Source: a virus. From it: a stretch of 64,000 nt of DNA. Positions 1-64,000 of this stretch are shown piece by piece. The DNA lies in IMG/VR virus record IMGVR_UViG_3300044974_000943; one strand, 5' to 3'. The notes beneath the pieces are model-generated. The model was given only the letters and a program-made list of their open reading frames with translations. It had not been told where the DNA came from and ran no database searches. Positions within the stretch are counted from its first letter, which is position 1. Each line of letters opens with the position of its first letter. Both the position numbers and the translations under genes were made by a program.

Positions 1-412
1 GAACTCGGATATCAAGTACACCACCTTCATAACTCAACACAGGTGCTGAAGTGGCGACTAGGTAGCTAGGAATCTTGCTAGAGAATTTCCCTTTACCCGC
101 ACGTTCAGTCCAAGTGAGTTCGAGCTTGTTGTCTTTGGTTATTGTGGCAGTAGCGGAAGTTTTATCGAGGTTGAAGATACCAAGGGAGACGATAAATTCG
201 TGCTTACCATTGTTAGCATCGTAGATATACCCGTTCTCGAAAACAGCTGTAGGTGAGAGAAGTTGTTCGCGTTCGGCAGTAGATGCTTTAGCGTAGAGAG
301 AGTCCTCTTTTATTTTTCGCTCTTGAGCAGCCACTACATTTTCAGGTGTAGAAAGCAAGTCGATTAAATCGTCTAAATAAAAACTTCCAAAAGGTAGTGT
401 TCTGTATGTCAT
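1..412 (-). CDS. Putative small heat-shock protein (Hsp20/alpha-crystallin), runs off the window edge
   Basis: ORF from ATG at 412 (MTYRTLPFGSF...) ending ...LSYEGGVLDIRV at the edge, resembling the Hsp20 YxxGVLxIxxP motif. Confidence 0.45.
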   Translation of the reverse strand, partial: MTYRTLPFGSFYLDDLIDLLSTPENVVAAQERKIKEDSLYAKASTAEREQLLSPTAVFENGYIYDANNGKHEFIVSLGIFNLDKTSATATITKDNKLELTWTERAGKGKFSSKIPSYLVATSAPVLSYEGGVLDIRV

Positions 413-421
413 AGTTGTTAG

Positions 422-829
422 TTATTCAGGAAATGTTGTAAAATCGTCGTGTACAAGATTGATATTTTCAGTATCGCTTACAGTTGGTTCTGGTGCAATA
501 CTTCTTTGGGTAGGTGTTACCGCTTTTTTGGTTGCGGCTTTCCGAACATTCTTGACAACAGGTACAGGAGCTTCTTGTACAGGCTCTGGTGAAGCTTCCA
601 AGGCACGGAAGGCTTGTAATGACTGTTGCGCCACATTCAAACGATTCAGTAGCCCAAATTCTCTACTTTTAGCTTCCTCTACTTTGCGAAGTTCAGAGTT
701 GAGGAAATTAATTTCAGTTTCCAGTATCGACAGGATATCTACCGATAAGTCTTGTTGAGCTTTCTCATTCACAAGTTCGGGTAACGAGGATGGTCGCGTG
801 TAGCGCTTGTTATTTTGTAGTAGTGGCAT
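422..829 (-). CDS. Hypothetical coiled-coil protein
   Basis: 135-aa ORF in the tightly packed minus-strand run. Confidence 0.6.
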   Translation of the reverse strand: MPLLQNNKRYTRPSSLPELVNEKAQQDLSVDILSILETEINFLNSELRKVEEAKSREFGLLNRLNVAQQSLQAFRALEASPEPVQEAPVPVVKNVRKAATKKAVTPTQRSIAPEPTVSDTENINLVHDDFTTFPE

Positions 830-1430
830 CTTTAGGTTTAGTTTTGCGAGGTGTACTGGTGCGTCGAGGAGTGGCTTCCTCGTAGGGGTTTTTGATTTTT
901 GCGTCTTCTTGTTCAGCTAGGGCTTCGTTAAGCCATTGATATTTTTCATCATCGCTGTCAAGGTCTTCGTCATCATTATAGTGCGAGTAGTCGAGGAAGT
1001 TGTAGCCCTTGCCATTTTTTAGGTCGAAGCTAACCCAAAATTCGTCTAGCGACTCGGCAGAAAAGAATGTTGTAGGTGAAAGCAAGATAGCGCTATGATG
1101 GTCAAGCTCAAAGTCTTGGCGAAACTTTGCCCCCTTCCTAGACTGAATAAATTCTTTGACAGCTTGATACTCTAACCACCCAAAGGTGAAATATATAGCT
1201 ACCTTACGACCGTAGATTTGTAAGATGGTGTTATAACAAGCAAGTTCTTCCCAAGTTGTTGCTTCGTTGAGGTCGAATCGGTCGCGTTTAAATTTCTCAA
1301 CAGCTTTGGGTAAATTTGCGTTGCACCAAGTACGAAGTAGGTCGATGTCGAGGCGCTTGAGGCGGATTTGCGGGTAGTCTAGTTGTCGAATGAGGCTGCT
1401 GACTCGAAGGCGAATGTCATGTTTTACCAT
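810..1430 (-). CDS. Hypothetical protein
   Basis: 206-aa ORF, co-oriented with and overlapping its neighbour. Confidence 0.65.
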   Translation of the reverse strand: MVKHDIRLRVSSLIRQLDYPQIRLKRLDIDLLRTWCNANLPKAVEKFKRDRFDLNEATTWEELACYNTILQIYGRKVAIYFTFGWLEYQAVKEFIQSRKGAKFRQDFELDHHSAILLSPTTFFSAESLDEFWVSFDLKNGKGYNFLDYSHYNDDEDLDSDDEKYQWLNEALAEQEDAKIKNPYEEATPRRTSTPRKTKPKDATTTK

Positions 1431-1523
1431 TAAGACTTGTTGCTCCCGTCAGTACCTACAAGCCAGATAATCAACTGGCATACAGCTACAGTGCCAAATG
1501 TAGCGATGAGAAATACTATGAAA

Positions 1524-1823
1524 CTAAGCATATTTTGTCTTTTCCTGATTATTTATTTTTAAAATTTCACTTCCAGCACTATCATCTAGTACTGTAAAAA
1601 GAGTCTCCTCTGCGACTTCAGATTCTTTGCTGATAAGTAGTCTGGGGGTAGTTGTGTCTAAAGATGTTTGCTGAGTATGGGAATAAACCGTAGCGTCAGC
1701 AGATTGAATACGATAACCAAAAAGACTCTCATCGAAAACTTTCTTACTGAAAATCTCAATGATAGTACCAAAAATTACGTTAGCTTTGTAAATGATAGCA
1801 ACTTTGTCGCCTAATACACGCAT
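1524..1823 (-). CDS. Hypothetical protein
   Basis: 99-aa ORF in the operon. Confidence 0.5.
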   Translation of the reverse strand: MRVLGDKVAIIYKANVIFGTIIEIFSKKVFDESLFGYRIQSADATVYSHTQQTSLDTTTPRLLISKESEVAEETLFTVLDDSAGSEILKINNQEKTKYA

Positions 1824-1888
1824 AGAAAAAATTACAGAGTGGTTTACTGTTTTAAAGCTACCACTATGTAATTGAGGATTGTATCTAT

Positions 1889-2656
1889 CTAAAGAAATAG
1901 ATTGTCTTCGACGGTAGATTCTAGTCCGAATGCCTTTAAAGTATATTGAAACGGTTTGTCAGGGATATTTTCTATAAGATACAACATTGTGTTGGCTATA
2001 GATTTTATTTCACGTTGAGCATGAGGCGAATTACGAAGTTTTTGAATATTGACAAAGCTACGAAAATTCATCTGCCAATCAAAGTTGAGTTGAGTATTGT
2101 AGCCGAGGAAATATCTCGCAGATTCTTTTGCACGTTTACGACCTAAAGGTTTCGAGATGTCTTTGACGGCTTGATGGTACAGTTTGAAGTGACGCTCAGA
2201 CTCATGTTTTAGTACGTCTGTCCAATACTGCCCTGATTCGTAACCAATTTCACCATTATCTTCGAGAAAATCTTCTTGCAAAGTCAAACCAGTCCAATCT
2301 TCAGGGATATAAAAGCGGTCAGCCACAAACTCCTTATACCTTGCAGATTCCGAATTGATTTGGGAAATACGATGTTTTAACGCATGTATGTGGCTTGCAA
2401 TATCCCCTGTAATCTGGAAATCTAGTATACCCTTTTCCATAGGGGTGTGATGTCCCTCGCTGGCAAGGAAATCAAGTAATTCCCAAGGGGATTTCTTCTT
2501 AGTCTTAGCAATTGCCTCGAAGATAGCATCTACACGGTCGGGGATTGACTCTGGAAGCTTGATGCCAAGTTCTTCGGTAGTAGATTGCCAAGCGGAAATG
2601 CAAGAGCGCTTGTCGCCGCCATAATAGCCAATTAATTCAACTTTATTTTGCGTCAT
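1889..2656 (-). CDS. thyX: FAD-dependent thymidylate synthase
   Basis: ThyX-like motif KHRISQINSESARY, plus GHHTPME, KESARY and LRNSPHAQREI. Confidence 0.92.
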   Translation of the reverse strand: MTQNKVELIGYYGGDKRSCISAWQSTTEELGIKLPESIPDRVDAIFEAIAKTKKKSPWELLDFLASEGHHTPMEKGILDFQITGDIASHIHALKHRISQINSESARYKEFVADRFYIPEDWTGLTLQEDFLEDNGEIGYESGQYWTDVLKHESERHFKLYHQAVKDISKPLGRKRAKESARYFLGYNTQLNFDWQMNFRSFVNIQKLRNSPHAQREIKSIANTMLYLIENIPDKPFQYTLKAFGLESTVEDNLFL

Positions 2657-3240
2657 GGTTTTGCTTCTCGTTCTTGGATAGTGTGGTCTAAGTCGTAGTC
2701 TTCTTTTTTCTCTTTTACATAAGCTTCGGCTGATGGTCGAGACAGGAAAATTTCTTCTAATTGGGAATCTTCGTCACCGTAAATCCGCCGCCAAACTATA
2801 TAAACTGTCATGCTGCGTCTCTCCAACTTATGTCGTAGTGACCATCAGGATTTGCGTCAACCCATTTCACTGCGTAACCTAAATCTTGCAACCTAATTTT
2901 GGTAGCTTCTGAGATATCTTCTTTTTCTGCCCATAATAATTTGGCATGGTCAAGTCCTTCTTTCTGCTCTGTTACACAAAATGCAATCAGATATTCAAGG
3001 TCATCGTACATATTGTCATGTACTTGTAGATTTCTAACCGCATTCGCTGATAAGATTTGCATCAGTTTCTTACCTTAAATTCTTTGATGGTGTGTTCTAA
3101 GTGGTACTGTTCTTTCTTCCTTTTTACATATTTTTCTGCTGCACTCAGAGAAGAAAAAATTTCTACCAATTCATCATTCTCTGATTCTTCCCAATATCTC
3201 CAAACTGTATAAACTGTCATGCTGTATTTTCTCTCCGTTG

Positions 3241-3696
3241 TTATAATAGTGTACGTCTTGCTTCAAGGTGATTCAGAAGCCATCGATATTTTGTACTCTC
3301 GTCAACTACATTACCCTCAGCATCTACGTGGTAGTACAGAAAAGGAAGTGTCGATTCAGTAAACTCTTCTTGCCAGTACTCACTCCATTTCAATTTTTGG
3401 TCGAGCGCTTTTTTGATTTTTTCTTGAAGCTCGGCTGCGGGTAGTTGCTGCTTTTTAGGCAACGCTGTAAGTTGGGTAGCAAGAAGTTCAGTTTCCCAAC
3501 CGTACACACGGCTCAGGCGGCTGTCTTCTTTGCTGCACAAACTATACCAGTAAGCAGCCACACATAGGAATCGTCCTTCAGGAGTATTTAATTCGCAGAG
3601 AGTACGAGGGGCGAGAAATTTGCCGATAAAAGTTGCTGCCTTAGAGTCAATCCTGATATGAGTTTTGCCGTCGAGGGTTGGGTCAATATTAGACAT
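3241..3696 (-). CDS. Hypothetical phage protein, possibly NADAR-like
   Basis: THIRIDSK...IGKFLA...PEGRF...AYWY pattern resembles a phage family I recall; unverified. Confidence 0.4.
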   Translation of the reverse strand: MSNIDPTLDGKTHIRIDSKAATFIGKFLAPRTLCELNTPEGRFLCVAAYWYSLCSKEDSRLSRVYGWETELLATQLTALPKKQQLPAAELQEKIKKALDQKLKWSEYWQEEFTESTLPFLYYHVDAEGNVVDESTKYRWLLNHLEARRTLL

Positions 3697-3984
3697 AATT
3701 CACCTTGATTCCTTTTTCTGCACAATATGATTGAAATCCTGCGCCAGTCTTCAGCTTCTTGGCTAAGCGGATGTTGTTGGGATACTTGCCATTGACTTCG
3801 TAGTATTTCTCTACGTGCTTCTTGAGGTCTTCTAGTGTTAGTTCCATATTATTTCGCCCTCCTAAAATTCTGCTCGAAGTGTTTCATTCTCTTTTTGTAG
3901 GCTTTTTTCAATTTTTTGATTTGTTGTGCATCTAGTCCTCGCAAATCATCAATCTCACGATAACCTTCTAATTTTTTGACCACG

Positions 3985-4374
3985 TTATTTACCCATTAAG
4001 CGTTTAATATTCTCGATAGCTTCCTCAGTTTTTACACCTCCACTTGACCATTTACTGATACCTTTGGTGATATCTGCAACAGAAAAACCCGCATCTCTGC
4101 ACACTTGCCAGTGGGGAAGTAGACGACCCGCGAAGTCTTCATCAAACTCGCAGTTTACAAAATTAAAATGAAGTGATAGTCGCCAATTACCAACTCGAAG
4201 TCGTACTTGGTTATAGTCAGGAAAACATTCTGGGTGATGTTGTCCAAAATCAATGCGAGTACCAAAATCGATGAACGGAAGTCCTTGTTGCTTCCAATCA
4301 GTCATTGTGTACGGGTTCCAATTAGCTTTGGAGATGCCGTGAATTTGATGGAAGCGGTAGTTGAAGAATCTCAT
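3985..4374 (-). CDS. Hypothetical protein
   Basis: 129-aa ORF. Confidence 0.55.
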   Translation of the reverse strand: MRFFNYRFHQIHGISKANWNPYTMTDWKQQGLPFIDFGTRIDFGQHHPECFPDYNQVRLRVGNWRLSLHFNFVNCEFDEDFAGRLLPHWQVCRDAGFSVADITKGISKWSSGGVKTEEAIENIKRLMGK

Positions 4375-4442
4375 GTTGTCAATATAAATAAAAAGAGGGA
4401 CAATAGCATCCCTCCTAAGATGTAACTATGTCAAAGCTAGGC

Positions 4443-5180
4443 TCAAACGTAGTTAGCTGTGTTTCTGTTGTCCAACTCGAAGAAAGCTGGCATTCTACTT
4501 CTACGTGTTTCAGCCAACTCAGGGGCTACTCCACGATATAGGAGGGAATCTGATTGACGAATCCAGAAGTCCTTACTTGCATGATTAGGGTTGGCTGCTG
4601 CGGTCACTTCACCAACCTTATCTACCATCCAAGCGACAGTAGTTTTGCGTAAGCGGTCAAGATTAGTGGTCAGTTCGATTCCCATATCTTTGCAGAAAAG
4701 AGAATTGGTGACAACATGAATCTGCTCGTCCATTGAGATGTCACTAGAAACGGTTCTAAGGGCGCTATTACCTAGAAAACGTAAGATAGGGAGCAACACA
4801 AAGAATACAGAGCGCTCAAGCACCATAGCCTTAAGTACAGTATGTTCGGGTGCGTTTACCCAAGCGTTGACGATTGCGCTAGCTTCTTTGTCGTAGTTGT
4901 GCAACCGATTTCCAAATGAGTCAGCAGCGTATTGCAGAGCTTGGTCGTGACGAATCTCATCGACAATGTTGCTTTCGAGAAGTTCGAGGCTAGTTGCAGG
5001 TATTTCCTTCTTAGTAGCAGCTTCGATAAAGTTACCGACAGGGATTTCGAGCGCTCTTAAGGCTAATGCTCTGGCAAGAACATCTTCAGCACCAGAAACT
5101 ACAGGTTCGTAGGTAGGGCGAACAGGTGTCCATTTTCTTTTTTTTGTGAGTAGGTCGGTGTAATTGGAAGTAGAAGTCAT
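4443..5180 (-). CDS. nrdB: Ribonucleotide reductase small (beta, ferritin-like) subunit, cyanophage type
   Basis: KRKWTPV N-terminus, metal-binding motifs DEIRH and DEQIH, LERSVFF; adjacent to RNR alpha; likely start is MTSTSNY at 5180. Confidence 0.85.
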   Translation of the reverse strand: MTSTSNYTDLLTKKRKWTPVRPTYEPVVSGAEDVLARALALRALEIPVGNFIEAATKKEIPATSLELLESNIVDEIRHDQALQYAADSFGNRLHNYDKEASAIVNAWVNAPEHTVLKAMVLERSVFFVLLPILRFLGNSALRTVSSDISMDEQIHVVTNSLFCKDMGIELTTNLDRLRKTTVAWMVDKVGEVTAAANPNHASKDFWIRQSDSLLYRGVAPELAETRRSRMPAFFELDNRNTANYV

Positions 5181-5184
5181 GGCA

Positions 5185-6894
5185 TTATTCCGAGCAAGAT
5201 GTGCAATGTATACGAGAAGATTCGGCTTGAGGTTCAAACCCGAAGATAGAAAAGTCAATAATTTCGCCACTAGGAACGGTAAAAGTTGACTTATCTTGTG
5301 TGTTGGGCTTGACGGGCAAGCTGTAGTATAGCGATTTAATTGGGCTATCGAGGAAGTCTTGAATGAATTTCTGGTCAGCGTAAATCATATCGCTCCACCA
5401 GTTCATGCTGATTGAGTGACCAAGACCTGTTGAATCCATCAAGCGTTGGAAATAAGAGTTCAGCTTGAAGAAGGTTTCCCAGCCCACTTCAGCAGCGATT
5501 TCAGTCTTGGGGTGGTAATCATAACTCTTGACACCAAAAGTAGCAGAGTCGCGTTCGATTGAGCGATTAATTGGAGGTGCGATTTCGGGTGCAGTTGTGT
5601 ATCCTTCGCGGTCTACGTGATTGTACGAGCAAGTTGCTGTTGGTGCGATGGTGAATGCTCTTTCCATCCCGTACTTTTTCGCAATTTCCGCACCCTTACG
5701 GTATCCAAAAATGAGCGAGTCAACAATATCTAAAGCTTTCTGACTATATTTTGTTGTAATAGGGTACTTACCATCCTTGAAGGCTAGTGATAAAGCCTGA
5801 ACTAACTCAAGATAAGTCACACCTTCAATAGCTAGCAAATTAGCTAATCCAAGTAAGCCGTAACCAACTTGACGGTCTTCTTCGGGCTTACGGTAGATAC
5901 CAGAATCTCCCACACCTGTAATTGCGTGAAGTTGGCATAGAATTTCTACGCCTTCAGCCATTACTTGAGGAATTTCTTCGATAGTGCAAGCGCCAAGATT
6001 ACCGTGCATTAATAAACAAGTTGCTCTATGTTTAATAGCAATTTCAAGGCAGACTTGTAAATAGATGCGTTCGCCCTTAGCGTCGTATAGCTTCTTAACA
6101 AGCCAAACGTCACCGCCTTGCATTTTCTCGATTAGGTCAGCGAGAATTTCGGGATGAGAGATAATTAAATGCTCGTCCACATTAAGAGCGCGTTTAGCCC
6201 AAGAGACTTGTTCGCGAGTCATGTTTAGGAACTCGGAGACGTTTGGGTAGTCGTAGTCATAGTGGAGTGTGATTGCGCCATTTTTGAAGATGCCTCCACG
6301 ACGAAGTACTTGATTTAGAGTACTGTAGACACCAGAGAGGGTAGTGAGTGAAGTGTCGGAAATGTAAGCGTATAGTGCAGTATAAATTGCTTTGAAGCTG
6401 CTTGCACCAGATGCTGTTAGACCTTGTGAGTTTGTGGTTCCTTTGGTACGGAGACGGCTTAAATCTACTACGAGTGGACGAGTACCTGTGTAGTTAAGAA
6501 ACGCCAGCCAAGAGTTCTCAATAGACATTGCAAGAGATTCACTTTCTTCCATTGAATCAGCTACAGAAATCACATATTCATGGGTTTCAGGCTCCATGAA
6601 TATTTCAGGTAAAACCGTACCATATTCATCTTCGCAGTTTTCACCTAGATAGACTCGCCACTCAAAGCTACGATTGATTGGTTTAATGTTTTCAGGTAAA
6701 TGAATCGCCACACCTGCTGCATTGCGTAATGCTTTCGATGTGAAAATAAAGCTTTCGTCGATATTGTTATCGTCACACACAAATACTGTACAGCTAACTG
6801 GTAAGCGTGAGCCGCTATTCTTCATCCAGTCCTTGATTCTGCCTGTTACAGCTTGTTTTCCCCATGTCGGGAATTTAGTAATGTCTAAAGTCAC
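5185..6894 (-). CDS. nrdA: Ribonucleotide reductase large (alpha) subunit, cyanophage type
   Basis: RLPVSCTVF, LRRGG, (Q)VCLE, TIAPTATCS, SLYY and C-terminal CxxC; likely GTG start at 6894 (ORF is open to 6990). Confidence 0.88.
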   Translation of the reverse strand: MTLDITKFPTWGKQAVTGRIKDWMKNSGSRLPVSCTVFVCDDNNIDESFIFTSKALRNAAGVAIHLPENIKPINRSFEWRVYLGENCEDEYGTVLPEIFMEPETHEYVISVADSMEESESLAMSIENSWLAFLNYTGTRPLVVDLSRLRTKGTTNSQGLTASGASSFKAIYTALYAYISDTSLTTLSGVYSTLNQVLRRGGIFKNGAITLHYDYDYPNVSEFLNMTREQVSWAKRALNVDEHLIISHPEILADLIEKMQGGDVWLVKKLYDAKGERIYLQVCLEIAIKHRATCLLMHGNLGACTIEEIPQVMAEGVEILCQLHAITGVGDSGIYRKPEEDRQVGYGLLGLANLLAIEGVTYLELVQALSLAFKDGKYPITTKYSQKALDIVDSLIFGYRKGAEIAKKYGMERAFTIAPTATCSYNHVDREGYTTAPEIAPPINRSIERDSATFGVKSYDYHPKTEIAAEVGWETFFKLNSYFQRLMDSTGLGHSISMNWWSDMIYADQKFIQDFLDSPIKSLYYSLPVKPNTQDKSTFTVPSGEIIDFSIFGFEPQAESSRIHCTSCSE

Positions 6895-7158
6895 GTTTGA
6901 TTTTCTCGTTTGAAGTTTTATTATTTTAGCATCGAAGCTTTCTTTTCTGCAAGCATTTATGCAGATTCTTTCTTTAATTGTAGGAACCAATCACCCAAGA
7001 TTTTGAACAGTTTGCGCTCTTGCTCAGATGTCAACTGCGTTTTAGTTTCAATTTCTACACGATTGTATGGATAGTTTGCATCTGGAGGAAACAGTCGAAC
7101 GCCAATTGGTAGTCCGACTGTCGATTTCATCGGTGTGCCTCGATATGAGCAGATTATT

Positions 7159-7485
7159 TTATAGCTCATTAGGCTTAGGAGGTGCAATTTTAGCGGCTGT
7201 AACAAGGAATCCAACAAGAAGACCAGATAACTCCTCTACAAACTTAGGGTTTTGCAACATCTGATAGATTTGAGGTGTGTTCAGAATAGGGATAATTGTA
7301 TTGTCGATAAATGCTTGAGCAAGTTTCTTTGTGGACATTGGAGCATCTGCGTCTTTGACTTCGGCAATGCGCTTGTTGAGTAGAGATAAATCGAAATTGT
7401 GGATAGGCTCGTCGGCTGGTGGTTCTAATAACATATGTTTGTAGATGGTAGAATTGTTGATAAAGATAATAGCACGAATATACAA
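7159..7485 (-). CDS. Hypothetical protein
   Basis: 108-aa ORF, divergent from the 7488 gene. Confidence 0.5.
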   Translation of the reverse strand: MYIRAIIFINNSTIYKHMLLEPPADEPIHNFDLSLLNKRIAEVKDADAPMSTKKLAQAFIDNTIIPILNTPQIYQMLQNPKFVEELSGLLVGFLVTAAKIAPPKPNEL

Positions 7486-7487
7486 AA

Positions 7488-7871
7488 ATGCAACACTTCG
7501 CTAACTTTGCTCTTGGAGATACGGAATTAGGTAATCTTAATCGTCAAGCATATGAAAAAGCTAAAAAAACTGGAGACTGGACTCAGTACAAACAAATGCA
7601 AGCTCAACAGAAGCAAACATTTGATAGTAACAGAATAAATACCGCCACACAGAATGCACAAGCAGCTACACAGGCTAAGAGAACAGCAGCAGCAGAAGCG
7701 AAAAGAGTTGCAGGTCTTGGTGTAGGCGGAAAAGTTAAGCACTATGGAGGAAAGGCGCTAGGTGCGGCTGGGAAATTAGGCGGAGTAGCATTAACGGCTA
7801 GTTACGTTCTTCCAAGCCTTATGAGCTTGATGCCACAGAAGCCTCAGCCTGAACAAGAGCCTCCCTACTAG
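7488..7871 (+). CDS. MQHFANF-leader protein with Gly/Ala-rich hydrophobic C-terminus
   Basis: Starts MQHFANF like the 50-55 kb genes; isolated plus-strand gene within the minus-strand replication module. Confidence 0.8.
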   Translation: MQHFANFALGDTELGNLNRQAYEKAKKTGDWTQYKQMQAQQKQTFDSNRINTATQNAQAATQAKRTAAAEAKRVAGLGVGGKVKHYGGKALGAAGKLGGVALTASYVLPSLMSLMPQKPQPEQEPPY

Positions 7872-8107
7872 CGCTTAAATTGCTTAAGAATTAGTCCGAC
7901 ACTTTTTTGTAGTGCCTGAGCTTCTTCTACCGTAAATGAGATTGTTTGTTGAGTCTTATAAGGCTCTTCTACACTTGCGCGTTCCTCAAAGTCGATAGTG
8001 ACACCGTTAGTACCTACATCGCGGAGTTCACCAACAACTGCATAACGGTATAAGTCCTCGCAGCCTTCAGGGTAAATGTAAAACACTTGGATGACTTCAG
8101 GTTCCAT
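7868..8107 (-). CDS. Hypothetical protein
   Basis: 79-aa ORF translationally coupled to the upstream gene. Confidence 0.55.
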   Translation of the reverse strand: MEPEVIQVFYIYPEGCEDLYRYAVVGELRDVGTNGVTIDFEERASVEEPYKTQQTISFTVEEAQALQKSVGLILKQFKR

Positions 8108-9006
8108 TATGCGCTTGTCTCATTATCGTAAGGATAGTCAGGTTCGTTGAGTCCGTCGTTGGCAATTTTGCTATTGAAGAACTCAGTTTCTTCTGGCGTT
8201 TCAAATGCTGAGTCGTTACCCCAGCGATTTGTTAAGCGGTCGCCTTCTTTCAAGTACGTAAGGTCAACGTTCGTAAGGCTGTCAATAGCCAGATAGCCGA
8301 TACCCCAATTCACAATACGTTTCCACTCGTCAAACTCATTGAAACTAGGAGGTACAGTCAACAGCTTGCGTTCCATAATAGCTTGTTCTACTTTAGTTCT
8401 ATCCCCTAGAGCAAGTTTTGCCTCTATAATGTCTGGAAATTCAGATTGCAGCAAGCGAAGAATAGCTGCACCGTTAGCTTGTGGAACAATCCCTACTTTA
8501 GCTTCAGGGTATTTTGATGCAAAGTTACGGATTTCCTGTAGCTGTCCAATAATTTCGAGCTTGTCGCGAATGTAATCCAAGATACGGTAAGAATCCCCTT
8601 CCTTGGCAAGTACGACACCTACAGAATATACTGTGTTCGAGAATCCTGAATCCCACACAATGATTGAGTTGGAGATAGTTGTCACCACCCCATTTTCAAA
8701 CTTGTTTACTGGGGAGGCTGCTGAGTTGCCTTGAGTGCCTTTCGCTACTACGCGAAAATAAGTTGTGTCAGGTGCTTCGACGAAATCAGGGCAATCTTCG
8801 TCTGTAATACCATAAAAAATAGCGTCGAGATGTTCAGTGAACGCTTCCACTTCGGTGTGCATTTCGGGATATTTCTTTTCGATGTCTCGGAGGGTAGAGA
8901 GAAAATACTGATGCTGAATCTCATTTGCTACCCACTCTAGATTTTCGCGAGTGAGTTTGAGGAATGTCTTAATTGGTGCAATGAATTGGTTGTTCATGTA
9001 AGTCAC
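8107..9006 (-). CDS. Protein carrying a degenerate terminase-like RNase H nuclease domain
   Basis: IIVWDSGF...YRILDYIRDKLEIIGQLQEIRNFASKYPEAKVGIVPQANGAAILRLLQSEFPDII aligns with the C-terminal domain of this window's TerL. Confidence 0.75.
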   Translation of the reverse strand: MTYMNNQFIAPIKTFLKLTRENLEWVANEIQHQYFLSTLRDIEKKYPEMHTEVEAFTEHLDAIFYGITDEDCPDFVEAPDTTYFRVVAKGTQGNSAASPVNKFENGVVTTISNSIIVWDSGFSNTVYSVGVVLAKEGDSYRILDYIRDKLEIIGQLQEIRNFASKYPEAKVGIVPQANGAAILRLLQSEFPDIIEAKLALGDRTKVEQAIMERKLLTVPPSFNEFDEWKRIVNWGIGYLAIDSLTNVDLTYLKEGDRLTNRWGNDSAFETPEETEFFNSKIANDGLNEPDYPYDNETSA

Positions 9007-9065
9007 TTAGTTGATGTGGGTATTATGTCGGGGATTGGGGTGAGTGTCATCCGTCGAGGGAGGTA

Positions 9066-9554
9066 TTACCAGACATAATCTTTGGAGATACTAGTCCACA
9101 ACCTTCTCTGCTTAATTGACCTCACAAGATTGTAATAGTAACCCATGTCACGAACTTTGGATGGTTTCAGACCTTGTTGAAGTAGTTCACAAATCTCAAT
9201 AACAATTTTTTCAGTTGTCTTACATCTGGCATTGCTTTCACCAATAGCAGAACGTTTTTCATTGTCGTAGCTGTACTTGATGTTGTTGCCGTGAGTCATC
9301 CATTCCAAGTTTTCAACTCTGTTGTTACGCCTATCGCAATCGATATGGTTGACATCCGAGTAGTTATTAGGGTTGTCAAGAAATGCTTCGGCTACTAATC
9401 TGTGAACTGCTTTAGATGTATACTTACCATCTAGGATAAGAGAAACAATTAAATATCCTCTTCCGTTATCGTGTTGCGATAAAGGTTGACCCCTTCTACC
9501 TAACACAACACCTTCTTTATTAACCTGATAACCATTGTAAATTTCTTTAAACAT
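9066..9554 (-). CDS. Free-standing HNH homing endonuclease
   Basis: VHRLVAEAF...VNHIDCDRRNNRVENLEW; likely start MFKEIY, just after the polymerase stop. Confidence 0.9.
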   Translation of the reverse strand: MFKEIYNGYQVNKEGVVLGRRGQPLSQHDNGRGYLIVSLILDGKYTSKAVHRLVAEAFLDNPNNYSDVNHIDCDRRNNRVENLEWMTHGNNIKYSYDNEKRSAIGESNARCKTTEKIVIEICELLQQGLKPSKVRDMGYYYNLVRSIKQRRLWTSISKDYVW

Positions 9555-9558
9555 ATAT

Positions 9559-12129
9559 TTAATGGCATTTTGCCCAATTATAATTAACCATAATTTCAGT
9601 CTGCAAATGAACACTTAGCTTAAGAAGTTTTTCAGTTTTTAATATAGCATCGGATATAGCTCTAGAGATATCGTTCGGAAGGACTATATACCAATTTTTG
9701 TCGTGCATTAAAGGAGAGATTTGTTCACCTTTCCAATTTTCCACAAACTGACGACCTTCTTCTTCACTAGTAAACTTTTTGATTTGTACCATGTGTTTTT
9801 TGATGCGGAGAGCTTGTTCATCGTGCATATGAATCATCTCAGCTACATCAGGTTCAGCTACAAAACAATCAATACAATACCCTTTTTCCTCCAAAATTTG
9901 CATTGACAAAACATTAGTATATTTGGCACAAATAATGCCTGTAGACTGAAACAAAAAATTAAGTAGAGAGTGCTTAGAACGTGTATTAATTTTTCTACCG
10001 TCGATTGTTCTTATCCAAGTTTTACCATTTTTGTTCCAATGTTTTTCCAAGTTGTCGCGCAACTCTTTTAGTGCAGGAACAGCTTGCCAATACTCATCGT
10101 AAATTCTTTGTCCCTCTTTTAAAGAGACAGACAACATTTTTGCAACTTTGGCAGGTTGACAACCATAAATTAAGGCATACTGAAGAGATTTTGCATCGCT
10201 TCTGGGTATTCCTAATTTAATGCTGTTTTTGGTGTGAATGTCATTGGGTTTGACAGCAACCAAATCTTTTGCCAACTCTTCCCCATTCGTGTATTTTAAA
10301 CACCACAAAGCCATCACCATCGCTTCTAAAGATGAAAAGTCATAGGAGAATTGAAAAGCCCCAGAGCCACACCCAAAAAGCTCTCGCATTTGAAAACCGT
10401 AAGTGCTGGTAACTCTGGGTATGTTAGTGATGCCGATATGTCGATAACGATGACTTGCGGCTCCAATTTCGATGGCTGGTGCAGGTATTCTTCCATCAAC
10501 CTGACGATATTGGTTTAAATATCCTGAGTTTGGCGGATTATCCTCGTTAAACTCCCACTCTTCATCGTCAACACCACCTGCAATCGAATTTTTGCGGTGT
10601 TTATAGGTAAGATACAGAGCGAAATCTTTGGCAAACGCAACTTTTTCTCCAATTTTAATAAGAGACGGGCAAAGCTCTTTCTCAACCCCGACCCGTATAC
10701 AAGGAGAAGTGGGGACTACCACTGGTCGATTCCCTTTAATTTTCTCTGCTAGAGTAGGAAACAGATTTTCTTCGTTCAGTTCAAGAATCTCTAATCTTTG
10801 CTCTTTATACTTACCATCTTCGATAGTTTCTTTTACATAGCGTCGCAAAGCTGCCAAACGTTTTTCGTAAGGTATCGATTGTTTTTTAGAGTCGCAGATG
10901 AGGTTCCTAACCCGAAATTCGGTGGGTTGCCAATTTTTTGAAATAAGGACAGACTTCACCCAGTCGATATCGTCAATATCTGCTTTAATATGGCTCTCTA
11001 GCGGTTCATTATAAGGCAAGAGATACATTTGCCCCTTATAAAATAGAAGCCACTCCTCGTCGATTTTTTCGATAGTAGCACCAACTCTTTCAGTAAAACG
11101 TAGCATCACATCGCTAGGTTCAGTAAACTCAGGAACTAGAGCTTCGTAGTAAGGCAATTGAAAAGTCTGACCACCAAAAATGAAACTAAAATCTCCTTCG
11201 GTATACTCAATTTCTTCTTGGTTGGTTAAGAACTTAACAACCGCAGACGAAAGTTTACCGTCTTTCTTGATTTGTACTTTAGGAAGATAGACAGCTTTAT
11301 GAATTTTTAATTGATTAACGGGAGGAGTGACTTCTGCAAGTTCCCCTTTATTACGAGGTTTTGGAGGAAGAATTGGATTAATGGCATCCGCAATCGCTTT
11401 CATTTTCTCTTGGAGGTCAGCAACCGCAATTTTCGCTTTTTCAACGTCAAATGCGAAACCAAGGTGTTCTCGTCTTACTCCAAGGTCACACAACTTCGCC
11501 TCCATCTTAAAAGCTTGATGCCAGCCCGAATATTCCAAGTACTCAGCCCACAAGCGCTGAAACAGTTTGCAAGTAACTACTGTATCTTGCTGACAATAAT
11601 CAAGCAAAAGGGGTGTCCAATTTAGGAACTGTTCGCCTTTGGGGGAATTTTTTTCAATATAACCCGCAGCAATACAAGCAGCACGATAATCTGACTTCTC
11701 TGTTCCCAACCGTTGACCCCAAACTTCGAGCGAATGTCCCATGCCTTCAGGGGTATAGCGGTCAGGACTTAGCAAGCGAGATAAGAGCAACGTATCAACA
11801 ATTTGGCAAGATTGCCCAAACACTATATCGGGCTGGTCAAGATATCCAATTCTGTAATCAAGAATACCAAATAGCTTCAACGCTGGAAAGTCGAACGAGA
11901 TGCCATTATGAGCTACCAAGTGTGTGCAACCATGCAAAACAGTTCTGAGCCAGTGCTTAGTAATTTCCTCCTTCTCGGCTGAGTGCGTCTCTCCTGTTTC
12001 CACGTTTCTTACAACAACACAGTGCAACTTCGCGCTAGGAAGTAACTTGTAGGGAAAACCAGAATAGTCCAACATACCTGAAAGGAGGTTATTAGTTTCA
12101 ATGTCAATCGCCAAAATTCTATCTAACAC
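9559..12129 (-). CDS. polA: Family A (T7-like) DNA polymerase with 3'-5' exonuclease
   Basis: Exo motifs DIET, HNGISFD, YCQQD; motif A DFSSLE, motif B RSDAKSLQYALIYG, motif C HDE; T7-like NWAKCH end. Confidence 0.95.
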   Translation of the reverse strand: MLDRILAIDIETNNLLSGMLDYSGFPYKLLPSAKLHCVVVRNVETGETHSAEKEEITKHWLRTVLHGCTHLVAHNGISFDFPALKLFGILDYRIGYLDQPDIVFGQSCQIVDTLLLSRLLSPDRYTPEGMGHSLEVWGQRLGTEKSDYRAACIAAGYIEKNSPKGEQFLNWTPLLLDYCQQDTVVTCKLFQRLWAEYLEYSGWHQAFKMEAKLCDLGVRREHLGFAFDVEKAKIAVADLQEKMKAIADAINPILPPKPRNKGELAEVTPPVNQLKIHKAVYLPKVQIKKDGKLSSAVVKFLTNQEEIEYTEGDFSFIFGGQTFQLPYYEALVPEFTEPSDVMLRFTERVGATIEKIDEEWLLFYKGQMYLLPYNEPLESHIKADIDDIDWVKSVLISKNWQPTEFRVRNLICDSKKQSIPYEKRLAALRRYVKETIEDGKYKEQRLEILELNEENLFPTLAEKIKGNRPVVVPTSPCIRVGVEKELCPSLIKIGEKVAFAKDFALYLTYKHRKNSIAGGVDDEEWEFNEDNPPNSGYLNQYRQVDGRIPAPAIEIGAASHRYRHIGITNIPRVTSTYGFQMRELFGCGSGAFQFSYDFSSLEAMVMALWCLKYTNGEELAKDLVAVKPNDIHTKNSIKLGIPRSDAKSLQYALIYGCQPAKVAKMLSVSLKEGQRIYDEYWQAVPALKELRDNLEKHWNKNGKTWIRTIDGRKINTRSKHSLLNFLFQSTGIICAKYTNVLSMQILEEKGYCIDCFVAEPDVAEMIHMHDEQALRIKKHMVQIKKFTSEEEGRQFVENWKGEQISPLMHDKNWYIVLPNDISRAISDAILKTEKLLKLSVHLQTEIMVNYNWAKCH

Positions 12130-12253
12130 TCAATTTCTCCTTTAACTCGTTTATCTCTTTCTGCTGTTTGCATACTATCTCTTTCAATTTGGCTACTTCA
12201 AGCACAGTAACTCGTAAATATTCTGCTATAGTCTGAATTTGTTTTTCCATTCT

Positions 12254-12904
12254 TTAACTCTCCAAATAATTGACTACAAACTTCACAAAATCATCAAAAT
12301 GAGAATGATTATCAAAATCATTATTATCGAGCCAGTAGTCAGGTATCTCTACCTTGTTGTAAAAATCCCACTGCAACAACTCACTCTCTGGCGGGTGATG
12401 CTCATAATTTTCTCCAAATTGTGCAGACTCACGATGACACTGTAAAACAGCAGCTTTTTCATTGTGAATATACACAACTTTTCCACCCTGAGAACGTACC
12501 CAATCTAGCTCATTTTGATAACGTAAATCTGAAATGAGTAAAATACTTTCAGAAGAATTGTATCTTCTGTCAAGAGCATTAATAAAAACATCTTCGCCAA
12601 GTTCTTCGCGGAGCAATTGCCCTACTCTTTTCTGCACATCTCTCGAAGACCACTTAGACTCGATGCCAGAGCGATTATAGCCAAATACAAAACGCTTCTC
12701 TTCTTTCAAACTGCGGTCTTGCAGTTCCTTGCCACTGATGCCAAGAATAGGTGTTACAGCTTCATTTAACGAGTCTGCGAAGCGGCAACGCACCGTAGAC
12801 ATAGTGTAGCGGTGCTGATATATCAATCGAGACTGCAAGCGATTCATTATGAAGTCTTTACCAGAGTTTATTGAACCGCAGCAACAGATAATTTTCCTAG
12901 ACAT
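12254..12904 (-). CDS. Deoxynucleoside monophosphate kinase
   Basis: P-loop GSINSGKD, FADSL, RDVQKRVG, ISDLRYQNE, HPPESE. Confidence 0.85.
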   Translation of the reverse strand: MSRKIICCCGSINSGKDFIMNRLQSRLIYQHRYTMSTVRCRFADSLNEAVTPILGISGKELQDRSLKEEKRFVFGYNRSGIESKWSSRDVQKRVGQLLREELGEDVFINALDRRYNSSESILLISDLRYQNELDWVRSQGGKVVYIHNEKAAVLQCHRESAQFGENYEHHPPESELLQWDFYNKVEIPDYWLDNNDFDNHSHFDDFVKFVVNYLES

Positions 12905-13097
12905 TTTTCCTTACCTTCTCACCGATAACAACGATACCTATACTAGAACCAAAAAACACAGCAAACTGAGTCAAGTAACCTTTTGCATCTTTAGGGTAGA
13001 TGGCAGTAAGTATTAGTGCAGATAGACTTGCACCAAATAAGACTGCTGTAGTTTGCAAATAGTACCGCAGAAATAGCCTATTAAAACTCATCCTCAA
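12897..13097 (-). CDS. Small two-TM membrane protein
   Basis: Two hydrophobic stretches in 66 aa. Confidence 0.5.
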   Translation of the reverse strand: MRMSFNRLFLRYYLQTTAVLFGASLSALILTAIYPKDAKGYLTQFAVFFGSSIGIVVIGEKVRKNV

Positions 13098-14733
13098 TAA
13101 TCTCCTCAGTTACAACTGAACTCACATTACCAGCAATACCATCAATTAGCATCTCCTCTAGGACATACCCTGTGCCAGCTTCATCTACTACTGTGTAGGT
13201 AACGTCACGCAAACTTGCCTTTTCGCTTCTTGCGGTAACAGTGAAATCTTCGCCATTATGTGAAACTACATCACCAACTTGATACAAGAATGAGGTCGTC
13301 AATTGCTTCAGTCGCTCACGCTCCTCGTCAGAAAAGAGAAGTTTGAGGGCAGCTTTGCGGCGGTCAGCAGTCCAATCGTGTGTCAAGTCATACAGAGCGC
13401 GTTTGTCGCGTAGTTGCATCATGTTATGGGCATCTAGGACGGCAGGGCTATATTCTTTAGCAGCTTTCTCTGGCTCAATCATCCAAAGTGACTCAGACGG
13501 CATCGCATAGACGTTAGTAGTACCGTTGTGCTTCTGAATAATACTCTGATTATCGACAAGGCATAGCAGACTTTGTTTCAACTCAAAACTAGAGCCTAGA
13601 TTACTGAGGTCTTTCAACGTAAACTCTTTATCAGGATTAGTCGAGAAAAATCGAAGTAGCTTACCAGTTAAGTTGTCGTCAAGGGTTTGAGACTCGGATA
13701 GCACCTCAAGACCCCACAGACCATCTTCTTGCGTAATTTGGCGATACTCGATAGTGATTGGCTTGCCTTGGCGCGGAAGTGTCGTTAAAGTGATTGGTAA
13801 GTTGTTATCAGAGCTATACTCGTCCTCTTTTTTCTTAAAGATTCCGATGATACCCGATGAGTTCGAGGCGATACTAGTCGAACCAGACAAAGCAGCTACC
13901 AGATTGCCCTTTTTACCATCCTTAGCACCTTGTTTGCTGAAGTGGTGAATGAGAATACCGCAAGTATCGGTCTGAACGAATACTGCCTGAATTTTAGCGA
14001 TGATTTTACCAAATTCCGACGTATTTTCTGAGTGTTCGCTGTTACTTGTGGAGGCGCGAAGCGAGTCGATGATAACTAATGTAGGTTGATGCTTGATAAT
14101 CTGCTGCTGAAGGTATGGGATATCGATAGTAGCGTCGAATAAGCGCTCGAATACCAAACAGTCGGGGTCAAAGTTGACTTGCAAACTGACTTCGTTGTTG
14201 TTTTTAGCGCCAAAACCAGTCATATGCGCCCTTTCAGCGATAGTTCTGCGGTCTTCTTCCAACTGAAAGTAGAGAACCTTACCTTTGCGAACGGGCATAC
14301 CCAAAAATCTTCCTGAGATGATAAAAGAATAGGCGAGATGATAGCCCATCAAACTTTTACCAGTCTTAGGGGCAGCACCGAAAATGTAAAGCCCTGAAGT
14401 GCGGAGAAAATTAGGAATAAGCCAGTTGTCAGTCGGGTCATAGCTTGCGAGAACGTCACGAATATTAACACTGCGCTCGAATGTTGGTTTAGGTGCAACA
14501 ATATCTTCGATGTCGTGATTGATTACTTTGGAATCGAAGCCCAAAATTGGATACCACTTCTTTTCAAGGCAAGACATAAGGTAGCGCTTGACCAGCTTTT
14601 TGTTCTGCAAATCTTTGTCGCTCAGTGTATCGATATAGTTTCGCAAATCTTGTTGGTACTCTGCGAAAATTTGTACTTTATTTTCAAGTGTGAAGTCAAT
14701 TTTCTCTAAACCGAGGCTTTCTGTGTATTGCAT
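13081..14733 (-). CDS. RepA/AAA_25-type (SF4-like) replicative helicase
   Basis: Walker A GAAPKTGKS, LEE, Walker B IIDSL, ILIHH, SGS; adjacent to primase. Confidence 0.85.
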   Translation of the reverse strand: MQYTESLGLEKIDFTLENKVQIFAEYQQDLRNYIDTLSDKDLQNKKLVKRYLMSCLEKKWYPILGFDSKVINHDIEDIVAPKPTFERSVNIRDVLASYDPTDNWLIPNFLRTSGLYIFGAAPKTGKSLMGYHLAYSFIISGRFLGMPVRKGKVLYFQLEEDRRTIAERAHMTGFGAKNNNEVSLQVNFDPDCLVFERLFDATIDIPYLQQQIIKHQPTLVIIDSLRASTSNSEHSENTSEFGKIIAKIQAVFVQTDTCGILIHHFSKQGAKDGKKGNLVAALSGSTSIASNSSGIIGIFKKKEDEYSSDNNLPITLTTLPRQGKPITIEYRQITQEDGLWGLEVLSESQTLDDNLTGKLLRFFSTNPDKEFTLKDLSNLGSSFELKQSLLCLVDNQSIIQKHNGTTNVYAMPSESLWMIEPEKAAKEYSPAVLDAHNMMQLRDKRALYDLTHDWTADRRKAALKLLFSDEERERLKQLTTSFLYQVGDVVSHNGEDFTVTARSEKASLRDVTYTVVDEAGTGYVLEEMLIDGIAGNVSSVVTEEIIEDEF

Positions 14734-15668
14734 CCTTTTAATAATCCTAATAATTCTTCTCTAGTACAAATTTCCCACGAATCGATTGCGTCAGCCGCAT
14801 CATAATTTTTTTCTGACTCTTTGCCGAGCAGTTCAGCAATATTGTAGCTCGATGCGTTTATGCCAGACTTCCATGCTTCATGTAAGAACTTTTGTGCTTT
14901 AGCTTCGCCTACTTCGTCATTATCGGTTAAATAGACGATATTACGCACCTTGTAACTCAAGCACCTCATGAACTTGGCTAGATAGCTTTGTTGATATACG
15001 AAACTTGGAAAGCTCAGTGCTGCGATTCCTATTTGCTGAAGCGCCGCCGCGCATTTTTCTCCTTCAACGAAAATAACAGATGATTGAGCATACTTTGATA
15101 AGTAGATTGGGACGTTTCGGAAGGTTGTAGGAACTTCATTTACCCATTCTCCATTGTCTTTTTTAATACGAAAGTAGAAGAACTTTTTCTCGCCGCTATT
15201 GGGTGCGGGGTCGATGCGATTAACGGTGAAATCGTCATATTTGTAGATTGTTAATTTTTTACCGTCCTCAAAGAAGGTGTGCCAAGGTTTTTCATAGGGC
15301 AAAGAGGAATAGAATTGAGTGACATCGATTTTAGTGAGGTTTAGTGGTAGCGGTTTTATGATATCAAATGTCAAAGGTAGACGCATCTTCCTTGAGTTGT
15401 ATTTACTTCGAGGAGGTTTAAATTCTCCTTTAGTTAAGTATTCTCTAATTGGGTTTGGATTAATACGTTGACAATCATTTGTATAGCAAGAATAAGCACC
15501 ACTTTTAGTTCCTGAACTAACAATTTTAAGGATTCCACCGCAAGCTGGACATTTTGCTTTAATCCAACTGGAGTGATGCTCAAGTTTTTCTAAATCATCC
15601 AATTTTTGCAGGTAATTCAATATTAGAAACACTATTCTCCGACTCCGTTTGTGCTGAGTACTGTTCAA
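14706..15668 (-). CDS. DNA primase (Zn finger + TOPRIM)
   Basis: CPAC...C...C zinc finger, FVEGEKCA, DND; true start probably near 15600. Confidence 0.82.
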   Translation of the reverse strand: MNSTQHKRSRRIVFLILNYLQKLDDLEKLEHHSSWIKAKCPACGGILKIVSSGTKSGAYSCYTNDCQRINPNPIREYLTKGEFKPPRSKYNSRKMRLPLTFDIIKPLPLNLTKIDVTQFYSSLPYEKPWHTFFEDGKKLTIYKYDDFTVNRIDPAPNSGEKKFFYFRIKKDNGEWVNEVPTTFRNVPIYLSKYAQSSVIFVEGEKCAAALQQIGIAALSFPSFVYQQSYLAKFMRCLSYKVRNIVYLTDNDEVGEAKAQKFLHEAWKSGINASSYNIAELLGKESEKNYDAADAIDSWEICTREELLGLLKGCNTQKASV

Positions 15669-16632
15669 TTATCTGTTGTAAAGGCAAGTCTATACTAAAG
15701 CATTCTTGCATACCATTAAACTTTATTTCAGGTAAGTATTTATAAAACTTGTATTTCCTTTTTAATTCGACTTCTAAATCAAATATAATTTTAGGATTCG
15801 TATCTATAACCTCATGTATCACAGTAGTACTATAAGGTATATGGCTGGCTCGGTATGAGGTTTTTAAATATGTCCTACCTATTTTGTAAAAATGTTCGCT
15901 GCCATTGGTTAGAGAGAGTATATATAGTTTAAAACTATCGAAATACTTAGATATTTCCGCACTTTTAACCCAATTACTTAACCCCCAACCAGTAGGATTT
16001 TCAGCATGATATTTTAAATTAGTTTCGTACCCACACTTATAACATCCATGACCAGTTAAATGACCAGCAGGACTTTGTAAGTAACTCCCATGTTCTCTAC
16101 AAACTATCTCGACAGGAATTTTAGCTGTTTCATAAATAGTTTTTGAGTAATCATATTTACTTCCGTGTATTTTTCTTGCTTTTTCTTCAAAAGTTTGTCT
16201 TGCAAGTTCCTTTACTGGCTCCAATCGATTGAGTGTACCACATTTTCTACAACCTGCACCAAATAAATGTGCATTTGCGGATTGCAGGTAATCCCCATGA
16301 ATACTGCAAATTATAATGCTTTTTGTTCTAGATGTTTTATAGATAAATTTTTCATAACTATAAACATTATTGTGAACTTCTTTTGCCTTTTCAACAAACA
16401 TCTGTCTTGCATTTTCGGTTCTAGCTTTACCTTTCATAACTATTGCACATTGCCTACAACCTACGCCTTGTAAATGACTTTGGGCGGTCTGTTGAAAGTC
16501 TCCGTGAGAAGCGCAAGTGACAGTTATTTTATTGTCTCCCCCTATATAAATACTATTTGTATAATCGTATTTATCTCCATGAACTTGTTTAGCTCTAGTT
16601 ATAAACTCTTGAGTTGTTAATCTTCTAGACAT
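15595..16632 (-). CDS. Putative homing endonuclease with three CxxHG...CxxC repeats and a C-terminal GIY-YIG-like domain
   Basis: Three repeats of F..KA..VH...YDY...CxxHG..Q....HL.G.GCxxC; LYIL...YKIGRT; AT-rich, inserted between exonuclease and primase. Confidence 0.75.
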   Translation of the reverse strand: MSRRLTTQEFITRAKQVHGDKYDYTNSIYIGGDNKITVTCASHGDFQQTAQSHLQGVGCRQCAIVMKGKARTENARQMFVEKAKEVHNNVYSYEKFIYKTSRTKSIIICSIHGDYLQSANAHLFGAGCRKCGTLNRLEPVKELARQTFEEKARKIHGSKYDYSKTIYETAKIPVEIVCREHGSYLQSPAGHLTGHGCYKCGYETNLKYHAENPTGWGLSNWVKSAEISKYFDSFKLYILSLTNGSEHFYKIGRTYLKTSYRASHIPYSTTVIHEVIDTNPKIIFDLEVELKRKYKFYKYLPEIKFNGMQECFSIDLPLQQIIEQYSAQTESENSVSNIELPAKIG

Positions 16633-16638
16633 AATAAG

Positions 16639-17583
16639 TTAGCGTATTAATGTAATTTCTTTAGGGATATTGTTTTCCCATTCACAAGTATCGTAATTGT
16701 ACCTACCATTTGCATGAGACACCATTTGCCGCCAAGATTTTTCTAGTTTTTTTACACCATAAAAGTCTCGAAGGATTTCTTTAAAAACCTTAAAATAATA
16801 GTTCAAATCTTTACGATTTAAGTAGCAAATTTTGCAGTCCTCTTCATTGACGTATACCAATGTTGCACCGACAATTCCTGCACCATAAATATCTTTGAAA
16901 TTTGTCTGTTTGGTCAACGCAGCCGCATAGAACGACAATTGGAGACAGTTCTTAAACATCATATCTACTACGTCTGTGCGTGGCAAGCTTTTTTTCTTGA
17001 TTTTTCCAGTCTTAGGGTTTTTTTGGTACGAGCGTTTTGTCTTGAGGTCGGCAATAATAAATTGAGGCTCATCTAAAATTTCTCCGTTTTTGAATTGAAA
17101 TACGTTTGCTGGAAGACAAAGGAGTTGGTCGTACCTGCCAGCTAACATTAGTGGTTCAGGATTTTTCGTCTCTAGCAAAGCGTTGTAGAAGAGGGGCATT
17201 TCGGCATTTGCAAATTCGGGTTCCACGTAACTATAAAAATTATCTATAGCAACAGCAGCTATTTTTTCTTCTACAAGATTGCCGAGACAATATACACCTT
17301 GCAATATATATTCCTCTACTAGAGAGTGGGCGGCAGTACCCACTCTTGCACTCTCAGCAGAAATCTCATCAGGGTCTTCACCCAAACTCCTCATCTTATC
17401 GCCCCACACCTCCAAAATATCTTCACCCTTATCATTCGTTAAATCTTCGTATTGACTTAACACAGTCGTTGTGCTGGCACATTTTAACCCGCACACAGAC
17501 TCATACTGACGCTTACCATTCTCTTCTGTAACTTCCCCTTTATATTTGATAAAAGGTTCGTATTCAAACAGTTTCTTAGCCAT
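16639..17583 (-). CDS. PD-(D/E)XK exonuclease (lambda-exo/Cas4-like)
   Basis: GTAAH, E, GRYD, DLKT, LQLSFYA motifs; close to ERF and SSB. Confidence 0.78.
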   Translation of the reverse strand: MAKKLFEYEPFIKYKGEVTEENGKRQYESVCGLKCASTTTVLSQYEDLTNDKGEDILEVWGDKMRSLGEDPDEISAESARVGTAAHSLVEEYILQGVYCLGNLVEEKIAAVAIDNFYSYVEPEFANAEMPLFYNALLETKNPEPLMLAGRYDQLLCLPANVFQFKNGEILDEPQFIIADLKTKRSYQKNPKTGKIKKKSLPRTDVVDMMFKNCLQLSFYAAALTKQTNFKDIYGAGIVGATLVYVNEEDCKICYLNRKDLNYYFKVFKEILRDFYGVKKLEKSWRQMVSHANGRYNYDTCEWENNIPKEITLIR

Positions 17584-17799
17584 CAACCACTCACAAACAT
17601 AACAGTACCAAATAATGTAACGGGACACTTAATATTAATTTGTTCGCACTGAACTTCAGGATTGTAATGCAAGAGCAAATCTATATCGTTAGGAGATTTT
17701 TGAGCTTCTATAAATTTAGAAGCGTGTTCAAGTGGTATTTTATACAGGGTAATCGCGCCTACACAATTCACCCAAACCAGATGAAAATGAGTAAATGTA

Positions 17800-18468
17800 T
17801 TAGGTTCCACTGCTACCAAAACCCCCTCTATTCTTATTGCCAACCACTTCAGACCAAAATATACAGTTTTCCTCTGTAAAATCTAGTCTAATGTGTAGTA
17901 TAGAATCTAAATTAGGGGCTATCACCTGAAGCAAACGGTCGCCAGCATCTATACGCGATTTACAACCCCTAATGCCGAGTTGGGGATGATAGTCAAGATA
18001 ACAACCTAAAGTGTCGCCAAACCAATGATTTCCGTCACTCCAAGTAGATTCAATCCCGCGATAAGTCTCATCGATTGTTCCCACACAATTAGCAAGACGA
18101 AAAGGTGTTTTGCCGATACTACTGCGAGGTCTAATGTCGAAATGGCAAGGAATAATTTCTTCTTTTCTTGCAAAATACTTTACAGTCTCTTTCAGTGCAT
18201 CCTTTACACACTGACCAATAGCAAAACCAGCAAACTCTACTCTGATGTCGTACATTGCGAAAACAGTCTCGAAGCTAATTAAACCGATAGTCTCGACAAC
18301 TTCAGCATCATAAGGCTTTACATCGCTGACAAATGGTAAATCAATGCCAGCATCGCCAACTTTGTTGTATATAGGAGCAGAGCTACCATAGAATCGCTGC
18401 GCTGCGTCAGAAAGAGGGAGAGATATAAGTAATTTCATGATTTTTGTGTATTTGTGAAACTTGCCCAT
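17800..18468 (-). CDS. dut: Trimeric dUTPase
   Basis: DAGIDL, PRSSIGK, GTIDETYRG, Q, RGGFGSSG. Confidence 0.92.
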   Translation of the reverse strand: MGKFHKYTKIMKLLISLPLSDAAQRFYGSSAPIYNKVGDAGIDLPFVSDVKPYDAEVVETIGLISFETVFAMYDIRVEFAGFAIGQCVKDALKETVKYFARKEEIIPCHFDIRPRSSIGKTPFRLANCVGTIDETYRGIESTWSDGNHWFGDTLGCYLDYHPQLGIRGCKSRIDAGDRLLQVIAPNLDSILHIRLDFTEENCIFWSEVVGNKNRGGFGSSGT

Positions 18469-18980
18469 TCCGATGAGCTAAAAATTACCGATTGTCCAGA
18501 AGTGAATTTGAGGATTAGCCTAGTGCCTCCGTATTGGAGGTATTTGTCGTCATTATCTAGTTCGGCATTAAGTCTTTTCAATTCTTTGCTGACCTCTTGC
18601 TCCGTACCATCACAGTCACTGACGATATAGGCTTCCGTCACTACTTTGCCAAATATTTTCCTGACTTTAGTTAGTAATTGAGAACTCTTGAGCGCCCAAG
18701 TTTTAGTTCCTTGAATATCTACTTTTACCATAGCAGTCCTGAATAAGTTGAAAGGACGGCATACTTAATGAGCCGCCCCTCGTAAAATGTCGAACCACCT
18801 CTATCTAGTATTAACTCAGTCCTTCCCTTTAGAAACAGCAGTAACTGACGAGCAGGTAGTTGGGGCTTCTTAATCGGGCTATGTGAGCAAGTTAGTAGAT
18901 TCACCTCGGATGTGCTGTATCTAGGCAATACTAGAATATTGGAAGAGATATGTTTTTAATGCCGACCGACATTGAATTAT

Positions 18981-19373
18981 CTAGAAATCGTCCGAGTCGT
19001 CTTCTTGTGCAGGAGTCGCAGACTTAGTTGTAGCCGCAGCATCCTTCGCCTTAGCCTTTTCAAGTACAACAACAGGGAACAGAGTGTATCGGTCAAGAGA
19101 GTAGTAAGTCTTCTCGCCGCTTTCATCAGTGCGACTTCTTAACAAACCCTTCACTAGAACCTTATCGCCAATTCCAATGCTTTCATCGTCACTGTGGACA
19201 GAAAGGAAAACGCTTGGGGCATACTGCTCAGCACCTTTGGCAGCAGTATTAACGGATACACCAAGGTCAGCATACCCAGCGAAGTCGTCACCTCTTGCGG
19301 GACGAGAAGTACGAACGTAACCAACAAATTCTTTAACTTCGCCAGAACCGAATGCAGAAAATAAAGGAGCCAT
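18981..19373 (-). CDS. Single-stranded DNA-binding protein
   Basis: OB-fold-like GDKVLVKGLL, acidic tail EDDSDDF, next to ERF. Confidence 0.7.
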   Translation of the reverse strand: MAPLFSAFGSGEVKEFVGYVRTSRPARGDDFAGYADLGVSVNTAAKGAEQYAPSVFLSVHSDDESIGIGDKVLVKGLLRSRTDESGEKTYYSLDRYTLFPVVVLEKAKAKDAAATTKSATPAQEDDSDDF

Positions 19374-19447
19374 GTGTTTTTGTTTCTTTGTTTGAATGTA
19401 GTTAGTTTATCGAAAAGTCGTAGCTGAAGTATCCATCTAAAGGATGA

Positions 19448-20143
19448 TTAAGCAGCCACTTCGGGAGCAGGGCTTTTATTAGGATTATAGCGTTCGCGAT
19501 TTTCCCAACATAGAATCTTCCACTTACCTGCTGTATCGTAGTGACCCTTCTTAGCAAAAGCGTCGAACTTCAGGGCGCGTTCGTCATCACTTGAGTGGCA
19601 GTAAGGAGCATGAGCCTTAGCCCATTCTAGGCACTCTTTCTTGGAGTATGCAAGAGGTTGCACTTCGGCTTGAGCAGCACTAGCAGCATTACCGTCATCA
19701 TCGGCATCAGCAGACAAATTAAGAAGCGCACAGATAGAATATCGTCGAGCGTAGGTCAGTGCAGAGCCTTTTTGTTGCTCGTTAGCTGGGAGTGTAATTG
19801 GGTAGTCAATTTGAAAGCTTTCGCCAGTTGGTGCAAACGTGATTCTTGTGACAAGATTTGTTTGCTCTTCTACTTTCTCAAAGAAGCTGAAAAGAACCAA
19901 GTTGTGTCTTAACAGAGGCTCACGAATAGACTTCATAATGGAGTCTAGGTCAGCATACTTAGACTTGAAGTGAGGGTTCAGCTTGTCCTTGATGATTGGC
20001 GTAAACTCAAGTTGTGCCTTGACAAGTGCAGAAAAGAGATTGTCGGGTTGGGGGAGGGTTTCTGGTACGTCAGGCACGTTGTCTTCAGTAACAACAATTG
20101 AGTCTTCAGTTTGGTCGATTGTCGGCAGTTTTCTAGGAGCCAT
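19448..20143 (-). CDS. erf: ERF-family ssDNA annealing recombinase
   Basis: KDKLNPHFKSKYADL, GSALTYARRY, DDDG. Confidence 0.92.
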   Translation of the reverse strand: MAPRKLPTIDQTEDSIVVTEDNVPDVPETLPQPDNLFSALVKAQLEFTPIIKDKLNPHFKSKYADLDSIMKSIREPLLRHNLVLFSFFEKVEEQTNLVTRITFAPTGESFQIDYPITLPANEQQKGSALTYARRYSICALLNLSADADDDGNAASAAQAEVQPLAYSKKECLEWAKAHAPYCHSSDDERALKFDAFAKKGHYDTAGKWKILCWENRERYNPNKSPAPEVAA

Positions 20144-20201
20144 TTTTGATTTACCTGTTAATAGTAGGGCTAGGAATTGCGCCTAGCCATTTTAGTTTTA
20201 G

Positions 20202-20513
20202 TTAGCCGCTTACTTTGGCGGTCTTTACATCGGTCAGCGAGGAGCGAAGGATTTCGAGGCGACCATTACGGACAGCGCCGTTTAGCTTCGTTCCTTTGAT
20301 TTTCTCGCCATTGTCAATCTTATTGATGAGGCTTTCAGCTTGAGAAACCCAAACTTCAGCATCATTGATAGCAAGTGCCAATAATTCGCGATAGTCTTCG
20401 TTCGAGATAAATTCAGGCTCTTCGGTAACTGGCTCAACTTCTTCGATTGCTGCCAATACTTGTTGTGCAATTTCAGGCTGGTATACGACTGTGGTTTCTT
20501 CAGGAGTAGGCAT
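20202..20513 (-). CDS. Hypothetical protein
   Basis: 103-aa ORF preceded by a TATATT -10-like box. Confidence 0.6.
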   Translation of the reverse strand: MPTPEETTVVYQPEIAQQVLAAIEEVEPVTEEPEFISNEDYRELLALAINDAEVWVSQAESLINKIDNGEKIKGTKLNGAVRNGRLEILRSSLTDVKTAKVSG

Positions 20514-20647
20514 TTGTTTGTAGTTCTTAAAAGCTCGATTGCTTAATTAATATAACGTGTTGAGCAGGGCAGGTCATCTATCGCGAGAAGGAGTTAAACG
20601 GAAACCGCAAGTTGTTCTTTTGCTCATAATTATCTCCAAATATGCAA

Positions 20648-20674
20648 AGAGCCAGCGTTTTTAGGGCTGGCTCT
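20648..20674 (-). terminator. Hairpin ending the tmRNA coding piece
   Basis: 9-bp stem AGAGCCAGC/GCTGGCTCT just after the tag stop codon. Confidence 0.6.
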
Positions 20675-20837
20675 AGGGTTATACAGCTACAGGTGCAGCT
20701 TTTCTAACGAGTCGGCAAATGTTGTTTTTCGCATTTACTTTTTGTGCTATCTAGCTTCCGTTCGTGAAACTTCAGCGTGGTCTAGGCTCTCTTAAACTCC
20801 GAAACCTGCTTTGCCCCGTGAAATGGAGCAAGAGGGA

Positions 20838-21063
20838 CTTTTTATCTGCAATTACTATTTTTGCAGTCTGGACTATTCCTTCCGTTTACACGGTCTACCA
20901 TTTATGGGGTTAACCATCTGAGAGTTTTCATGTCTTGCGGTTTAGATTGTCTCAAGTCTCTAGACCTTCGTTTCAAGTTTCCCCGAAGTTTTGGTACGGT
21001 GTTGGCATTTCAGCTTTCGCCGTTTGAGATAGATTTTTTTGTTCGACTCAGGTTTACAAGTTA
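20838..21063 (-). mobile_element. ORF-less group I intron (226 nt) in the tmRNA T-loop
   Basis: P1 exon GTTCGAT pairs with IGS GTCGAAC (21047-21041) with U:G at the splice site; P/Q/R/S-like AAACGGCGAAAG, AACACCG, CTAGAGACTT, AAGGAATAGTCC; P8 CCGT-GTAA-ACGG; P9 hairpin; terminal G at 20838; splicing restores a 7-nt T-loop. Confidence 0.88.
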
Positions 21064-21114
21064 ATCGAACCCTCGTAAATCCAAAAGAGTTACTAGACCT
21101 TCAATAACACTTTC

Positions 21115-21123
21115 ATTATAGCA
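21115..21123 (-). promoter_or_regulatory. Extended -10 promoter for the tmRNA
   Basis: TGcTATAAT directly upstream of the acceptor piece. Confidence 0.65.
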
Positions 21124-21373
21124 AATCAGGAACTTCATCCAATCTACCCAAAGGCATATCTCGAATAAGCCTCAAATCTCGAAGTAACTTATCTCCACCG
21201 TCCATCAAATCCCACAATACAAACTCACTAATCTGCCACTTAGTCTCACTGTCATCACGTTTAACAAAATACATTGGTGGTCGGTCATTTACAGGCTCAA
21301 GATATTGCCAAGTGAATCTACCATGAAACTGCTTGACGACAGCGCTAATTCTTTGGCTTATTGCATCATTCAC
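21116..21373 (-). CDS. Hypothetical protein
   Basis: 85-aa ORF coupled to 21370..21660. Confidence 0.55.
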   Translation of the reverse strand: MNDAISQRISAVVKQFHGRFTWQYLEPVNDRPPMYFVKRDDSETKWQISEFVLWDLMDGGDKLLRDLRLIRDMPLGRLDEVPDLL

Positions 21374-21660
21374 AGTGGTCGCCTCATAGCTTCTTTACAA
21401 ATAGCCTCAAACTCCTGCTTCACTTTCGACTCGAATCGCGCTTCCTCGATAAACATATTTTCTCTATTACTCCAACCCCACATCAACACATTTTGACCAG
21501 TATTAGCGTCTCGTTGTAGCCCGAAACTCCAACCAAGCTTAAATAATTCATTTGGACTTAGGATTCCAGTAGTCTCGGCAGTTTTTAGTATTTGAGATTC
21601 TCTCCATGCAAACTCTTCTTCTGCCATGAGCGCAGCGATTTTATTGATAGTGTCGTTCAT
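21370..21660 (-). CDS. Hypothetical protein
   Basis: 96-aa ORF. Confidence 0.55.
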   Translation of the reverse strand: MNDTINKIAALMAEEEFAWRESQILKTAETTGILSPNELFKLGWSFGLQRDANTGQNVLMWGWSNRENMFIEEARFESKVKQEFEAICKEAMRRPL

Positions 21661-21664
21661 AATA

Positions 21665-21684
21665 AAAAGGCTCCCGAAGGAGCC
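21665..21684 (-). terminator. Intrinsic terminator
   Basis: GGCTCC-TTCG-GGAGCC followed by a T-run on the minus strand. Confidence 0.75.
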
Positions 21685-21713
21685 GTGTAATGTGTATAAA
21701 TCAATCGTAAGAC

Positions 21714-22297
21714 TTAGCGACTGTTAGGTGTGGGGAAATTTACATTGCCAATTGCAGATGCCTTAGCGCGTTCGATACCAGCAGCACGTTCAGAATCGAT
21801 TTGCTTGAATAACTGTGCCACTTGTGCGGTCAAGTTTGCATTTTCTTTCTGCAACGCTTCAATCTGTGCGGTTTGTTTGACGGTTGCGGTCTGGTGCTGG
21901 CTTTCAAAGAGGGCAATTTCAGCAGCGTGTTCCTTAGTCAAGCGGCTGTTTTCGATTGCAACTGCCTTCTTAACTTCGGTGTCACGCTCAGAAAATCAAC
22001 TCCTAACGTAGCAGCAAAAGCAAACTTAGCGTTCTTACGTGCTTGCATGGGTTCCATCGGGTTACAGTGCAGATAAGTGTAGTATTCGTCTGAATCGGAG
22101 TTATTTTTAACAAACAAGTTTTCTAGGTTTTTATTATATATTTCAAGACAAGCATCAAACTCTTTCTGTTTTCTATCGTACTTTCTAGTTGTCTTATCTT
22201 TTAAATTACTTAACTTACAAGACCTAGCAGCCAAGGTTTGCTGTAAATCTTTTATTTGATTTAAATTATCCCAGTCAACAGTGAAGGTTCTTTCCAT
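21714..22297 (-). pseudogene. Probable deletion chimera: 5' part of one gene joined out of frame to the 3' part of a coiled-coil gene
   Basis: Frame ...SERDTEVKKAVAIENSRLTKEHAAE... begins after a TGA near 21997 with no good start; the upstream ORF looks truncated after YYTYLHCNP. Confidence 0.4.
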
Positions 22298-22320
22298 TTT
22301 TACATCCCTTAGATAAGATG

Positions 22321-22347
22321 AAAGGCACTCGTATCCTGAGTGCCTTT
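22321..22347 (-). terminator. Terminator hairpin ending the tRNA-like ncRNA
   Basis: 10-bp stem AAAGGCACTC/GAGTGCCTTT. Confidence 0.7.
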
Positions 22348-22705
22348 CTTTTAGTATTTACAACATACTGTTATATTTTACTTTTCGCCTTTGCTTTGTT
22401 AATATCCTGTGGTGATGGTTGAGTTTTATATTAGCAGTACTACCATTGTACTTACCTCGCCATGATAAAGGCAAGGATTGGATTTGAACCAACATCGCTA
22501 ATTGTTTACCATCAAACTTCGACGCAAAGAAAAAGGTTTGATAATGAATTTGGAGCAATAACTTCAATTTCACTTTTAGATTGAGCCACACAACTTCGGG
22601 TTTTTAATCCGAATGCGTCTACCAGTTCCGCCAACTCCCGTTAAATCGGGAATCCTAGAGTCGAACTAGGAATGTTGTGTTTTGATAAGCTTTAACTTAC
22701 GCTCT
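22325..22705 (-). ncRNA. ncRNA with two circularly permuted tRNA-like (YrlA-topology) modules
   Basis: Module 1 at 22680-22588 and module 2 at 22502-22430, each ordered T-arm > acceptor stem closed by a short loop > D-arm; TATATT -10 at 22717-22712 and a downstream terminator. Confidence 0.8.
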
Positions 22706-22757
22706 TTAATTAATATACTCGACCCACATACTATCCCGCATCTACCTAAAGACAGAT

Positions 22758-22784
22758 AAAAAAAGCGCTCCCGAAGGAACGCTC
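22758..22784 (-). terminator. Intrinsic terminator after the 254-aa gene
   Basis: AGCGTTCC-TTCG-GGAGCGCT followed by a T-run. Confidence 0.8.
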
Positions 22785-22788
22785 TCTC

Positions 22789-23553
22789 TTATTGCAACGG
22801 TGCAGTCAGATAATCCGTAATATCTTTTCCGATTTTAAACGGAATCACCTCAATGGCGTTCGCACCTTCCCTTGCTACTACAACAGCCTCTAGAAGCTTC
22901 TGAGCGCGACTGACGAGTGCTTGCTTGGTAGTTTGGTAAATCGCACCACTATAGCTGATTTGCTCCCACACACCTTCATTGATATCTTGGCTGTACTCTT
23001 TGACTTGAGCAGGATGTTTGTCGGTCAACGTACCTTCAATGACCTTCCAATCAGTGATTTTCTTGGTCTTGTTAGTGCGTCGAACTTCAGATTCGTACAA
23101 ACCAGTGTTGGGGTCAATGCTCCACTTTTCTGCGCTGTCGAGAACAGGCAATGAATCAAAGAATGTAACGATGTCCGTTAGCTGCTTCTCAAGAAATAGC
23201 AAGCTCGAAACAGGAACATTCTCAGCGATTGTAGTACCATTAACCACGATGTTACCAACTGCGGCTTGGTTTGTCTTGTCAAGAGTAGTAATTGTATCAA
23301 ACAATTCAACTACCAAAGAAGTGAAAGCTGTAACTTGGTCTTTCACATTAGTTTGTGCCAGTTTCGATTCGGGAGGATACACATAACCATCTTCAGCGTT
23401 AGGGCGATAAGTCTTGCTCAGTCCACCAAACAGGTCACGCTTTTGAATTGTTTTATAGATTTCGGTCTTCGCCTTGCTGACGCGAGATTTTACTCCTTCA
23501 GAAATAGCAAGCAATTGATGTAAAAGAAGACCAGATGTAGTCGATTTAGCCAT
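22789..23553 (-). CDS. Conserved hypothetical protein (TDKHPAQV-motif family), candidate partner of the downstream ncRNA
   Basis: 254-aa ORF with GLSKTYRP, LLFLEKQL, LPVLD, TDKHPAQV, SGA and AREGAN, a pattern I recall from phage/bacterial hypothetical proteins. Confidence 0.75.
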   Translation of the reverse strand: MAKSTTSGLLLHQLLAISEGVKSRVSKAKTEIYKTIQKRDLFGGLSKTYRPNAEDGYVYPPESKLAQTNVKDQVTAFTSLVVELFDTITTLDKTNQAAVGNIVVNGTTIAENVPVSSLLFLEKQLTDIVTFFDSLPVLDSAEKWSIDPNTGLYESEVRRTNKTKKITDWKVIEGTLTDKHPAQVKEYSQDINEGVWEQISYSGAIYQTTKQALVSRAQKLLEAVVVAREGANAIEVIPFKIGKDITDYLTAPLQ

Positions 23554-24188
23554 GATAGTTTTAGATTAATTTTGATAGTTTAATTAGATTACAGAAAAGG
23601 ATGTTGAAGTGCATCTATCTTCAGGAATAAACAATGTTGCCAGTGTTCAAATCGATAATACGCAAGCTAGTTCGAGGGCTGACCCTTGCATAAGGCTCAA
23701 ACACAACACTGATAAACGTATCGAGGCTACCAGTAAACGCTACCAAACCGTAGAAAACCCACTGGCGTTGGGTGGCAGAAAAGAATTGAAGGTTATACAT
23801 TTTCCCTCCGTAATGTGATTTCGTGTTTTATATCTGGGGCGTACAAGTAAGGTTCTCCAAGCTTATCGATGGTATCTGCAATATTGGTTAAAGCTTCGTT
23901 GAATCCGATTTTAGCTGCAATTGCAAAGTATGCCGCAACATCTTCGTCTCTAGGTCGTTCGGCTAGAAACTGCTCGACAAGTTTATCTAAATTCATAATG
24001 ATAACGCCTTGACTAAAATAATATCGTTGACCAACAATACTAAAAATGCAACAGGAATAATAATTTTCGCAAGTTGCCAACCGTTTTTAGTAAATCGCGC
24101 TTCATGTGCCTCTACAGCTTCCCGCGCAATCTCTTCTGTTGATTTGTTGGGTAAATAAATGTCGTTCTCGCTAGTTAATCGCGCCATG

Positions 24189-24368
24189 TTAAAAATCTCC
24201 TTCGTAGTTAGGGTCAGACAGCAGTCCCAAAACAATCTGCTGCAAGCAAGTGATAAACGGAAGTAACCTAGCTGAGTATTGAACCGAGTAAACGTAATCC
24301 TCAGCTAAACGGTCTTGAATCCAACCTGAGCCTAGCGAATAGACTTGAGCATCGTACTGGTCATCCAT
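24189..24368 (-). CDS. Small hypothetical protein (59 aa, below the ORF-track cutoff)
   Basis: MDDQYDAQVYSLGSGWIQ...NYEGDF*; fills the gap between flanking minus-strand ORFs. Confidence 0.5.
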   Translation of the reverse strand: MDDQYDAQVYSLGSGWIQDRLAEDYVYSVQYSARLLPFITCLQQIVLGLLSDPNYEGDF

Positions 24369-24544
24369 GCAAAGTTCTCACTAAATTAATCGTGGAGCCT
24401 AACCACAATACACTAGTTAGCGCGAAACGTAAAGGAGATTCTTCTCGAAATCGGTCTAAAAAAGTAATTGAAGTTAGCACAAAAAATAGGAGTGCTGAGT
24501 TGTAGCTATCCATTGTTACACCTAAGTAATTTGAAAATGAAGCG

Positions 24545-25295
24545 CTAGTACTCAAGTACTTTCAGGGGGTGTTACCCCTCCGTCTACCAGTGAGGTAAAT
24601 TCGCGCAAGAGGATTAAGCAGATTTGAACTGCGTCGGGACACCTTACGCAACCATGCGTCTATGTTTGGACTCGAACCAACTCACGGTATCCTATGTCAA
24701 ATATAGTAGTACCACCACTTCATCCAAATTGAAATGGCGCTCCCACTTTATAGCGCCAAACTGTTCGCTCTTTGAAGTTATCTACGAGGAGGGAGATGTC
24801 TCCAAGTGGCAAGATTGCAATCCTGACTGACTCTACTAACCAAAGGCTCATGACTGCCTCCACTTTTCGACGCTTGATGCAGAGCTTGCTTGCCCGAACC
24901 ACTTCTTATTTACTCACAAATTCAGAAGCTAGGGAACTGTTGGTGAGTTACTAACGTTGCGCTGATATGCGTCTACACCTTGGAGAGGTTGCTGGATAGT
25001 CCTGTCCTAGACCCAACTTTGCAGAGCTTGATTACTTAGGCTCAAGTTACGGCTGGGGTTAGCAGGTGCGTACCCACAAATCGAGTATTGACTATTCCTC
25101 GAATATCCAGATTGCAAAGAGGGGAATCCTAAGACCGCGACCTCTTTGCTGTTGTGGTGCTGGGGAGAGTTAGTGAGTGATGCGCGTAATTACTTCACGC
25201 ACCCTTAAGTATTGCCTATTCCTTAAGCACCCAAGCCTGTAGTTTGCTTTGAAGAGTCACCTCCGTACTTACTCACTACCCTGCATTGCTGCATC
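24545..25295 (-). ncRNA. Large (~750 nt) structured ncRNA candidate
   Basis: No credible ORF in a gene-dense genome, GC-richer, many hairpins including two T-loop-like stems; TATATT -10 at 25307-25302. Confidence 0.6.
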
Positions 25296-25730
25296 TTCTT
25301 TAATATAACTCGACCTCTTTTTCTGCACATCTATCAAGAGGAATATTTACATAAAATTTATTGTTGGTACGGTCAATGAGAATTTCACCAATATCAAGTT
25401 TTGGGTCAAAGGGGACGTAGCCAAACTCCAAAGATATCACCTCGGACAGACTCAATTGTGATGCGACGTTTATTACATCTAAAGAAAAGTTAAGGAAGTT
25501 CATTTTCATCACCAAATATAAATGCAGAGTTAGGTTTCTCGACTACGTTTTCTCGATTAGCTTCTTCCAGTACTTCACGGATACGAGACACACGAAAAGC
25601 CTGTGTAGCTGTATTGGGACTGACTGCGGCAATCAAGTCGCGAATAGTGTCGCCATCGATTAGGTAAGCTTCAAACGAGGTCATTTGATTGACTCGACCA
25701 AAGGTGACTTCAGGTGGAAATCTAGTCATA

Positions 25731-26150
25731 TTAATCCTCAAAAAGTTCTACAAGTTCGCAGAGGTTAATATAGACTTCATAATAACCGTCAGAATGAACG
25801 TCTTGCCAAGCTTTTGACCAGATTTTATTAGCTTGTTTCTGCGAGATTTTCAAGTTATTCAAACCGCTTTCTTCTTTAACAAGAGTTTCACAAAGAGAGT
25901 CGATTTCGTTGTTGTGGTCATCTTCTGCCGATTTCACGGTAGTTTTCCAAGTTTCATACTCAGAATTAAATGCAGCTAGGGCATTGCCATAATCAATATA
26001 ATCTTGCGGGGTCGCATCTTTGTCTGGTGCTTGAGGCTTTTTAGGGGGTTTAGTCCATTTACGCTTCTTTTTAAGGTAGTCAAGTTTATCGCTCAAATCA
26101 TAATCGTTGAGGTAAGCGGGAATTTCGATAGTCATGATTAATCCTTCCAA
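25731..26150 (-). CDS. Hypothetical protein
   Basis: 139-aa ORF in the operon. Confidence 0.6.
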   Translation of the reverse strand: MEGLIMTIEIPAYLNDYDLSDKLDYLKKKRKWTKPPKKPQAPDKDATPQDYIDYGNALAAFNSEYETWKTTVKSAEDDHNNEIDSLCETLVKEESGLNNLKISQKQANKIWSKAWQDVHSDGYYEVYINLCELVELFED

Positions 26151-26638
26151 AATGTTTTAGTGTTACCATCTTCTTCCCACAAATATCTACTGAAACAGGC
26201 AGAATAGAAATCCGCCCAAGGGCATAAGTAACCCCCCGCAGTGTAATTGTTGCTTTTGTGCGTAAATTTACGAAAATGCAACTTTTCTAACTCGATACAC
26301 AACAACATTTGAGCATCTATGAACCCGATTTGCTGTGATTGCGGGAAAACGAAAGCGAAAACAATCTTTGAGTCAGGTTTTATCTTACGAATGAAGCCTA
26401 AACCATCTCCAACCTCGGTTTCGAGAAAAATATTCCCTGTTTTAGCCGCCATGTAGTCGGTTTTCACCTCAATTAGCAAGTCTTTTTTGCCAATTACACG
26501 AAAATCCCAGCTTTCATTGATTTGTTGGTCTAATGTAGCTGGAATGACTTCGTAGTTTTTGCTGATGAAGAACTCTTTGACTACTTTTTCGCCGAATTTG
26601 CCTTTTGTGAAGGACTTAGAGCGCTCTGAATTAATCAA
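26138..26638 (-). CDS. PD-(D/E)XK nuclease-family protein
   Basis: GKFGE...WDF...IEVKTD...TGNIFLE. Confidence 0.7.
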   Translation of the reverse strand: MINSERSKSFTKGKFGEKVVKEFFISKNYEVIPATLDQQINESWDFRVIGKKDLLIEVKTDYMAAKTGNIFLETEVGDGLGFIRKIKPDSKIVFAFVFPQSQQIGFIDAQMLLCIELEKLHFRKFTHKSNNYTAGGYLCPWADFYSACFSRYLWEEDGNTKTFWKD

Positions 26639-26814
26639 AAGTAGCCTCTAAATTATCAATCGTTGATTTTTCAAGCTCATTTTCTTCAATCAACACAGCA
26701 ATTTCTCTTCGCCAAGCAAGGCGCTTGAGTTTGTGAGCGCCACGTTTGCCCTCTGGGCGCTGATGTTGGCAGTAAGAGTACATTGACGTTCGGTAACGTC
26801 GGTAGTCATTACTT

Positions 26815-27234
26815 TTATTCCTCACTTTTTTCACTCCAATGTTTTACACAACGTACAACCGTATCTAAATGACATCTAGGAATAGCTTCGACAGCATCAC
26901 TTCGACGACACCAACATCTTACTCGATACACTTTCTTTTCTTTATACAAAGGTACAAGCTGATGTAACTGGAAGACGATATCTTTAGTTGAAGGTGTTTT
27001 CCAGACTTTCGAGATTGGGAGTGTTTTACTAATCTCTCTGGGGTCAACATATTGGTCGCGCATACCAGCATTGTAACGTCTGATTACTAGTTTTAAGTAA
27101 GCTTCATGAGCATCACAAACTTCGTCACGAAATTCTTCATTGACTAAATCAAAAGGGTTGCCAAGCGCAGTTGCTCGGTCACAGCGAATATCTGAATCAA
27201 GTTGACGTTCTTTGAGATGTCCTACAATTAACAT
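26815..27234 (-). CDS. DUF4326-like protein
   Basis: DRATALGNPF...CWC...CHLD. Confidence 0.7.
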   Translation of the reverse strand: MLIVGHLKERQLDSDIRCDRATALGNPFDLVNEEFRDEVCDAHEAYLKLVIRRYNAGMRDQYVDPREISKTLPISKVWKTPSTKDIVFQLHQLVPLYKEKKVYRVRCWCRRSDAVEAIPRCHLDTVVRCVKHWSEKSEE

Positions 27235-27670
27235 TACAGTGACTCCAACAAGTCAGCTTTACTTGCAAATAGGGTACGTTCATCGAGCAACCAATTTGGG
27301 TCTGCGGTCTTAGATTCAGATAAAGAATATACAATAATAAGTTTGTCATCTGTACTTCTATTGAAATAATCTACTTCGTCTCGTAGTTTTTCACTGCTCT
27401 CAGTAATCTGACGAACTCGCACATTTCCTTTCTGAACTTTATCATTCTTGAGAAACCAGACTTCTTGACTCACCGCAAACTTGAAAGTGGGATTATTCTC
27501 AAGTAAGTCTTTAATAGCTAACTCAAGGCAATGAAGAGCATCTAGAAATTCTTGTGAATTGCCTGTAGCTCGAAGTTTTTCGATTCTGGTGTTGATTTGG
27601 TAATTAGACATAAGTACCTCTCGCTAATCCTGATACAATAAAATAAAATAACAAAAATTGCATCATCCCT

Positions 27671-28165
27671 ATGACAGACTTCCGCCACATGAACTCGCCT
27701 CTCGAAGCTGACTTTGCTTTAGGCAATCTCGACCGCTTCCTAACTCGCGCCAAAGCAGACATCAAAACAACTGTAGGAGCCGTTAAGGACATCGCCAGCA
27801 AGAAAGCTTGGACTGACCCCAAGAAAAACGCCAGCTACACCGATTTAGGAAAAGGTGCATCCGAAGCCAAACAACGCGCCAACAAAGCTCTTCGTGATAA
27901 GAATGAAGCCAACAAAGCGGCAGAACGAGAGAAGACTGCTAAGGACACCACATTGAAGTATGTCGAGCCTCGCAAGCCAAGAGCGACGGCAGGGGCAGGA
28001 ACTGACAAGACTCAAGACTTCGTGGATAAGGTCAGAAAAGAGAATAAGGGTAAGCCAGTGATGGACGAAAGTAAATCAGCCGCGTCAAGAGATGGATTCA
28101 GCAACGACAAGCGCGAAACTGGCAAAGCTAAACCAATTAGTAAGAAAGACCAGATTAGATACTAG
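27671..28165 (+). CDS. Lys/Ala-rich protein with an ADFALG leader-like site; isolated plus-strand gene
   Basis: 164-aa ORF with an A-rich upstream region and TACAAT box; EADFALG resembles ANFALG of the 7488 protein. Confidence 0.7.
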   Translation: MTDFRHMNSPLEADFALGNLDRFLTRAKADIKTTVGAVKDIASKKAWTDPKKNASYTDLGKGASEAKQRANKALRDKNEANKAAEREKTAKDTTLKYVEPRKPRATAGAGTDKTQDFVDKVRKENKGKPVMDESKSAASRDGFSNDKRETGKAKPISKKDQIRY

Positions 28166-28829
28166 CCGAACGGTTGGGTTTGTATACCTTGGCTTTCTTG
28201 ATACAGAGTTTCGTGGAACTTGTTGAGAGCCGCGATACTTTCAAATACGCAATACTCAGACAAAGTCTCATAACTCTCACTGTAAAAGTAATCCGTAGCT
28301 GCGGTATTGCCACTAATTTTGTCACCAATCAGGTAAACCAAGTGTGTAGACTTATTTTTAACTACACTCTGTTGCCAACCTAAAATAAGACCACTTTGGA
28401 TGCGGTTATCTTTTAGGAAATATACACGTTCGTCAATTTTAAACATCACTTACTCCTCTTCTGTAAATCAATCATCAGCCAATCATCGGTGCAACTTTGC
28501 CAAGTATCTTTCATGATGTGTAGCCAACCAAAACGAGGGAAGTACTGGTGGTTAATTGGGTGGAAAGTAAACTGAATTACCCAAACGTCTTTCAGGTACA
28601 GCACCCATTCATCGCGGTCACAAACTCGCCAACGGTAAAACAATTTAGGCATCGCTGACCTCACTTAAATCGCTCTCTAGCGCCCACTGAAGATAGCTAG
28701 GTGTAGTTAGGCTGCTCAGATAGTATTGATGCTCTGAGCCGTCGTCTGGCGCGTATCTGGAGTACACTTCGTAGGTGCTTGCTTGTGTATCAAAGCGAAC
28801 ACGTTGTCCGACACTGAATTTAAAGTTGC

Positions 28830-29402
28830 TCATAGTGAATCTAATATCTCCTTTGCTATTTTCAAATAGTAATCTTCATCGGGTAACTCGAAATCAATCG
28901 CTTTGTTGTTAGCACGAACAAAATCATGCAACTCTGCGGGTGTTTTTTGCAGTAAGCCTAAATCAGATTCGTACAGCAGCTTGGCAAGGCAAGGGATGTC
29001 TTGCTTGTCGCCATGTCCCGCAGTCGGAATGCAGACTTTCGCTAGGACTTGCTCAGGAGTCGTAGGTTTATTCTTGTAGCTCCAATGGAATACGCCGCCG
29101 ATATAAGCAATCTCGCATCTTTGGCAGCGAACAATTGGCTCGACAATAACAGGATAAATGTTCGTCAAGTCGTCATAAAGATGAAATGCCAACTCGAAAT
29201 CCATAATCGCGGCAATCTTGTCGTTTTCAATCAGTGCAACATAGTTTGTAGCAGGGGAATCGCGCTTCTCAAGTACCGAAACAGCTAGTTCTGTAATGGC
29301 AAAACCATCATAAGCATGATGTGAAATATCGTTTTTGCTTCTAGTGAAAGACAGATACTTGTTGGCGTTCTTGATTGCATACCAGATTTCAAAATTGTGC
29401 AT
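28830..29402 (-). CDS. Hypothetical protein
   Basis: 190-aa ORF in the operon. Confidence 0.6.
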   Translation of the reverse strand: MHNFEIWYAIKNANKYLSFTRSKNDISHHAYDGFAITELAVSVLEKRDSPATNYVALIENDKIAAIMDFELAFHLYDDLTNIYPVIVEPIVRCQRCEIAYIGGVFHWSYKNKPTTPEQVLAKVCIPTAGHGDKQDIPCLAKLLYESDLGLLQKTPAELHDFVRANNKAIDFELPDEDYYLKIAKEILDSL

Positions 29403-29783
29403 TGCTGACCTCAGAGTATAAGTATGAAGAAAATCCTTGTTTAGCTTGTGCTTGAAGTGCGAGAATTTCGGGATGTGCGGGAAACTTTTGCAGTGCCAAA
29501 TGTGCGGCTATGCTAGCTTCCATGTACTTCTTTTCTGCAATCAAGCGCTCAATGTGATGCAGCTTGTACGAGACAGTGTGACGGCGAAAGAGCCAATTGA
29601 TTAAGCGACTAACCATATAAGATTCCTGTGGATAGTGGGGCAATACTGAGATGCGAGAATGCACTCTCGACGAGTGACTTGATGCTTTTGAATAGTCTTG
29701 AAAATCGTTTGTGCGGTGATGTCGTCAACAACGTATTTTTTGGTCGTATTCATTGCAAATAATGATAGGTAAGTTTGCTCAGT

Positions 29784-30206
29784 TTAGCATCTGGCTTGAG
29801 GAGGATTCAGTAACGGCATCCAATGAGAGACATCACAAACAAATACCGCATACCCATCTGCAATATTTACAAACTGGTCATATTCTTTTAAGAACTGCAT
29901 CGGTACAGGATAATAGCTTCCACCTAGAAAAAGCTTATAACCTAGAAATACCGTACCATCTTTAGGCGCAGTTTCAATCGGTTGCCAAGCACTAAACAGT
30001 CGGGCAACTTCAGCAGCTTGAGTGTCGCTGTGGTTCAACGGGTTATCGTCATCCCAATCACCAACCTCTGCGGTCTGAGACTTGATTACATTAGGGGCAA
30101 TGCAATCGTTCGGGTAATTCGCATCTTCGAGGACGCGCTCAACTTCATCGGCTCCGAGGTGGTCGTGGTCGATTACTAAAACTTGTAGCAGATGTGCTTT
30201 CATCAA
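29784..30206 (-). CDS. DUF551-like domain protein
   Basis: WQPIETAPKDG...SHWMPL. Confidence 0.7.
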   Translation of the reverse strand: MMKAHLLQVLVIDHDHLGADEVERVLEDANYPNDCIAPNVIKSQTAEVGDWDDDNPLNHSDTQAAEVARLFSAWQPIETAPKDGTVFLGYKLFLGGSYYPVPMQFLKEYDQFVNIADGYAVFVCDVSHWMPLLNPPQARC

Positions 30207-31448
30207 TTCACCAATCTTGATTTCAATATGTTAGTGCCAGCCTTGATAACTAGCTGCTTCGTTTCTGAACTGTACTCGATAGTAATCTTTTTACCGTCTT
30301 CTGTAAATAACTCTAGAGGTACACTATTTTGTAGTTGTTGTGCCATAGTTTTACCTTGGCAGTTTCTTCAAATAGTTTTTAACAAGTTCCACGAAATCAA
30401 AATCCCGCGCTAAATCAAACATCACTTCACCAATACCAACATTCTTTCCTGCAATCTCGCGCACACGCTTTTCAAACGGATACTTTGCCAAAAGATGTTG
30501 TTGATAGTCCTCTTCTAATGTCGGGATATTCTCAGTCATAAGTTGAAAGCTCTGTTCCGCCTCAACCCACTCCCACCAAAGACCTTCTTTTAATAAAAAA
30601 GTATGTCCCAACTGTGCGGATTCCCATGAAATCTTGAATCCAGATGTTTCAGTCCGAAGATATTTTGCACCATTCTCAAATTCTATGAAACTCTTAGAAG
30701 ATTGATTTTCAGATATAATTTTCATGTTAGTTCACCAAAACATTTAATTGTGAGTTTAGATACTCTCGAACAGCATCATTATCTTCAATCCAATCTCCGT
30801 GTAGTGAGTATTGTTTGCAGTCATCAAGAATAGTCCATTTTGTGTCGTTAGTGCCGCCGAAGCTCATGTAGGCTGACAAAGTACTCGGATTGCCCTTCTG
30901 AAGCTCAGAGACGATTTTAGCTGCATCTCTGGAGCTAAGCACAACCTTAAATGCACCTTGCTGCTCGGAACGAATGATGTGAATTTTCTTGGGCGTAGTG
31001 ATTGGCACTTGTTCGACTTGACAAAACTCAAGCTGGTTGTAGTTAGGTCGCATTTTGTGCCTCGATTTCTGCTAGTGTCAAACAACACTGTGGAACAATA
31101 GTAACTTTCATCGGCATCTTCGTCCATATGCCTCTCGAAGGATTATAAACGTGAAGCTCGATTACTTCTTGACCAGTAAAGGATTGACCGCGAGATATGA
31201 GGCGATACTGGGGTTGACTCATGGCTTTACCATTCCTTGATAAATTGATTCAATATCTGGTGCTGCATCTACTTTGAATTTCTTCTCCTCGTCAACGTAC
31301 CACCATTGCTGCTCTATGGCTCTGTAGGCGAAGTAATAGTTTGCGAACAGTGGAATCCACATAATGTTGTCTTCATCGGTCTTGCGGAGCCAATCAAGGC
31401 TGTCTGCGGTGATATGTGCAGAAGAGGAATTGATGCGGTTGGTTTGGG

Positions 31449-32012
31449 TCATAGCTTGAAACTCAATGGGTTAGGTAAGACTTCCTCTTGGCTTAGAAAA
31501 CCTGTAACCATCTCTGATAATTCCTTGACGATTCTGGGATTCTCTTCTTTAAAATCTTTAATGTGGTCATCCTCTGTGTTCACACTCATCTTGAAAAGGT
31601 CTGTCACTAATGTTATTGCATTGATTGCCCTAACATTAGAGTTCTTTAGTTCCTTTGCTAGAGTAGCTACGTGCTTTTGTAAACGCGAGTTCTCCTCTAG
31701 TACCACTTCAAATTCTTCAGTGGAAAATTGTTGTGATTGTTTGGCTTCAAACTGTTTAGCCATATACAAAGAAAGTGTAGAAAATACAAAAGGATGGTTC
31801 TCAAACCACTCCCCAGATATACGGTAATCTTTCAACTCTTCGTGAATCGCTCTTTCTACGGTACAATCACCTTTGAAAGTTAGAAGCAGTTCTAACGGAT
31901 GGATAGTGTTAGTTTGAATCTGGGCAATCCTCCTGTTGGGGTCATTGGAAAAGCCAATTTTTACAACGTTGTCACCCTTATTTAGAATTGCGTAGATGTA
32001 GTTTTGTGTCAT
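31449..32012 (-). CDS. GIY-YIG (T5orf172/MUG113-like) nuclease-domain protein
   Basis: YIYAI...VKIGFS...RIAQIQT...E..IH...GEWF; paralog at 51447. Confidence 0.82.
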   Translation of the reverse strand: MTQNYIYAILNKGDNVVKIGFSNDPNRRIAQIQTNTIHPLELLLTFKGDCTVERAIHEELKDYRISGEWFENHPFVFSTLSLYMAKQFEAKQSQQFSTEEFEVVLEENSRLQKHVATLAKELKNSNVRAINAITLVTDLFKMSVNTEDDHIKDFKEENPRIVKELSEMVTGFLSQEEVLPNPLSFKL

Positions 32013-32013
32013 G

Positions 32014-32700
32014 TTATTGTTTTGGTTTAAAGAATTTAGTTGGGCAAGTTCCTGATTTGACAATCTCCCAATCTGCATTAAGTAAAACTTGTTCTACTTC
32101 TTTACTAGAAAGTGAAGTCGAAGCAATTTCTTTTTTCAATTCAGGGATAGTGATACGGCGTTTGTTAGGGCGAGACTCTAAAAGCACATAGGCTTTTTCA
32201 ATAATTAAGGATTCTAGTGTACCAACCTCTAAGAACTCCTTGTCATATCTCATGTAGTTTTTAGCTTGCATGATAGCCCTTGCGATAGTCGAGTTATCGA
32301 ACTCTGCATGACCGATAAAACGTTGAAGCTCTATTCTTAGGTAGTCGTAGCCGCGATACACTGTAGGTTTGTCAACCTGACCTCTCCAACTAATTTTTAT
32401 AGTGTCAGCTTTACTATCTTCTACAACATCAAACTCTGCAATCAGGTAAGAGTTGTTTTTCAGAATAATAGCTAACTTGTTTGCTCTAACATACTTTGTT
32501 GAATCTGCTTGCTTTAGTCTGGCTATTTCTGATGTTAGTAAAGCTACCATCAATTGCATGACCTTAATCATGTTCGTAGTAACTGGTTCGGCATCAAACT
32601 CGATAAGCTCGACAAGAATTTTTTTGGTTAGCTCGAAATCCACTGGCTCTTTTTTCAATTCGTTTTGTAGATTGTAGACTAAACTAGACTCGATTTGCAT
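32014..32700 (-). CDS. Hypothetical protein, paralog of 50770..51450
   Basis: Shared segments with 50770 (see findings); same size and same downstream partner type. Confidence 0.7.
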   Translation of the reverse strand: MQIESSLVYNLQNELKKEPVDFELTKKILVELIEFDAEPVTTNMIKVMQLMVALLTSEIARLKQADSTKYVRANKLAIILKNNSYLIAEFDVVEDSKADTIKISWRGQVDKPTVYRGYDYLRIELQRFIGHAEFDNSTIARAIMQAKNYMRYDKEFLEVGTLESLIIEKAYVLLESRPNKRRITIPELKKEIASTSLSSKEVEQVLLNADWEIVKSGTCPTKFFKPKQ

Positions 32701-34345
32701 CTATATTTTTTTGTTGGGTTGAACTCATATACTTAATATAACACACCCTATTACACACTAACCTTACCAATATATTCGTATTCGATATTTAGAGGTAGCT
32801 TTAGCGGGGTAAATTCACCAAAACCGCTTGCAGTAAGGATTGTAATAAATATAGTGTTTCCTATAATTCGTTTATTTTCTGCCGCCTATTTAACGATAGA
32901 ATGCGGGTTTCAGGTATCTATTTTTATAATTACATAGGTTTCATACATCATCGTCATCATCAGGAAGAATCCCAGCCGTCGGCGCTTGAGACAACTGGCG
33001 TTAGCCTAGCCCTTCGGCAATGAGAAAGACTTAGCTTCCTTATTCCTCTCATGTTCGCGCAACAGCTTCTTACAAACCACATACACGCTTTGCACTTCTT
33101 TGTCCTCATACTGCCTCAACATTTCTTTGTTATCCATAAAGACTCACTTCGTTCGTGTGCAGAAAAAGAAGGTGAGCGACAGCCAGCAAAGCGAAAAAAG
33201 GAGATGCTGCATAACAACACCTCCATCTCACTATTCGTTGTACTCTCGCCAGATTCGCTCAACTTCAGGTTCCTCGCAAACAGCACCTTCACTAGAATAG
33301 TTATGATGCCAATTCTTACCGTCTGGGGAGTAATAAGCCTCTACTATCTTGTCGTCATTGTCGTCAAAATGTAGCCACTCAATCTCACTGCCAGCTTCTT
33401 TTCTTCTCCACAAGGTATCATCTACATCCAACTGGACTGACCTACTAAGCACCTTCACGACATCCTTCGCACTAACCTCAACCTCACGACTAACTACTCG
33501 AAAACAATGCTGTAACTCCTTTTCCAGAACATTCTCATACCAATGATTAGCCGCCTCTTGCGATTCCCACCCTTCGGCAGTATTGTGCATCGAAGTTAGC
33601 CAGCCATGCGTAAAAGTGTTGTACTCAATAAACCATCTTGTAGTTTTCATAATGCTTGCGTAGTCCCATACCATTCGGCATCTTCAAAATTATCAAATGT
33701 AGCCAGATGTTCAATCACACCACTAGGGCGGATGGCTACAACGAACCACCAACCGCAGTTTTGTATCGCGGTCAAGTAAGTATAATCACACTTCTTTTCT
33801 GCCATATTAATAACTCCAAAATTTACTCTTGATGTATTCTTTCGTTTCTTCGCTTGGCTTTACAAGTTCACCCCAATCACTCTCTTCTGTAATCAACTGC
33901 GGGTCAATCACCGAAGCATCCTCACCATTGCGTTTTAGATGCTGCACAGCGCCTTGGCATGGCTTAGAGGTGTCTGAATGGCAAGCCCAAGTCTTACCGT
34001 GTTGCAGACGCATAATCTTGATGTCGTATGGAGTTGGAAGACATCCATAGCTTTGTGCAATGTCACTTGCTTCGCTACAAGCAAATGGACATGAACCATC
34101 AACATGACAAATTTCACTCATCTACTTAACTCCTAACACTGCACAAATACTTTCAACTTTTACGTTATCATCACCAAAACGTTCACGCATCCATCCGAGG
34201 GCATTAGCTTGAGTGTTGAATTGAATGTAAGCATATTGCTGATATCTCTCCCACTTCGGCATCTCAATTCCAAAAAAGAACCAAGGAGCATAGCGTTCGA
34301 CTGTGAAATATCCGTTGTCAAGTTCTACAATGCGATGTGTCAATT

Positions 34346-34816
34346 TCATAGCTGCGCTTCTCCTTCTACATAATAAGGTTTGGTTTTAATATAAGCCCAA
34401 TAACTCTCAACTACATCATCAGTCTTGAACTCGTCAGGCATAGCAGAAACAAATGGTGTGTGGTCGGTTGATACTTCTTTAAAAGCGAGAAGTTGATAAA
34501 AGACTGACTTCAAAGCTTGTGAGTGTGCAGGTAATTTTCCATAATGTTTTTCGTGACACTTACACAACTCTATACCATGAAGAGCTAACCAATTCATATT
34601 ACTTTTGGACTGACAAGCCCATTTAGTGCAAGGATGATTAACGTGCGATTTTGGTGAATACTCGTTGCCATCTTTTTTGTGGGGGAGTGCCAGACCGTGA
34701 TGAGCGCAAGCGACTGCAAGCATTTGAGCAGCTTCAAGCGCCATTTTACTAGCCACTTTGACTGGGACAAGTCTCGCCGCTTTGATTGGATTTTCGTGAA
34801 GTACGAAGATATTCAT
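34346..34816 (-). CDS. Pyrimidine-dimer DNA glycosylase (DenV-like) family protein
   Basis: MNIFVL...KMALEAAQML...HVNHPCTKW...AMPD. Confidence 0.75.
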   Translation of the reverse strand: MNIFVLHENPIKAARLVPVKVASKMALEAAQMLAVACAHHGLALPHKKDGNEYSPKSHVNHPCTKWACQSKSNMNWLALHGIELCKCHEKHYGKLPAHSQALKSVFYQLLAFKEVSTDHTPFVSAMPDEFKTDDVVESYWAYIKTKPYYVEGEAQL

Positions 34817-35163
34817 ATTATTCTAGGTTCTCTTAAATAAGGGTATCCATCGCTATATTCGTCACGCAATCTAAAGCCATATCTTTCATACCAATCCTCA
34901 AGTTGCTCAAGGGACAACCCTTTATGTGGAACACCTAAACAGACAGGCACTAATACAGCCGTGAAGCCAAGGGAATCAGCTAACCAACACACTTGACTTA
35001 ACAACCGACTACCAAGCTTCATGCCTCGAAATTGCGCTTCTACTTCGATTTCTTCCAAGATGATTTTCTTGTTGGTATGGTCGATAAGCAGATTCGCATT
35101 ACCTCGCCCTTGGGAGTCGCTTATTGTGGTTAGGATGTAGTGGGGCAGTAGTGAGTTAGTCAT
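34813..35163 (-). CDS. GNAT acetyltransferase
   Basis: QFRGMKLGSRLL motif A and WYERYGF. Confidence 0.8.
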   Translation of the reverse strand: MTNSLLPHYILTTISDSQGRGNANLLIDHTNKKIILEEIEVEAQFRGMKLGSRLLSQVCWLADSLGFTAVLVPVCLGVPHKGLSLEQLEDWYERYGFRLRDEYSDGYPYLREPRII

Positions 35164-36070
35164 GCTTGAACTCCCTTTTCACTACACGATATTTTGGGTC
35201 TGCATTCGGAAAAGCACTACTCCATCGTCTAGCTTCAGCAGCGTGTGCGTGAGCCATGATTTCTGAGGTGTGACCTCCAATTTTATCTGAACCAAGCCTT
35301 TCAGGATTCCAGTTTTTAGCGTCTTGCCATTGCCCATACTGAAAAGAAGATTTGTCGTAAGTATAGCAGTTCCATTGGACAAACCATCTGAAGTTTTGTG
35401 TAGGAGGTGCAACGTAATTTTCAAGTTGAGAAAAATCAAATTCCATAACATTACCCTTGAGGTAGAAAAAAGATAACTGAGTAAATAACCCAAGCATCAA
35501 CAATGAGTAGCGCCCAGAACCACCAATCGATACGAAAATCGAACTGAACTTGAGGAAGAACATCGTGTGCCAACTTCAGCGCGAGAATCGCGAGGGCAGA
35601 AAAGAATATGTAGAGTTTCATGCGGTAAGTCTCTCAATTAGCGATTGTGGGTTTGCAAATTGATGTTTGTAAACAGGTTTGCCTATAGCTTCCTCAACAA
35701 GACCGTGAAATGTGCTGAAAGTGTCGGTGCAAAGTAGTGGCTGGTTAAGTTGAAGTAGTGCAGCTTCTTTGACTGGCATAGTTTTCCACCAGCCAGATTG
35801 GGATAACTCGATAGCCTCTTGTTCCGTCAAGTCAGATTGCAGTTTTTCTTTGTAATTCATGATTTAGCCTGTAGTGTCAATGAAGCCTCGTCTCGAAGTC
35901 GAAGAACCAAACGCTTCTGGTCATCGGTCAGCACCCTTACATCCTCTTTCTGCCCACACTTGACAGCAGTATCAGCAGACATACAGGGGTCGCCAGTCTC
36001 AAGATAGTTTGCCCACATTTGTAGGGCGTGGAAATGTAGGTGTTTTGGTTTGCAGTTAAGAAAGTCCATG

Positions 36071-36724
36071 TTAAATTGCTCCGCCAGTCATATAAAGTGT
36101 AGGGAAGTATAGGTAATTAGAACCAGCTTGTTGTCTAATTTCTGTAGGTAAATTATGCGCTACAGCAAAATCCATCATCGATTCGTAGTAAGCGAACTCA
36201 GGGAATTTATCACGAATCTTGTCAATGTACCAACCATCAGATGAATACTCAGTGCCAGTCTTCACAATTGATTTGCGGTCAGTTGTCTCGGTGAATTGGC
36301 GGGAGTAGGGGATAATTTTACCTCCCTTGTACCAGACTTTGCAAATCGAAAGTGGAAAGTGTTGCACAACGCTAGTGTAGGTTGACTCTTTCATCACAAT
36401 CAACTGAACCTTTTCACCAGATTCTTCGTAATTGAAAACCCAGCGTACAAGAGGATTGCTGATGTACCTATCATCGTCAACCGAGAGTGCGGACTGCTCG
36501 ATGTTAGTGATGCCAATAGCTGCTAGTTGCGTCTTGAAGTGCCTTAGCAATGAGTTCTGAGGCACATAGAGGTAAACGTCCAAGTCCTTAGCCTGAAGAC
36601 CTAAATACCAGTCTCTCGGCGCACCGCCAGCAATGATGCAGTGAGGGTCGATTGCTTCTAGTTTTGCAAGTAGCGAGTCAGCTACACTTTGTTGCCACAC
36701 GATGAGAGAAGATGTACTAGCCAT
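36071..36724 (-). CDS. Nucleotidyltransferase (CCA/poly(A) polymerase head-like)
   Basis: IAGGAPRD...KDLDVY. Confidence 0.75.
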   Translation of the reverse strand: MASTSSLIVWQQSVADSLLAKLEAIDPHCIIAGGAPRDWYLGLQAKDLDVYLYVPQNSLLRHFKTQLAAIGITNIEQSALSVDDDRYISNPLVRWVFNYEESGEKVQLIVMKESTYTSVVQHFPLSICKVWYKGGKIIPYSRQFTETTDRKSIVKTGTEYSSDGWYIDKIRDKFPEFAYYESMMDFAVAHNLPTEIRQQAGSNYLYFPTLYMTGGAI

Positions 36725-37394
36725 TATTTGCCTCGAAATCCTTTAGTAGTTGAATCAATTTATCATCGGTCACATAGAAAAGGTCAGTACCTTCAGGCAG
36801 AGAATTTGAAATCAGTTGCCCCAATCTCAGTTCGGGAAATTTGCCCCAAGTCTGAAGTATTTGTGTGGTCATAATCAATCTTTTTCTGACCTCCTCGTTT
36901 TTAGCTTTGGCGGCAATTATCTGTAGATTCTCATTCTCCAACAAGTTTGGGACTACCCAAGGACTTTCCCTAATAGCAACAAGTGCAACTTTCGCTCTCT
37001 GCATTTTCAAGAAACCCGCAATAGTATCTTTAGTCTGTTGCGGAATTTTCATACTCTCAACGCGCCGAATGAAGCCGTGCAAACGTCTGTCAATTGATTG
37101 TTTTGAGTAGTGCAATGTCTGGTCTAAACTCTTGTTAATAAAAGCATTGAAGTCATCAAAGAAGTGAGATAACTTACAAAAGAGTCTGTAGCGATGGATA
37201 ACCCTGAAAGCTTCTTGTTGCTCTTGTATACCAATAGACTCTGAAACTAGAGGGAAGGAGTTAGTTTTAGTTACACCTTCAACAGCAGCATTGAGTATAC
37301 CAAGTACTGCATAATAATCTTTTGCAAAATTAACCAGTCCGAAACTCTTCTCGAAAGTACCAGACAAGTTGCAAACATTAAGTCTGTAGGTCAT
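36717..37394 (-). CDS. Hypothetical protein
   Basis: 225-aa ORF with C-terminal W..FPELRLGQLI segment. Confidence 0.6.
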   Translation of the reverse strand: MTYRLNVCNLSGTFEKSFGLVNFAKDYYAVLGILNAAVEGVTKTNSFPLVSESIGIQEQQEAFRVIHRYRLFCKLSHFFDDFNAFINKSLDQTLHYSKQSIDRRLHGFIRRVESMKIPQQTKDTIAGFLKMQRAKVALVAIRESPWVVPNLLENENLQIIAAKAKNEEVRKRLIMTTQILQTWGKFPELRLGQLISNSLPEGTDLFYVTDDKLIQLLKDFEANNG

Positions 37395-37852
37395 GGTTTC
37401 ACCTGTTTAACGTAGGGCAGAAAAAAATATTCAACGTATTCTCGAAGTAGCGGCTTGACATTAGCGACAATTTTACTGTCATCGATGCTGTTGATTAGTC
37501 CCGCAAAGCCACGAATGATAATCAGAGTATCAGAATGAGTCGGGTGTGTCAACAAAGCTCTGTGAACCAAAGAGTTGAAACGGGAAATGAATGACCTTAC
37601 CTTCCTTTCTGTGTGGCGCTCACCTCCGATTCCAATTACATAGTAGCCAATTTGATGCAGTAGCTCATTCTGATTAGTGGCGAACGCATAAGCCGCATCG
37701 GTGTAGCTATCACGCTTGTAGATTTGTCTAAAAAATTCTGAGTTGCGGTCAATTTTATGGAATGCGATGGAGAGAGGTAGGAAGTTAGTGGCTCGAAGTG
37801 TGTTCATTAGTATGTGTCTCCAATTTTGCTCCTATAGTAAATGAGGCGGTAC

Positions 37853-38218
37853 TTAGTGGTCAAGTACCGCGAGAGTGTTGCGAACCAAAAGGATAGGGAT
37901 ATCGAATTTCTCCAGTTGAGATTCCAAAGAAGGTTTTCGTTGCCAAGGTGCATCAATAACTACTAATTCAGGTTTGATTTTCTCAATTTTATCTTCTAGT
38001 TCAGAAAGGGAAAACAAGCGATTGAAATAGATGTTGTCGGGTTTGGGCGTAGAGAGCCAAGTATCACCTACGAGGCAAGAACTTCTACCAACAAGAGTCG
38101 AAATATCGTCGTCAGTAAAAATTAGCACCTTACCAGTTTCAGCAACTTTAGCTGCGAGAAGATAGGCTTGTCGAGTTTTACCAGATTTAGGTGAACCAGA
38201 AAGAATTGTGAGTGACAT
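37853..38218 (-). CDS. Short P-loop NTPase
   Basis: SGSPKSGKT and LVVID. Confidence 0.6.
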   Translation of the reverse strand: MSLTILSGSPKSGKTRQAYLLAAKVAETGKVLIFTDDDISTLVGRSSCLVGDTWLSTPKPDNIYFNRLFSLSELEDKIEKIKPELVVIDAPWQRKPSLESQLEKFDIPILLVRNTLAVLDH

Positions 38219-38696
38219 AATGATTGCTCCTTATAGAAAAGAAAGAGAACCTATAGCAGCCGTCAACCGTTCTTTGTTGGATACGGGTAACTGCGACTCT
38301 TGCCAATTACGCGAACGGGTAAGTCATCTTTTTCGGGTTCTGTGATAGGACTTATTGACATTGCCTGAAGATGTTAGAAAGGGCGCGTTTTTCCAGTTAT
38401 GGGGTCACGAGTGAAACCTTCTGGCAACTCTCGGTTTTCTTTAATAGCTTGACGAAAGCCTCTGATACTACCAACCACGAAAGCTTCAAGCACAATACCG
38501 ATACTGTAAATGAGGACGGGGTGCGCGATACCTAATGTAGTTGCATAGACAGCTAGAGCCAAGACTACAGATGCAGTATTACGATACACACTACGTTCAA
38601 ACTCAATCTCTTTTTCTGACATGATTAATTTCCTTAGTTAGTAACAAAATTGTAGAGTGAGGGAGGCTCTAGTATCACTCCCTCTGAAGACCTACC

Positions 38697-39761
38697 TTAT
38701 TCGCGGTAAGTGGTAGGGAGAAGCTGCTCAAGGTACTCGTTGACCTTGTTACGCGCACCACCAAAGATATTGCCCTTGAAAGCACTGCTCGGCTCCATAC
38801 CGCCATCCTTGCCTAGATATTTTTGCCAACCAGTTACAGAGTTCAAAACGCGATAACCAGTGTGTTCCTGACTACCGAAGATGTCCGTACTTGAAAGCTC
38901 GTTGTAAGCATCCCGTAGACCGCAGAATTTTACAACATTGCGTGGGTAAGTTTCATCTTCCTCTAGGTAGGTTGGAATCTCTGCTGTACGAGAGATATTG
39001 AGTAGGTCGCGAAAGATGGTATCGACTTGACCATATTCGAGAGTCAGGTTGTTGAGAGCGTGAAGGTGAGGGGCTGTTTGTTCATGGAAACGCATAGTTG
39101 CAACATCGATTAACTTACGCGCCTCTACGAGCCGTTGCTGAGGTGATACGCGATTGTCGTCAAGCCCGAAGAACTTGCCCAACTTCTTTTCTGACGCGCC
39201 GATTGCAGCATAGAGAGTATTCTTGCAAATTACTCTAAAGTCACTCCATACAAATCCACGCTTTGTCACTCCGTCATGGGATAGGGAGAGAATGAAGTAA
39301 GGCGTAATCTTGTCTTCTTCGCCACGAATGGTTATCACTTCATCAGGTACTTTGCAGTTAACAGCAAGGATGCCAAGCGAGTCAAAAGCCAGATAATCTT
39401 CGATTTGCAAGAGTCCTTCATCAGTAAACGGTTCGAGCCATTTGACACCTACAGGATATTGCAGAACATTGTAGCTGCTTGCAACTTTGAGTGCGTAGGT
39501 CTTACCCCGTTCGCCAGTGAAGATTTGCAGACCAGATTCAGTCTCGACATACTCTTGTCTAATGAATTGGGACTTGGCTTCATTGACAGGCTCACCGTCT
39601 TCATTGAGGTTAGGATGCTTGACTGCAACCCATGAATTGAGTTGAAGCTTGTCGATGATGTCTTGAGGATGGATAACGTCAACGATTTTGGAAGTTCCCA
39701 GTTGGGCGAAAAACCCAGTAGTCGAAACGTGGGTATGAAGGTCGGGTGTGGCTGTAGTCAT
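38697..39761 (-). CDS. DUF932-family protein
   Basis: YNVLQ, LSHDG, RVICKNTL. Confidence 0.75.
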   Translation of the reverse strand: MTTATPDLHTHVSTTGFFAQLGTSKIVDVIHPQDIIDKLQLNSWVAVKHPNLNEDGEPVNEAKSQFIRQEYVETESGLQIFTGERGKTYALKVASSYNVLQYPVGVKWLEPFTDEGLLQIEDYLAFDSLGILAVNCKVPDEVITIRGEEDKITPYFILSLSHDGVTKRGFVWSDFRVICKNTLYAAIGASEKKLGKFFGLDDNRVSPQQRLVEARKLIDVATMRFHEQTAPHLHALNNLTLEYGQVDTIFRDLLNISRTAEIPTYLEEDETYPRNVVKFCGLRDAYNELSSTDIFGSQEHTGYRVLNSVTGWQKYLGKDGGMEPSSAFKGNIFGGARNKVNEYLEQLLPTTYRE

Positions 39762-40021
39762 TTATTTATCGTCCTGAGTGAATGTTTCTATCGCTGTAGC
39801 GGTGCAGAAAAGGATAGTTCCAGCTAGGGTCAGTCCTTTGAGCCAGTTGTTAGTGAGAGGGCTAAATAATCCAAAAGCCACAATAATTGGAAGTCCGAAT
39901 GAGCAAGCAAGTTTCATTATTTTTTACCATCATCTTTAGGAGGTGTAATCATTGCAATAGTTACAGATATAATCCAAACCGTTAAACAGAAGCCAGTCCA
40001 AGGAAAAAACATTGATTGTAC

Positions 40022-40414
40022 CTAGTTAGAGGAAGAAGAGGTGGATTGAATGCGTAGTTTTGGAAGATTGCAAGAAGCAGTGTTTTCGGAAAGCCAGTTA
40101 GCACCACACTCTAGTTGAATGAAGCGTCCTTGTTTGTCCGTAGCTGTGCAGGAGATTCTACCATCATTATCTGTGTCCCACTGGTTGCAAGTACCAGCAG
40201 TCAGGTTGTTAGCGTGAGAGAATTGCACCAAGTTGTTGTAGGCTCGGTCATGAGCTTTGAGAGCTTCAGTGCCAAAAAGGTAGAGGAAGCCACCAACTGC
40301 ACCGATAGCTGCAACGATGACTAAGCCGCCCTTAATGGCTTCTACTGTGCGATACGAAGGAGTGAATCGGTCAATGATTGGGTTGAGCTTGTCGAAAATT
40401 TCTTTGGGTTTCAT
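40022..40414 (-). CDS. Membrane-anchored Cys-containing protein
   Basis: N-terminal TM helix; C...DTDNDGRISC...C...C. Confidence 0.6.
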   Translation of the reverse strand: MKPKEIFDKLNPIIDRFTPSYRTVEAIKGGLVIVAAIGAVGGFLYLFGTEALKAHDRAYNNLVQFSHANNLTAGTCNQWDTDNDGRISCTATDKQGRFIQLECGANWLSENTASCNLPKLRIQSTSSSSN

Positions 40415-43400
40415 GTATTTAGTCGTTAATATTAGTTAAAGTTGTACTTGATACCCCCACAATAGAGGGTGTTGCCCTTTTTAGGGGTGTTCGCATAAGT
40501 TTCACCAGATTTATTCAGAGTTGAGTTCCTGCGAGTTACCGACGATTATATTCTCTAACGTATTTACTAAGGTCGTCACCTGCTAAAAGGAGGAGGTCGT
40601 GCTAATGTCTTGCAGGTCATAAGACTAATCTCCAAATAGAGCGTATACGATTGTCAGCACGAAAGTACCATTGATAACAAGTGAAGCGGCAGCAGGAAGG
40701 AAAATAGCAACTACAATTGATGCAGCGATGCCTACAGTGAATAAGGTAATGGTGGTTTGATTCTTAGTCATGATGCGTACCTCTCTTTCTGTAATGTAGA
40801 GTGATTATCGTTCTTGTCATTCAAGTACCAAGTCACCAGTCTCACATCTTGGTATTCGAGTCGGTCTTGCTCCAGTTCACCAGCTAATACCAGTATGATA
40901 TCCGTATCAGGGCTAGTTGGTAAATCTACCCGTAGAGCGAGTTTAGTTACCTCATAGTCAGGATTCAAGACAATCTCGAAAATGTTCTCATGAGACGCTG
41001 ATGCTAGGAGGGCAGAAAAGAGAGTGGTGTCCTTGATGCCAGCATAGTCAGTGCGTGAAATATTGAATGAGCCATTACCTTTGGTGACATAGTAGCCAGT
41101 ACAATGCCAAGGGTAGCTTTTCCACTTATGGTTAGCATGATTAGAGATTATGAGAAACTTCTGTGCGTGAGCGAGTAGCGCGAGTTGTTGAGCGATGATA
41201 TAAGGGTCGCGGAACTTGCGTGGTGCGGTCTGGCGATGGTGTAACTGCGTAGTAGCGGTCATTTCAGGATTACCTCTTGTAGTAGTAGAATTTAGTCGCT
41301 AAGGATTTCTTGATTGTGATAAGGCGGAAAGGTCTTGCAGTAACGTCCCCGCCTCACCTGAGATTGAAAGTTCGATTGTCATGGTGTTTCCTCATCTAAG
41401 TACCAGTCAATATAGTCCCAAAACTCAGCAAGCAAAATCTCGAAGTCTTTACGTTCGATTGGTTCTGCGCCTGTATAAACGAGAGAATAGTCTGAAGTGT
41501 TTTGTAAAACGTCTACAGAGGGAAACCCATCGTTGTTGTCGGTAAAGTCGCAAAAAGCTTCCTTCAGTTCTTGATAAGTTTTAATCATTACAGCGTCACT
41601 CCAAATCTAGTTTGAGCAAACTCCAAGCAGTCGTCAACATCAGTAAACACTTTCTCACACAATCGCCCAGCGTGACGATAGAGAATCACAAGTTCTGTTT
41701 CTGTGTGAAGCAAGATGAACTCTTTGACTGTGAAAGGTTTACCAGCGATTTTCTGGGGTTTGTAGCCCGTTGCAAGTTTACTTAGAGTAGAATCTAGCTT
41801 TTGGTCTAGGAAAGTGCGGTACAAGTCGAATTGAGGGTAAGCAGATAGTCCTGTAGAAGTGGTAGCTAAGGCATTAATACGATAGCCAGCTTTATTGTGT
41901 GTGGCGAGAGTCATTTTGTAAAGCCCCTGAAAAATAGTGAAGATGAGCGTCAGCGAATGAACCCCGTATAGCCGATAGGTCAGCTTTGAGCAGTTAGTCG
42001 AAGAGAATGTCGCCAATAGTATTTTGGCTAACTGGCAAACTGAAGCTACCGTGTCTGAGAGGCACTTCTGCGTCAATACTCCACTCTACTAACACATAAA
42101 CATTCTCAGCATCGATTTGTGTGATGGTGAAAGGTCTATTGGAATGCTCTTTGATGAGGGAACTGACAGCTTCGATGGTGTGTAGTGTCTTGGCAGATAG
42201 AGCATCATTTTGAGCTTTGATATTAGAAGCTTGCTCGTCTAGGTCTACTAGTTGATGTGCCACCTCATTGACTGAAATAGGGAAGTCTAGTGTAGTTGAA
42301 GCTGAAGTGTACTCATTGGAAAGTATCACATAAGTATTGAATTGCACAGGAAACTCATTGTGGAATTTTTCGATGTACTCTTGTAGAGCTTCGATTGTCT
42401 CGATAGTCTCAACAAGTGAACCATCTTCAGCGATGTCAACGTAAACAAATGATGTAGCCATGAGAATTGCTCCTTATTGTAGTTGGGTTGGGGTAACGCT
42501 TTCGCTAGATTACCTTTGGCTAGGCAGTACAAGACTACCCAGCGAGAGAGAATCTAATTTGTCAGGTATCCGATACTTTCTTGAAACTGTTTCGCCTTAT
42601 CCCAGATTTCTTGAGGTGCTGAGACTGTAATTTCTTGACCAAAAGCATCTTTGGGTTTGTGTTTGGTGATTTTGATACGCTCAATATCAAACTCATCTAC
42701 AGGATATTGGTAATTACCCGACCTGTGCATATATTCCATGAATGAAATTAAAGCAAGTCCAAAACTGTGAGGGTCTTTCCGTTCACAATTCCTACCTTCG
42801 TGGTGATTTCCCTGATACTTCCAGAATGTTGCTTTTTTATTATTCATGATGCCTCTAGCTCCTGTGTGATGCGTTGATATTCTTGGAAATGATACTGAGC
42901 AGCTTTTTGTTTTTTAGTGCGTTCTAGTTGCTCTTGTTGTTTTCGTTGTGTTTCGTACTGTGTTGCATCAAACTCAAAACTGAATAACGATGCAATGTGT
43001 TGTGTTGAATCAATCAATGCGTGAATGCTTTCATAGCTTATATTTTTTTCTATAGCTTTGTCAAGCACTTTTTTCGATTGAGCAAAGATATTTTTTGGAT
43101 TTACATCTTTAGGAGTAGCCCAAATTGGGTAGGTTACAAGACGTTCACACCAAAGAAATTCAGCAGTTGGGGCAAAGCAAAATTCATTGTAGGGAACATG
43201 AACAATATTTTCTCTTTCTGCCATTGAGCGAAGCGAGTGTACTTGCCTACGATTATGCATCTTAGATGAGCCACAATCGATGAACAGCACTTCGTTTTGC
43301 CAAGCGGCTATCATTTCACCAGAAGCATACAAATGACCGTCACAGTCGATTTGCAGACCACTGGAAGAGGGGTCGCAAGCTTGCAACAGAAAAGAAGTGA

Positions 43401-44458
43401 GGAGTTGTTCGCGAGAGAGGTTTTTAGTTTTCACTGTATTCCTTTTTACCATAAGTAAATGTTTCCAAGTAACGATTAAAACCTGAAGTAATGTAAAGCC
43501 AGTCATCTACTACTAGCATTTTAGATAGGATGAGGTAGTAAAAAGAGAGCATCAAAGAAACTTCTTGAAACTCGCCATTAGTAAGCGCCCAGATTTTACC
43601 CGACCCTATTTCTACAAGGTTTTGTCCCTGTAACTGGTATTTAAGTGTTTTCATTGTTAGAATTTCTCCAAGTTTTTCAATTCTTTTCTGGTTTTGTTAG
43701 ATGCGATGTGCAAGCGCTTGGCTACAATATCTTGCAAAGCGGCAGTAAGTAACAAATCAGCGAGTTCGATGTTGTCAGGGTAAGCATCGAAGTCAATAGC
43801 ACCAGAATTTATTAGAAATTCCGCCCTTGCTTTTACTTCTGCTTTGATTTTGTATTCAAGACGATTTTGGATAGTTTCCCAAACTGTGAAAGAGTTAGAC
43901 ATTTAGAAATTCTCCTAGAGATTGCAAGATTTGGTGATTTGAGACTTGTTGCAGGTGTGAGGCTATCTTTACAAGGTTAACTTGGTTGCGTGTCTTGGTG
44001 ACGCTTTTCTCAGCGATTGAGAGTTGATAGCAGTGAGTGAGTTTAGATAGGTTCATAGGTAGTTGTGATTTTGATAAGTCTCCATAACTCATGCTCATAA
44101 TTTTTCTCCGAAAAGTTGGCAGAAAGAATGAGCGTCAGCGAATAAAGAGAGGGTATTTAAGGGATACACCCTCTCAATAGTTTGTTAGTAGGTCAATCGA
44201 ATACGCTTAAAGCCATCTTCTTTTTCAAGAGAGAAGGGAATAGATGCTTCACTTAATTCCAAAAGCTTGAGGCGCAGATTTTCCCAGTCTGCATTGTTGT
44301 TTACAAGGGAATAGCTGACTTGAGTAGGTGCGGGTAATGTTTGTAGTGATAGCATTTCAGTGCTTCTACGATTAGAAGTCCGTCTTGAAAATTCTGTATC
44401 TTGCATTTTGTTTTGTGATTGAGTAATGGTTAACATTGATTACTCTTATCTGTCCAGT

Positions 44459-44488
44459 AGCTTATACCAGACAGATAGGAAAAGTCAA
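44459..44488 (-). promoter_or_regulatory. Sigma70-type promoter
   Basis: TTGACT-N18-TAAGCT. Confidence 0.65.
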
Positions 44489-45933
44489 GTTTTTTTGTAC
44501 GTCTTTGGAAGTAAGTTTAGTAAGTCCACGATTTTAAAAGATTTTTAGTTAGATAGCTATCAACTAGTTTGATGTAATCCATATCCAACTCCAACTTATT
44601 TAGCCTTGTGTGCTTACATAGGTGTTTGCCTATGGTGAAGTTGATAAGAAACCTTTTCAGGATTTCTTCGCTAGCATTTTCCAAGCCGTAATCAAGAATA
44701 GCTTCTTGCAATCCTTCAGCTAGTGTTCGACCGTAATCGTTATCGCAAAGTTTAGCGACAATAAAGTTGTTAGTCATGATTGTGTCCAATCTCTTTTTTA
44801 ATTTTCATCGTGCCAAGTATTGATTCGTAAGCTTCAATCTTGGCATTTTTTTGCGCTGTAATTTCGAGTGTGTCGTAAATGCGTTGCTCATAACCTAGAT
44901 GGAAGCAAGCAAAGCCTGACATAACACAGCCTAGAACGAAACCAAAAATAGTTCCTTCAATCATGATTATCTCTAGTCAACCTCATAGAAATTGTACTGC
45001 TCACCCTTCAACAAAGCATCTACAGCACTAAGTACAGCGTATTGTGTATCAGCGTAGTATTTACCCTCTGGACTCTCTATCACTAAGCCGCCAAACAAAG
45101 CAACATCAACAGTTTGCCAACCATTGCACAGATAATGCTCTAGTAGTTCGCAGAGCGCTGTATCGTGTGGTAGCGAGTTAAGATACTCGATTTCATTTTC
45201 GTCTAGGGTAGAGGGGATAGCAGAACCATCTAGGATAAGGTAGCTCTTTTTCTCACTCAATCGCAATTCAAGACCTGAGTTATTCACAGTGACACCTCTC
45301 TAGTAGTGGATACAACTTCGATAATGCTGTCAATCATTGAATAGTGATACTCTTGCTTGAGAAACCATCGCAAGCTCTCATCAGATACAGCATAGACTTT
45401 GATGCAGTCTTCATAGTCATCACTCTCTTCGTGCTGCACAAACAAATCTAGATTAATTTGTTTCTCTGAGAGTTCTTGTTGCCTATCCGTTTCATTCAGA
45501 GGAGTGAAAAAGATGAAATAGGTTTTGCGCTTTTCAGTCAATTGATACAAGCGCTTGATTTCTTTCTGTAAGTAAGTCTTGACGTTAAAGAATACAGTCA
45601 AGAGGTTATCATCGCTTGCTAGGCTTAGCAAATCTGCATCAGTCCAGGTTATAGACATTAGTTAGAATCTCCCATAGCTTCATGAATAGCAGTCAACAGA
45701 TTTTCAGCTTCAATCTCGCCATTTTCTAGAGCAGTATAGAACAAAGCAGAATCATCGTCATCGTTTACCCCACATTCAGAAGGCGAAGGGGTATAGCCCA
45801 GCCTTGCAGAAAGAATAGAGTATAGGGGGCATGACATACCGCCATGATAATCTGCACAGTACCAGTACAGTGCTTGTGCTGCTTCAAAATAATTTTCTTG
45901 AGTAACTTCCATTTATTCCTACCTTGTAGTTAG

Positions 45934-45998
45934 TGACTTGTCTCATCAATTGCCTAGTAGTCAGCTAGACAAGACCCCATAGGATAGGGGTTTCGACA
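45934..45998 (-). ncRNA. Type II hammerhead ribozyme
   Basis: TGTC-GAAA-CCCC(loop)GGGG-TC^ TTGTCTAG(CTGACTA)CTAGGCAA-TTGATGA-GACA-AGTCA; stems I-III plus a loop/tail pseudoknot. Confidence 0.8.
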
Positions 45999-46022
45999 TT
46001 ACAGGACAGAAGGTTTCGACAG

Positions 46023-46991
46023 TTAAGCTAGACCGATGACAGCCGCAAAGCGCTCTAACTCTTTCGCTTGTATATCATGGCAACCGATACGGATACCCCA
46101 ATCGAATACACCTTGCAGTGTGAAATTACCAACTTGCGTATCGTCAGGCATGGTTTGATTTTTAAATGCCTTGTAGAGACTTGCACAGACTCGCAAGGGA
46201 ACTACAGCACCTCTAGAGGTTTGCACCTTATTCTTTTCGCTAGGGTGAATGCGTAGCACAATTGGGTTAGTGTGTGCGTTAGGGTATGTGTGTGAGACAC
46301 CCGCAAGCCAGTCGAGACGTTCTTGTTTTGAGCGCTCAAAGGCAAGCCTCTCTTTTTCTGCTTTCTTAGCGTTAGCAGCATCTAGCACCGCCTGTAGTTC
46401 TTGAGTCACCTCAAAAGTCAATACAGGATAGTCATCATCAGAGAGTGCAAAATACTCTTTGATGAGATTTGCTTTAGTAGCAAAGCTGAAAGCCATGTTT
46501 TTTCTGTCTTCACTTGTACGGCTAAACTTTTTTAGGCAAGCGGTTCCAAGCAAGGCAACATAGATGTCATGGTATTGTTGCCAAATCTGAGATGCTTCGA
46601 TTTTATGAGGTTCATCGCTGACACTCTTGCGACCATAGTAGCCTCTACCTTTTCCGATAGTCTCAACATCTTGAGATACCCATTTGGGAATATTGTCGTA
46701 ATCAAAAATCTGTTGTGTGACTGCACTGCGAATATCACTCTGATGACCGCTTGTAGTGTGGCTGTAGCTGTAGTTATTCAAGATAACTACAAGACCTTTA
46801 GCACTGTCTCTAAATGCTGCAATGGGGGTAGAGTACGAATACAAAACCTCACCAATATCACTACCATCCTCACCATGCCGCTTAGAAGATTTGAAAGACA
46901 CGTTTGAGCTTCTGCCTTCATTTTGGACACGGTTAGCCCAAATATGGATGCACTCAGAAGCGTTAGAGAATACGCGCTTGATTCTTGCCAT
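46023..46991 (-). CDS. Hypothetical early phage protein
   Basis: 322-aa ORF; YSYSTPIA, YSHTTSGHQ, TSRGAVVP, IGCHDI. Confidence 0.75.
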   Translation of the reverse strand: MARIKRVFSNASECIHIWANRVQNEGRSSNVSFKSSKRHGEDGSDIGEVLYSYSTPIAAFRDSAKGLVVILNNYSYSHTTSGHQSDIRSAVTQQIFDYDNIPKWVSQDVETIGKGRGYYGRKSVSDEPHKIEASQIWQQYHDIYVALLGTACLKKFSRTSEDRKNMAFSFATKANLIKEYFALSDDDYPVLTFEVTQELQAVLDAANAKKAEKERLAFERSKQERLDWLAGVSHTYPNAHTNPIVLRIHPSEKNKVQTSRGAVVPLRVCASLYKAFKNQTMPDDTQVGNFTLQGVFDWGIRIGCHDIQAKELERFAAVIGLA

Positions 46992-47082
46992 GAGATTTTA
47001 ATTCCTGTTTTATTTACAGTAAGTGAGTGAAAAGAGCGCCATAAGCGATAGCTACATTGCTCTTGACTGTCCATAAGTTGAT

Positions 47083-47111
47083 AGCTTACAGACAGTTAGG
47101 AAAAATGTCAA
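47083..47111 (-). promoter_or_regulatory. Sigma70-type promoter
   Basis: TTGACA-N17-TAAGCT. Confidence 0.75.
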
Positions 47112-48721
47112 GCGTTAGCCGTAGATGTAAAACCTATCGAATAGACTTCCATCGTTCTCTCAAGGCTTTATTGATACCCCGCCCGATTGCCTCATCAAAT
47201 TCTAGCCAAGGTTCAAACTTAACCCTTGGATTATCTTCCGTCTCGTTAATAGCGTTAGCCAAGAACTCAAAAGGGCTAAACTGTCTACCATCACTCTCGC
47301 ATTCATAGGCATAGTTAGTATGAAACTCTAGCCAATTATCAGAGGTGATTTTGACTCTTTTACGTTCATCTAGAAATTGACCATCGCCATAGTCACCTAT
47401 ATCTACAAGGTCTATCGACTTTGCGATGCTGTAGCCACGTTGTAGCCCTTCGGCTATAATTTCACGTTTGTTCATTGATTCCTTACCCTATAGGCAAGTT
47501 TAGCGGTTAGTAGAGATATGCACTTTAGGTGAATACTCTTGACAGCACAGTAAAAAACTATGCTGTTAGGAATAGTCAGTGCTACATGATGTTATCTATA
47601 CCGTAGTAGCTTATCAAGTCTTGTATTAGATACATAATAATTCCTAGCCTATAGCTAGTTTGAGATTTTTTAGGGAATATTTTATTATTCGATAGGGTTG
47701 AATAAGGGTACGCCCTTTATCCCATAATGTTACAAGGTTTTCAACCTATCAATAACATACTCAAAATCAGCACTATTTCTAATCTTAGAGACAGAATCAT
47801 AGTGTTGCATCTCTATAGAGCCTTTAGGGTTGCCAAGCCCCTGATTATAGAGTTCAATACCTCTAGCACAAGTTTTACTATTCCAAAACATATCTTCTGT
47901 GAGTTGTTCTGAAATATCTAGTAACTCTGCACGAATTGCAGAGAGTCTCTCTATAATTTTAGACTTTTGCGAGACATAAACGTATCCCTCACTCATAGTT
48001 CCTACTCCTTTGTAGTAATAGACATAGCGTTAGTGCTAGTCTTAGCTGTGCTGTCAGCTTAGTTAATGCAAACTCTCAAACCGTACTACTAAGCGCTCTA
48101 TAGTCTTTTGTAGCTTGTCGTATGATTCATCACAATCACCATTTTTAATTACAAAACCAAATAATGACTTGACATCAGATAGAATAAGCTCTTTAGTAGA
48201 ATACTCTTTTCTATCTGCTTTCAACAAAGCCAGCTTATTTTCTAGCTCTTTAATTTCAGCATCATAATTAGCTGAAACCTCACCTCTATCCAATCTATTA
48301 GCAAAGTTATCTTTGTTAGTTGGATAGCATTCATGTTCTAATGAAATTCTACTCATTTTGCCTTATCTCCTATATTTTCAAGTGATAAGCTTTACAGCAC
48401 AGTTAGGACTAGACTAACTTAACTTGTTTTATTTGCTTTGCTGACTTTAAGTTATAGCAGTATTACAGCTAACAGACTTTACTGAAGCGTTACATTTACA
48501 AAGTTAAGTATGTCATTGTCACATCTTGCAGTTTTTAGGTGACTGCTAACTTTCCGAGGCTTAACTGTTCTTACGGTTCTATAGGTTAAGCTCTATCTAA
48601 CGCCTTACGTTCAATCCCTTGCTATCAGGATAACTGCGATTAGATAATCCTAAAAATAAAACTGGGTTTTGTGTAGTTATTCAATTTTCAAGGTTCTTTG
48701 CGTTTTTTAGTTCGCTTTAGT

Positions 48722-48750
48722 AGCTTAGTTGTTTTCTTTTTGTTTGTCAA
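48722..48750 (-). promoter_or_regulatory. Sigma70-type early promoter
   Basis: TTGACA-N17-TAAGCT. Confidence 0.75.
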
Positions 48751-48854
48751 GCGTTTTAAGAAAAATCTTTTTCGCTTGAAACAGAAAGAAAAAAGTCAGC
48801 TAGAGACGCGCTTTGCTTGGCTTTCGCTTAGCTGTTTCGTATCTCATGTAAATC

Positions 48855-48883
48855 AAGTTACCAGTATCAGATAGTATTGTCAA
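48855..48883 (-). promoter_or_regulatory. Sigma70-type early promoter
   Basis: TTGACA-N17-TAACTT. Confidence 0.65.
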
Positions 48884-49635
48884 GCCCTAATTTTAAACTA
48901 TTTATTTTTTTGGGCTGTTTTTGGTGCTATACGCTATACAGGATAAGGCTTACACGATTTTAAAATTTATTTTTTGGCTAGTAGTCTATATATGTCTAAT
49001 TCTAGTGTCTAGTTATATCGGTTTACAGTGTGAGTTATTAGCTATTTAGGCGCTTGGTTATCTTGCTTGGTTGTATTGATAGGGTTTTATATTGGCTACC
49101 TACATTTTGGGGTTTTATTTTTTGGCTGTATGTTTGTTCACTGGAATGTCATTCTATTTTATTTTAAGTTACCCGAAAGTTTTAGTAATCGTATTTAATT
49201 CTCCTGAGTGAAAGTAATCTAAAAGGATGAGTGACTTAATTAAAATCGCTCAAACGATTATACTGTATAGGATGTATAATGTACTGTATCGGATTATACA
49301 ATGCAAAGAGTGATATTTATGTGAGAGATGTGATATTTGTCTTAGGGAAGTGATAGGGTTAAGAGATAGAATGTGAGGTTTGTGTGAGGGATAGAAGGGG
49401 TTTTGTTCGTGTCATGTACAGATACGGGAAATTTTCGGGAGTGAGAATGATTATCATTTTGCTTCGACCCCCTCGATATATCGATGCTCATCAATACCCC
49501 TATGCAATTAGTTGCACATATCCCTCTCATTTTGAGAACACGCACCTCTGCTACGCTGAATCGCCAAAAGCATACATAAGATGAAGCGAAGCGTAACGTG
49601 TCATAATATAGGCTAAACACACCATTAAAAACATC

Positions 49636-50109
49636 ATGACCCGTCACTTTACAATTGAAATCCTCGTTGACCGCAAAGCCAAACTTGCTATAGTTACTTA
49701 CAAAATTACGCCACTAATCCCATCCACATCAAGTAAAAATAGCTCCTTTCATATTGACGAGCTACCCAAAATCAAGCACAGCATCACTAACCTTGAATGT
49801 ATAAGCGCATTTGGTAACTGGTACGATTCAGAAAAAGAATTTTACGATACTTTCCCTTTTATATATTTTGACGAGTGGTTCAGTATTGGCTCTAACGAAC
49901 AAGGGTACTTTGATACAGAAAAACTTGATTACACACCTTTCATCGAAATCATCAAGACCTTCAAGACCCACGCCCCAAGCCCAGACCAATTTCCTACGCA
50001 ATCAGCTAAATGGCGTTGTCAGAGTAACTCTTTTCTAGCACAGCTAAAATACATCGAGCAGTATATTGAGTCTAAGTATTCCTACTGCTTTAAAAAAGGT
50101 GATTTATAA
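49636..50109 (+). CDS. Hypothetical protein, first gene of the plus-strand arm
   Basis: 157-aa ORF. Confidence 0.6.
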   Translation: MTRHFTIEILVDRKAKLAIVTYKITPLIPSTSSKNSSFHIDELPKIKHSITNLECISAFGNWYDSEKEFYDTFPFIYFDEWFSIGSNEQGYFDTEKLDYTPFIEIIKTFKTHAPSPDQFPTQSAKWRCQSNSFLAQLKYIEQYIESKYSYCFKKGDL

Positions 50110-50138
50110 TAAATAAATTAACTACGCAGTAAATCCTC

Positions 50139-50492
50139 ATGCAACACTTCGCAAATTTCGGAATCGAACAAGTAGCCAAACAAGGAATGGGCTATTTACA
50201 AAATAATCCTATTAAAGGTCTAGCTGCGGGTGGAGCTATAGGAGGAGCAATTCATGGTACAGGCATCCTAGAGACAGAAGAAGAAAAGGCTAAAACAACG
50301 GGTCTTGAACGTTTAGGTAAGATTGTAGGTAACAGCGCTCTTGGTGCAAGTACAGGAGCAGCTAGTGGCTATGCAATGCAAAAAGGAGGTCAGCTTGGCG
50401 CAAAATATGCTCGTCAGAAAAAAGCTGATGCAGATGCGCTTAATAAGGCTTTTCCTTTTGAATTAGATTTACCTGATGATTGGGCAAAATAG
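50139..50492 (+). CDS. MQHFANF-leader glycine-zipper protein
   Basis: Leader plus GGAIGGA...ETEEEKAKTTGLERLGKIVGN; paralog of the domain starting at 55455. Confidence 0.8.
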   Translation: MQHFANFGIEQVAKQGMGYLQNNPIKGLAAGGAIGGAIHGTGILETEEEKAKTTGLERLGKIVGNSALGASTGAASGYAMQKGGQLGAKYARQKKADADALNKAFPFELDLPDDWAK

Positions 50493-50769
50493 ATAGCTCA
50501 TTGCCGCAGGGCTAGGCTGCGCCGCCAAGAGTGACCCTCCAGAAGAAGGAGTAGTAATATAAGGCACACCAAAAACAATGGTTATTCAACGATTCCTCGA
50601 CGTTTGAGGCACTTCAATAAATATGCAAATTTGAAAGTATAGGCAGCAAACACTCGATATACCACTAGTTTTTTCTCGACTACCAATAGTTTTCAAACAG
50701 AAAAAGGCAGCATAGTTTTTCTAGTGCTATTGGTTATGCTATACTTATTGAATAGTAATAAAGACAGAT

Positions 50770-51450
50770 ATGAAGTATGCAAACCCCATAGAAGCTGATA
50801 CAATTGAGACATCGCTTGCTACCAGACCCATAGACATAGACGCGATTATAGAGACTGCAAACGACAGCAACTATAAAAACGTTCTAGGTGTGGTTTTAGG
50901 TTATCTTGTACAAACCGATAAAAACTTCGACACCTTAAAGAAAAATCAGGAACAAACTAACGCACAATTACGTGAGTTAATCGAGAGTGCTAAAGATACT
51001 AGAGTAACAGAAACCAAGTTAGCTAAGTTTTTTGTGACTGCGCCTTATTTACTAGACAAGTTTAACTATGATGCAGAAAATAAACAACTACTCTATAAAA
51101 ACTCCCCAATAAAAGACGGAGACGACTGTATAGCATTCTTATCGATAGATTTACAAAACTACTTCTCTGGGCATATACCTTACGGAGTACTGTTAACTGG
51201 TATTAAGCGTTACTTTGCAATTTTGCGTAGACAAGACAATATCCTTGTTAATTTCGTCGAAGAGTATCTTGAGGACTATTTCTCGACCTACACAACAAAA
51301 AAACGTACCCGCATTTACTTAAAAGATATTAAAAAAGCTTGTGAAGGCTATCCAGATAGCACCCAGAAGCTTCTAAAATCTATTATGGATGATTTAGGCT
51401 ACACAGAACACAAAGACACCTCAAGAGCCATTTATTACACAAAACCATGA
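50770..51450 (+). CDS. Hypothetical protein, paralog of 32014..32700
   Basis: 226 aa, extended -10 TGcTATACT upstream, coupled to a GIY-YIG gene. Confidence 0.7.
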   Translation: MKYANPIEADTIETSLATRPIDIDAIIETANDSNYKNVLGVVLGYLVQTDKNFDTLKKNQEQTNAQLRELIESAKDTRVTETKLAKFFVTAPYLLDKFNYDAENKQLLYKNSPIKDGDDCIAFLSIDLQNYFSGHIPYGVLLTGIKRYFAILRRQDNILVNFVEEYLEDYFSTYTTKKRTRIYLKDIKKACEGYPDSTQKLLKSIMDDLGYTEHKDTSRAIYYTKP

Positions 51451-51956
51451 CACAGACATTTATCTATGCTATCTACAACAAAACTAAAAATGAAGTAAAG
51501 ATTGGGTATTCTACTACCCCAGCTAAACGACTCTCCCAATTGCAAACAGGCAACTCTGACCGATTGGAGTTACTATGCACTTTTAAAGGGAGTGCTAAAA
51601 TAGAGGCTGAAATTCATGAAAGATTACACCAAGACCGTTTAATTGGGGAATGGTTTAGAATGTCTTCTTCTGTTTCCTATGTCTTGTCTGAATACAACTT
51701 TGCTAGTTTGCAATCTATTGTTGCAGACATTCCTAAAGTATTTGAGCAAGACCTATTAAAAATCTACAATGAGTTCATTTCCTCTAGCAAAACAAAGAAG
51801 CGCACTAGAGCGCCTTTAAAGTATCTTGTAGAGGCTTTTCCTAATTACACAAGAAAACAAGTCATCGCATCTTTAAAGTCTTCTAGTAGCTTTATAATAT
51901 TGCCAAATACAGATGGCAACGGAATATATGTATCTAAACAAACCAGCGTAGCTTAA
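51447..51956 (+). CDS. GIY-YIG (T5orf172/MUG113-like) nuclease-domain protein
   Basis: FIYAI...VKIGYS...RLSQLQTG...E..IH...GEWF. Confidence 0.82.
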   Translation: MTQTFIYAIYNKTKNEVKIGYSTTPAKRLSQLQTGNSDRLELLCTFKGSAKIEAEIHERLHQDRLIGEWFRMSSSVSYVLSEYNFASLQSIVADIPKVFEQDLLKIYNEFISSSKTKKRTRAPLKYLVEAFPNYTRKQVIASLKSSSSFIILPNTDGNGIYVSKQTSVA

Positions 51957-52141
51957 CCATGCCCAATCCTAAATCCCTCCCCCTGACCCTCAGCCTCCTT
52001 TTCTGTCCCATAGCGCCAGCGTTGAGCGCCAGCCAAGACTTCCACCCCAAAGTTCTCATCAACTGCTATACCTACTGCAAGCCAAGTCAGCGAAGTACAG
52101 TATAATAGAAACGTAGTAGGACAACCAGTTACACGATAATC

Positions 52142-52951
52142 ATGCAACACTTCGCCTCCTTTCAGTCGCCTTTAGCTTCATTTATCCGTTTAAGTGACAA
52201 AAACATCAACGCCGCTAGAGAATTGAGCGTTAGGAATTTAAGGGGTATAAACAAATCAGATAGTTTTATGAGTCTTAGTGGTCTAAAACCTACAGACAAT
52301 ACTAGTTTAACAAGGCACGATGCCATTCAACACACCCCCATAACTAAACAACATTACAAAACATTAGTAGGAAAAGACCCCAACCAGTATTTCCCCGAAG
52401 GCAGCTTAGCTAAAACTACAGGTATGAACACTACAATGCCGTTAGTCCCTAACGTACCTGAAAGAGTGAATACACCTATTGAATTAATGGCAGATACTCT
52501 AAGCGACCCCAGAAATAGAGCGCACGTTAGATTTACTGACAGTGTACCTCCTAATATCACACCAGACGTAATCCATAGCTATATTAAAAAGAAAAATACA
52601 GCCCCTGAAAGACTTGCAGCTATGCCACATTTAGGCTATGAAATTGAAAATGTTTCTAATCAACAATTCAGAGAGGACTTCATAAAAAGAATGCAAGGTG
52701 TTAAACCTAGACTACCACCTCAAAAACCAAAGTTACCAGATAAACCTTCCTTATATGACAAATACCAAGCTAGACAAAGCTTTACAGACAATTACCCTAA
52801 ATATAATGGACAGCAGTATGACGAGTGGGAAGCTAGAAAATTAACAGGGGGGTTGGAAGCAGGGCTTACCCCACTACCGCCAAAAACCGAAAACAAACTA
52901 CGCCAAATCTCTAACAGGAGATACGAAGAACAAAGGAACGCTAAAAACTAA
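52142..52951 (+). CDS. MQHFASF-leader protein of unknown function
   Basis: Leader; basic and Pro-rich; upstream TATAAT. Confidence 0.75.
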   Translation: MQHFASFQSPLASFIRLSDKNINAARELSVRNLRGINKSDSFMSLSGLKPTDNTSLTRHDAIQHTPITKQHYKTLVGKDPNQYFPEGSLAKTTGMNTTMPLVPNVPERVNTPIELMADTLSDPRNRAHVRFTDSVPPNITPDVIHSYIKKKNTAPERLAAMPHLGYEIENVSNQQFREDFIKRMQGVKPRLPPQKPKLPDKPSLYDKYQARQSFTDNYPKYNGQQYDEWEARKLTGGLEAGLTPLPPKTENKLRQISNRRYEEQRNAKN

Positions 52952-53166
52952 TGACCCCCGACGACACCACCACACCTACAGCAGCCAAGAAGCCCTCACC
53001 CAAGCTGCCTGACATCTTTCCCCCTAAGCTAGAAGAACTAAAAGGCATGACGGGCAAAAAAGCTGACAAGAAAATGCTGAAGAGTATCGCTAAACCGCCT
53101 CTCATGCCCAAGGCGTTGCAGAAAAAGAATGTCAGCGTCCAGCTCATCGAACGTATCAAGAGCTAA
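52951..53166 (+). CDS. Small Lys/Pro-rich protein
   Basis: 71 aa, coupled start/stop. Confidence 0.55.
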   Translation: MTPDDTTTPTAAKKPSPKLPDIFPPKLEELKGMTGKKADKKMLKSIAKPPLMPKALQKKNVSVQLIERIKS

Positions 53167-53170
53167 CACC

Positions 53171-53902
53171 ATGCAACATTTCGCTTCTTTCAGTAACAGC
53201 GCACGTAAGTCATTTACGCGCCAAAAGCAAGCTACACTTCTCGGTCAAGGCGCACCAAACTCTTCTTACGTTGACCGCATTCAAACTGCTCGTAGAGGTC
53301 AGCCAACACCCATTGATAGTCCTTACTACATCAGCCGCAACGAAGTGATGACACACCCACAAGATAATGAGGTTCTTGTTTCTGTCCAGCGTAAGCTAGC
53401 CAAGCTAGGTCAAGGTTATAGGAATGAACATGGAGTCAAATTAGGTCGCCCGACAGGGAAAGATGCAAATTATCGTAATGGGAGGTTAGTAGTTGGTAAT
53501 ATAGTAGAAGGAGATAAAAAAGGTCTACGTTTAAGTGGTAGTGAAATAAAAACTGAAGGTCGCTATCTGAACAAAGACTACATTGGCAACATCCACACTC
53601 ATCCCACATCACCTAAAAATAGCTTGGCAACTATACCTAGTATTGCCGACTTGAGATTAGATTACAGCAACCGTCAAGACTACTCAGTAAAACGTGATGA
53701 CCCTCGTGCAAGTAGTAAGCCATTTGAGAGCCTCATATTATCAACACCAGCAGGGAGAAAAGCTAAGACATCAGTAATTAGTTATAAACAGACTAAAGAA
53801 CTCCCTAGAGGACTTGAAAACTACAAATACGCTTATGAACAAAGTATCCCAGACATAAATAACCAGATAAAGGAACTGGGTGGTCAGTACAGTGTCTATT
53901 AA
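53171..53902 (+). CDS. MQHFASF-leader protein with a JAB/MPN-like metallopeptidase motif
   Basis: True start at ATG 53171; E...IGNIHTHP...PSIAD (JAMM-type HxH...SxxD). Confidence 0.7.
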   Translation: MQHFASFSNSARKSFTRQKQATLLGQGAPNSSYVDRIQTARRGQPTPIDSPYYISRNEVMTHPQDNEVLVSVQRKLAKLGQGYRNEHGVKLGRPTGKDANYRNGRLVVGNIVEGDKKGLRLSGSEIKTEGRYLNKDYIGNIHTHPTSPKNSLATIPSIADLRLDYSNRQDYSVKRDDPRASSKPFESLILSTPAGRKAKTSVISYKQTKELPRGLENYKYAYEQSIPDINNQIKELGGQYSVY

Positions 53903-54254
53903 AAAAAGTAAACCTAAGTTAGAGTTGGAGTCAGTCACCCGCGACAAAATTGCCTCGTTTTTTCGCTCTAGCGGCTATGTAGTCCAAAGGGAAGTAAAAA
54001 ATCCATTTGGTCGCGTAGATTGCCTTGTAAAAGAATATAAGCCCACTGGAGAGATTGTTCATCATGTAGTAGAGTGTAAGCGCGAGAATAGCAGCTATCA
54101 CCTCAAAGCAGCTATCGGACAATTGAGAATGTATGCTCAACACTACGGTTCCAACACCAAGCTCTACTTCTGCACTTCAGACAAATCTAAGTTATCCGAA
54201 GAAAGTAAAAGAATCATGGCTGCCAATCCCGATATTCTCTATAAGGTATTCTAA
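53880..54254 (+). CDS. PD-(D/E)XK nuclease-like protein
   Basis: QREV...GRVDCL...VECK...AIGQLRMY. Confidence 0.7.
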   Translation: MVSTVSIKKSKPKLELESVTRDKIASFFRSSGYVVQREVKNPFGRVDCLVKEYKPTGEIVHHVVECKRENSSYHLKAAIGQLRMYAQHYGSNTKLYFCTSDKSKLSEESKRIMAANPDILYKVF

Positions 54255-54277
54255 TAATATACAGAACAAATAACATC

Positions 54278-54895
54278 ATGCAACACTTCGCAAACTTTGG
54301 TAAAGTAAATCTACAAAACTTGCAAAAAATGCAAAAATTAGATTTAACAAATACCAACCAATTATTTCTACAAAGGTCTGGCTTGACAAACGAGCATCCC
54401 GCTTTTACTAACACAGCTATGGAGATTCACGACGGACTTACACATAGTAAAATTAAACCCAGTCTAAATAAATATTTACCGAAAGTGGAGTACAAAGAAA
54501 GACCTCAAGACTTCCTACACTTAAATCCATCAGGTAAAAAAGATTTGGCAGACCACAGATACAACCAAGAAGTTGAAAAAATTGGTTTAGGTATTGATGG
54601 TATAGGTAGAAAAAATAGGCAACCTTTAACTGTCATAGGTAATGCCATACGAAAAAAAGAACTAAGTCCTGTTGAACAATTAGCTACACAACACAGAAAT
54701 GAGGAAGTATATAGACTAAGGTATTACAACAATACTCCAGCAACTCAAGATGATGTGAGCAAAGTAATTAGTTCCTTAAGAGAAGCAGCCGCGCCCAAAA
54801 GAGGAAGGGGCATTAGGAAAGCTAGAGGTGTAAAACCTGAGCCACAAGAGTTGGACTTTAAAAAAATAAAGTTGGAAGGTCGTTATGGAATCTAA
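54278..54895 (+). CDS. MQHFANF-leader basic protein
   Basis: Leader; 205 aa. Confidence 0.75.
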   Translation: MQHFANFGKVNLQNLQKMQKLDLTNTNQLFLQRSGLTNEHPAFTNTAMEIHDGLTHSKIKPSLNKYLPKVEYKERPQDFLHLNPSGKKDLADHRYNQEVEKIGLGIDGIGRKNRQPLTVIGNAIRKKELSPVEQLATQHRNEEVYRLRYYNNTPATQDDVSKVISSLREAAAPKRGRGIRKARGVKPEPQELDFKKIKLEGRYGI

Positions 54896-55835
54896 CTTCG
54901 CCCGAATCCGCAACGCCAAACCACTCCTCCTCACACCAGAGAAGCGTGTACTACACTTCCCTGCTACAAACAAGGTACGCATCGACAACAACGTAAACGC
55001 CGAACCACAATATCGCAAAAGTGCTGAAAAATACTCTCGCCAAGAGTTTGATACAGCCAATCAGGTCGCCTCGCTTCCTCAAAGAATAACTCCACCCGTC
55101 AGTGGGTATACAGAAAAAGGAAACTTACATAGCTATGCTCAAGGCTATGGTGGTAACGCCGTTGACTTAGATGCAATGTCACCAAAAGAACAATATAAAC
55201 TTGGCTCCCAAATTGGACGACAACAAAACGCGCTCAGACAAAACTACCTTGGACACACAGACCTCCACTCTGGCAACATAGTTAGACCCAACCCAAGCAA
55301 ACGAAAAGCCTACTTGATAGACAACGATTCATTCCAACCAATCAACGATTTTTATGACGAGAAACTATTAAAAAATCTACACCATGAGAACGGGCTAGGG
55401 AAGCCATTTACTACAGGTTATAATAGCAGCATAAACTTTACACAACAAAAACAGATGCAACATTTCGCTAATTTCGGTTTCACAAATCCTCTACCTGCAA
55501 TGGTAGATAAAGCCCGTCCATATTGGCACAACATTCAAGATGCTGGTAGGGCAGCTAAAGCAGTAGGTCAAGGGTTTGCACGGGACAGAGGAGTACAAAT
55601 TGGTGCTGGTATTGGCGCTGCTGCTGGACTAGTTAAAGGTTCTGGTGTCGGTGAATCAGAAGAAGAGAAAGCTAGAACTACAGGATTAGGGCGCTTAGGT
55701 AAACTAGTCGGTAATGCTGGTGTTGGCGGCGTTGTCGGTGGAGGGCTAGGTTTGACAGGAAGTATAGCCACAGAAGCTTTAAAAGATGGATATGCAATTG
55801 CAAAAAGATATCGCCGTTACAATATCGACGACTAA
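54885..55835 (+). CDS. Kinase/phosphotransferase-like domain fused in frame to an internal MQHFANF glycine-zipper protein (internal ATG 55455)
   Basis: HTDLHSGNIV...LIDND catalytic-loop-like motifs; internal TATAAT near 55419 and MQHFANF at residue 191. Confidence 0.72.
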   Translation: MESNFARIRNAKPLLLTPEKRVLHFPATNKVRIDNNVNAEPQYRKSAEKYSRQEFDTANQVASLPQRITPPVSGYTEKGNLHSYAQGYGGNAVDLDAMSPKEQYKLGSQIGRQQNALRQNYLGHTDLHSGNIVRPNPSKRKAYLIDNDSFQPINDFYDEKLLKNLHHENGLGKPFTTGYNSSINFTQQKQMQHFANFGFTNPLPAMVDKARPYWHNIQDAGRAAKAVGQGFARDRGVQIGAGIGAAAGLVKGSGVGESEEEKARTTGLGRLGKLVGNAGVGGVVGGGLGLTGSIATEALKDGYAIAKRYRRYNIDD

Positions 55836-56566
55836 TCCTCATCATCATCCTCCTCTATCTGACTAAGGAGTTGCAATTTCTTTTGTAGCTCCTTTTGCAG
55901 TTTCTCGCGCTCTTTAGGATTCTTCAGCCTCTCGACTGTCTTACTACGATTCAGTGTCTCCAATAGCTCTTGATTAGTTTTGGGTGCTTGCTCCATCACC
56001 TTACCATGCATCTCATGCAACATTTTTAGCCCCTTGATGCCTTCAGTCAGCGCCTTCAGGTTGACCTTACTATATTCACGCAAGTCCACATCACCGTCAG
56101 CGTCCACAGCCTCAAGTAAGTCGCCATACTCTTGCTCAAGCCCTAAGTTAATCAGCTTCATGCCCTTACGAATGATAGCCAGCGAGTTCGCCTCAGTCTC
56201 GCTCTCCTCATTAGTGAAATAGCCAAGCTCAGTACCAAGCGCCTCCTCCTGTACTCGCGCCAAGTAACTATCACGCAATCCGCCCCAACTCTCGATAGCC
56301 GACTTCTTTGTTAGCTGACTAACTCCAACACCAAACTCCTCAGCAAGCTCTTGCAAGTTATAGCTCTCAGACCAGATTCTCGTATGCCCAGTTTCCTCGT
56401 CGAACTCCTCAATACGCTTGCCAAGAATATATGCACGTTTGATATCCGTCCAGTTCACCCAGCTTGTCTTGCTGAGCTTATGTATTGTTATCTTTTGCAT
56501 TTCGGGCTGTTCACTATTCAAATTGCGTAGTGATTGCAGCTTTTGTTCTATGTTATTGTTGCTCAT
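55832..56566 (-). CDS. Putative terminase small subunit (HTH)
   Basis: WTDIKRAYILG...LQELAEEFGV...ESW pattern typical of TerS N-termini; near TerL. Confidence 0.55.
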   Translation of the reverse strand: MSNNNIEQKLQSLRNLNSEQPEMQKITIHKLSKTSWVNWTDIKRAYILGKRIEEFDEETGHTRIWSESYNLQELAEEFGVGVSQLTKKSAIESWGGLRDSYLARVQEEALGTELGYFTNEESETEANSLAIIRKGMKLINLGLEQEYGDLLEAVDADGDVDLREYSKVNLKALTEGIKGLKMLHEMHGKVMEQAPKTNQELLETLNRSKTVERLKNPKEREKLQKELQKKLQLLSQIEEDDDED

Positions 56567-56885
56567 TACTTCTCAAGATTTCTTTTTTCTGCACCCCGAA
56601 CGGAGTGGGGTTGTTGTCTATGTAATCTACCACGCTTTGTTTTGGGCTGTATAGCTTCAAGTCCAGTTCTTTATGCGTTACTACCCACACCATCACTGCA
56701 TTAGCCGCCACAATATTCTTTTCTGACGGCATGATGACCTTCAAGTACTCGATAGTGCGTGGATTCTTAGCGTCGCACTTAGCAAAATCAATCAAGAACT
56801 GGACACCAATAGTATCAGGTGGTATGTAGCGCTTGACTGGCTGCTTGAGAATGCTGTCTTTAATCTGAACTTTGAATCGAGCCAA
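56553..56885 (-). CDS. Hypothetical protein
   Basis: 110-aa ORF divergent from TerL. Confidence 0.55.
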   Translation of the reverse strand: MARFKVQIKDSILKQPVKRYIPPDTIGVQFLIDFAKCDAKNPRTIEYLKVIMPSEKNIVAANAVMVWVVTHKELDLKLYSPKQSVVDYIDNNPTPFGVQKKEILRSNEQQ

Positions 56886-56937
56886 GTGGTTTTAGGCAGA
56901 ATGCTATACTACCCAATATATCACGATATACATATAA

Positions 56938-58611
56938 ATGACAAGCGCACGAAGTAAGCAAAAGCAATCAAATGACATGAGTGAAGCCGAACTCCGCAAG
57001 ATGAGTGACGCGCTCGATGATGTGTTGGCAGAAAAAGCAAGTAAGAAGTTGCGCCATTTCTATGCATGGGCTTGGGGGTTTCATCAAGGCGTTTCTTTAG
57101 AGAAAAATTGGCACATTGATTGTGTTGCTGAACACGTAGAGGCAGCTTTAAACCGCCAAATAAAGCGGTTAATCGTTACTGTACCTCCTCGTAGCGGGAA
57201 GACGACCATTACCTCTATTTCTGCCCCAGCATTTAGGTGGATATCTCACCCTGAAGAAAAATTCTATCTAAGTTCGCACAAACTAGGATTATGTACCAGT
57301 AACCTTATTGCAACTAGAAATATTGTCAATCACCCAGACTATAAAAATAGGTACTGTAACCCAGACAGTCAGTGGTTTAGCTTTAAATTGTCAGATGACC
57401 AATCAACTAAAACTAAGATTAGCAATACAGGTAAAGGAGAAATAAACATATCATCTCCTGATACAGGGATTATCGGTAGTGGAGGAACTGTATTTCTCAT
57501 AGATGACATTATCGATGAAGAGATGTACAAGAATGAGTCTATACGAGAACAAAGAAACAAATGGGTAACTGACCAACTATTCGGAAGAACTAACGATTTT
57601 AACTCAGATGTCCGAATAGCTATCAACCAAAGATTAGGCGATAGTGACCTTGTAAATCACCTACACAATAAATTTATAGGTGAAGACTGTTTTTTTGAGC
57701 TTTGTGTTCCTGCTGAGTTTGCTAAGCGTAAGACGTACTTCTCGCCTTTAGGGGAAAAATGGAACGACCCCAGAAAAAAGGAAGGGGAGTTACTAGATAA
57801 AAATAGAATACCTTTGAAATTGTTAGATGGACTAGACCCCATAAGACGTAAGACTCTATTCAATCAAGACCCGTCAGGTGGCGGTAAGGGTATCACGCTT
57901 GACGAGAAAGATATTCGCATTGTGTCACAGAAGCCAACTAAGATGGACTCGATGCTTATTATGTGGGATTTGACCTTTGCGGCATCAGAAGCGTCTACAA
58001 GCTGGAATCTCGGCGCAGTGGTAGGCAGAAAAGAAGATAACTACTATGTCATTGACGGCATTCGCGCTAAGCTGGACATCGTAGGGCAAATGGCAGCTAT
58101 TAAAAAGTTAGCTAAAAAATATCCTCAAGCTGAAATTGGTGTTGAGGCAAAAGCTAATGGTGAAGCAGTGATGCGGTTACTGGCTAGTGAGTTCCCTAAC
58201 ATTGTACCTTTCAGACCTAGCGTGTGGGGCGGCAAGACACAGGCAGACAAAGAAAGGCGATTTGGTGCTGCTGTACCTTTCATTAAAAATGGGCAACTGT
58301 ATTTCTACAAACCTCATTCAACCGACTACACTCTTGACGAGACATACGACCCAGACCACGCTATTAATGAGTTGGTTGGATTCCCGCTATTTTCAACTAA
58401 CGAGTGGGTAGACGATGTAAGTTATGCAATCGGCTACCTAAGCCAAAAAACCAGCAACAGTACCATCATGCTATTTGGCGACAGCGACCACAAACTTACT
58501 GAAGACGAGTATTGGGCAAAACACGACTCAAGTTATAATGAATCCAATGACTTCTTTATTTTCACTGATAGCGTACCTAGCACAGAAGATATCAATAGTA
58601 TTCAATTCTAG
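56938..58611 (+). CDS. terL: Terminase large subunit
   Basis: Walker A PPRSGKT, Walker B LIDD, NQR coupling motif, nuclease WD...EAKANG...WVDD. Confidence 0.93.
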   Translation: MTSARSKQKQSNDMSEAELRKMSDALDDVLAEKASKKLRHFYAWAWGFHQGVSLEKNWHIDCVAEHVEAALNRQIKRLIVTVPPRSGKTTITSISAPAFRWISHPEEKFYLSSHKLGLCTSNLIATRNIVNHPDYKNRYCNPDSQWFSFKLSDDQSTKTKISNTGKGEINISSPDTGIIGSGGTVFLIDDIIDEEMYKNESIREQRNKWVTDQLFGRTNDFNSDVRIAINQRLGDSDLVNHLHNKFIGEDCFFELCVPAEFAKRKTYFSPLGEKWNDPRKKEGELLDKNRIPLKLLDGLDPIRRKTLFNQDPSGGGKGITLDEKDIRIVSQKPTKMDSMLIMWDLTFAASEASTSWNLGAVVGRKEDNYYVIDGIRAKLDIVGQMAAIKKLAKKYPQAEIGVEAKANGEAVMRLLASEFPNIVPFRPSVWGGKTQADKERRFGAAVPFIKNGQLYFYKPHSTDYTLDETYDPDHAINELVGFPLFSTNEWVDDVSYAIGYLSQKTSNSTIMLFGDSDHKLTEDEYWAKHDSSYNESNDFFIFTDSVPSTEDINSIQF

Positions 58612-58621
58612 ACCTAACCGC

Positions 58622-58999
58622 ATGACCAACCCCAAAGACTACATCACAGACAAAATAGTATACAGCGCCTCGCTATCCTTCCCAATGGCTAAGGTCAAAA
58701 TGTTCATGCTTCATTGGCGCGACCTTGTAGTGGCTCTAGATTTAAGTACTCAACAACGCCAATTGTATTTTCTGTCTCAGGTGCTGTATCTGACTAGAGA
58801 GTTCTTGTACCAAAACGATTTTGACCTACTTTATAAAATTGCAAACGACTGGAAAAAATACAGCCTCAATAAATTAGCAGACATAGGCGACCTCTATGGA
58901 ATCATCAGGATACTCAACCCTATTGAGCATGACTTGACTAGCCTTGAATACCTTGAACGTCTAGATAACCAATTAACACCAGCTTGTGTCAATTCTTAA
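58622..58999 (+). CDS. Hypothetical protein
   Basis: Likely start MTNPKDY after the TerL stop. Confidence 0.55.
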   Translation: MTNPKDYITDKIVYSASLSFPMAKVKMFMLHWRDLVVALDLSTQQRQLYFLSQVLYLTREFLYQNDFDLLYKIANDWKKYSLNKLADIGDLYGIIRILNPIEHDLTSLEYLERLDNQLTPACVNS

Positions 59000-60827
59000 A
59001 CACACCTTAAACAGCGACTCACTACCAGCACCACACGAAATTGCTGTTGGTGAACTTGTCTTAGCGCTTAAAGATGAGCAAGCAGTTCTTTATACGAAGG
59101 ACTTCACTGGCAAAGTACTGGAGATTGGCAAGGGGGTTCAGAAGTTTACGGAGCTTCAAGATATCAATATAACTAATGCGCGTGAAGGCGATTTCCTAGT
59201 CAAGCAAGGCAACGGTTTTACAGCAACATCACAGATTGGCAGTCTCACTAGGCTTAGTGATGTAGAAATAAACAGTCCCACAAATGGACAGTATTTGCGC
59301 TATGACGCGCTTCGTGAAGCCTATGTGAATGCAAGTCCAGATTATGCATTGTCACAGCTTACAGACGTAGATTTAAGCACACTAGAAAACAATCAAGTAT
59401 TGTATTGGGACGCAACCGCAGCAAGATGGAAGCCTCGCAATAGAATCAACTTAGTAAATGAACTTGATGACGTTGAGATAACTCCAACTACAGGATTAGT
59501 AGACGACCCACACCGATTCCAAATACTTTCACTTGATGTTGGCGGGACTGTCTGGAGCAATCAAGACCTGCAAATTGTTCGTGACCCTAACCCGACATTG
59601 GGTGCAAACCTTAACGCCAATGGCAATTATCTTTATAATTCTTTTACTAATATTGGTACAGTGGTGGGTAATGCTCCCACTATTAATCTGCCTTATGTTA
59701 CTGCGGATTATTGGATTGTAACGGGTGTAGCCGTAGAAACTCAATCACAGTGCATCTTGTTGCCACAAATCGCGCCAGCAAATAATCAAGCAGCCGTGAT
59801 GTTGATTGAGATACGGCAAAACACTGGTCAGATTCTCATTGGCGGTCTAACTAACGTCAAGTACGAAGATGGTAGAGCTATCAAGCTATCAGGCAATGGC
59901 AAAACTGACATCATCACAGTACTGGTTCAAAACGTCGGGGGAACAATTACTACTTACGTCACAGCAACTGCACTTAATATAGCTGCGCTGGGGCAAGGCG
60001 GAATACCTGCATGGCGATATGACATCGTAGATAACCAAGCACAACTACTGGCGGCTCCTAAACTATACGACGACTATTTCAAGTATGTCAAACTATTACT
60101 CGACTTTGAGGCGCAATCATGGCGCAGCAAGCTTTGGTATGAGGACAAGAGTAGCTTATCAGTTCCAGTTGCAATATTAGGGGTAACGCAACAAGATACT
60201 GACATCACGACCTTCGGCATCCCTAACCAAATTGCAGAGTTCGATAACAGCATCGACACCATTACCATCACCCCTGCTGCCACTATCAATGTCACAGGCG
60301 ACTTCACATTTGAATTTTATCTGCAATACCAAAACACAGCATTTTACGAATCAACTACGTCAGTCACACACAAATATTTTGACTCAACCAACTTTAAGAT
60401 TAGTTATACAGGTCAATTAACAACCAGTACACAAAACCTCACGTTCACTCTGGTTATTGGCGCTAACACCTACACATTTGATAACGCCAACCGACTTTTT
60501 AGATACCAGAACAGCCGCTACATATTCTTTTCTGTCACGCGAGTTGGGACGAGCATCAAGGTGCATTGTGATGGTCAATTGTTGACAGAAAAAACAGGGC
60601 TTATGATTGATTCTGGAGTTACTAATTTAGCTATCTCTTCGGCAACTATAAGTATGATTGGGCGACTTGATTCAGTTCGATTGACGGTAGGTAAAGGTCG
60701 CTATACAGATGCAGTTTATCAGCCTCCAGCTATGAGGTTTGGGCGCTTGGGTGGTCTTGAAGATGTAGTTCACTCGCAGTCGTTCAATTACTTTCACCAC
60801 AGTATTGGTAATCAGATATTCTCATGA
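58986..60827 (+). CDS. Virion structural/tail-fibre protein with repeats and a C-terminal LamG/concanavalin-like domain
   Basis: Repeated L.DV.I...G..L.(Y/W)D units; GDFTFEFY; LDSVRLTVGKGRY. Confidence 0.72.
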   Translation: MSILKHTLNSDSLPAPHEIAVGELVLALKDEQAVLYTKDFTGKVLEIGKGVQKFTELQDINITNAREGDFLVKQGNGFTATSQIGSLTRLSDVEINSPTNGQYLRYDALREAYVNASPDYALSQLTDVDLSTLENNQVLYWDATAARWKPRNRINLVNELDDVEITPTTGLVDDPHRFQILSLDVGGTVWSNQDLQIVRDPNPTLGANLNANGNYLYNSFTNIGTVVGNAPTINLPYVTADYWIVTGVAVETQSQCILLPQIAPANNQAAVMLIEIRQNTGQILIGGLTNVKYEDGRAIKLSGNGKTDIITVLVQNVGGTITTYVTATALNIAALGQGGIPAWRYDIVDNQAQLLAAPKLYDDYFKYVKLLLDFEAQSWRSKLWYEDKSSLSVPVAILGVTQQDTDITTFGIPNQIAEFDNSIDTITITPAATINVTGDFTFEFYLQYQNTAFYESTTSVTHKYFDSTNFKISYTGQLTTSTQNLTFTLVIGANTYTFDNANRLFRYQNSRYIFFSVTRVGTSIKVHCDGQLLTEKTGLMIDSGVTNLAISSATISMIGRLDSVRLTVGKGRYTDAVYQPPAMRFGRLGGLEDVVHSQSFNYFHHSIGNQIFS

Positions 60828-61819
60828 GCGTTAGCATATTTCCACATACAGTAAATGAAAATACTGCTGACTACAATCTGATTCCTGTAGGCACTTTGCT
60901 TTTAGGATTTATGTCTAAAAACATAACCACAAAGACATATAAAAATAGTGTAGCAATTGTAGGTAATAGCAAACGCAACCTTAAAGACTTTATTAAGTAC
61001 TATACATACTCTGATGGAGCTATCCTTCGTTTTTACAAAGGGCAACTAACGACAACCGTACCTAACATCTACTTAAGAGATATTTCAGGTGTAGTAATAG
61101 GTGGTGCTGGCACTTACTTGGCAGTCAACTCTTTGGGGCAAGTTATTAACACGGTCAGAAAAGAATATCAGATAAAACAACTGAGTGATGTAGTAAATAC
61201 GGTAGCGCCAAACAAATATGCACTAACTTATAATGCCTCAAACGAAGAGTGGTACTATGCCCCTGAAGCTTCGGCACTAAGTAAATTTGATGATATAGAG
61301 TATGAGTTAGCTCCGATACCTTATGCTTGCCTAGTATCTAATTTTGCTCCAACTAATCAAGGGGGTTTTGGTAACACTAAAAAAGTGCTTCCATTAAGTA
61401 TTAGGTGGGATAGGTCGCCTGTACTTGGAGGTGCGCTTAACTGCAATGGAAAATCACTTAATAATCTAATATATAACTGCCAAAACATATCAGCAACACA
61501 GCCACTATCAAGTCTCATTATTGACACTATCCAGCATTCCGAAACTAACGTAGTCTGCACCAATGGAGTGAAGGTACTGAACATACAACTAGTTATTAAT
61601 AACAACCATCTTAAGTTTTTCACTCTCAATCTAAGTAATTTTACTGGTATTGTAAGTTTCAAAGCAGATGCAGATATAAGATTTGAGAACGGATATTTAC
61701 CTAAGATAAGCAAACCAGAGAATACCTACACCTTACTGATATATAAGGATGATGTTAAGATAAAAGTAGTTATTTTACACAAAAATCGTAATATGGGGTC
61801 ATTTTCTAATGGGACTTAA
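60824..61819 (+). CDS. Structural protein related to the N-terminal part of 58986
   Basis: LSDV repeats; DRSPVLGGALNCNG vs DPNPTLGANLNANG. Confidence 0.62.
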   Translation: MSVSIFPHTVNENTADYNLIPVGTLLLGFMSKNITTKTYKNSVAIVGNSKRNLKDFIKYYTYSDGAILRFYKGQLTTTVPNIYLRDISGVVIGGAGTYLAVNSLGQVINTVRKEYQIKQLSDVVNTVAPNKYALTYNASNEEWYYAPEASALSKFDDIEYELAPIPYACLVSNFAPTNQGGFGNTKKVLPLSIRWDRSPVLGGALNCNGKSLNNLIYNCQNISATQPLSSLIIDTIQHSETNVVCTNGVKVLNIQLVINNNHLKFFTLNLSNFTGIVSFKADADIRFENGYLPKISKPENTYTLLIYKDDVKIKVVILHKNRNMGSFSNGT

Positions 61820-62564
61820 GCAATATGAGGGTCAGCAAACTGAGAATCCCTCTTTAGATATATTCGGGTATCCTGTGACGCTTCCCCCACAATCTACACC
61901 GCTATTGCTGACCCTCATTTTTATCACGAATTTGGTGCTTATCCTTAAGTCTAAGCCAGTAGGATTTGCTATAGACCTTTTACGTGGGGCGGATTTGCAG
62001 TTACTTGAAAATCTTGACGATATAGCGGTAGAGTTACGTGAATTGACTCAAGCCGATAGAGTACTCATTACAGGCTTCCATAACGGTAAACAGAATATCC
62101 TTTACCACTGGCGCAGAATTTCAACTCTTGCAGAAGCTACTAGATTTGGCGTAGAGTCTGTGCTTCATAAAACAAAAGACTTAGATACAATTTCCGTTTT
62201 CAGTTCTAATGACTATGAATTTTTAAAAACGCTTGGCGCTCACAAAACTTTTATTCACATTAATAGAGATTTGCCAACTATATCTATCCAGCAACGCAGA
62301 TTCTTAATTAATTGCTATATGTTTGGTCAGTATGTGATGTTGCTTCAAGATGACGTTCTCACCGACCCTTATGGAGCTATTTTCATTCAATACGACAGCC
62401 CTGAAAAATGTGAAGTATCTAGAGGAGGGGAAGTTGGTTGGAGTTCCTCTGTTACAAACTCGGCTTATCAAAAAGTGATGCGAGTAAACAGCCTTATATA
62501 CGACAGAGGCACTTCTAGGACTACTAAAGTGGTACACTGGATAAAGAAAAAATTAGGTTTGTAG
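61809..62564 (+). CDS. Single-TM protein with GAF-like domain, holin candidate
   Basis: N-terminal TM, then LRELTQADRV...FHNG. Confidence 0.5.
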   Translation: MGLKQYEGQQTENPSLDIFGYPVTLPPQSTPLLLTLIFITNLVLILKSKPVGFAIDLLRGADLQLLENLDDIAVELRELTQADRVLITGFHNGKQNILYHWRRISTLAEATRFGVESVLHKTKDLDTISVFSSNDYEFLKTLGAHKTFIHINRDLPTISIQQRRFLINCYMFGQYVMLLQDDVLTDPYGAIFIQYDSPEKCEVSRGGEVGWSSSVTNSAYQKVMRVNSLIYDRGTSRTTKVVHWIKKKLGL

Positions 62565-62570
62565 CCACCA

Positions 62571-63098
62571 ATGCTGTACAGAAACAAGGAAGGTCAATTA
62601 ATAAATCGTGCTAGAGCCATATTATTGCTGCTCAACGAATTGGGTACGGTAGTAGAGCCGTCCTATATTGATGACGACACCTTATCTTTGTATGGGTTTA
62701 CCCCTGCACCTGAAGAAATTGCACCACAACAAATAGGTGTAAGCCAAGAGCGCAGAAAAGAAGCATTGGCTAGCGTGGACTGGGTAAGTAGCGCGAAACA
62801 TCTTACAAAAGCAACAAAAGATGCAGTCGAGGCTTGGCGGTCAGTAGTGCGTGATTGTCCTGACTGTGCCGTACTTCCTCCCTTACCTCAGTTAGTAGCT
62901 ACTAAGACCAAAACAACTGTACCTCTAAGTGAAGCAGAGCTTGATGCAATAAAGAATTACGTGACCAAAGACGGGGGGTGGTTGCTATTCTTGCAGACAT
63001 GGAAGGACTTGCAATTCCCTAACTCAAAAAATATTGTGGCTAATCTCCTCATAGCCTATACCAAAGTGAAGCTCGATGAAATTATCGGCAGCATTTAA
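62571..63098 (+). CDS. Possible tail-fibre assembly chaperone
   Basis: RRKEALASVDW...WRSVVRDCP pattern. Confidence 0.4.
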   Translation: MLYRNKEGQLINRARAILLLLNELGTVVEPSYIDDDTLSLYGFTPAPEEIAPQQIGVSQERRKEALASVDWVSSAKHLTKATKDAVEAWRSVVRDCPDCAVLPPLPQLVATKTKTTVPLSEAELDAIKNYVTKDGGWLLFLQTWKDLQFPNSKNIVANLLIAYTKVKLDEIIGSI

Positions 63099-64000
63099 TC
63101 ATTCTTTTTCTGGTGGTTACTCATATACTAGTCAGGTTTATGACGTTGCAAAGTTAATACCAGATTTGAATGGTCTGTATTTATGTGACCCAGAATATCT
63201 AGAGTTCTCGAAGATAGGTACTACTGGAGACAACAATCAAGTCCAAACCATTTACAACTTGCTTTTCGATGGTAACTATCTACAAGCTACAAGCAATAGA
63301 CCTACATTAATACCTAACGATAGCCAGTTTAATAATCAGCCAAGCATAAACTTCTCAGATACTGGTAATCAACAACTATTTTTCAACAGACCTATCAATG
63401 TAGGTACAATTATTCTCGTTTACCTTACAAGGGAGTCAGGTAGCTTTCTAATATATGCCCCTCGTCAAACACTAGGCGACCCACCTTTTCTTTATGATGC
63501 TTTTCCTTCTGGCGGTGCTAGTCTTTGGGCGCAAGAGCCTTTAGCTAACAACTCTGTTTACAATGCTACATCAAGAATAAATAGTCGAGCAGTAGCACCA
63601 ACAACGTTCGTTCCCCTTAACACCTCAAGAATTTTAAGTGTCACCAATATATCCAATAGCAACGAGTATGAAACTATTACAGGTTTTGGGGGTAAAAATG
63701 GGACTAGCAACTTCAGTGTTCGTGGAAAAATAGCTGCAATCATCACATCATCATCACCTTGCCCGTTAGATATATTGGCATCAGTAGAAGCTAAGTTAGC
63801 TCAAATATATATTGCTTACAATGGCGTAGTTATTTCATCTCAACCATCATTTAGAGCATTTGTTGGGGCTTATTTTAGCTTTGACTTTGCGACTATCGCA
63901 ATTGACGAATTTTTTGATATCACTTCGTACAGTTATATATCTCCAAGTGGTTTAGGACTAAGCTTCACAGGTTCAGTTTTATCAGGTTATATACCTGAAG
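63076..64000 (+). CDS. Structural protein, runs off the window edge
   Basis: Open frame from ATG 63076 (MKLSAAFNHSF...), rich in S/T/N/G. Confidence 0.6.
   Translation, partial: MKLSAAFNHSFSGGYSYTSQVYDVAKLIPDLNGLYLCDPEYLEFSKIGTTGDNNQVQTIYNLLFDGNYLQATSNRPTLIPNDSQFNNQPSINFSDTGNQQLFFNRPINVGTIILVYLTRESGSFLIYAPRQTLGDPPFLYDAFPSGGASLWAQEPLANNSVYNATSRINSRAVAPTTFVPLNTSRILSVTNISNSNEYETITGFGGKNGTSNFSVRGKIAAIITSSSPCPLDILASVEAKLAQIYIAYNGVVISSQPSFRAFVGAYFSFDFATIAIDEFFDITSYSYISPSGLGLSFTGSVLSGYIPE

What the first reader, a model, noticed from the sequence alone, without database searches (positions are those of the whole stretch)
22325..23553. 254-aa gene plus a ~380-nt RNA with two circularly permuted tRNA-like modules: candidate new RNP system
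Seen in sequence. Module 1 (22680-22588): ACACAAC att CCTAG TTCGACT CTAGG ATTCCCG a tttaa CGGGAGT tg GCG gaactggtaga CGC a TTCGG attaaaaac CCGAA GTTGTGT. This is a Leu-type scaffold opened in the variable arm, with an aberrant 9-nt anticodon loop. Module 2 (22502-22430): ATTAG cgat GTTGG TTCAAAT CCAAT CCTTGCC t ttatcat GGCGAGG ta AGTAC aatggta GTACT g CTAAT. It is opened at the anticodon loop, so it has no anticodon. In both, the acceptor ends are joined by a 5-7 nt linker. The RNA has its own -10 box and terminator. Established: bacterial YrlA Y RNAs have this T > acceptor hairpin > D topology and usually sit beside Ro60/TROVE genes; no TROVE gene is visible in this window. Inference: a non-decoding tandem tRNA-mimic RNA paired with the uncharacterised TDKHPAQV-motif protein. 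It could act as a decoy for anticodon nucleases or tRNA-sensing defences, or be cut by RNase P/Z into a multi-piece aminoacylatable RNA.
Basis: partly seen in the sequence, partly recalled or inferred. Interest (0 to 1): 0.88.

Follow-up and report, generated by a model that had tools for sequence, protein, structure and literature searches.

The report
Two-headed tRNA-mimic RNA beside DUF7873
A cyanobacterial phage carries a protein gene of unknown function followed by a folded RNA of about 390 bases that holds two back-to-front tRNA look-alikes; the same gene-plus-RNA pair recurs in most related phage and bacterial loci sampled, so it is probably an unstudied RNA-protein machine built on tRNA mimicry.

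Summary
Both circularly permuted tRNA-like modules exist at the stated coordinates. They covary strongly among six variants from Pseudanabaena phages. They are the only two such structures in the 142-kb phage genome.

The 254-aa gene is Pfam DUF7873. It has no recognisable fold or named relative. In 142 of 168 DUF7873 loci from other phages and at least eight bacterial phyla, one or two such modules lie 50-900 nt downstream on the same strand. No other gene is a conserved neighbour.

Across the family, module 1 is Leu-type (A73, three-pair D stem) and module 2 is class I (U73). The acceptor linkers are enriched for N-CCA, G+1 and U-1, which are the marks of RNase P and 3'-end processing.

The closest known thing is YrlA, above all the Mycobacterium smegmatis form. 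The window nevertheless fails the YrlA tests: no Rfam match, no Ro60 gene in the phage, and variable T stems. Ten of 14 DUF7873-positive cyanobacterial genomes lack a TROVE match.

Best reading: a Ro60-independent particle in the style of a Y RNA. Protein-RNA binding, RNA processing and function are all inferred. This scan has reported the same pair many times on other DNA. I found no paper on it.

The parts
23611..23620 (-). AGATAGATGC motif about 58 nt upstream of the DUF7873 start codon. It is one of only two AGRTAGATGC sites in the window.
   Evidence: 2 matches, 0.19 expected; 3 in the whole 142-kb genome; conserved in all five relatives.
22789..23553 (-). DUF7873 gene, 254 aa, carrying the near-invariant T-x-x-HPAQ, KTKK and RE-x-AN motifs.
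   Evidence: Pfam PF25283, E 1.6e-86. 149 homologues. Invariant columns. AF2 model pLDDT 90 with no clear structural relative.
22758..22789 (-). Intrinsic terminator of the DUF7873 gene: 14-bp stem followed by a T run.
22738..22747 (-). AGGTAGATGC motif about 35 nt upstream of the first conserved RNA base. It is followed by the -10-like TATATT at 22717-22712.
   Evidence: The block is invariant in 7 sequences. In PA-SR01 it stays with the RNA across a ~490-nt insertion.
22320..22705 (-). Whole non-coding RNA unit, about 385 nt. The 5' end is inferred. The 3' end is at the terminator hairpin.
   Evidence: ORF 22358-22591 inside it is not conserved, because indels in the linkers shift the frame.
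22685..22704 (-). 5' GAGC (pairs with GCTC at 22586-22583 to enclose module 1) plus a small hairpin GTAAGT/GCTTAT.
   Evidence: RNAalifold helices 1 and 2; invariant, so neither supported nor contradicted by covariation.
22588..22680 (-). Module 1: a permuted Leu-type (class II) tRNA mimic opened in the variable arm. Discriminator A. Anticodon-like hairpin with a 9-nt loop AUUAAAAAC.
   Evidence: Compensatory changes in the T stem (3 of 5 pairs), the acceptor (4 of 7) and the D stem (2 of 3). In the anticodon stem, C-G in the window becomes U-A in L003.
22541..22576 (-). Invariant hairpin or single-stranded track whose UAUUGCUCCA element (22560-22551) is conserved across phyla.
   Evidence: The same ATTGCTCC core appears in loci from Streptomyces, Nostoc and viral contigs.
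22506..22535 (-). 5' strand of the long stalk under module 2. It includes GTCGAAG (22523-22517), which matches the YrlA motif GNCGAAN0-1G.
   Evidence: Helices 7-9: 12 of 23 pairs change on both sides, 7 of the 8 in helix 9. Motif test: 5 of 44 diverse loci match; the family consensus at this spot is (A)ATCGA(C).
22430..22502 (-). Module 2: a permuted class I tRNA mimic opened where the anticodon loop would be. Discriminator T, G+1, T-1.
   Evidence: T stem 4 of 5 and acceptor 5 of 5 counted pairs change on both sides.
22381..22419 (-). 3' strand of the stalk, with the invariant internal loop CCACAGGAUAUUAAC.
   Evidence: The family-wide counterpart is UUAAAYG, opposite AUCGA.
22320..22348 (-). 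Terminator-like hairpin that ends the RNA.
   Evidence: 6 of 9 pairs change on both sides among the relatives.

Best explanation
The locus encodes a two-part module. The parts are the DUF7873 protein and a separately transcribed structured RNA of about 385 nt.

The RNA presents two tRNA-shaped 'heads', each made of acceptor/T stack, elbow and D arm. Head 1 copies the upper body of tRNA-Leu. Head 2 is a class I tRNA top that sits on a long covarying stalk with a conserved internal loop. An invariant track (UAUUGCUCCA) lies between the heads.

I propose that the protein binds conserved non-helical parts of this RNA, namely the track and/or the stalk loop. The result would be a Ro60-independent particle in the style of a Y RNA. 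Its heads would engage host factors that recognise tRNA shape.

In many family members the short acceptor linker is probably opened by RNase P, and the 3' side is trimmed to, or extended with, CCA. That would leave a nicked RNA still held together by base pairs.

Shown: the structure, the covariation, the gene-RNA linkage, the linker signatures and the absence of Ro60.

Inferred: transcription, protein-RNA binding, processing, and the cellular target.
For: - Structure and covariation: (94.6% paired; 36 pairs change on both sides; 0 of 500 shuffles reach this).
- Uniqueness in the genome.
- Linkage: 142 of 168 DUF7873 loci have one or two modules 50-900 nt downstream on the same strand, with only 14 hits elsewhere. 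Many apparent misses have modules with 23-37 nt linkers. All 12 full-length DUF7873 genes found in an even sample of 201 cyanobacterial genomes have a module. No other conserved neighbour gene exists.
- Separate transcription unit: a terminator lies between gene and RNA. PA-SR01 carries a ~490-nt insertion there. The same 10-mer precedes both gene and RNA and occurs nowhere else in the window.
- A natural swap: a contig with an identical DUF7873 protein carries an RNA whose acceptor and T stems all differ, while the track and loops are kept. Recognition therefore cannot depend on stem sequence.
- Processing marks: N-CCA directly after the acceptor 3' strand in 36 of 71 viral and 19 of 87 bacterial unique modules (chance 1 in 64). 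G+1 in about 85%. U-1 in 53-68%.
- Module identities are conserved across phyla: module 1 has A73 in 61 of 76 and a three-pair D stem; module 2 has U73 in 46 of 69 and a four-pair D stem.
- Precedent: M. smegmatis YrlA, with a 7-bp acceptor, is cut by RNase P and receives CCA in vivo (PMC4201824).
- Ro60 not needed.
Against: - No transcript, binding or processing data exist for any member.
- DUF7873 is mildly acidic (pI 5.8) and has no recognisable RNA-binding fold.
- In this window neither linker encodes CCA, and module 1 has C+1 and A-1, which make a poorer RNase P substrate.
- Some relatives extend the acceptor into a long closed hairpin (L057), so opening the linker cannot be universal.
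- An earlier check in this scan (e1-2703945) reported tests that went against the pairing as a general rule among far relatives.
- My loci are the best-scoring 80 from each collection, not a random sample.
Confidence: 0.55

Rival explanations
1. It is a true YrlA-class Y RNA that the phage supplies to capture the host's Ro60 (Rsr). DUF7873 is only a neighbour.
For: - The T > acceptor > D topology on a stalk matches YrlA.
- GTCGAAG (22523-22517) matches the Ro60-associated motif GNCGAAN0-1G (PMC4201824).
- The YrlA model aligns full length to module 2 in relatives at 26-38 bits.
- 32 of 201 sampled cyanobacterial genomes have a TROVE match.
Against: - The window has no YrlA match even at E<=10.
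- The phage has no TROVE match.
- The motif is present in only 5 of 44 diverse loci.
- 10 of 14 DUF7873-positive cyanobacterial genomes have no TROVE match.
- The RNA tracks DUF7873, not Ro60.
- T stems vary freely here, whereas they are conserved in YrlA (10.1101/312249).
Confidence: 0.1
2. DUF7873 is an enzyme or chaperone that acts on the RNA, for example by modifying, cutting or ligating it. Alternatively, the RNA is a sponge or autoregulator for DUF7873 expression. In either case there is no stable particle.
For: - The invariant polar residues (E122, Q124, K165, H180, Q183, D190, R228, E229, N232) could form an active site.
- The 5' UTR and the RNA track share AATCTAAAA, and in Pam2 both carry AACCT instead.
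- The same upstream 10-mer precedes both units.
Against: - The family-wide test for sequence shared between UTR and RNA is weak (mean 7.41 against 7.20, p 0.045).
- No catalytic fold is recognised.
- A regulator would not need two elaborate tRNA mimics.
Confidence: 0.15
3. It is a second trans-translation RNA of the two-piece tmRNA kind: charged at an opened acceptor, with the inter-module track serving as a tag template.
For: - The gene order is that of permuted tmRNA genes.
- N-CCA is encoded in many relatives.
- A weak local match to tmRNA_permuted falls on module 1 of L028.
- Pam2 has a tmRNA-like element nearby.
Against: - ARAGORN and Rfam find no tmRNA in the window or the phage genome.
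- Neither window module has G3.U70, and it is rare in the family: 4 of 76 and 8 of 69.
- No reading frame is conserved through the track or module 2.
- An earlier report in this scan also rejected this reading (e1-5633710).
Confidence: 0.05
4. These are permuted or split genes for working, decoding tRNAs. Module 1 would be tRNA-Leu(UAA), matured through a circular intermediate as in Cyanidioschyzon.
For: Re-permuted module 1 is called a class II tRNA. It is called tRNA-Leu(taa) if two loop bases are removed.
Against: - The native loop has 9 nt.
- The anticodon hairpin is absent in Pam2, L004 and L005.
- Module 2 has no anticodon loop at all.
- From established knowledge, bacteria lack the splicing endonuclease that such genes need.
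- Both modules are welded into one conserved RNA.
Confidence: 0.03
5. These are decayed remains of tandem tRNA genes, or a chance resemblance, and have no function.
For: The T arm of one tRNA followed by the D arm of the next can imitate this topology. Chen et al. raise this caveat (PMC4201824).
Against: - The flanks are not tRNA-like.
- Compensatory changes maintain every helix.
- The arrangement is conserved next to one gene across phyla.
Confidence: 0.01

Closest known systems
YrlA-class bacterial and phage Y RNAs with Ro60/Rsr (Rfam RF02553; Chen et al. 2014, PMC4201824; Wang et al. 2018, bioRxiv 10.1101/312249), above all the Mycobacterium smegmatis form
   Same: - Both have a circularly permuted tRNA-like domain (T arm, acceptor hairpin, D arm) on a stem formed by the flanks.
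- Both keep the tRNA elbow signature (TTCRA T loop, GG D loop, U8).
- The acceptor has 7 bp, as in M. smegmatis YrlA, which RNase P cuts and which receives CCA.
- A motif like NCGA(A) lies on the 5' strand of the stalk, and an AAACU-like loop on the 3' strand.
- The Rfam model aligns end to end with module 2 in relatives.
   Different: - There are two heads in one RNA, and head 1 is Leu-type.
- The partner gene is DUF7873, not Ro60. No TROVE match was found in the phage or in most sampled carrier genomes.
- Scores are far below the Rfam gathering score, and the window gets none.
- T and acceptor stem sequences are free to vary.
- There is an extra conserved track.
Two-piece (circularly permuted) tmRNA of cyanobacteria and alpha-proteobacteria (Rfam RF04321, RF01851)
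   Same: - The gene order is T arm, acceptor 3' strand (often with CCA), short linker, acceptor 5' strand.
- The tRNA-like head sits on a long stalk.
- Phages of this clade carry a candidate permuted tmRNA close by.
   Different: - There is no G3.U70, no conserved tag frame and no pseudoknot series.
- The D arms are full tRNA D arms.
- The partner is DUF7873, not SmpB.
Circularly permuted tRNA genes of red and green algae and of Thermofilum (PMC3978253, PMC3218864)
   Same: The 3' half of a tRNA precedes its 5' half, with a short joint at the acceptor ends.
   Different: Those genes yield normal decoding tRNAs through a circular intermediate made by the splicing endonuclease and a ligase. Here there is no working anticodon loop, and the modules stay part of a larger RNA.
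Pfam DUF7873 (PF25283)
   Same: The 254-aa protein is a full-length member (E 1.6e-86).
   Different: The family has no described function, structure or partner. The RNA link is not part of its description in any library or paper I could search.

Membership tests
YrlA / Y RNA (RF02553) | Permuted tRNA-like domain (T arm, acceptor stem-loop, D arm) closed by a stem made of the flanking sequence | tested here: met
YrlA / Y RNA (RF02553) | Reaches the Rfam gathering score (69 bits) | tested here: not met
   The window has no match at gathering or at E<=10. Relatives score 26-38 bits.
YrlA / Y RNA (RF02553) | Encoded within a few kb of a Ro60/TROVE gene on the same strand | tested here: not met
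   No TROVE match in the 142-kb phage genome. In cyanobacteria only 4 of 14 DUF7873-positive genomes have a TROVE match. In the handle-resolved genomes the TROVE match lies away from the DUF7873 locus.
YrlA / Y RNA (RF02553) | GNCGAAN0-1G motif on the 5' strand near the 5' end | tested here: inconclusive
   GTCGAAG is present at 22523-22517. Only 5 of 44 diverse family members match; the family consensus is (A)ATCGA(C).
YrlA / Y RNA (RF02553) | Conserved T-stem and D-stem sequences (Wang et al. 2018) | tested here: not met
   The T stems of both modules change completely between close relatives.
YrlA / Y RNA (RF02553) | Bound by Ro60 in cells | not testable with these tools
   Needs immunoprecipitation.
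Two-piece tmRNA | Detected by ARAGORN or by the Rfam tmRNA models | tested here: not met
Two-piece tmRNA | G3.U70 alanine identity pair, and a conserved tag frame ending in a stop | tested here: not met
   Module 1 has G3-C70 and module 2 has C3-G70. Reading frames shift among the relatives.
Permuted decoding tRNA gene | An intact 7-nt anticodon loop and a cloverleaf after re-permutation | tested here: not met
   The cloverleaf is recognised. But the module 1 loop has 9 nt and is absent in three clade members, and module 2 has no loop.
Pfam DUF7873 (PF25283) | Full-length match above the gathering score | tested here: met
   E 1.6e-86, 290 bits against a cut-off of 27, residues 11-250.

The most novel reading that the evidence does not exclude
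After RNase P cutting and CCA maturation, the two heads become chargeable. Head 1 would be charged by LeuRS, which reads A73 and the Leu-type elbow and ignores the anticodon. Head 2 carries U73. With DUF7873 standing in for the missing anticodon arms, as SmpB does for tmRNA, the particle would enter the ribosome as a two-headed tRNA mimic filling two tRNA sites. That would be a new system for ribosome rescue, hibernation or takeover, shared by phages and bacteria.
Probability: 0.08. Interest if true: 0.95.

Novelty: new variant of a known kind. Interest (0 to 1): 0.78.

Why it matters
Only a few RNAs that mimic tRNA are understood, among them tmRNA, YrlA and the viral tRNA-like structures. Each has revealed a new way of using the tRNA machinery.

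This RNA has two tRNA heads and its own dedicated protein. In phages the pair often lies inside tRNA gene clusters.

If the protein and the RNA form a particle, it would be a Ro60-independent counterpart of the Ro/Y RNA system. It would also give the large DUF7873 family a function. It is directly testable in culturable systems: Pseudanabaena phages Pam2 and PA-SR01, Streptomyces, and Nostoc.

Tried and rejected
- Rfam at gathering and at E<=10 gave nothing relevant in the window.
- ARAGORN in the native order found nothing.
- For DUF7873: PHROGs, NCBIfam and PADLOC gave no match. A profile search of PDB sequences gave only chance-level hits. Foldseek against PDB and BFVD gave nothing at E<=0.001. 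The all-against-all VIA-align search gave at best 3kdq_A (Z 7.7, rmsd 8.4 A over 146 residues), which is within the noise the tool describes. The ESM Atlas gave only unnamed clusters at 0.81.
- The YrlA motif GNCGAAN0-1G does not hold as a family feature: 5 of 44.
- A small protein encoded by ORF 22358-22591 is rejected, because indels shift the frame among relatives.
- A loose version of the promoter-like motif is not enriched genome-wide. Only the tight 10-mer is specific.
- The idea that the DUF7873 5' UTR and the RNA share repeats has only weak support.
- I expected CCA in the linkers to follow the habit of neighbouring tRNA genes. It does not: the modules carry CCA even where the adjacent tRNA genes lack it.
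- The sharp drop in identity at the RNA relative to L007 is a general mosaic breakpoint, not RNA-specific hypervariation. The next gene downstream is also only about 80% identical.
- Burroughs and Aravind 2016 and the 2020 Ro60 review are not in the held library. I could not check whether they foresaw a Ro-independent partner.
Full report
**What is there.** The window comes from a 142-kb phage record. Its nearest named relatives are Pseudanabaena phages Pam2 and PA-SR01, at 82-84% nucleotide identity over 22300-23600. On the minus strand, ORF 22789-23553 encodes a 254-aa protein that is a full-length member of Pfam DUF7873 (E 1.6e-86).

A strong terminator follows the gene at 22789-22758. After it come, in order:
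- a conserved block with the motif AGGTAGATGC (22747-22738) and a -10-like TATATT;
- a stretch of about 385 nt with no conserved reading frame;
- a second terminator-like hairpin at 22348-22320.

**Is it more than chance?** ARAGORN and Rfam see nothing in the native order. I wrote a strict descriptor for a permuted tRNA top half: a 5-bp T stem, a TTCRANN loop, a 7-nt acceptor 3' strand, a 3-15 nt linker, a complementary 5' strand, two bases, and a D arm with GG. It finds exactly these two sites in the whole phage genome, against one hit in twenty shuffled genomes.

Once re-permuted, module 1 is called a class II tRNA. It becomes tRNA-Leu(taa) if two bases of its 9-nt loop are removed. Module 2 is called an ordinary class I cloverleaf with any loop supplied.

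Six distinct variants of the region were collected by flanking homology, not by structure: the window, Pam2, PA-SR01 and three IMG/VR contigs. They give an RNAalifold consensus of 88 pairs, 36 of which change on both sides. On that MAFFT alignment:
- 94.6% of cells pair, against 81% in column shuffles and 39-49% when partners are slid;
- 0 of 500 shuffles reach any of the five measures.

The T stems and acceptor stems of both modules are replaced wholesale between relatives. For module 2 the T stem reads GTTGG/CCAAT, GGGGA/TCCCC or AAGAG/CTCTT, and the acceptor reads CCTTGCC/GGCGAGG, CTCGCCC/GGGCGAG or TTTTGGC/GCCGAAA.

**Anatomy beyond the two modules.**
- Module 1 is enclosed by GAGC/GCUC, next to a small 5' hairpin.
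- An invariant hairpin or track lies at 22576-22541. Its UAUUGCUCCA core is recognisable in loci from Streptomyces, Nostoc and unrelated viral contigs.
- Module 2 sits on a long stalk (22535-22506 paired with 22419-22381). In one stalk helix 7 of 8 pairs change on both sides.
- The stalk holds a conserved asymmetric internal loop: GUCGAAG opposite CCACAGGAUAUUAAC here, and AUCGA opposite UUAAAYG across the family.

Only the upper half of module 1 is constrained. The window, PA-SR01 and L003 keep an anticodon-like hairpin and close the module in the variable arm. One stem pair there shows a compensatory change, C-G to U-A. Pam2, L004 and L005 lack that hairpin and close directly after the D arm. 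The RNA therefore does not decode.

**Link to the protein.** DUF7873 is widespread. I found 149 homologues in the near-length search. They come from cyanobacteria, actinomycetes, planctomycetes, Chloroflexota, Abditibacteriota, myxobacteria, Verrucomicrobiota and Acidobacteriota.

In 168 loci outside the window's own clade, the strict descriptor finds:
- one module in 71 loci and two modules in 71 loci, 50-900 nt downstream of the stop codon on the same strand;
- only 14 hits anywhere else.

Many of the 26 misses have clear modules with linkers of 23-37 nt, and some of those linkers fold as hairpins. All 12 full-length DUF7873 genes recovered from an even sample of 201 cyanobacterial genomes have a module.

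Clustering all flanking ORFs shows no other gene family that recurs beyond close synteny. The unit is therefore the gene plus the RNA.

My loci are the best-scoring ones from each collection. An earlier check in this scan reported tests that went against the pairing as a universal rule among far relatives. I claim the linkage only for the loci I searched.

**Gene and RNA are separate units that travel together.** Several facts show this:
- A terminator lies between them.
- PA-SR01 has a ~490-nt insertion there, and the AGGTAGATG motif stays with the RNA.
- AGRTAGATGC occurs only twice in the 64-kb window, once before the gene and once before the RNA. The expectation is 0.19, and 1 of 100 shuffles reaches two. 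It occurs three times in the whole genome. This suggests shared control.
- One IMG/VR contig is 98-100% identical to the window from 25000 down to the DUF7873 stop codon. Identity then falls to 40-94% across the RNA, and the next gene is about 80% identical.

That last contig is a natural swap. An identical protein is paired with an RNA whose acceptor and T stems all differ, while the track, the loops and the stalk loop are kept. Whatever recognises the RNA cannot be reading the stem sequences.

**Signs of processing.** Among unique modules, N-CCA directly follows the acceptor 3' strand in 36 of 71 viral and 19 of 87 bacterial cases; chance is 1 in 64. The first base of the 5' strand is G in about 85%. 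The base before it is U in 53-68%. These are the marks of a pre-tRNA seen by RNase P and by 3'-end maturation.

The two heads keep distinct identities across phyla:
- Module 1 has discriminator A in 61 of 76 and a three-pair D stem with a 10-12 nt loop. This is the Leu, class II type.
- Module 2 has U in 46 of 69 (G in 17) and a four-pair D stem with a 7-8 nt loop.

A conserved discriminator has little meaning inside a closed loop, so this favours an opened acceptor.

CCA in the modules does not simply copy the habit of nearby tRNA genes. Phage loci whose tRNA genes mostly lack CCA still encode it in the modules.

The window's own modules lack CCA, as do the phage's tRNA-Gly and tRNA-Asn genes. 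Module 1 has C+1 and A-1. Processing is therefore less certain here than in the family at large, and some relatives clearly close the acceptor with a long hairpin.

**Comparison with what is known.** The nearest described RNAs are YrlA Y RNAs. They are permuted tRNA-like domains on a Ro60-binding stem, encoded beside Ro60. M. smegmatis YrlA has a 7-bp acceptor, is cut by RNase P and receives CCA in vivo (PMC4201824; 10.1101/312249).

Rfam's YrlA model aligns end to end with module 2 plus its stalk in 7 of 12 diverse DUF7873 loci, at 26-38 bits against a gathering score of 69. A distant relationship or a convergent design is plausible.

Membership fails on four tests:
- The window gets no YrlA match even at E<=10.
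- The phage has no TROVE match.
- T-stem sequences are not conserved.
- The Ro60-associated motif GNCGAAN0-1G is present in the window (GTCGAAG) but in only 5 of 44 family members.

In 201 cyanobacterial genomes, 32 have a TROVE match and 14 have DUF7873, with 4 in both. That is no more than a mild, non-significant excess by my own reckoning, and ten carriers have no TROVE match. Ro60 is therefore not required.

A tmRNA reading fails for lack of G3.U70 and of any conserved tag frame. A reading as a permuted decoding tRNA fails on the anticodon loops.

**The protein.** AlphaFold2 gives a confident alpha/beta model with pLDDT 90. Foldseek against PDB and BFVD, the wide VIA-align search, a PDB profile search, NCBIfam, PADLOC, PHROGs and the ESM Atlas give no informative relative. 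The pI is 5.8. Invariant polar residues could serve binding or catalysis. I cannot tell which.

**Verdict.** The best reading is a Ro60-independent, two-headed tRNA-mimic RNA that works with DUF7873, probably as a particle. In many members the acceptor linkers are opened by the tRNA maturation enzymes. Binding, processing and biological role are inferred.

No paper in the held library mentions DUF7873 or a permuted tRNA-like RNA of this kind. This scan has already reported the same pair on other DNA many times: 191 notes in at least 119 genomes.

- the linker statistics, split by module;
- the shared upstream 10-mer;
- the natural swap at the mosaic breakpoint;
- the three different ways of closing module 1 within one phage clade.

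Noticed in passing
L001:4679-4897 (Pseudanabaena phage Pam2, about 450 nt downstream of its twin-module RNA): A candidate circularly permuted tmRNA. Rfam tmRNA_permuted matches full length but scores only 17 bits against a gathering score of 47. By eye: ...ATCCTCCACCA, a 5-nt linker, then GGGGGAT (a G3.U70 pair, CCA encoded), and a tag-like frame AKNQIVKFARKSTPVAVAV-stop. Part of it is shared by PA-SR01 and one IMG/VR contig. The window's phage lacks it.
   Followed up: partly
window 23620-23611 and 22747-22738 (minus strand): AGRTAGATGC occurs only at these two places in the 64 kb, before the DUF7873 gene and before the RNA (0.19 expected). Relatives carry a third copy just after the RNA terminator, ahead of the next gene. 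It may be a local promoter or operator.
   Followed up: partly
window 22800 (the DUF7873 stop codon), compared with L007: A sharp mosaic breakpoint. Identity to IMGVR_UViG_3300042914_004664 is 98-100% from 25000 to 22800. It falls to 40-94% across the RNA and to about 80% in the next gene.
   Followed up: yes
L002:3845-4335 (PA-SR01): A ~490-nt insertion lies between the DUF7873 terminator and the RNA's upstream motif. It has a short ORF that begins MKHKEEILRLRAEGYSYNQIV, which looks like a helix-turn-helix. It could be the remnant of a mobile endonuclease gene.
   Followed up: no
L028, L029, L058, L062, L068 (viral DUF7873 loci): In several unrelated phages the DUF7873-RNA pair sits inside dense tRNA gene clusters, with 8-21 tRNAs in 5.7 kb. 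L028 also has a tmRNA. In the window's phage the only two tRNA genes (Gly-tcc and Asn-gtt) lie about 57 kb away.
   Followed up: partly
window 23600-23554 (5' UTR of DUF7873) and 22582-22571 (start of the RNA track): Both carry AATCTAAAA, and there is no obvious Shine-Dalgarno sequence before the ATG. In Pam2 both places read AACCT instead of AATCT. A family-wide test for sequence shared between UTR and RNA was only marginal (p 0.045).
   Followed up: partly
L166:9224-10017 (a chromosome contig of 3.1 Mb): A TacA/TacT-like pair lies directly after the RNA region. TacT is an acetyltransferase toxin known to act on charged tRNA. This is a single case and may be coincidence.
   Followed up: no
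window 9559-20143 and 56938-58611: The surroundings are a phage replication and recombination block: family A DNA polymerase, DnaB-like helicase, Toprim primase-like protein, HNH endonuclease, PD-(D/E)XK exonuclease, dUTPase-like protein and Erf. A large terminase lies further on. No RNA ligase, RtcB or Ro60 was seen among the large ORFs I tested.
   Followed up: partly

Follow-up and report, generated by a model that had tools for sequence, protein, structure and literature searches.

The heptapeptide MQHFA(N/S)F opens a series of otherwise unrelated proteins in a freshwater cyanobacterial virus and is, on balance, probably a short propeptide, marking cargo of the head and cut off behind Phe by the prohead protease. 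The DNA analysed (IMG/VR record IMGVR_UViG_3300044974_000943, 64,000 nucleotides, hereafter the window) is part of a 142-kb genome related to the Pseudanabaena siphophages Pam2 and PA-SR01. A motif search found the tag in both relatives, as M-x-H-F-[ATVS]-x-F, and, of the forms of an N-terminal propeptide on unrelated accessory virion proteins of Pam2/PA-SR01-like siphophages, MQHFA(N/S)F appears to be the commonest and the shortest. The leader would carry a protein into the assembling procapsid, the prohead serine protease would cleave behind Phe, and the mature cargo (Gly-zipper modules, a kinase-like protein, a JAB-like protein and small basic proteins) would remain in the head and presumably exit with the DNA. 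Targeting, cleavage, head location and ejection are steps that we infer.

Occurrence of the tag

An earlier sequence-only reading had reported six copies of MQHFANF or MQHFASF, and all six positions were verified: the gene starts at 7488, 50139, 52142, 53171 and 54278 and an internal copy at 55455. Only 3.4e-5 such heptapeptides are expected from composition in a six-frame translation of the window, and none occurred in 200 shuffles. The rest of the genome, outside the window, holds a seventh copy of the exact type, two of MRHF(V/A)NF and one minus-strand MKHFTHF; over the whole genome the tag stands on about ten (at least ten) otherwise unrelated proteins. H3, F4 and F7 are invariant in 27 of 27 tagged N-termini from the three genomes, and position 2 is occupied by Q, K, R, E, I or M while H and F stay constant. 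BLAST of the leader-stripped bodies gave a sole related pair, 50139 and 55455 (1e-7), and the remaining bodies matched no Pfam or PHROG family. The view that the bodies are mostly unrelated therefore stands, except that this pair shares a Gly-zipper module. Five copies do lie beside the terminase, as was claimed for most, but 7488 and the variant gene at 27671 each stand alone on the plus strand with minus-strand genes around them.

The tag-coding DNA is ATGCAACAYTTCGCN(AAY/TCY)TTY. Apart from the Asn/Ser codon it varies at third codon positions only, and the DNA 5' of the tagged starts shows no conservation between copies, which upholds the proposal that selection acts on the peptide and not on the DNA. 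It is very improbable that the element works as nucleic acid, whether by helping mRNAs that lack a Shine-Dalgarno sequence to start translation (an initiation or downstream-box element) or by providing a microhomology junction at which gene cassettes are swapped. Such a role would suit the starts, none of which is preceded by a Shine-Dalgarno-like sequence, the near identity of 14 nucleotides (ATGCAACAYTTCGC) and the shifting of tagged genes between related genomes, e.g. the JAB-like gene, which adjoins the terminase here and lies in the tail region in Pam2. Against it stand the wobble-position differences, the variation of residue 2 with H and F kept, the unrelated upstream DNA, the conservation of in-frame internal copies and the recurrence of the A-x-F core deep within polyproteins. 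The TATAAT-like boxes that had been noted found no support beyond chance, 13 full sigma-70-like promoters being present in 49500-57000 compared with 15.1 in shuffles.

The tagged genes

All of the tagged genes described here lie on the plus strand; arrows mark the boundary between leader and body. The isolated gene at 7488..7871 encodes 127 residues beginning MQHFANF↓ALGDTELG, and its PA-SR01 orthologue (85% identity) places a two-unit leader, MQHFAHF NSQNANF↓ALGDTELG, before the same body. Pam2 gp118, which is positive in virion mass spectrometry (MS), has only the C-terminal part in common with this protein. The open reading frame at 27671..28165 (164 residues) starts with a variant leader of the same kind, MTDFRHMNSPLEADF↓ALGNL, and its MS-positive orthologue Pam2 gp146 (84% identity) starts MTDFKFMNSPLGNEADF↓AIGNL. 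This variant and the MESNF of 54885, both proposed earlier, are real leaders before conserved bodies.

Near the terminase, the gene at 50139..50492 (117 residues, MQHFANF↓GIEQ) encodes a Gly-zipper module protein with GxxxG runs followed by GTGILETEEEKAKTTGLERLGK. The 269-residue product of 52142..52951 has a two-unit leader, MQHFASF QSPLASF↓IRLSDKNINAAR. Its orthologues begin MQHFTHF ATTTANF↓IRLS in Pam2 (gp186, MS-positive), MQHFTHF GSSTASF↓VRLT in PA-SR01 and MQHFANF↓IRLS in an IMG/VR locus (L034).

The JAB/JAMM-like protein encoded at 53171..53902 (243 residues, MQHFASF↓SNSARKSF TRQKQ) carries an HTHP...PSIAD motif. It had no direct Pfam match itself; two of its 21 homologues matched PF14464 (Prok-JAB), and an Atlas score of 0.87 is a lead only. 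Relatives have the canonical HSHP-x7-S-x-x-D, and the window protein has HTHP-x11-S-I-A-D, with a 5-residue insertion. Among the homologues, MQHFxSF, MKHFTNF, MINFANF, MSDF and the two-unit MQHFTSF LPSNSVSDF all precede one conserved body. The basic protein encoded at 54278..54895 (205 residues, MQHFANF↓GKVNLQNLQK) matched neither a protein of Pam2, PA-SR01 or the retrieved IMG/VR loci (at E 1e-6) nor a Pfam or PHROG family.

The gene at 54885..55835 encodes 316 residues in two parts: a short MESNF leader and conserved ARIRNAK body with a kinase-like half, then an internal tag and a Gly-zipper module. Residues 1-190 scored 0.94-0.96 to RIO1, APH, Kdo and OspG kinase clusters in an Atlas feature search, and in the catalytic-loop motif H-x-D-x4-N (HTDLHSGN) H124, D126, H128 and N131 are invariant in six aligned sequences. 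The kinase-like half had no Pfam match; its Pam2 orthologue gp189 (55% identity, MS-positive) has been annotated as a casein kinase I homologue (HHpred 0.94). The two halves are fused in frame in all six aligned sequences, joined by the internal tag (55455..55475, QKQ-MQHFANF-GF), where M191, Q192, H193, F194, A195 and F197 form an invariant island just after which conservation falls sharply and indels start. Structure prediction across it gave a pLDDT of 40. Either processing or an internal start may take place at the internal tag; the retention of Met in internal copies would be compatible with translation starts as well.

Leader architecture and the A-x-F class

A leader has either one unit or two, each of 7 residues with small-x-Phe at its end. 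In all orthologue sets the conserved body starts right after the last x-x-F, and leader length shifts by whole units. A jackhmmer search with the 50139 module recovered two copies in the head polyprotein, another in the C-terminal half of 54885 and further ones in four PA-SR01 genes, and every copy sits behind a leader or linker ending A-x-F. These are interchangeable: M(Q/K)HFANF, MRKSANF, MNKKxLLxKA(N/E)F, internal IRKSA(S/E)F and internal QKQM(Q/R)HFA(N/D)F all precede the module, and the internal linker SKSIRKSASF↓GIIPTG of this phage corresponds to a PA-SR01 gene start, MPPSNYSASF↓GLLNG. The proposed 7-residue address tag is thus modular and placed on unrelated bodies as had been suggested, but the heptapeptide is only one form of a wider A-[NSDE]-F class. 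To judge from these sequences, the address would comprise short leaders and also linkers inside proteins, all with A-[NSDE]-F at the end, a class to which the protease, the scaffold-like protein and the head polyproteins all contribute, and the last three residues probably form its functional core.

A scan of the genome for A-x-F found the enrichment concentrated in head-module proteins. Late-strand proteins contain 54 A[NSDE]F sites against 19.4 expected (about 2.8-fold), whereas early-strand proteins contain 16 against 18.2; seven control tripeptides, with counts of 2-43, lay near composition and showed no enrichment. The same late-strand-only enrichment holds in Pam2 and PA-SR01. Six sites occur in a 678-residue head polyprotein (0.58 expected), including four (S/N)K.IRKSA(N/S)F linkers, three in the scaffold-like protein (0.18 expected) and two in the prohead protease (0.29 expected). 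A-x-F, which recurs in the polyprotein linkers, the scaffold-like protein and the flanks of the protease, is the best candidate for a protease site, in line with the cleavage motif that had been proposed.

The prohead protease

The protease itself matches PHROG 976 (head maturation protease) weakly (E 2.7e-4), and no Pfam protease family (S77, S78 or Mu-like I) was found for any of 33 members of this clade at E up to 1. An HHpred match to the Mu-like prophage I protein has been reported by the authors of PA-SR01. An AlphaFold model (m33e15d772391) was confident for residues 32-178, and only two structures matched it at Z >= 8 in VIA-align: the VZV protease 1vzv_A (Z 9.3, rmsd 3.1, 113 residues) and T4 gp21 5jbl_A (Z 8.7, rmsd 4.4, 130 residues). 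Foldseek placed herpesvirus proteases (HCMV, KSHV, HSV) at the top, with a probability of 0.85-0.87 and an E value of only 0.08. As modelled, the catalytic domain has the herpesvirus assemblin/T4 gp21 fold. H84 (in C-x-D-H-K-K), S147 (in S-V-S-M-G), D83, E161 and S163 are invariant in 33 homologues, and H84 and S147 are putative catalytic residues, assigned from conservation rather than by superposition.

The two ANF sites of the protease fall in the model in low-confidence linkers, one on each side of the confident domain, and F20 and F324 are nearly invariant. The protease profile matches 276 clusters; in many of 145 further representatives that were inspected, the C-terminus again shows x-x-F with a basic tail behind it. 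A distant relative whose protease is 48% identical has the same layout.

Tagged proteins in virions

The proposal that tagged proteins are virion proteins holds in the relative Pam2, for which a published MS table records presence or absence per protein in purified whole virions of Pam2. There, 7 of 9 N-terminally tagged proteins are MS-positive compared with 20 of 182 others (Fisher p = 1.6e-5), and with the internally tagged gp189 included the figures are 8 of 10 and 19 of 181 (p = 2.2e-6). Within the terminase-proximal cluster the tagged gp186, gp187 and gp189 were detected, while their untagged neighbours gp183, gp184, gp185 and gp188 were negative. Two tagged proteins went undetected, the JAB-like gp37 (orthologue of 53171, 61% identity) and the small gp52. 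Virions contained neither gp18 nor gp14, the respective orthologues of the scaffold-like protein and of the protease.

Tagged genes are also present in the tail-gene region, namely the MS-positive Pam2 gp39, gp41, gp42 and gp44 and 21862 of the present phage (in the reverse-complemented genome, outside the window), between tail-protein and tail-fibre genes. This would be expected if the tag addressed a part of the virion other than the head (tail tip, baseplate or fibres) or an assembly chaperone, independently of the prohead protease, which we regard as unlikely. The protease-scaffold-capsid module has the highest density of leaders and linkers, the Gly-zipper cargo module ties tagged stand-alone genes to the head polyprotein, and leaders occur on head and cargo proteins but are missing from the identified tail proteins (the tape measure and this phage's own orthologues of Pam2 gp22-gp33).

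A less improbable alternative, though still a doubtful one, is that the tag is an uncut docking peptide, whose M-x-H-F-A-x-F and x-x-F units bind a pocket on the capsid interior, the scaffold or the portal, the polyprotein repeats then being multiple docking sites, in the manner of encapsulin cargo-loading peptides or the C-terminal tail of the HK97 protease. Docking would explain why the invariance of H3, F4 and F7 exceeds the need of a P3-P1 site and would fit the association of the tag with virion presence, and the x-x-F and basic tail of the protease family resembles a capsid-binding tail. Yet the motif coincides exactly with the boundaries of domains and modules, and around the protease domain it falls in linkers predicted to be disordered. 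The scaffold-like protein has three copies, and its Pam2 orthologue, like that of the protease, is missing from virions. A free leader length before a fixed body start is, moreover, the signature of a removed propeptide.

Comparison with known systems

The closest parallel is the capsid-targeting sequence (CTS) of T4, carried by IPI-III and Alt and processed by gp21. Both CTS and tag are short N-terminal peptides on unrelated virion-bound proteins, and both end in the three-residue motif of a protease, L/I-x-E in T4 and the candidate A-x-F here. The proteases share a fold (Z 8.7 to 5jbl), and both sets of cargo include enzymes, here putative ones. The present system differs in belonging to a cyanobacterial siphophage, in having Phe rather than Glu at the putative P1, in a nearly invariant tag of 7 residues that is modular in 7-residue units, and in using the motif also to join polyprotein modules that are separate genes in sister phages. 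Its protease has no sequence-level membership of the gp21 family.

The invariant (here putatively catalytic) His and Ser, the fold and a gene adjoining scaffold and capsid genes are also common to herpesvirus assemblin and HK97-type proteases. Assemblin processes itself at both ends of its catalytic domain, and here candidate sites flank the domain. Site specificity would differ, assemblin cutting (V/L)-x-A↓S and HK97 gp4 after Lys, and no Pfam model recognises the present protease clade. In encapsulins, whose shell has the HK97 fold, a terminal peptide of about 10 residues is enough for unrelated cargo to be loaded. This offers a functional analogy for the M-x-H-F half, although encapsulin peptides are usually C-terminal, uncut and of other sequence.

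In head proteolysis by phiKZ gp175 and SPN3US gp245, N-terminal propeptides of many head and ejection proteins are removed at A-X-E; the protease trims its own C-terminus, and propeptides can hold several sites (PMC10052503). A three-residue motif with Ala at P3 would be shared. The giant-phage propeptides are mostly 111-254 residues long and differ from one another, whereas the putative ones here are stereotyped and of 4-20 residues; P1 is Glu there and would be Phe here, and the giant phages are 240-280 kb myoviruses, compared with a 142-kb siphovirus. By analogy, the tag system may be regarded as kin to capsid targeting plus protease processing of the T4/phiKZ type.

The nearest match in letters lies elsewhere. 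MQHF↓A(S/N) equals the P3-P1' residues of the capsid protein site of Staphylococcus phage 80alpha, ...LNLQHF↓ASNN, shared by its scaffold and by ribosomal protein L27 and cut after Phe by the host cysteine protease Prp (PMC9405229 Table 1, PMC5744158). Staphylococcal phages, too, bear the N-terminal motif on non-homologous virion proteins (80alpha CP and SP, the phi13 tail protein). That such a host protease cuts the leader at QHF↓A has almost no probability: the Prp family PF04327 was absent from the phage (0/1) and from all 71 genomes of the order of a Pseudanabaenaceae genome, in a search positive for the controls B. subtilis, T. maritima and L. lactis. In five genomes of the host order, L27 begins with MAHKKG and bears no N-terminal extension of the ...QFF↓A kind. 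The Prp motif needs L-x-L-Q upstream and Ala at P1', and most sites here have no Ala at P1'. With no Prp gene in phage or host order and only short L27, Prp processing (MEROPS C108) is excluded, and the likeness is convergence, not membership.

A possible loading label for head cargo

On the propeptide reading, the invariant M-x-H-F half probably has a docking or recognition function. Some second function for M-x-H-F is implied because the A-x-F site does not need it and second units have free P7-P4. If the propeptide reading is true, MQHFA(N/S)F would be a very short natural loading label for virus-particle cargo.

Distribution of the tag

Read on its reverse strand, segment 13119-77118 of a one-contig virus record of 142,452 bp gives the window; coordinates marked own are counted on the reverse-complemented genome, a window position p being own p + 65334. 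The large terminase is 84% identical to that of PA-SR01 and 82% to that of Pam2, both Pseudanabaena siphophages. MQHFANF or MQHFASF is encoded at window positions 7488, 50139, 52142, 53171, 54278 and, in frame within ORF 54885-55835, at 55455. The number of MQHFA(N/S)F heptapeptides expected from amino-acid composition in a six-frame translation is 3.4e-5, and none was found in 200 shuffles. The sequence-only reading had proposed that the peptide rather than the DNA is kept and that unrelated bodies follow it, and both claims held. Wobble positions and the Asn/Ser codon account for the differences among the DNA copies of the tag, whose upstream sequences are unrelated. With the leaders removed only the bodies of 50139 and 55455 resemble each other, and Pfam and PHROG searches gave no family for any of the tagged proteins. 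The TATAAT-like boxes that it had also described at several of these genes found no support beyond chance, as sigma-70-like sites are not enriched there.

Further copies occur in the whole genome (MQHFADF, MRHFVNF, MRHFANF and, on the minus strand, MKHFTHF). The last opens a 56-aa ORF outside the window (own 35131-35299; 107154-107322 of the source record G000, plus in the record and minus in the window orientation), which starts MKHFTHF AKAHSSGANF/ANIYQTGLQNL (the slash here and below marks the presumed cut point) and has conserved counterparts in Pam2 (gp52) and PA-SR01; tagged genes are thus not limited to the plus strand. The suggested search of related phages recovered the tag about ten times each in Pam2 and PA-SR01 and, by a pattern scan of IMG/VR, in metagenomic relatives. 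H3, F4 and F7 never vary across 27 N-termini from the three genomes; position 2 is Q/R/K/E/I, position 5 A/V/T/S, position 6 N/D/H/S/K and position 8 mostly G/A/S. No paper with MQHFANF or MQHFA was found in a body of literature that omits most subscription journals.

Leader units, linkers and a probable A-x-F core

Comparison of orthologues showed that the conserved body begins directly after x-x-F and that the leader varies by whole units. The body beginning IRLS is preceded by MQHFANF/ in the IMG/VR locus L034, MQHFASF QSPLASF/ at window 52142 and MQHFTHF ATTTANF/ in Pam2 gp186, and the ALGD body by MQHFANF/ at window 7488 vs MQHFAHF NSQNANF/ in PA-SR01. In the JAB-like family MQHFxSF, MKHFTNF, MINFANF, MSDF and two-unit forms all stand ahead of one body. 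Simple paralogy was rejected as the source of the common start: the bodies share no relationship, and they remain constant when the leader differs by complete units. Judged from these comparisons, the core of the tag is probably A-x-F.

The same core recurs inside proteins. A 678-aa head-module polyprotein (own 139994-142030), the orthologue of Pam2 gp17, which was detected in virions by mass spectrometry, starts with MNKKPLLQKANF/ and has four (S/N)K.IRKSA(N/S)F linkers between Gly-rich modules; a scaffold-like protein has three A-x-F sites and neighbouring cargo ORFs have more. In the genome-wide scan that had been proposed for such sites, proteins of the late strand gave 54 A[NSDE]F (19.4 expected) and those of the early strand 16 (18.2 expected). 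Seven control tripeptides showed no enrichment (2-43, near composition), and A[NSDE]F behaves alike in Pam2 (56 vs 20.4 expected) and PA-SR01 (46 vs 18.7 expected). With ORF 50139 as seed, jackhmmer located a single Gly-zipper module (GSGxxESEEEK...GLxRxGK) at twelve sites; ahead of it stands M(Q/K)HFANF, MRKSANF, MNKKxLLxKA(N/E)F or, inside longer proteins, IRKSA(S/E)F or QKQM(Q/R)HFA(N/D)F. The polyprotein segment after SKSIRKSASF aligns to a stand-alone PA-SR01 gene that starts MPPSNYSASF. By these alignments leaders and linkers are interchangeable, and conversion between polyprotein modules and stand-alone tagged genes is on display here.

The capsid protein (L038:17134-18381, minus strand, outside the window) starts MAMSPIESF/LKEARAAK, with counterparts ...PIEAF/LKE in Pam2 and MYIESW/LKE in a distant relative. 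An aromatic residue thus directly precedes the conserved body, which suggests that the capsid protein, too, loses a short N-terminal peptide. A search for solved structures of relatives of the capsid protein and of the FGYVKQANK family found none.

Virion presence in Pam2

Proteins detected by mass spectrometry of purified Pam2 particles are marked in Table S2 of the published study (PMC9382816), and the positive ones were translated to read their N-termini. The positive proteins gp39, gp41, gp42, gp44 (a GTG start, VEHFANF), gp118, gp186 and gp187 (MIHFANF) are tagged; gp37 and the 55-aa gp52 are tagged yet undetected. Seven of nine N-terminally tagged proteins were therefore positive against 20/182 others (Fisher p = 1.6e-5), or 8/10 against 19/181 when the positive gp189, which has an internal copy, is counted as tagged. 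For Pam2 this bears out the proposal that tagged proteins are virion proteins. Positive orthologues exist for ORF 52142 (gp186), ORF 54885 (gp189) and ORF 27671 (gp146). Among the genes clustered upstream of the terminase, the neighbours that lack a tag (gp183, the GIY-YIG nuclease gp184, gp185 and the nuclease gp188) were negative, so virion presence tracks the tag and not the locus.

Cargo proteins and their neighbours

ORF 54885 looks kinase-like in its N-terminal half (54885-55454), a minimal domain with an invariant H-x-D-x-H-x-x-N. This domain belongs to a virion protein in Pam2 (gp189) and is a candidate for a kinase that a cyanophage injects. An AlphaFold model of the ORF, kinase-like part plus Gly-zipper, from a 6-sequence alignment gave a mean pLDDT of 40, so the placement of the internal tag in a linker is drawn from conservation. 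Met is retained in the internal copies of this ORF (6/6 aligned sequences) and of a PA-SR01 helicase, and these copies could be internal translation starts. The helicase, SNF2/DEAD-like and in the PA-SR01 head module (L014:25081-26877, minus strand), has MEHFANF at residues 128-134, behind 127 residues with the twin-arginine-like motifs RRNFLKN and RRQFLKN; its sequence suggests that it is tagged and possibly packaged.

ORF 53171 is putatively JAB-like by way of its relatives; an Atlas search with it gave 0.87, a lead at most. ORFs 50139 and 55455 are Gly-zipper modules, and Pfam and PHROG allowed no function to be assigned to ORFs 7488, 52142 and 54278. Between the tagged genes lie a 226-aa ORF with a coupled GIY-YIG / T5orf172 nuclease (50770-51956; PF13455, 4.9e-14; PF10544), counterparts of gp183 and gp184, which looks like a homing-endonuclease cassette, and a PD-(D/E)XK nuclease (53880-54254; PF08011, 4e-7), the counterpart of gp188. 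Orthologues of Pam2 gp3 and gp7, labelled 'botulinum neurotoxin type B' and 'adaptor' in Pam2, are found at 58986-60827 and in a 1050-aa ORF starting at 63076. Pam2 gp3, encoded directly after the terminase, is a positive virion protein, and the gp7 counterpart in the distant relative L166 had only faint Toxin_R_bind_N and Laminin_G_3 matches. The 'toxin' label seems to be an artefact of annotation that stems from a common binding-domain fold.

A candidate protease

A putative prohead protease (own 134770-135792; L037:6661-7683, minus strand) is encoded immediately upstream of the cargo ORFs of the head module and matches PHROG 976 (head maturation protease) weakly; its PA-SR01 orthologue was identified by HHpred as a Mu-like prophage I protein by the PA-SR01 authors. 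Homologues numbered 74 in a first search and 276 clusters in a profile search; a Pfam search of the clade gave no family, and a profile search of PDB sequences no match. D83, H84, S147, E161 and S163 are invariant in 33 aligned homologues. AlphaFold models residues 32-178 with confidence and puts both ANF sites (18-20, 186-188) in low-confidence linkers flanking this domain. Foldseek alone gave weak E-values (0.08), and in an exhaustive VIA-align search VZV protease (Z 9.3) and T4 gp21 (Z 8.7) were the sole matches at Z >= 8. F20 and F324 are nearly invariant and a C-terminal x-x-F followed by a basic tail recurs in many representatives, remote ones included, which is consistent with self-processing sites. 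A relative with a 48%-identical protease has the same layout of leaders, linkers and scaffold sites. Among the family representatives P0100-P0193, many proteins run to 400-550 aa and have Gly/Ala-rich zipper-like segments plus a basic tail at their end; this looks like a fusion, in those phages, of the protease with the module type that is cargo here. The literature searched, which omits most subscription journals, yielded no prohead protease reported to cut after Phe.

Processing by the host was also considered, since QHF/A is, letter for letter, the site at which the cysteine protease Prp cuts the 80alpha capsid protein (PMC9405229, PMC5744158). PF04327 (Prp) is absent from the phage and from all 71 genomes in the order to which one Pseudanabaenaceae genome belongs, with controls positive, and L27 in five of these genomes starts MAHKKG, the short form. 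The Pseudanabaenaceae genome was reached with a degenerate pattern that matches a conserved peptide of D1 (PsbA); scanning contigs for host genomes by means of the phage PhoH protein gave no match. Host Prp processing is ruled out on these grounds and the likeness is taken as convergent.

A possible cargo-loading code

The invariance of M-x-H-F is not explained by a P3-P1 site because second units are free at P7-P4; this half of the tag probably docks the protein. A joint reading, which we hold tentatively and consider rather doubtful as a whole, is that M-x-H-F-A-x-F is a complete portable cargo-loading code of an HK97-fold capsid. Docking would be by M-x-H-F, possibly via a free N-terminus with His at position 3; this is formally a metal-binding X-X-His, Met being expected to be retained owing to the bulky second residue, and such a role of His3 is speculation. 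The prohead protease clade, with Phe at P1, would release cargo at A-x-F. The system would have evolved by duplication of 7-residue units and splitting of polyproteins into separately tagged genes, and the phage could then swap injected enzymes (kinase, JAB protease, helicase) freely. Cleavage, location in the head, sufficiency of the tag and ejection are what we infer. The present system would work like T4's capsid-targeting sequence, with gp21, and like the A-X-E propeptides found in phiKZ and SPN3US (PMC10052503); it differs in its putative P1 Phe, near-invariant 7-residue tag, 7-residue modularity and exchange between polyproteins and stand-alone genes.

If this reading holds, no natural virion-loading tag known from a tailed phage would be shorter or more uniform, and the 276 sequence clusters would form a clade of prohead proteases with cleavage after Phe that Pfam does not recognise. 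As a handle of 7 residues, the tag could also serve to load foreign proteins into the heads of cyanophages, which is of interest for phage-based bloom control. A simple rule would then predict the packaged, probably injected, proteins of a widespread group of freshwater cyanophages, among them one kinase-like and one JAB-like protein as well as many with Gly zippers.
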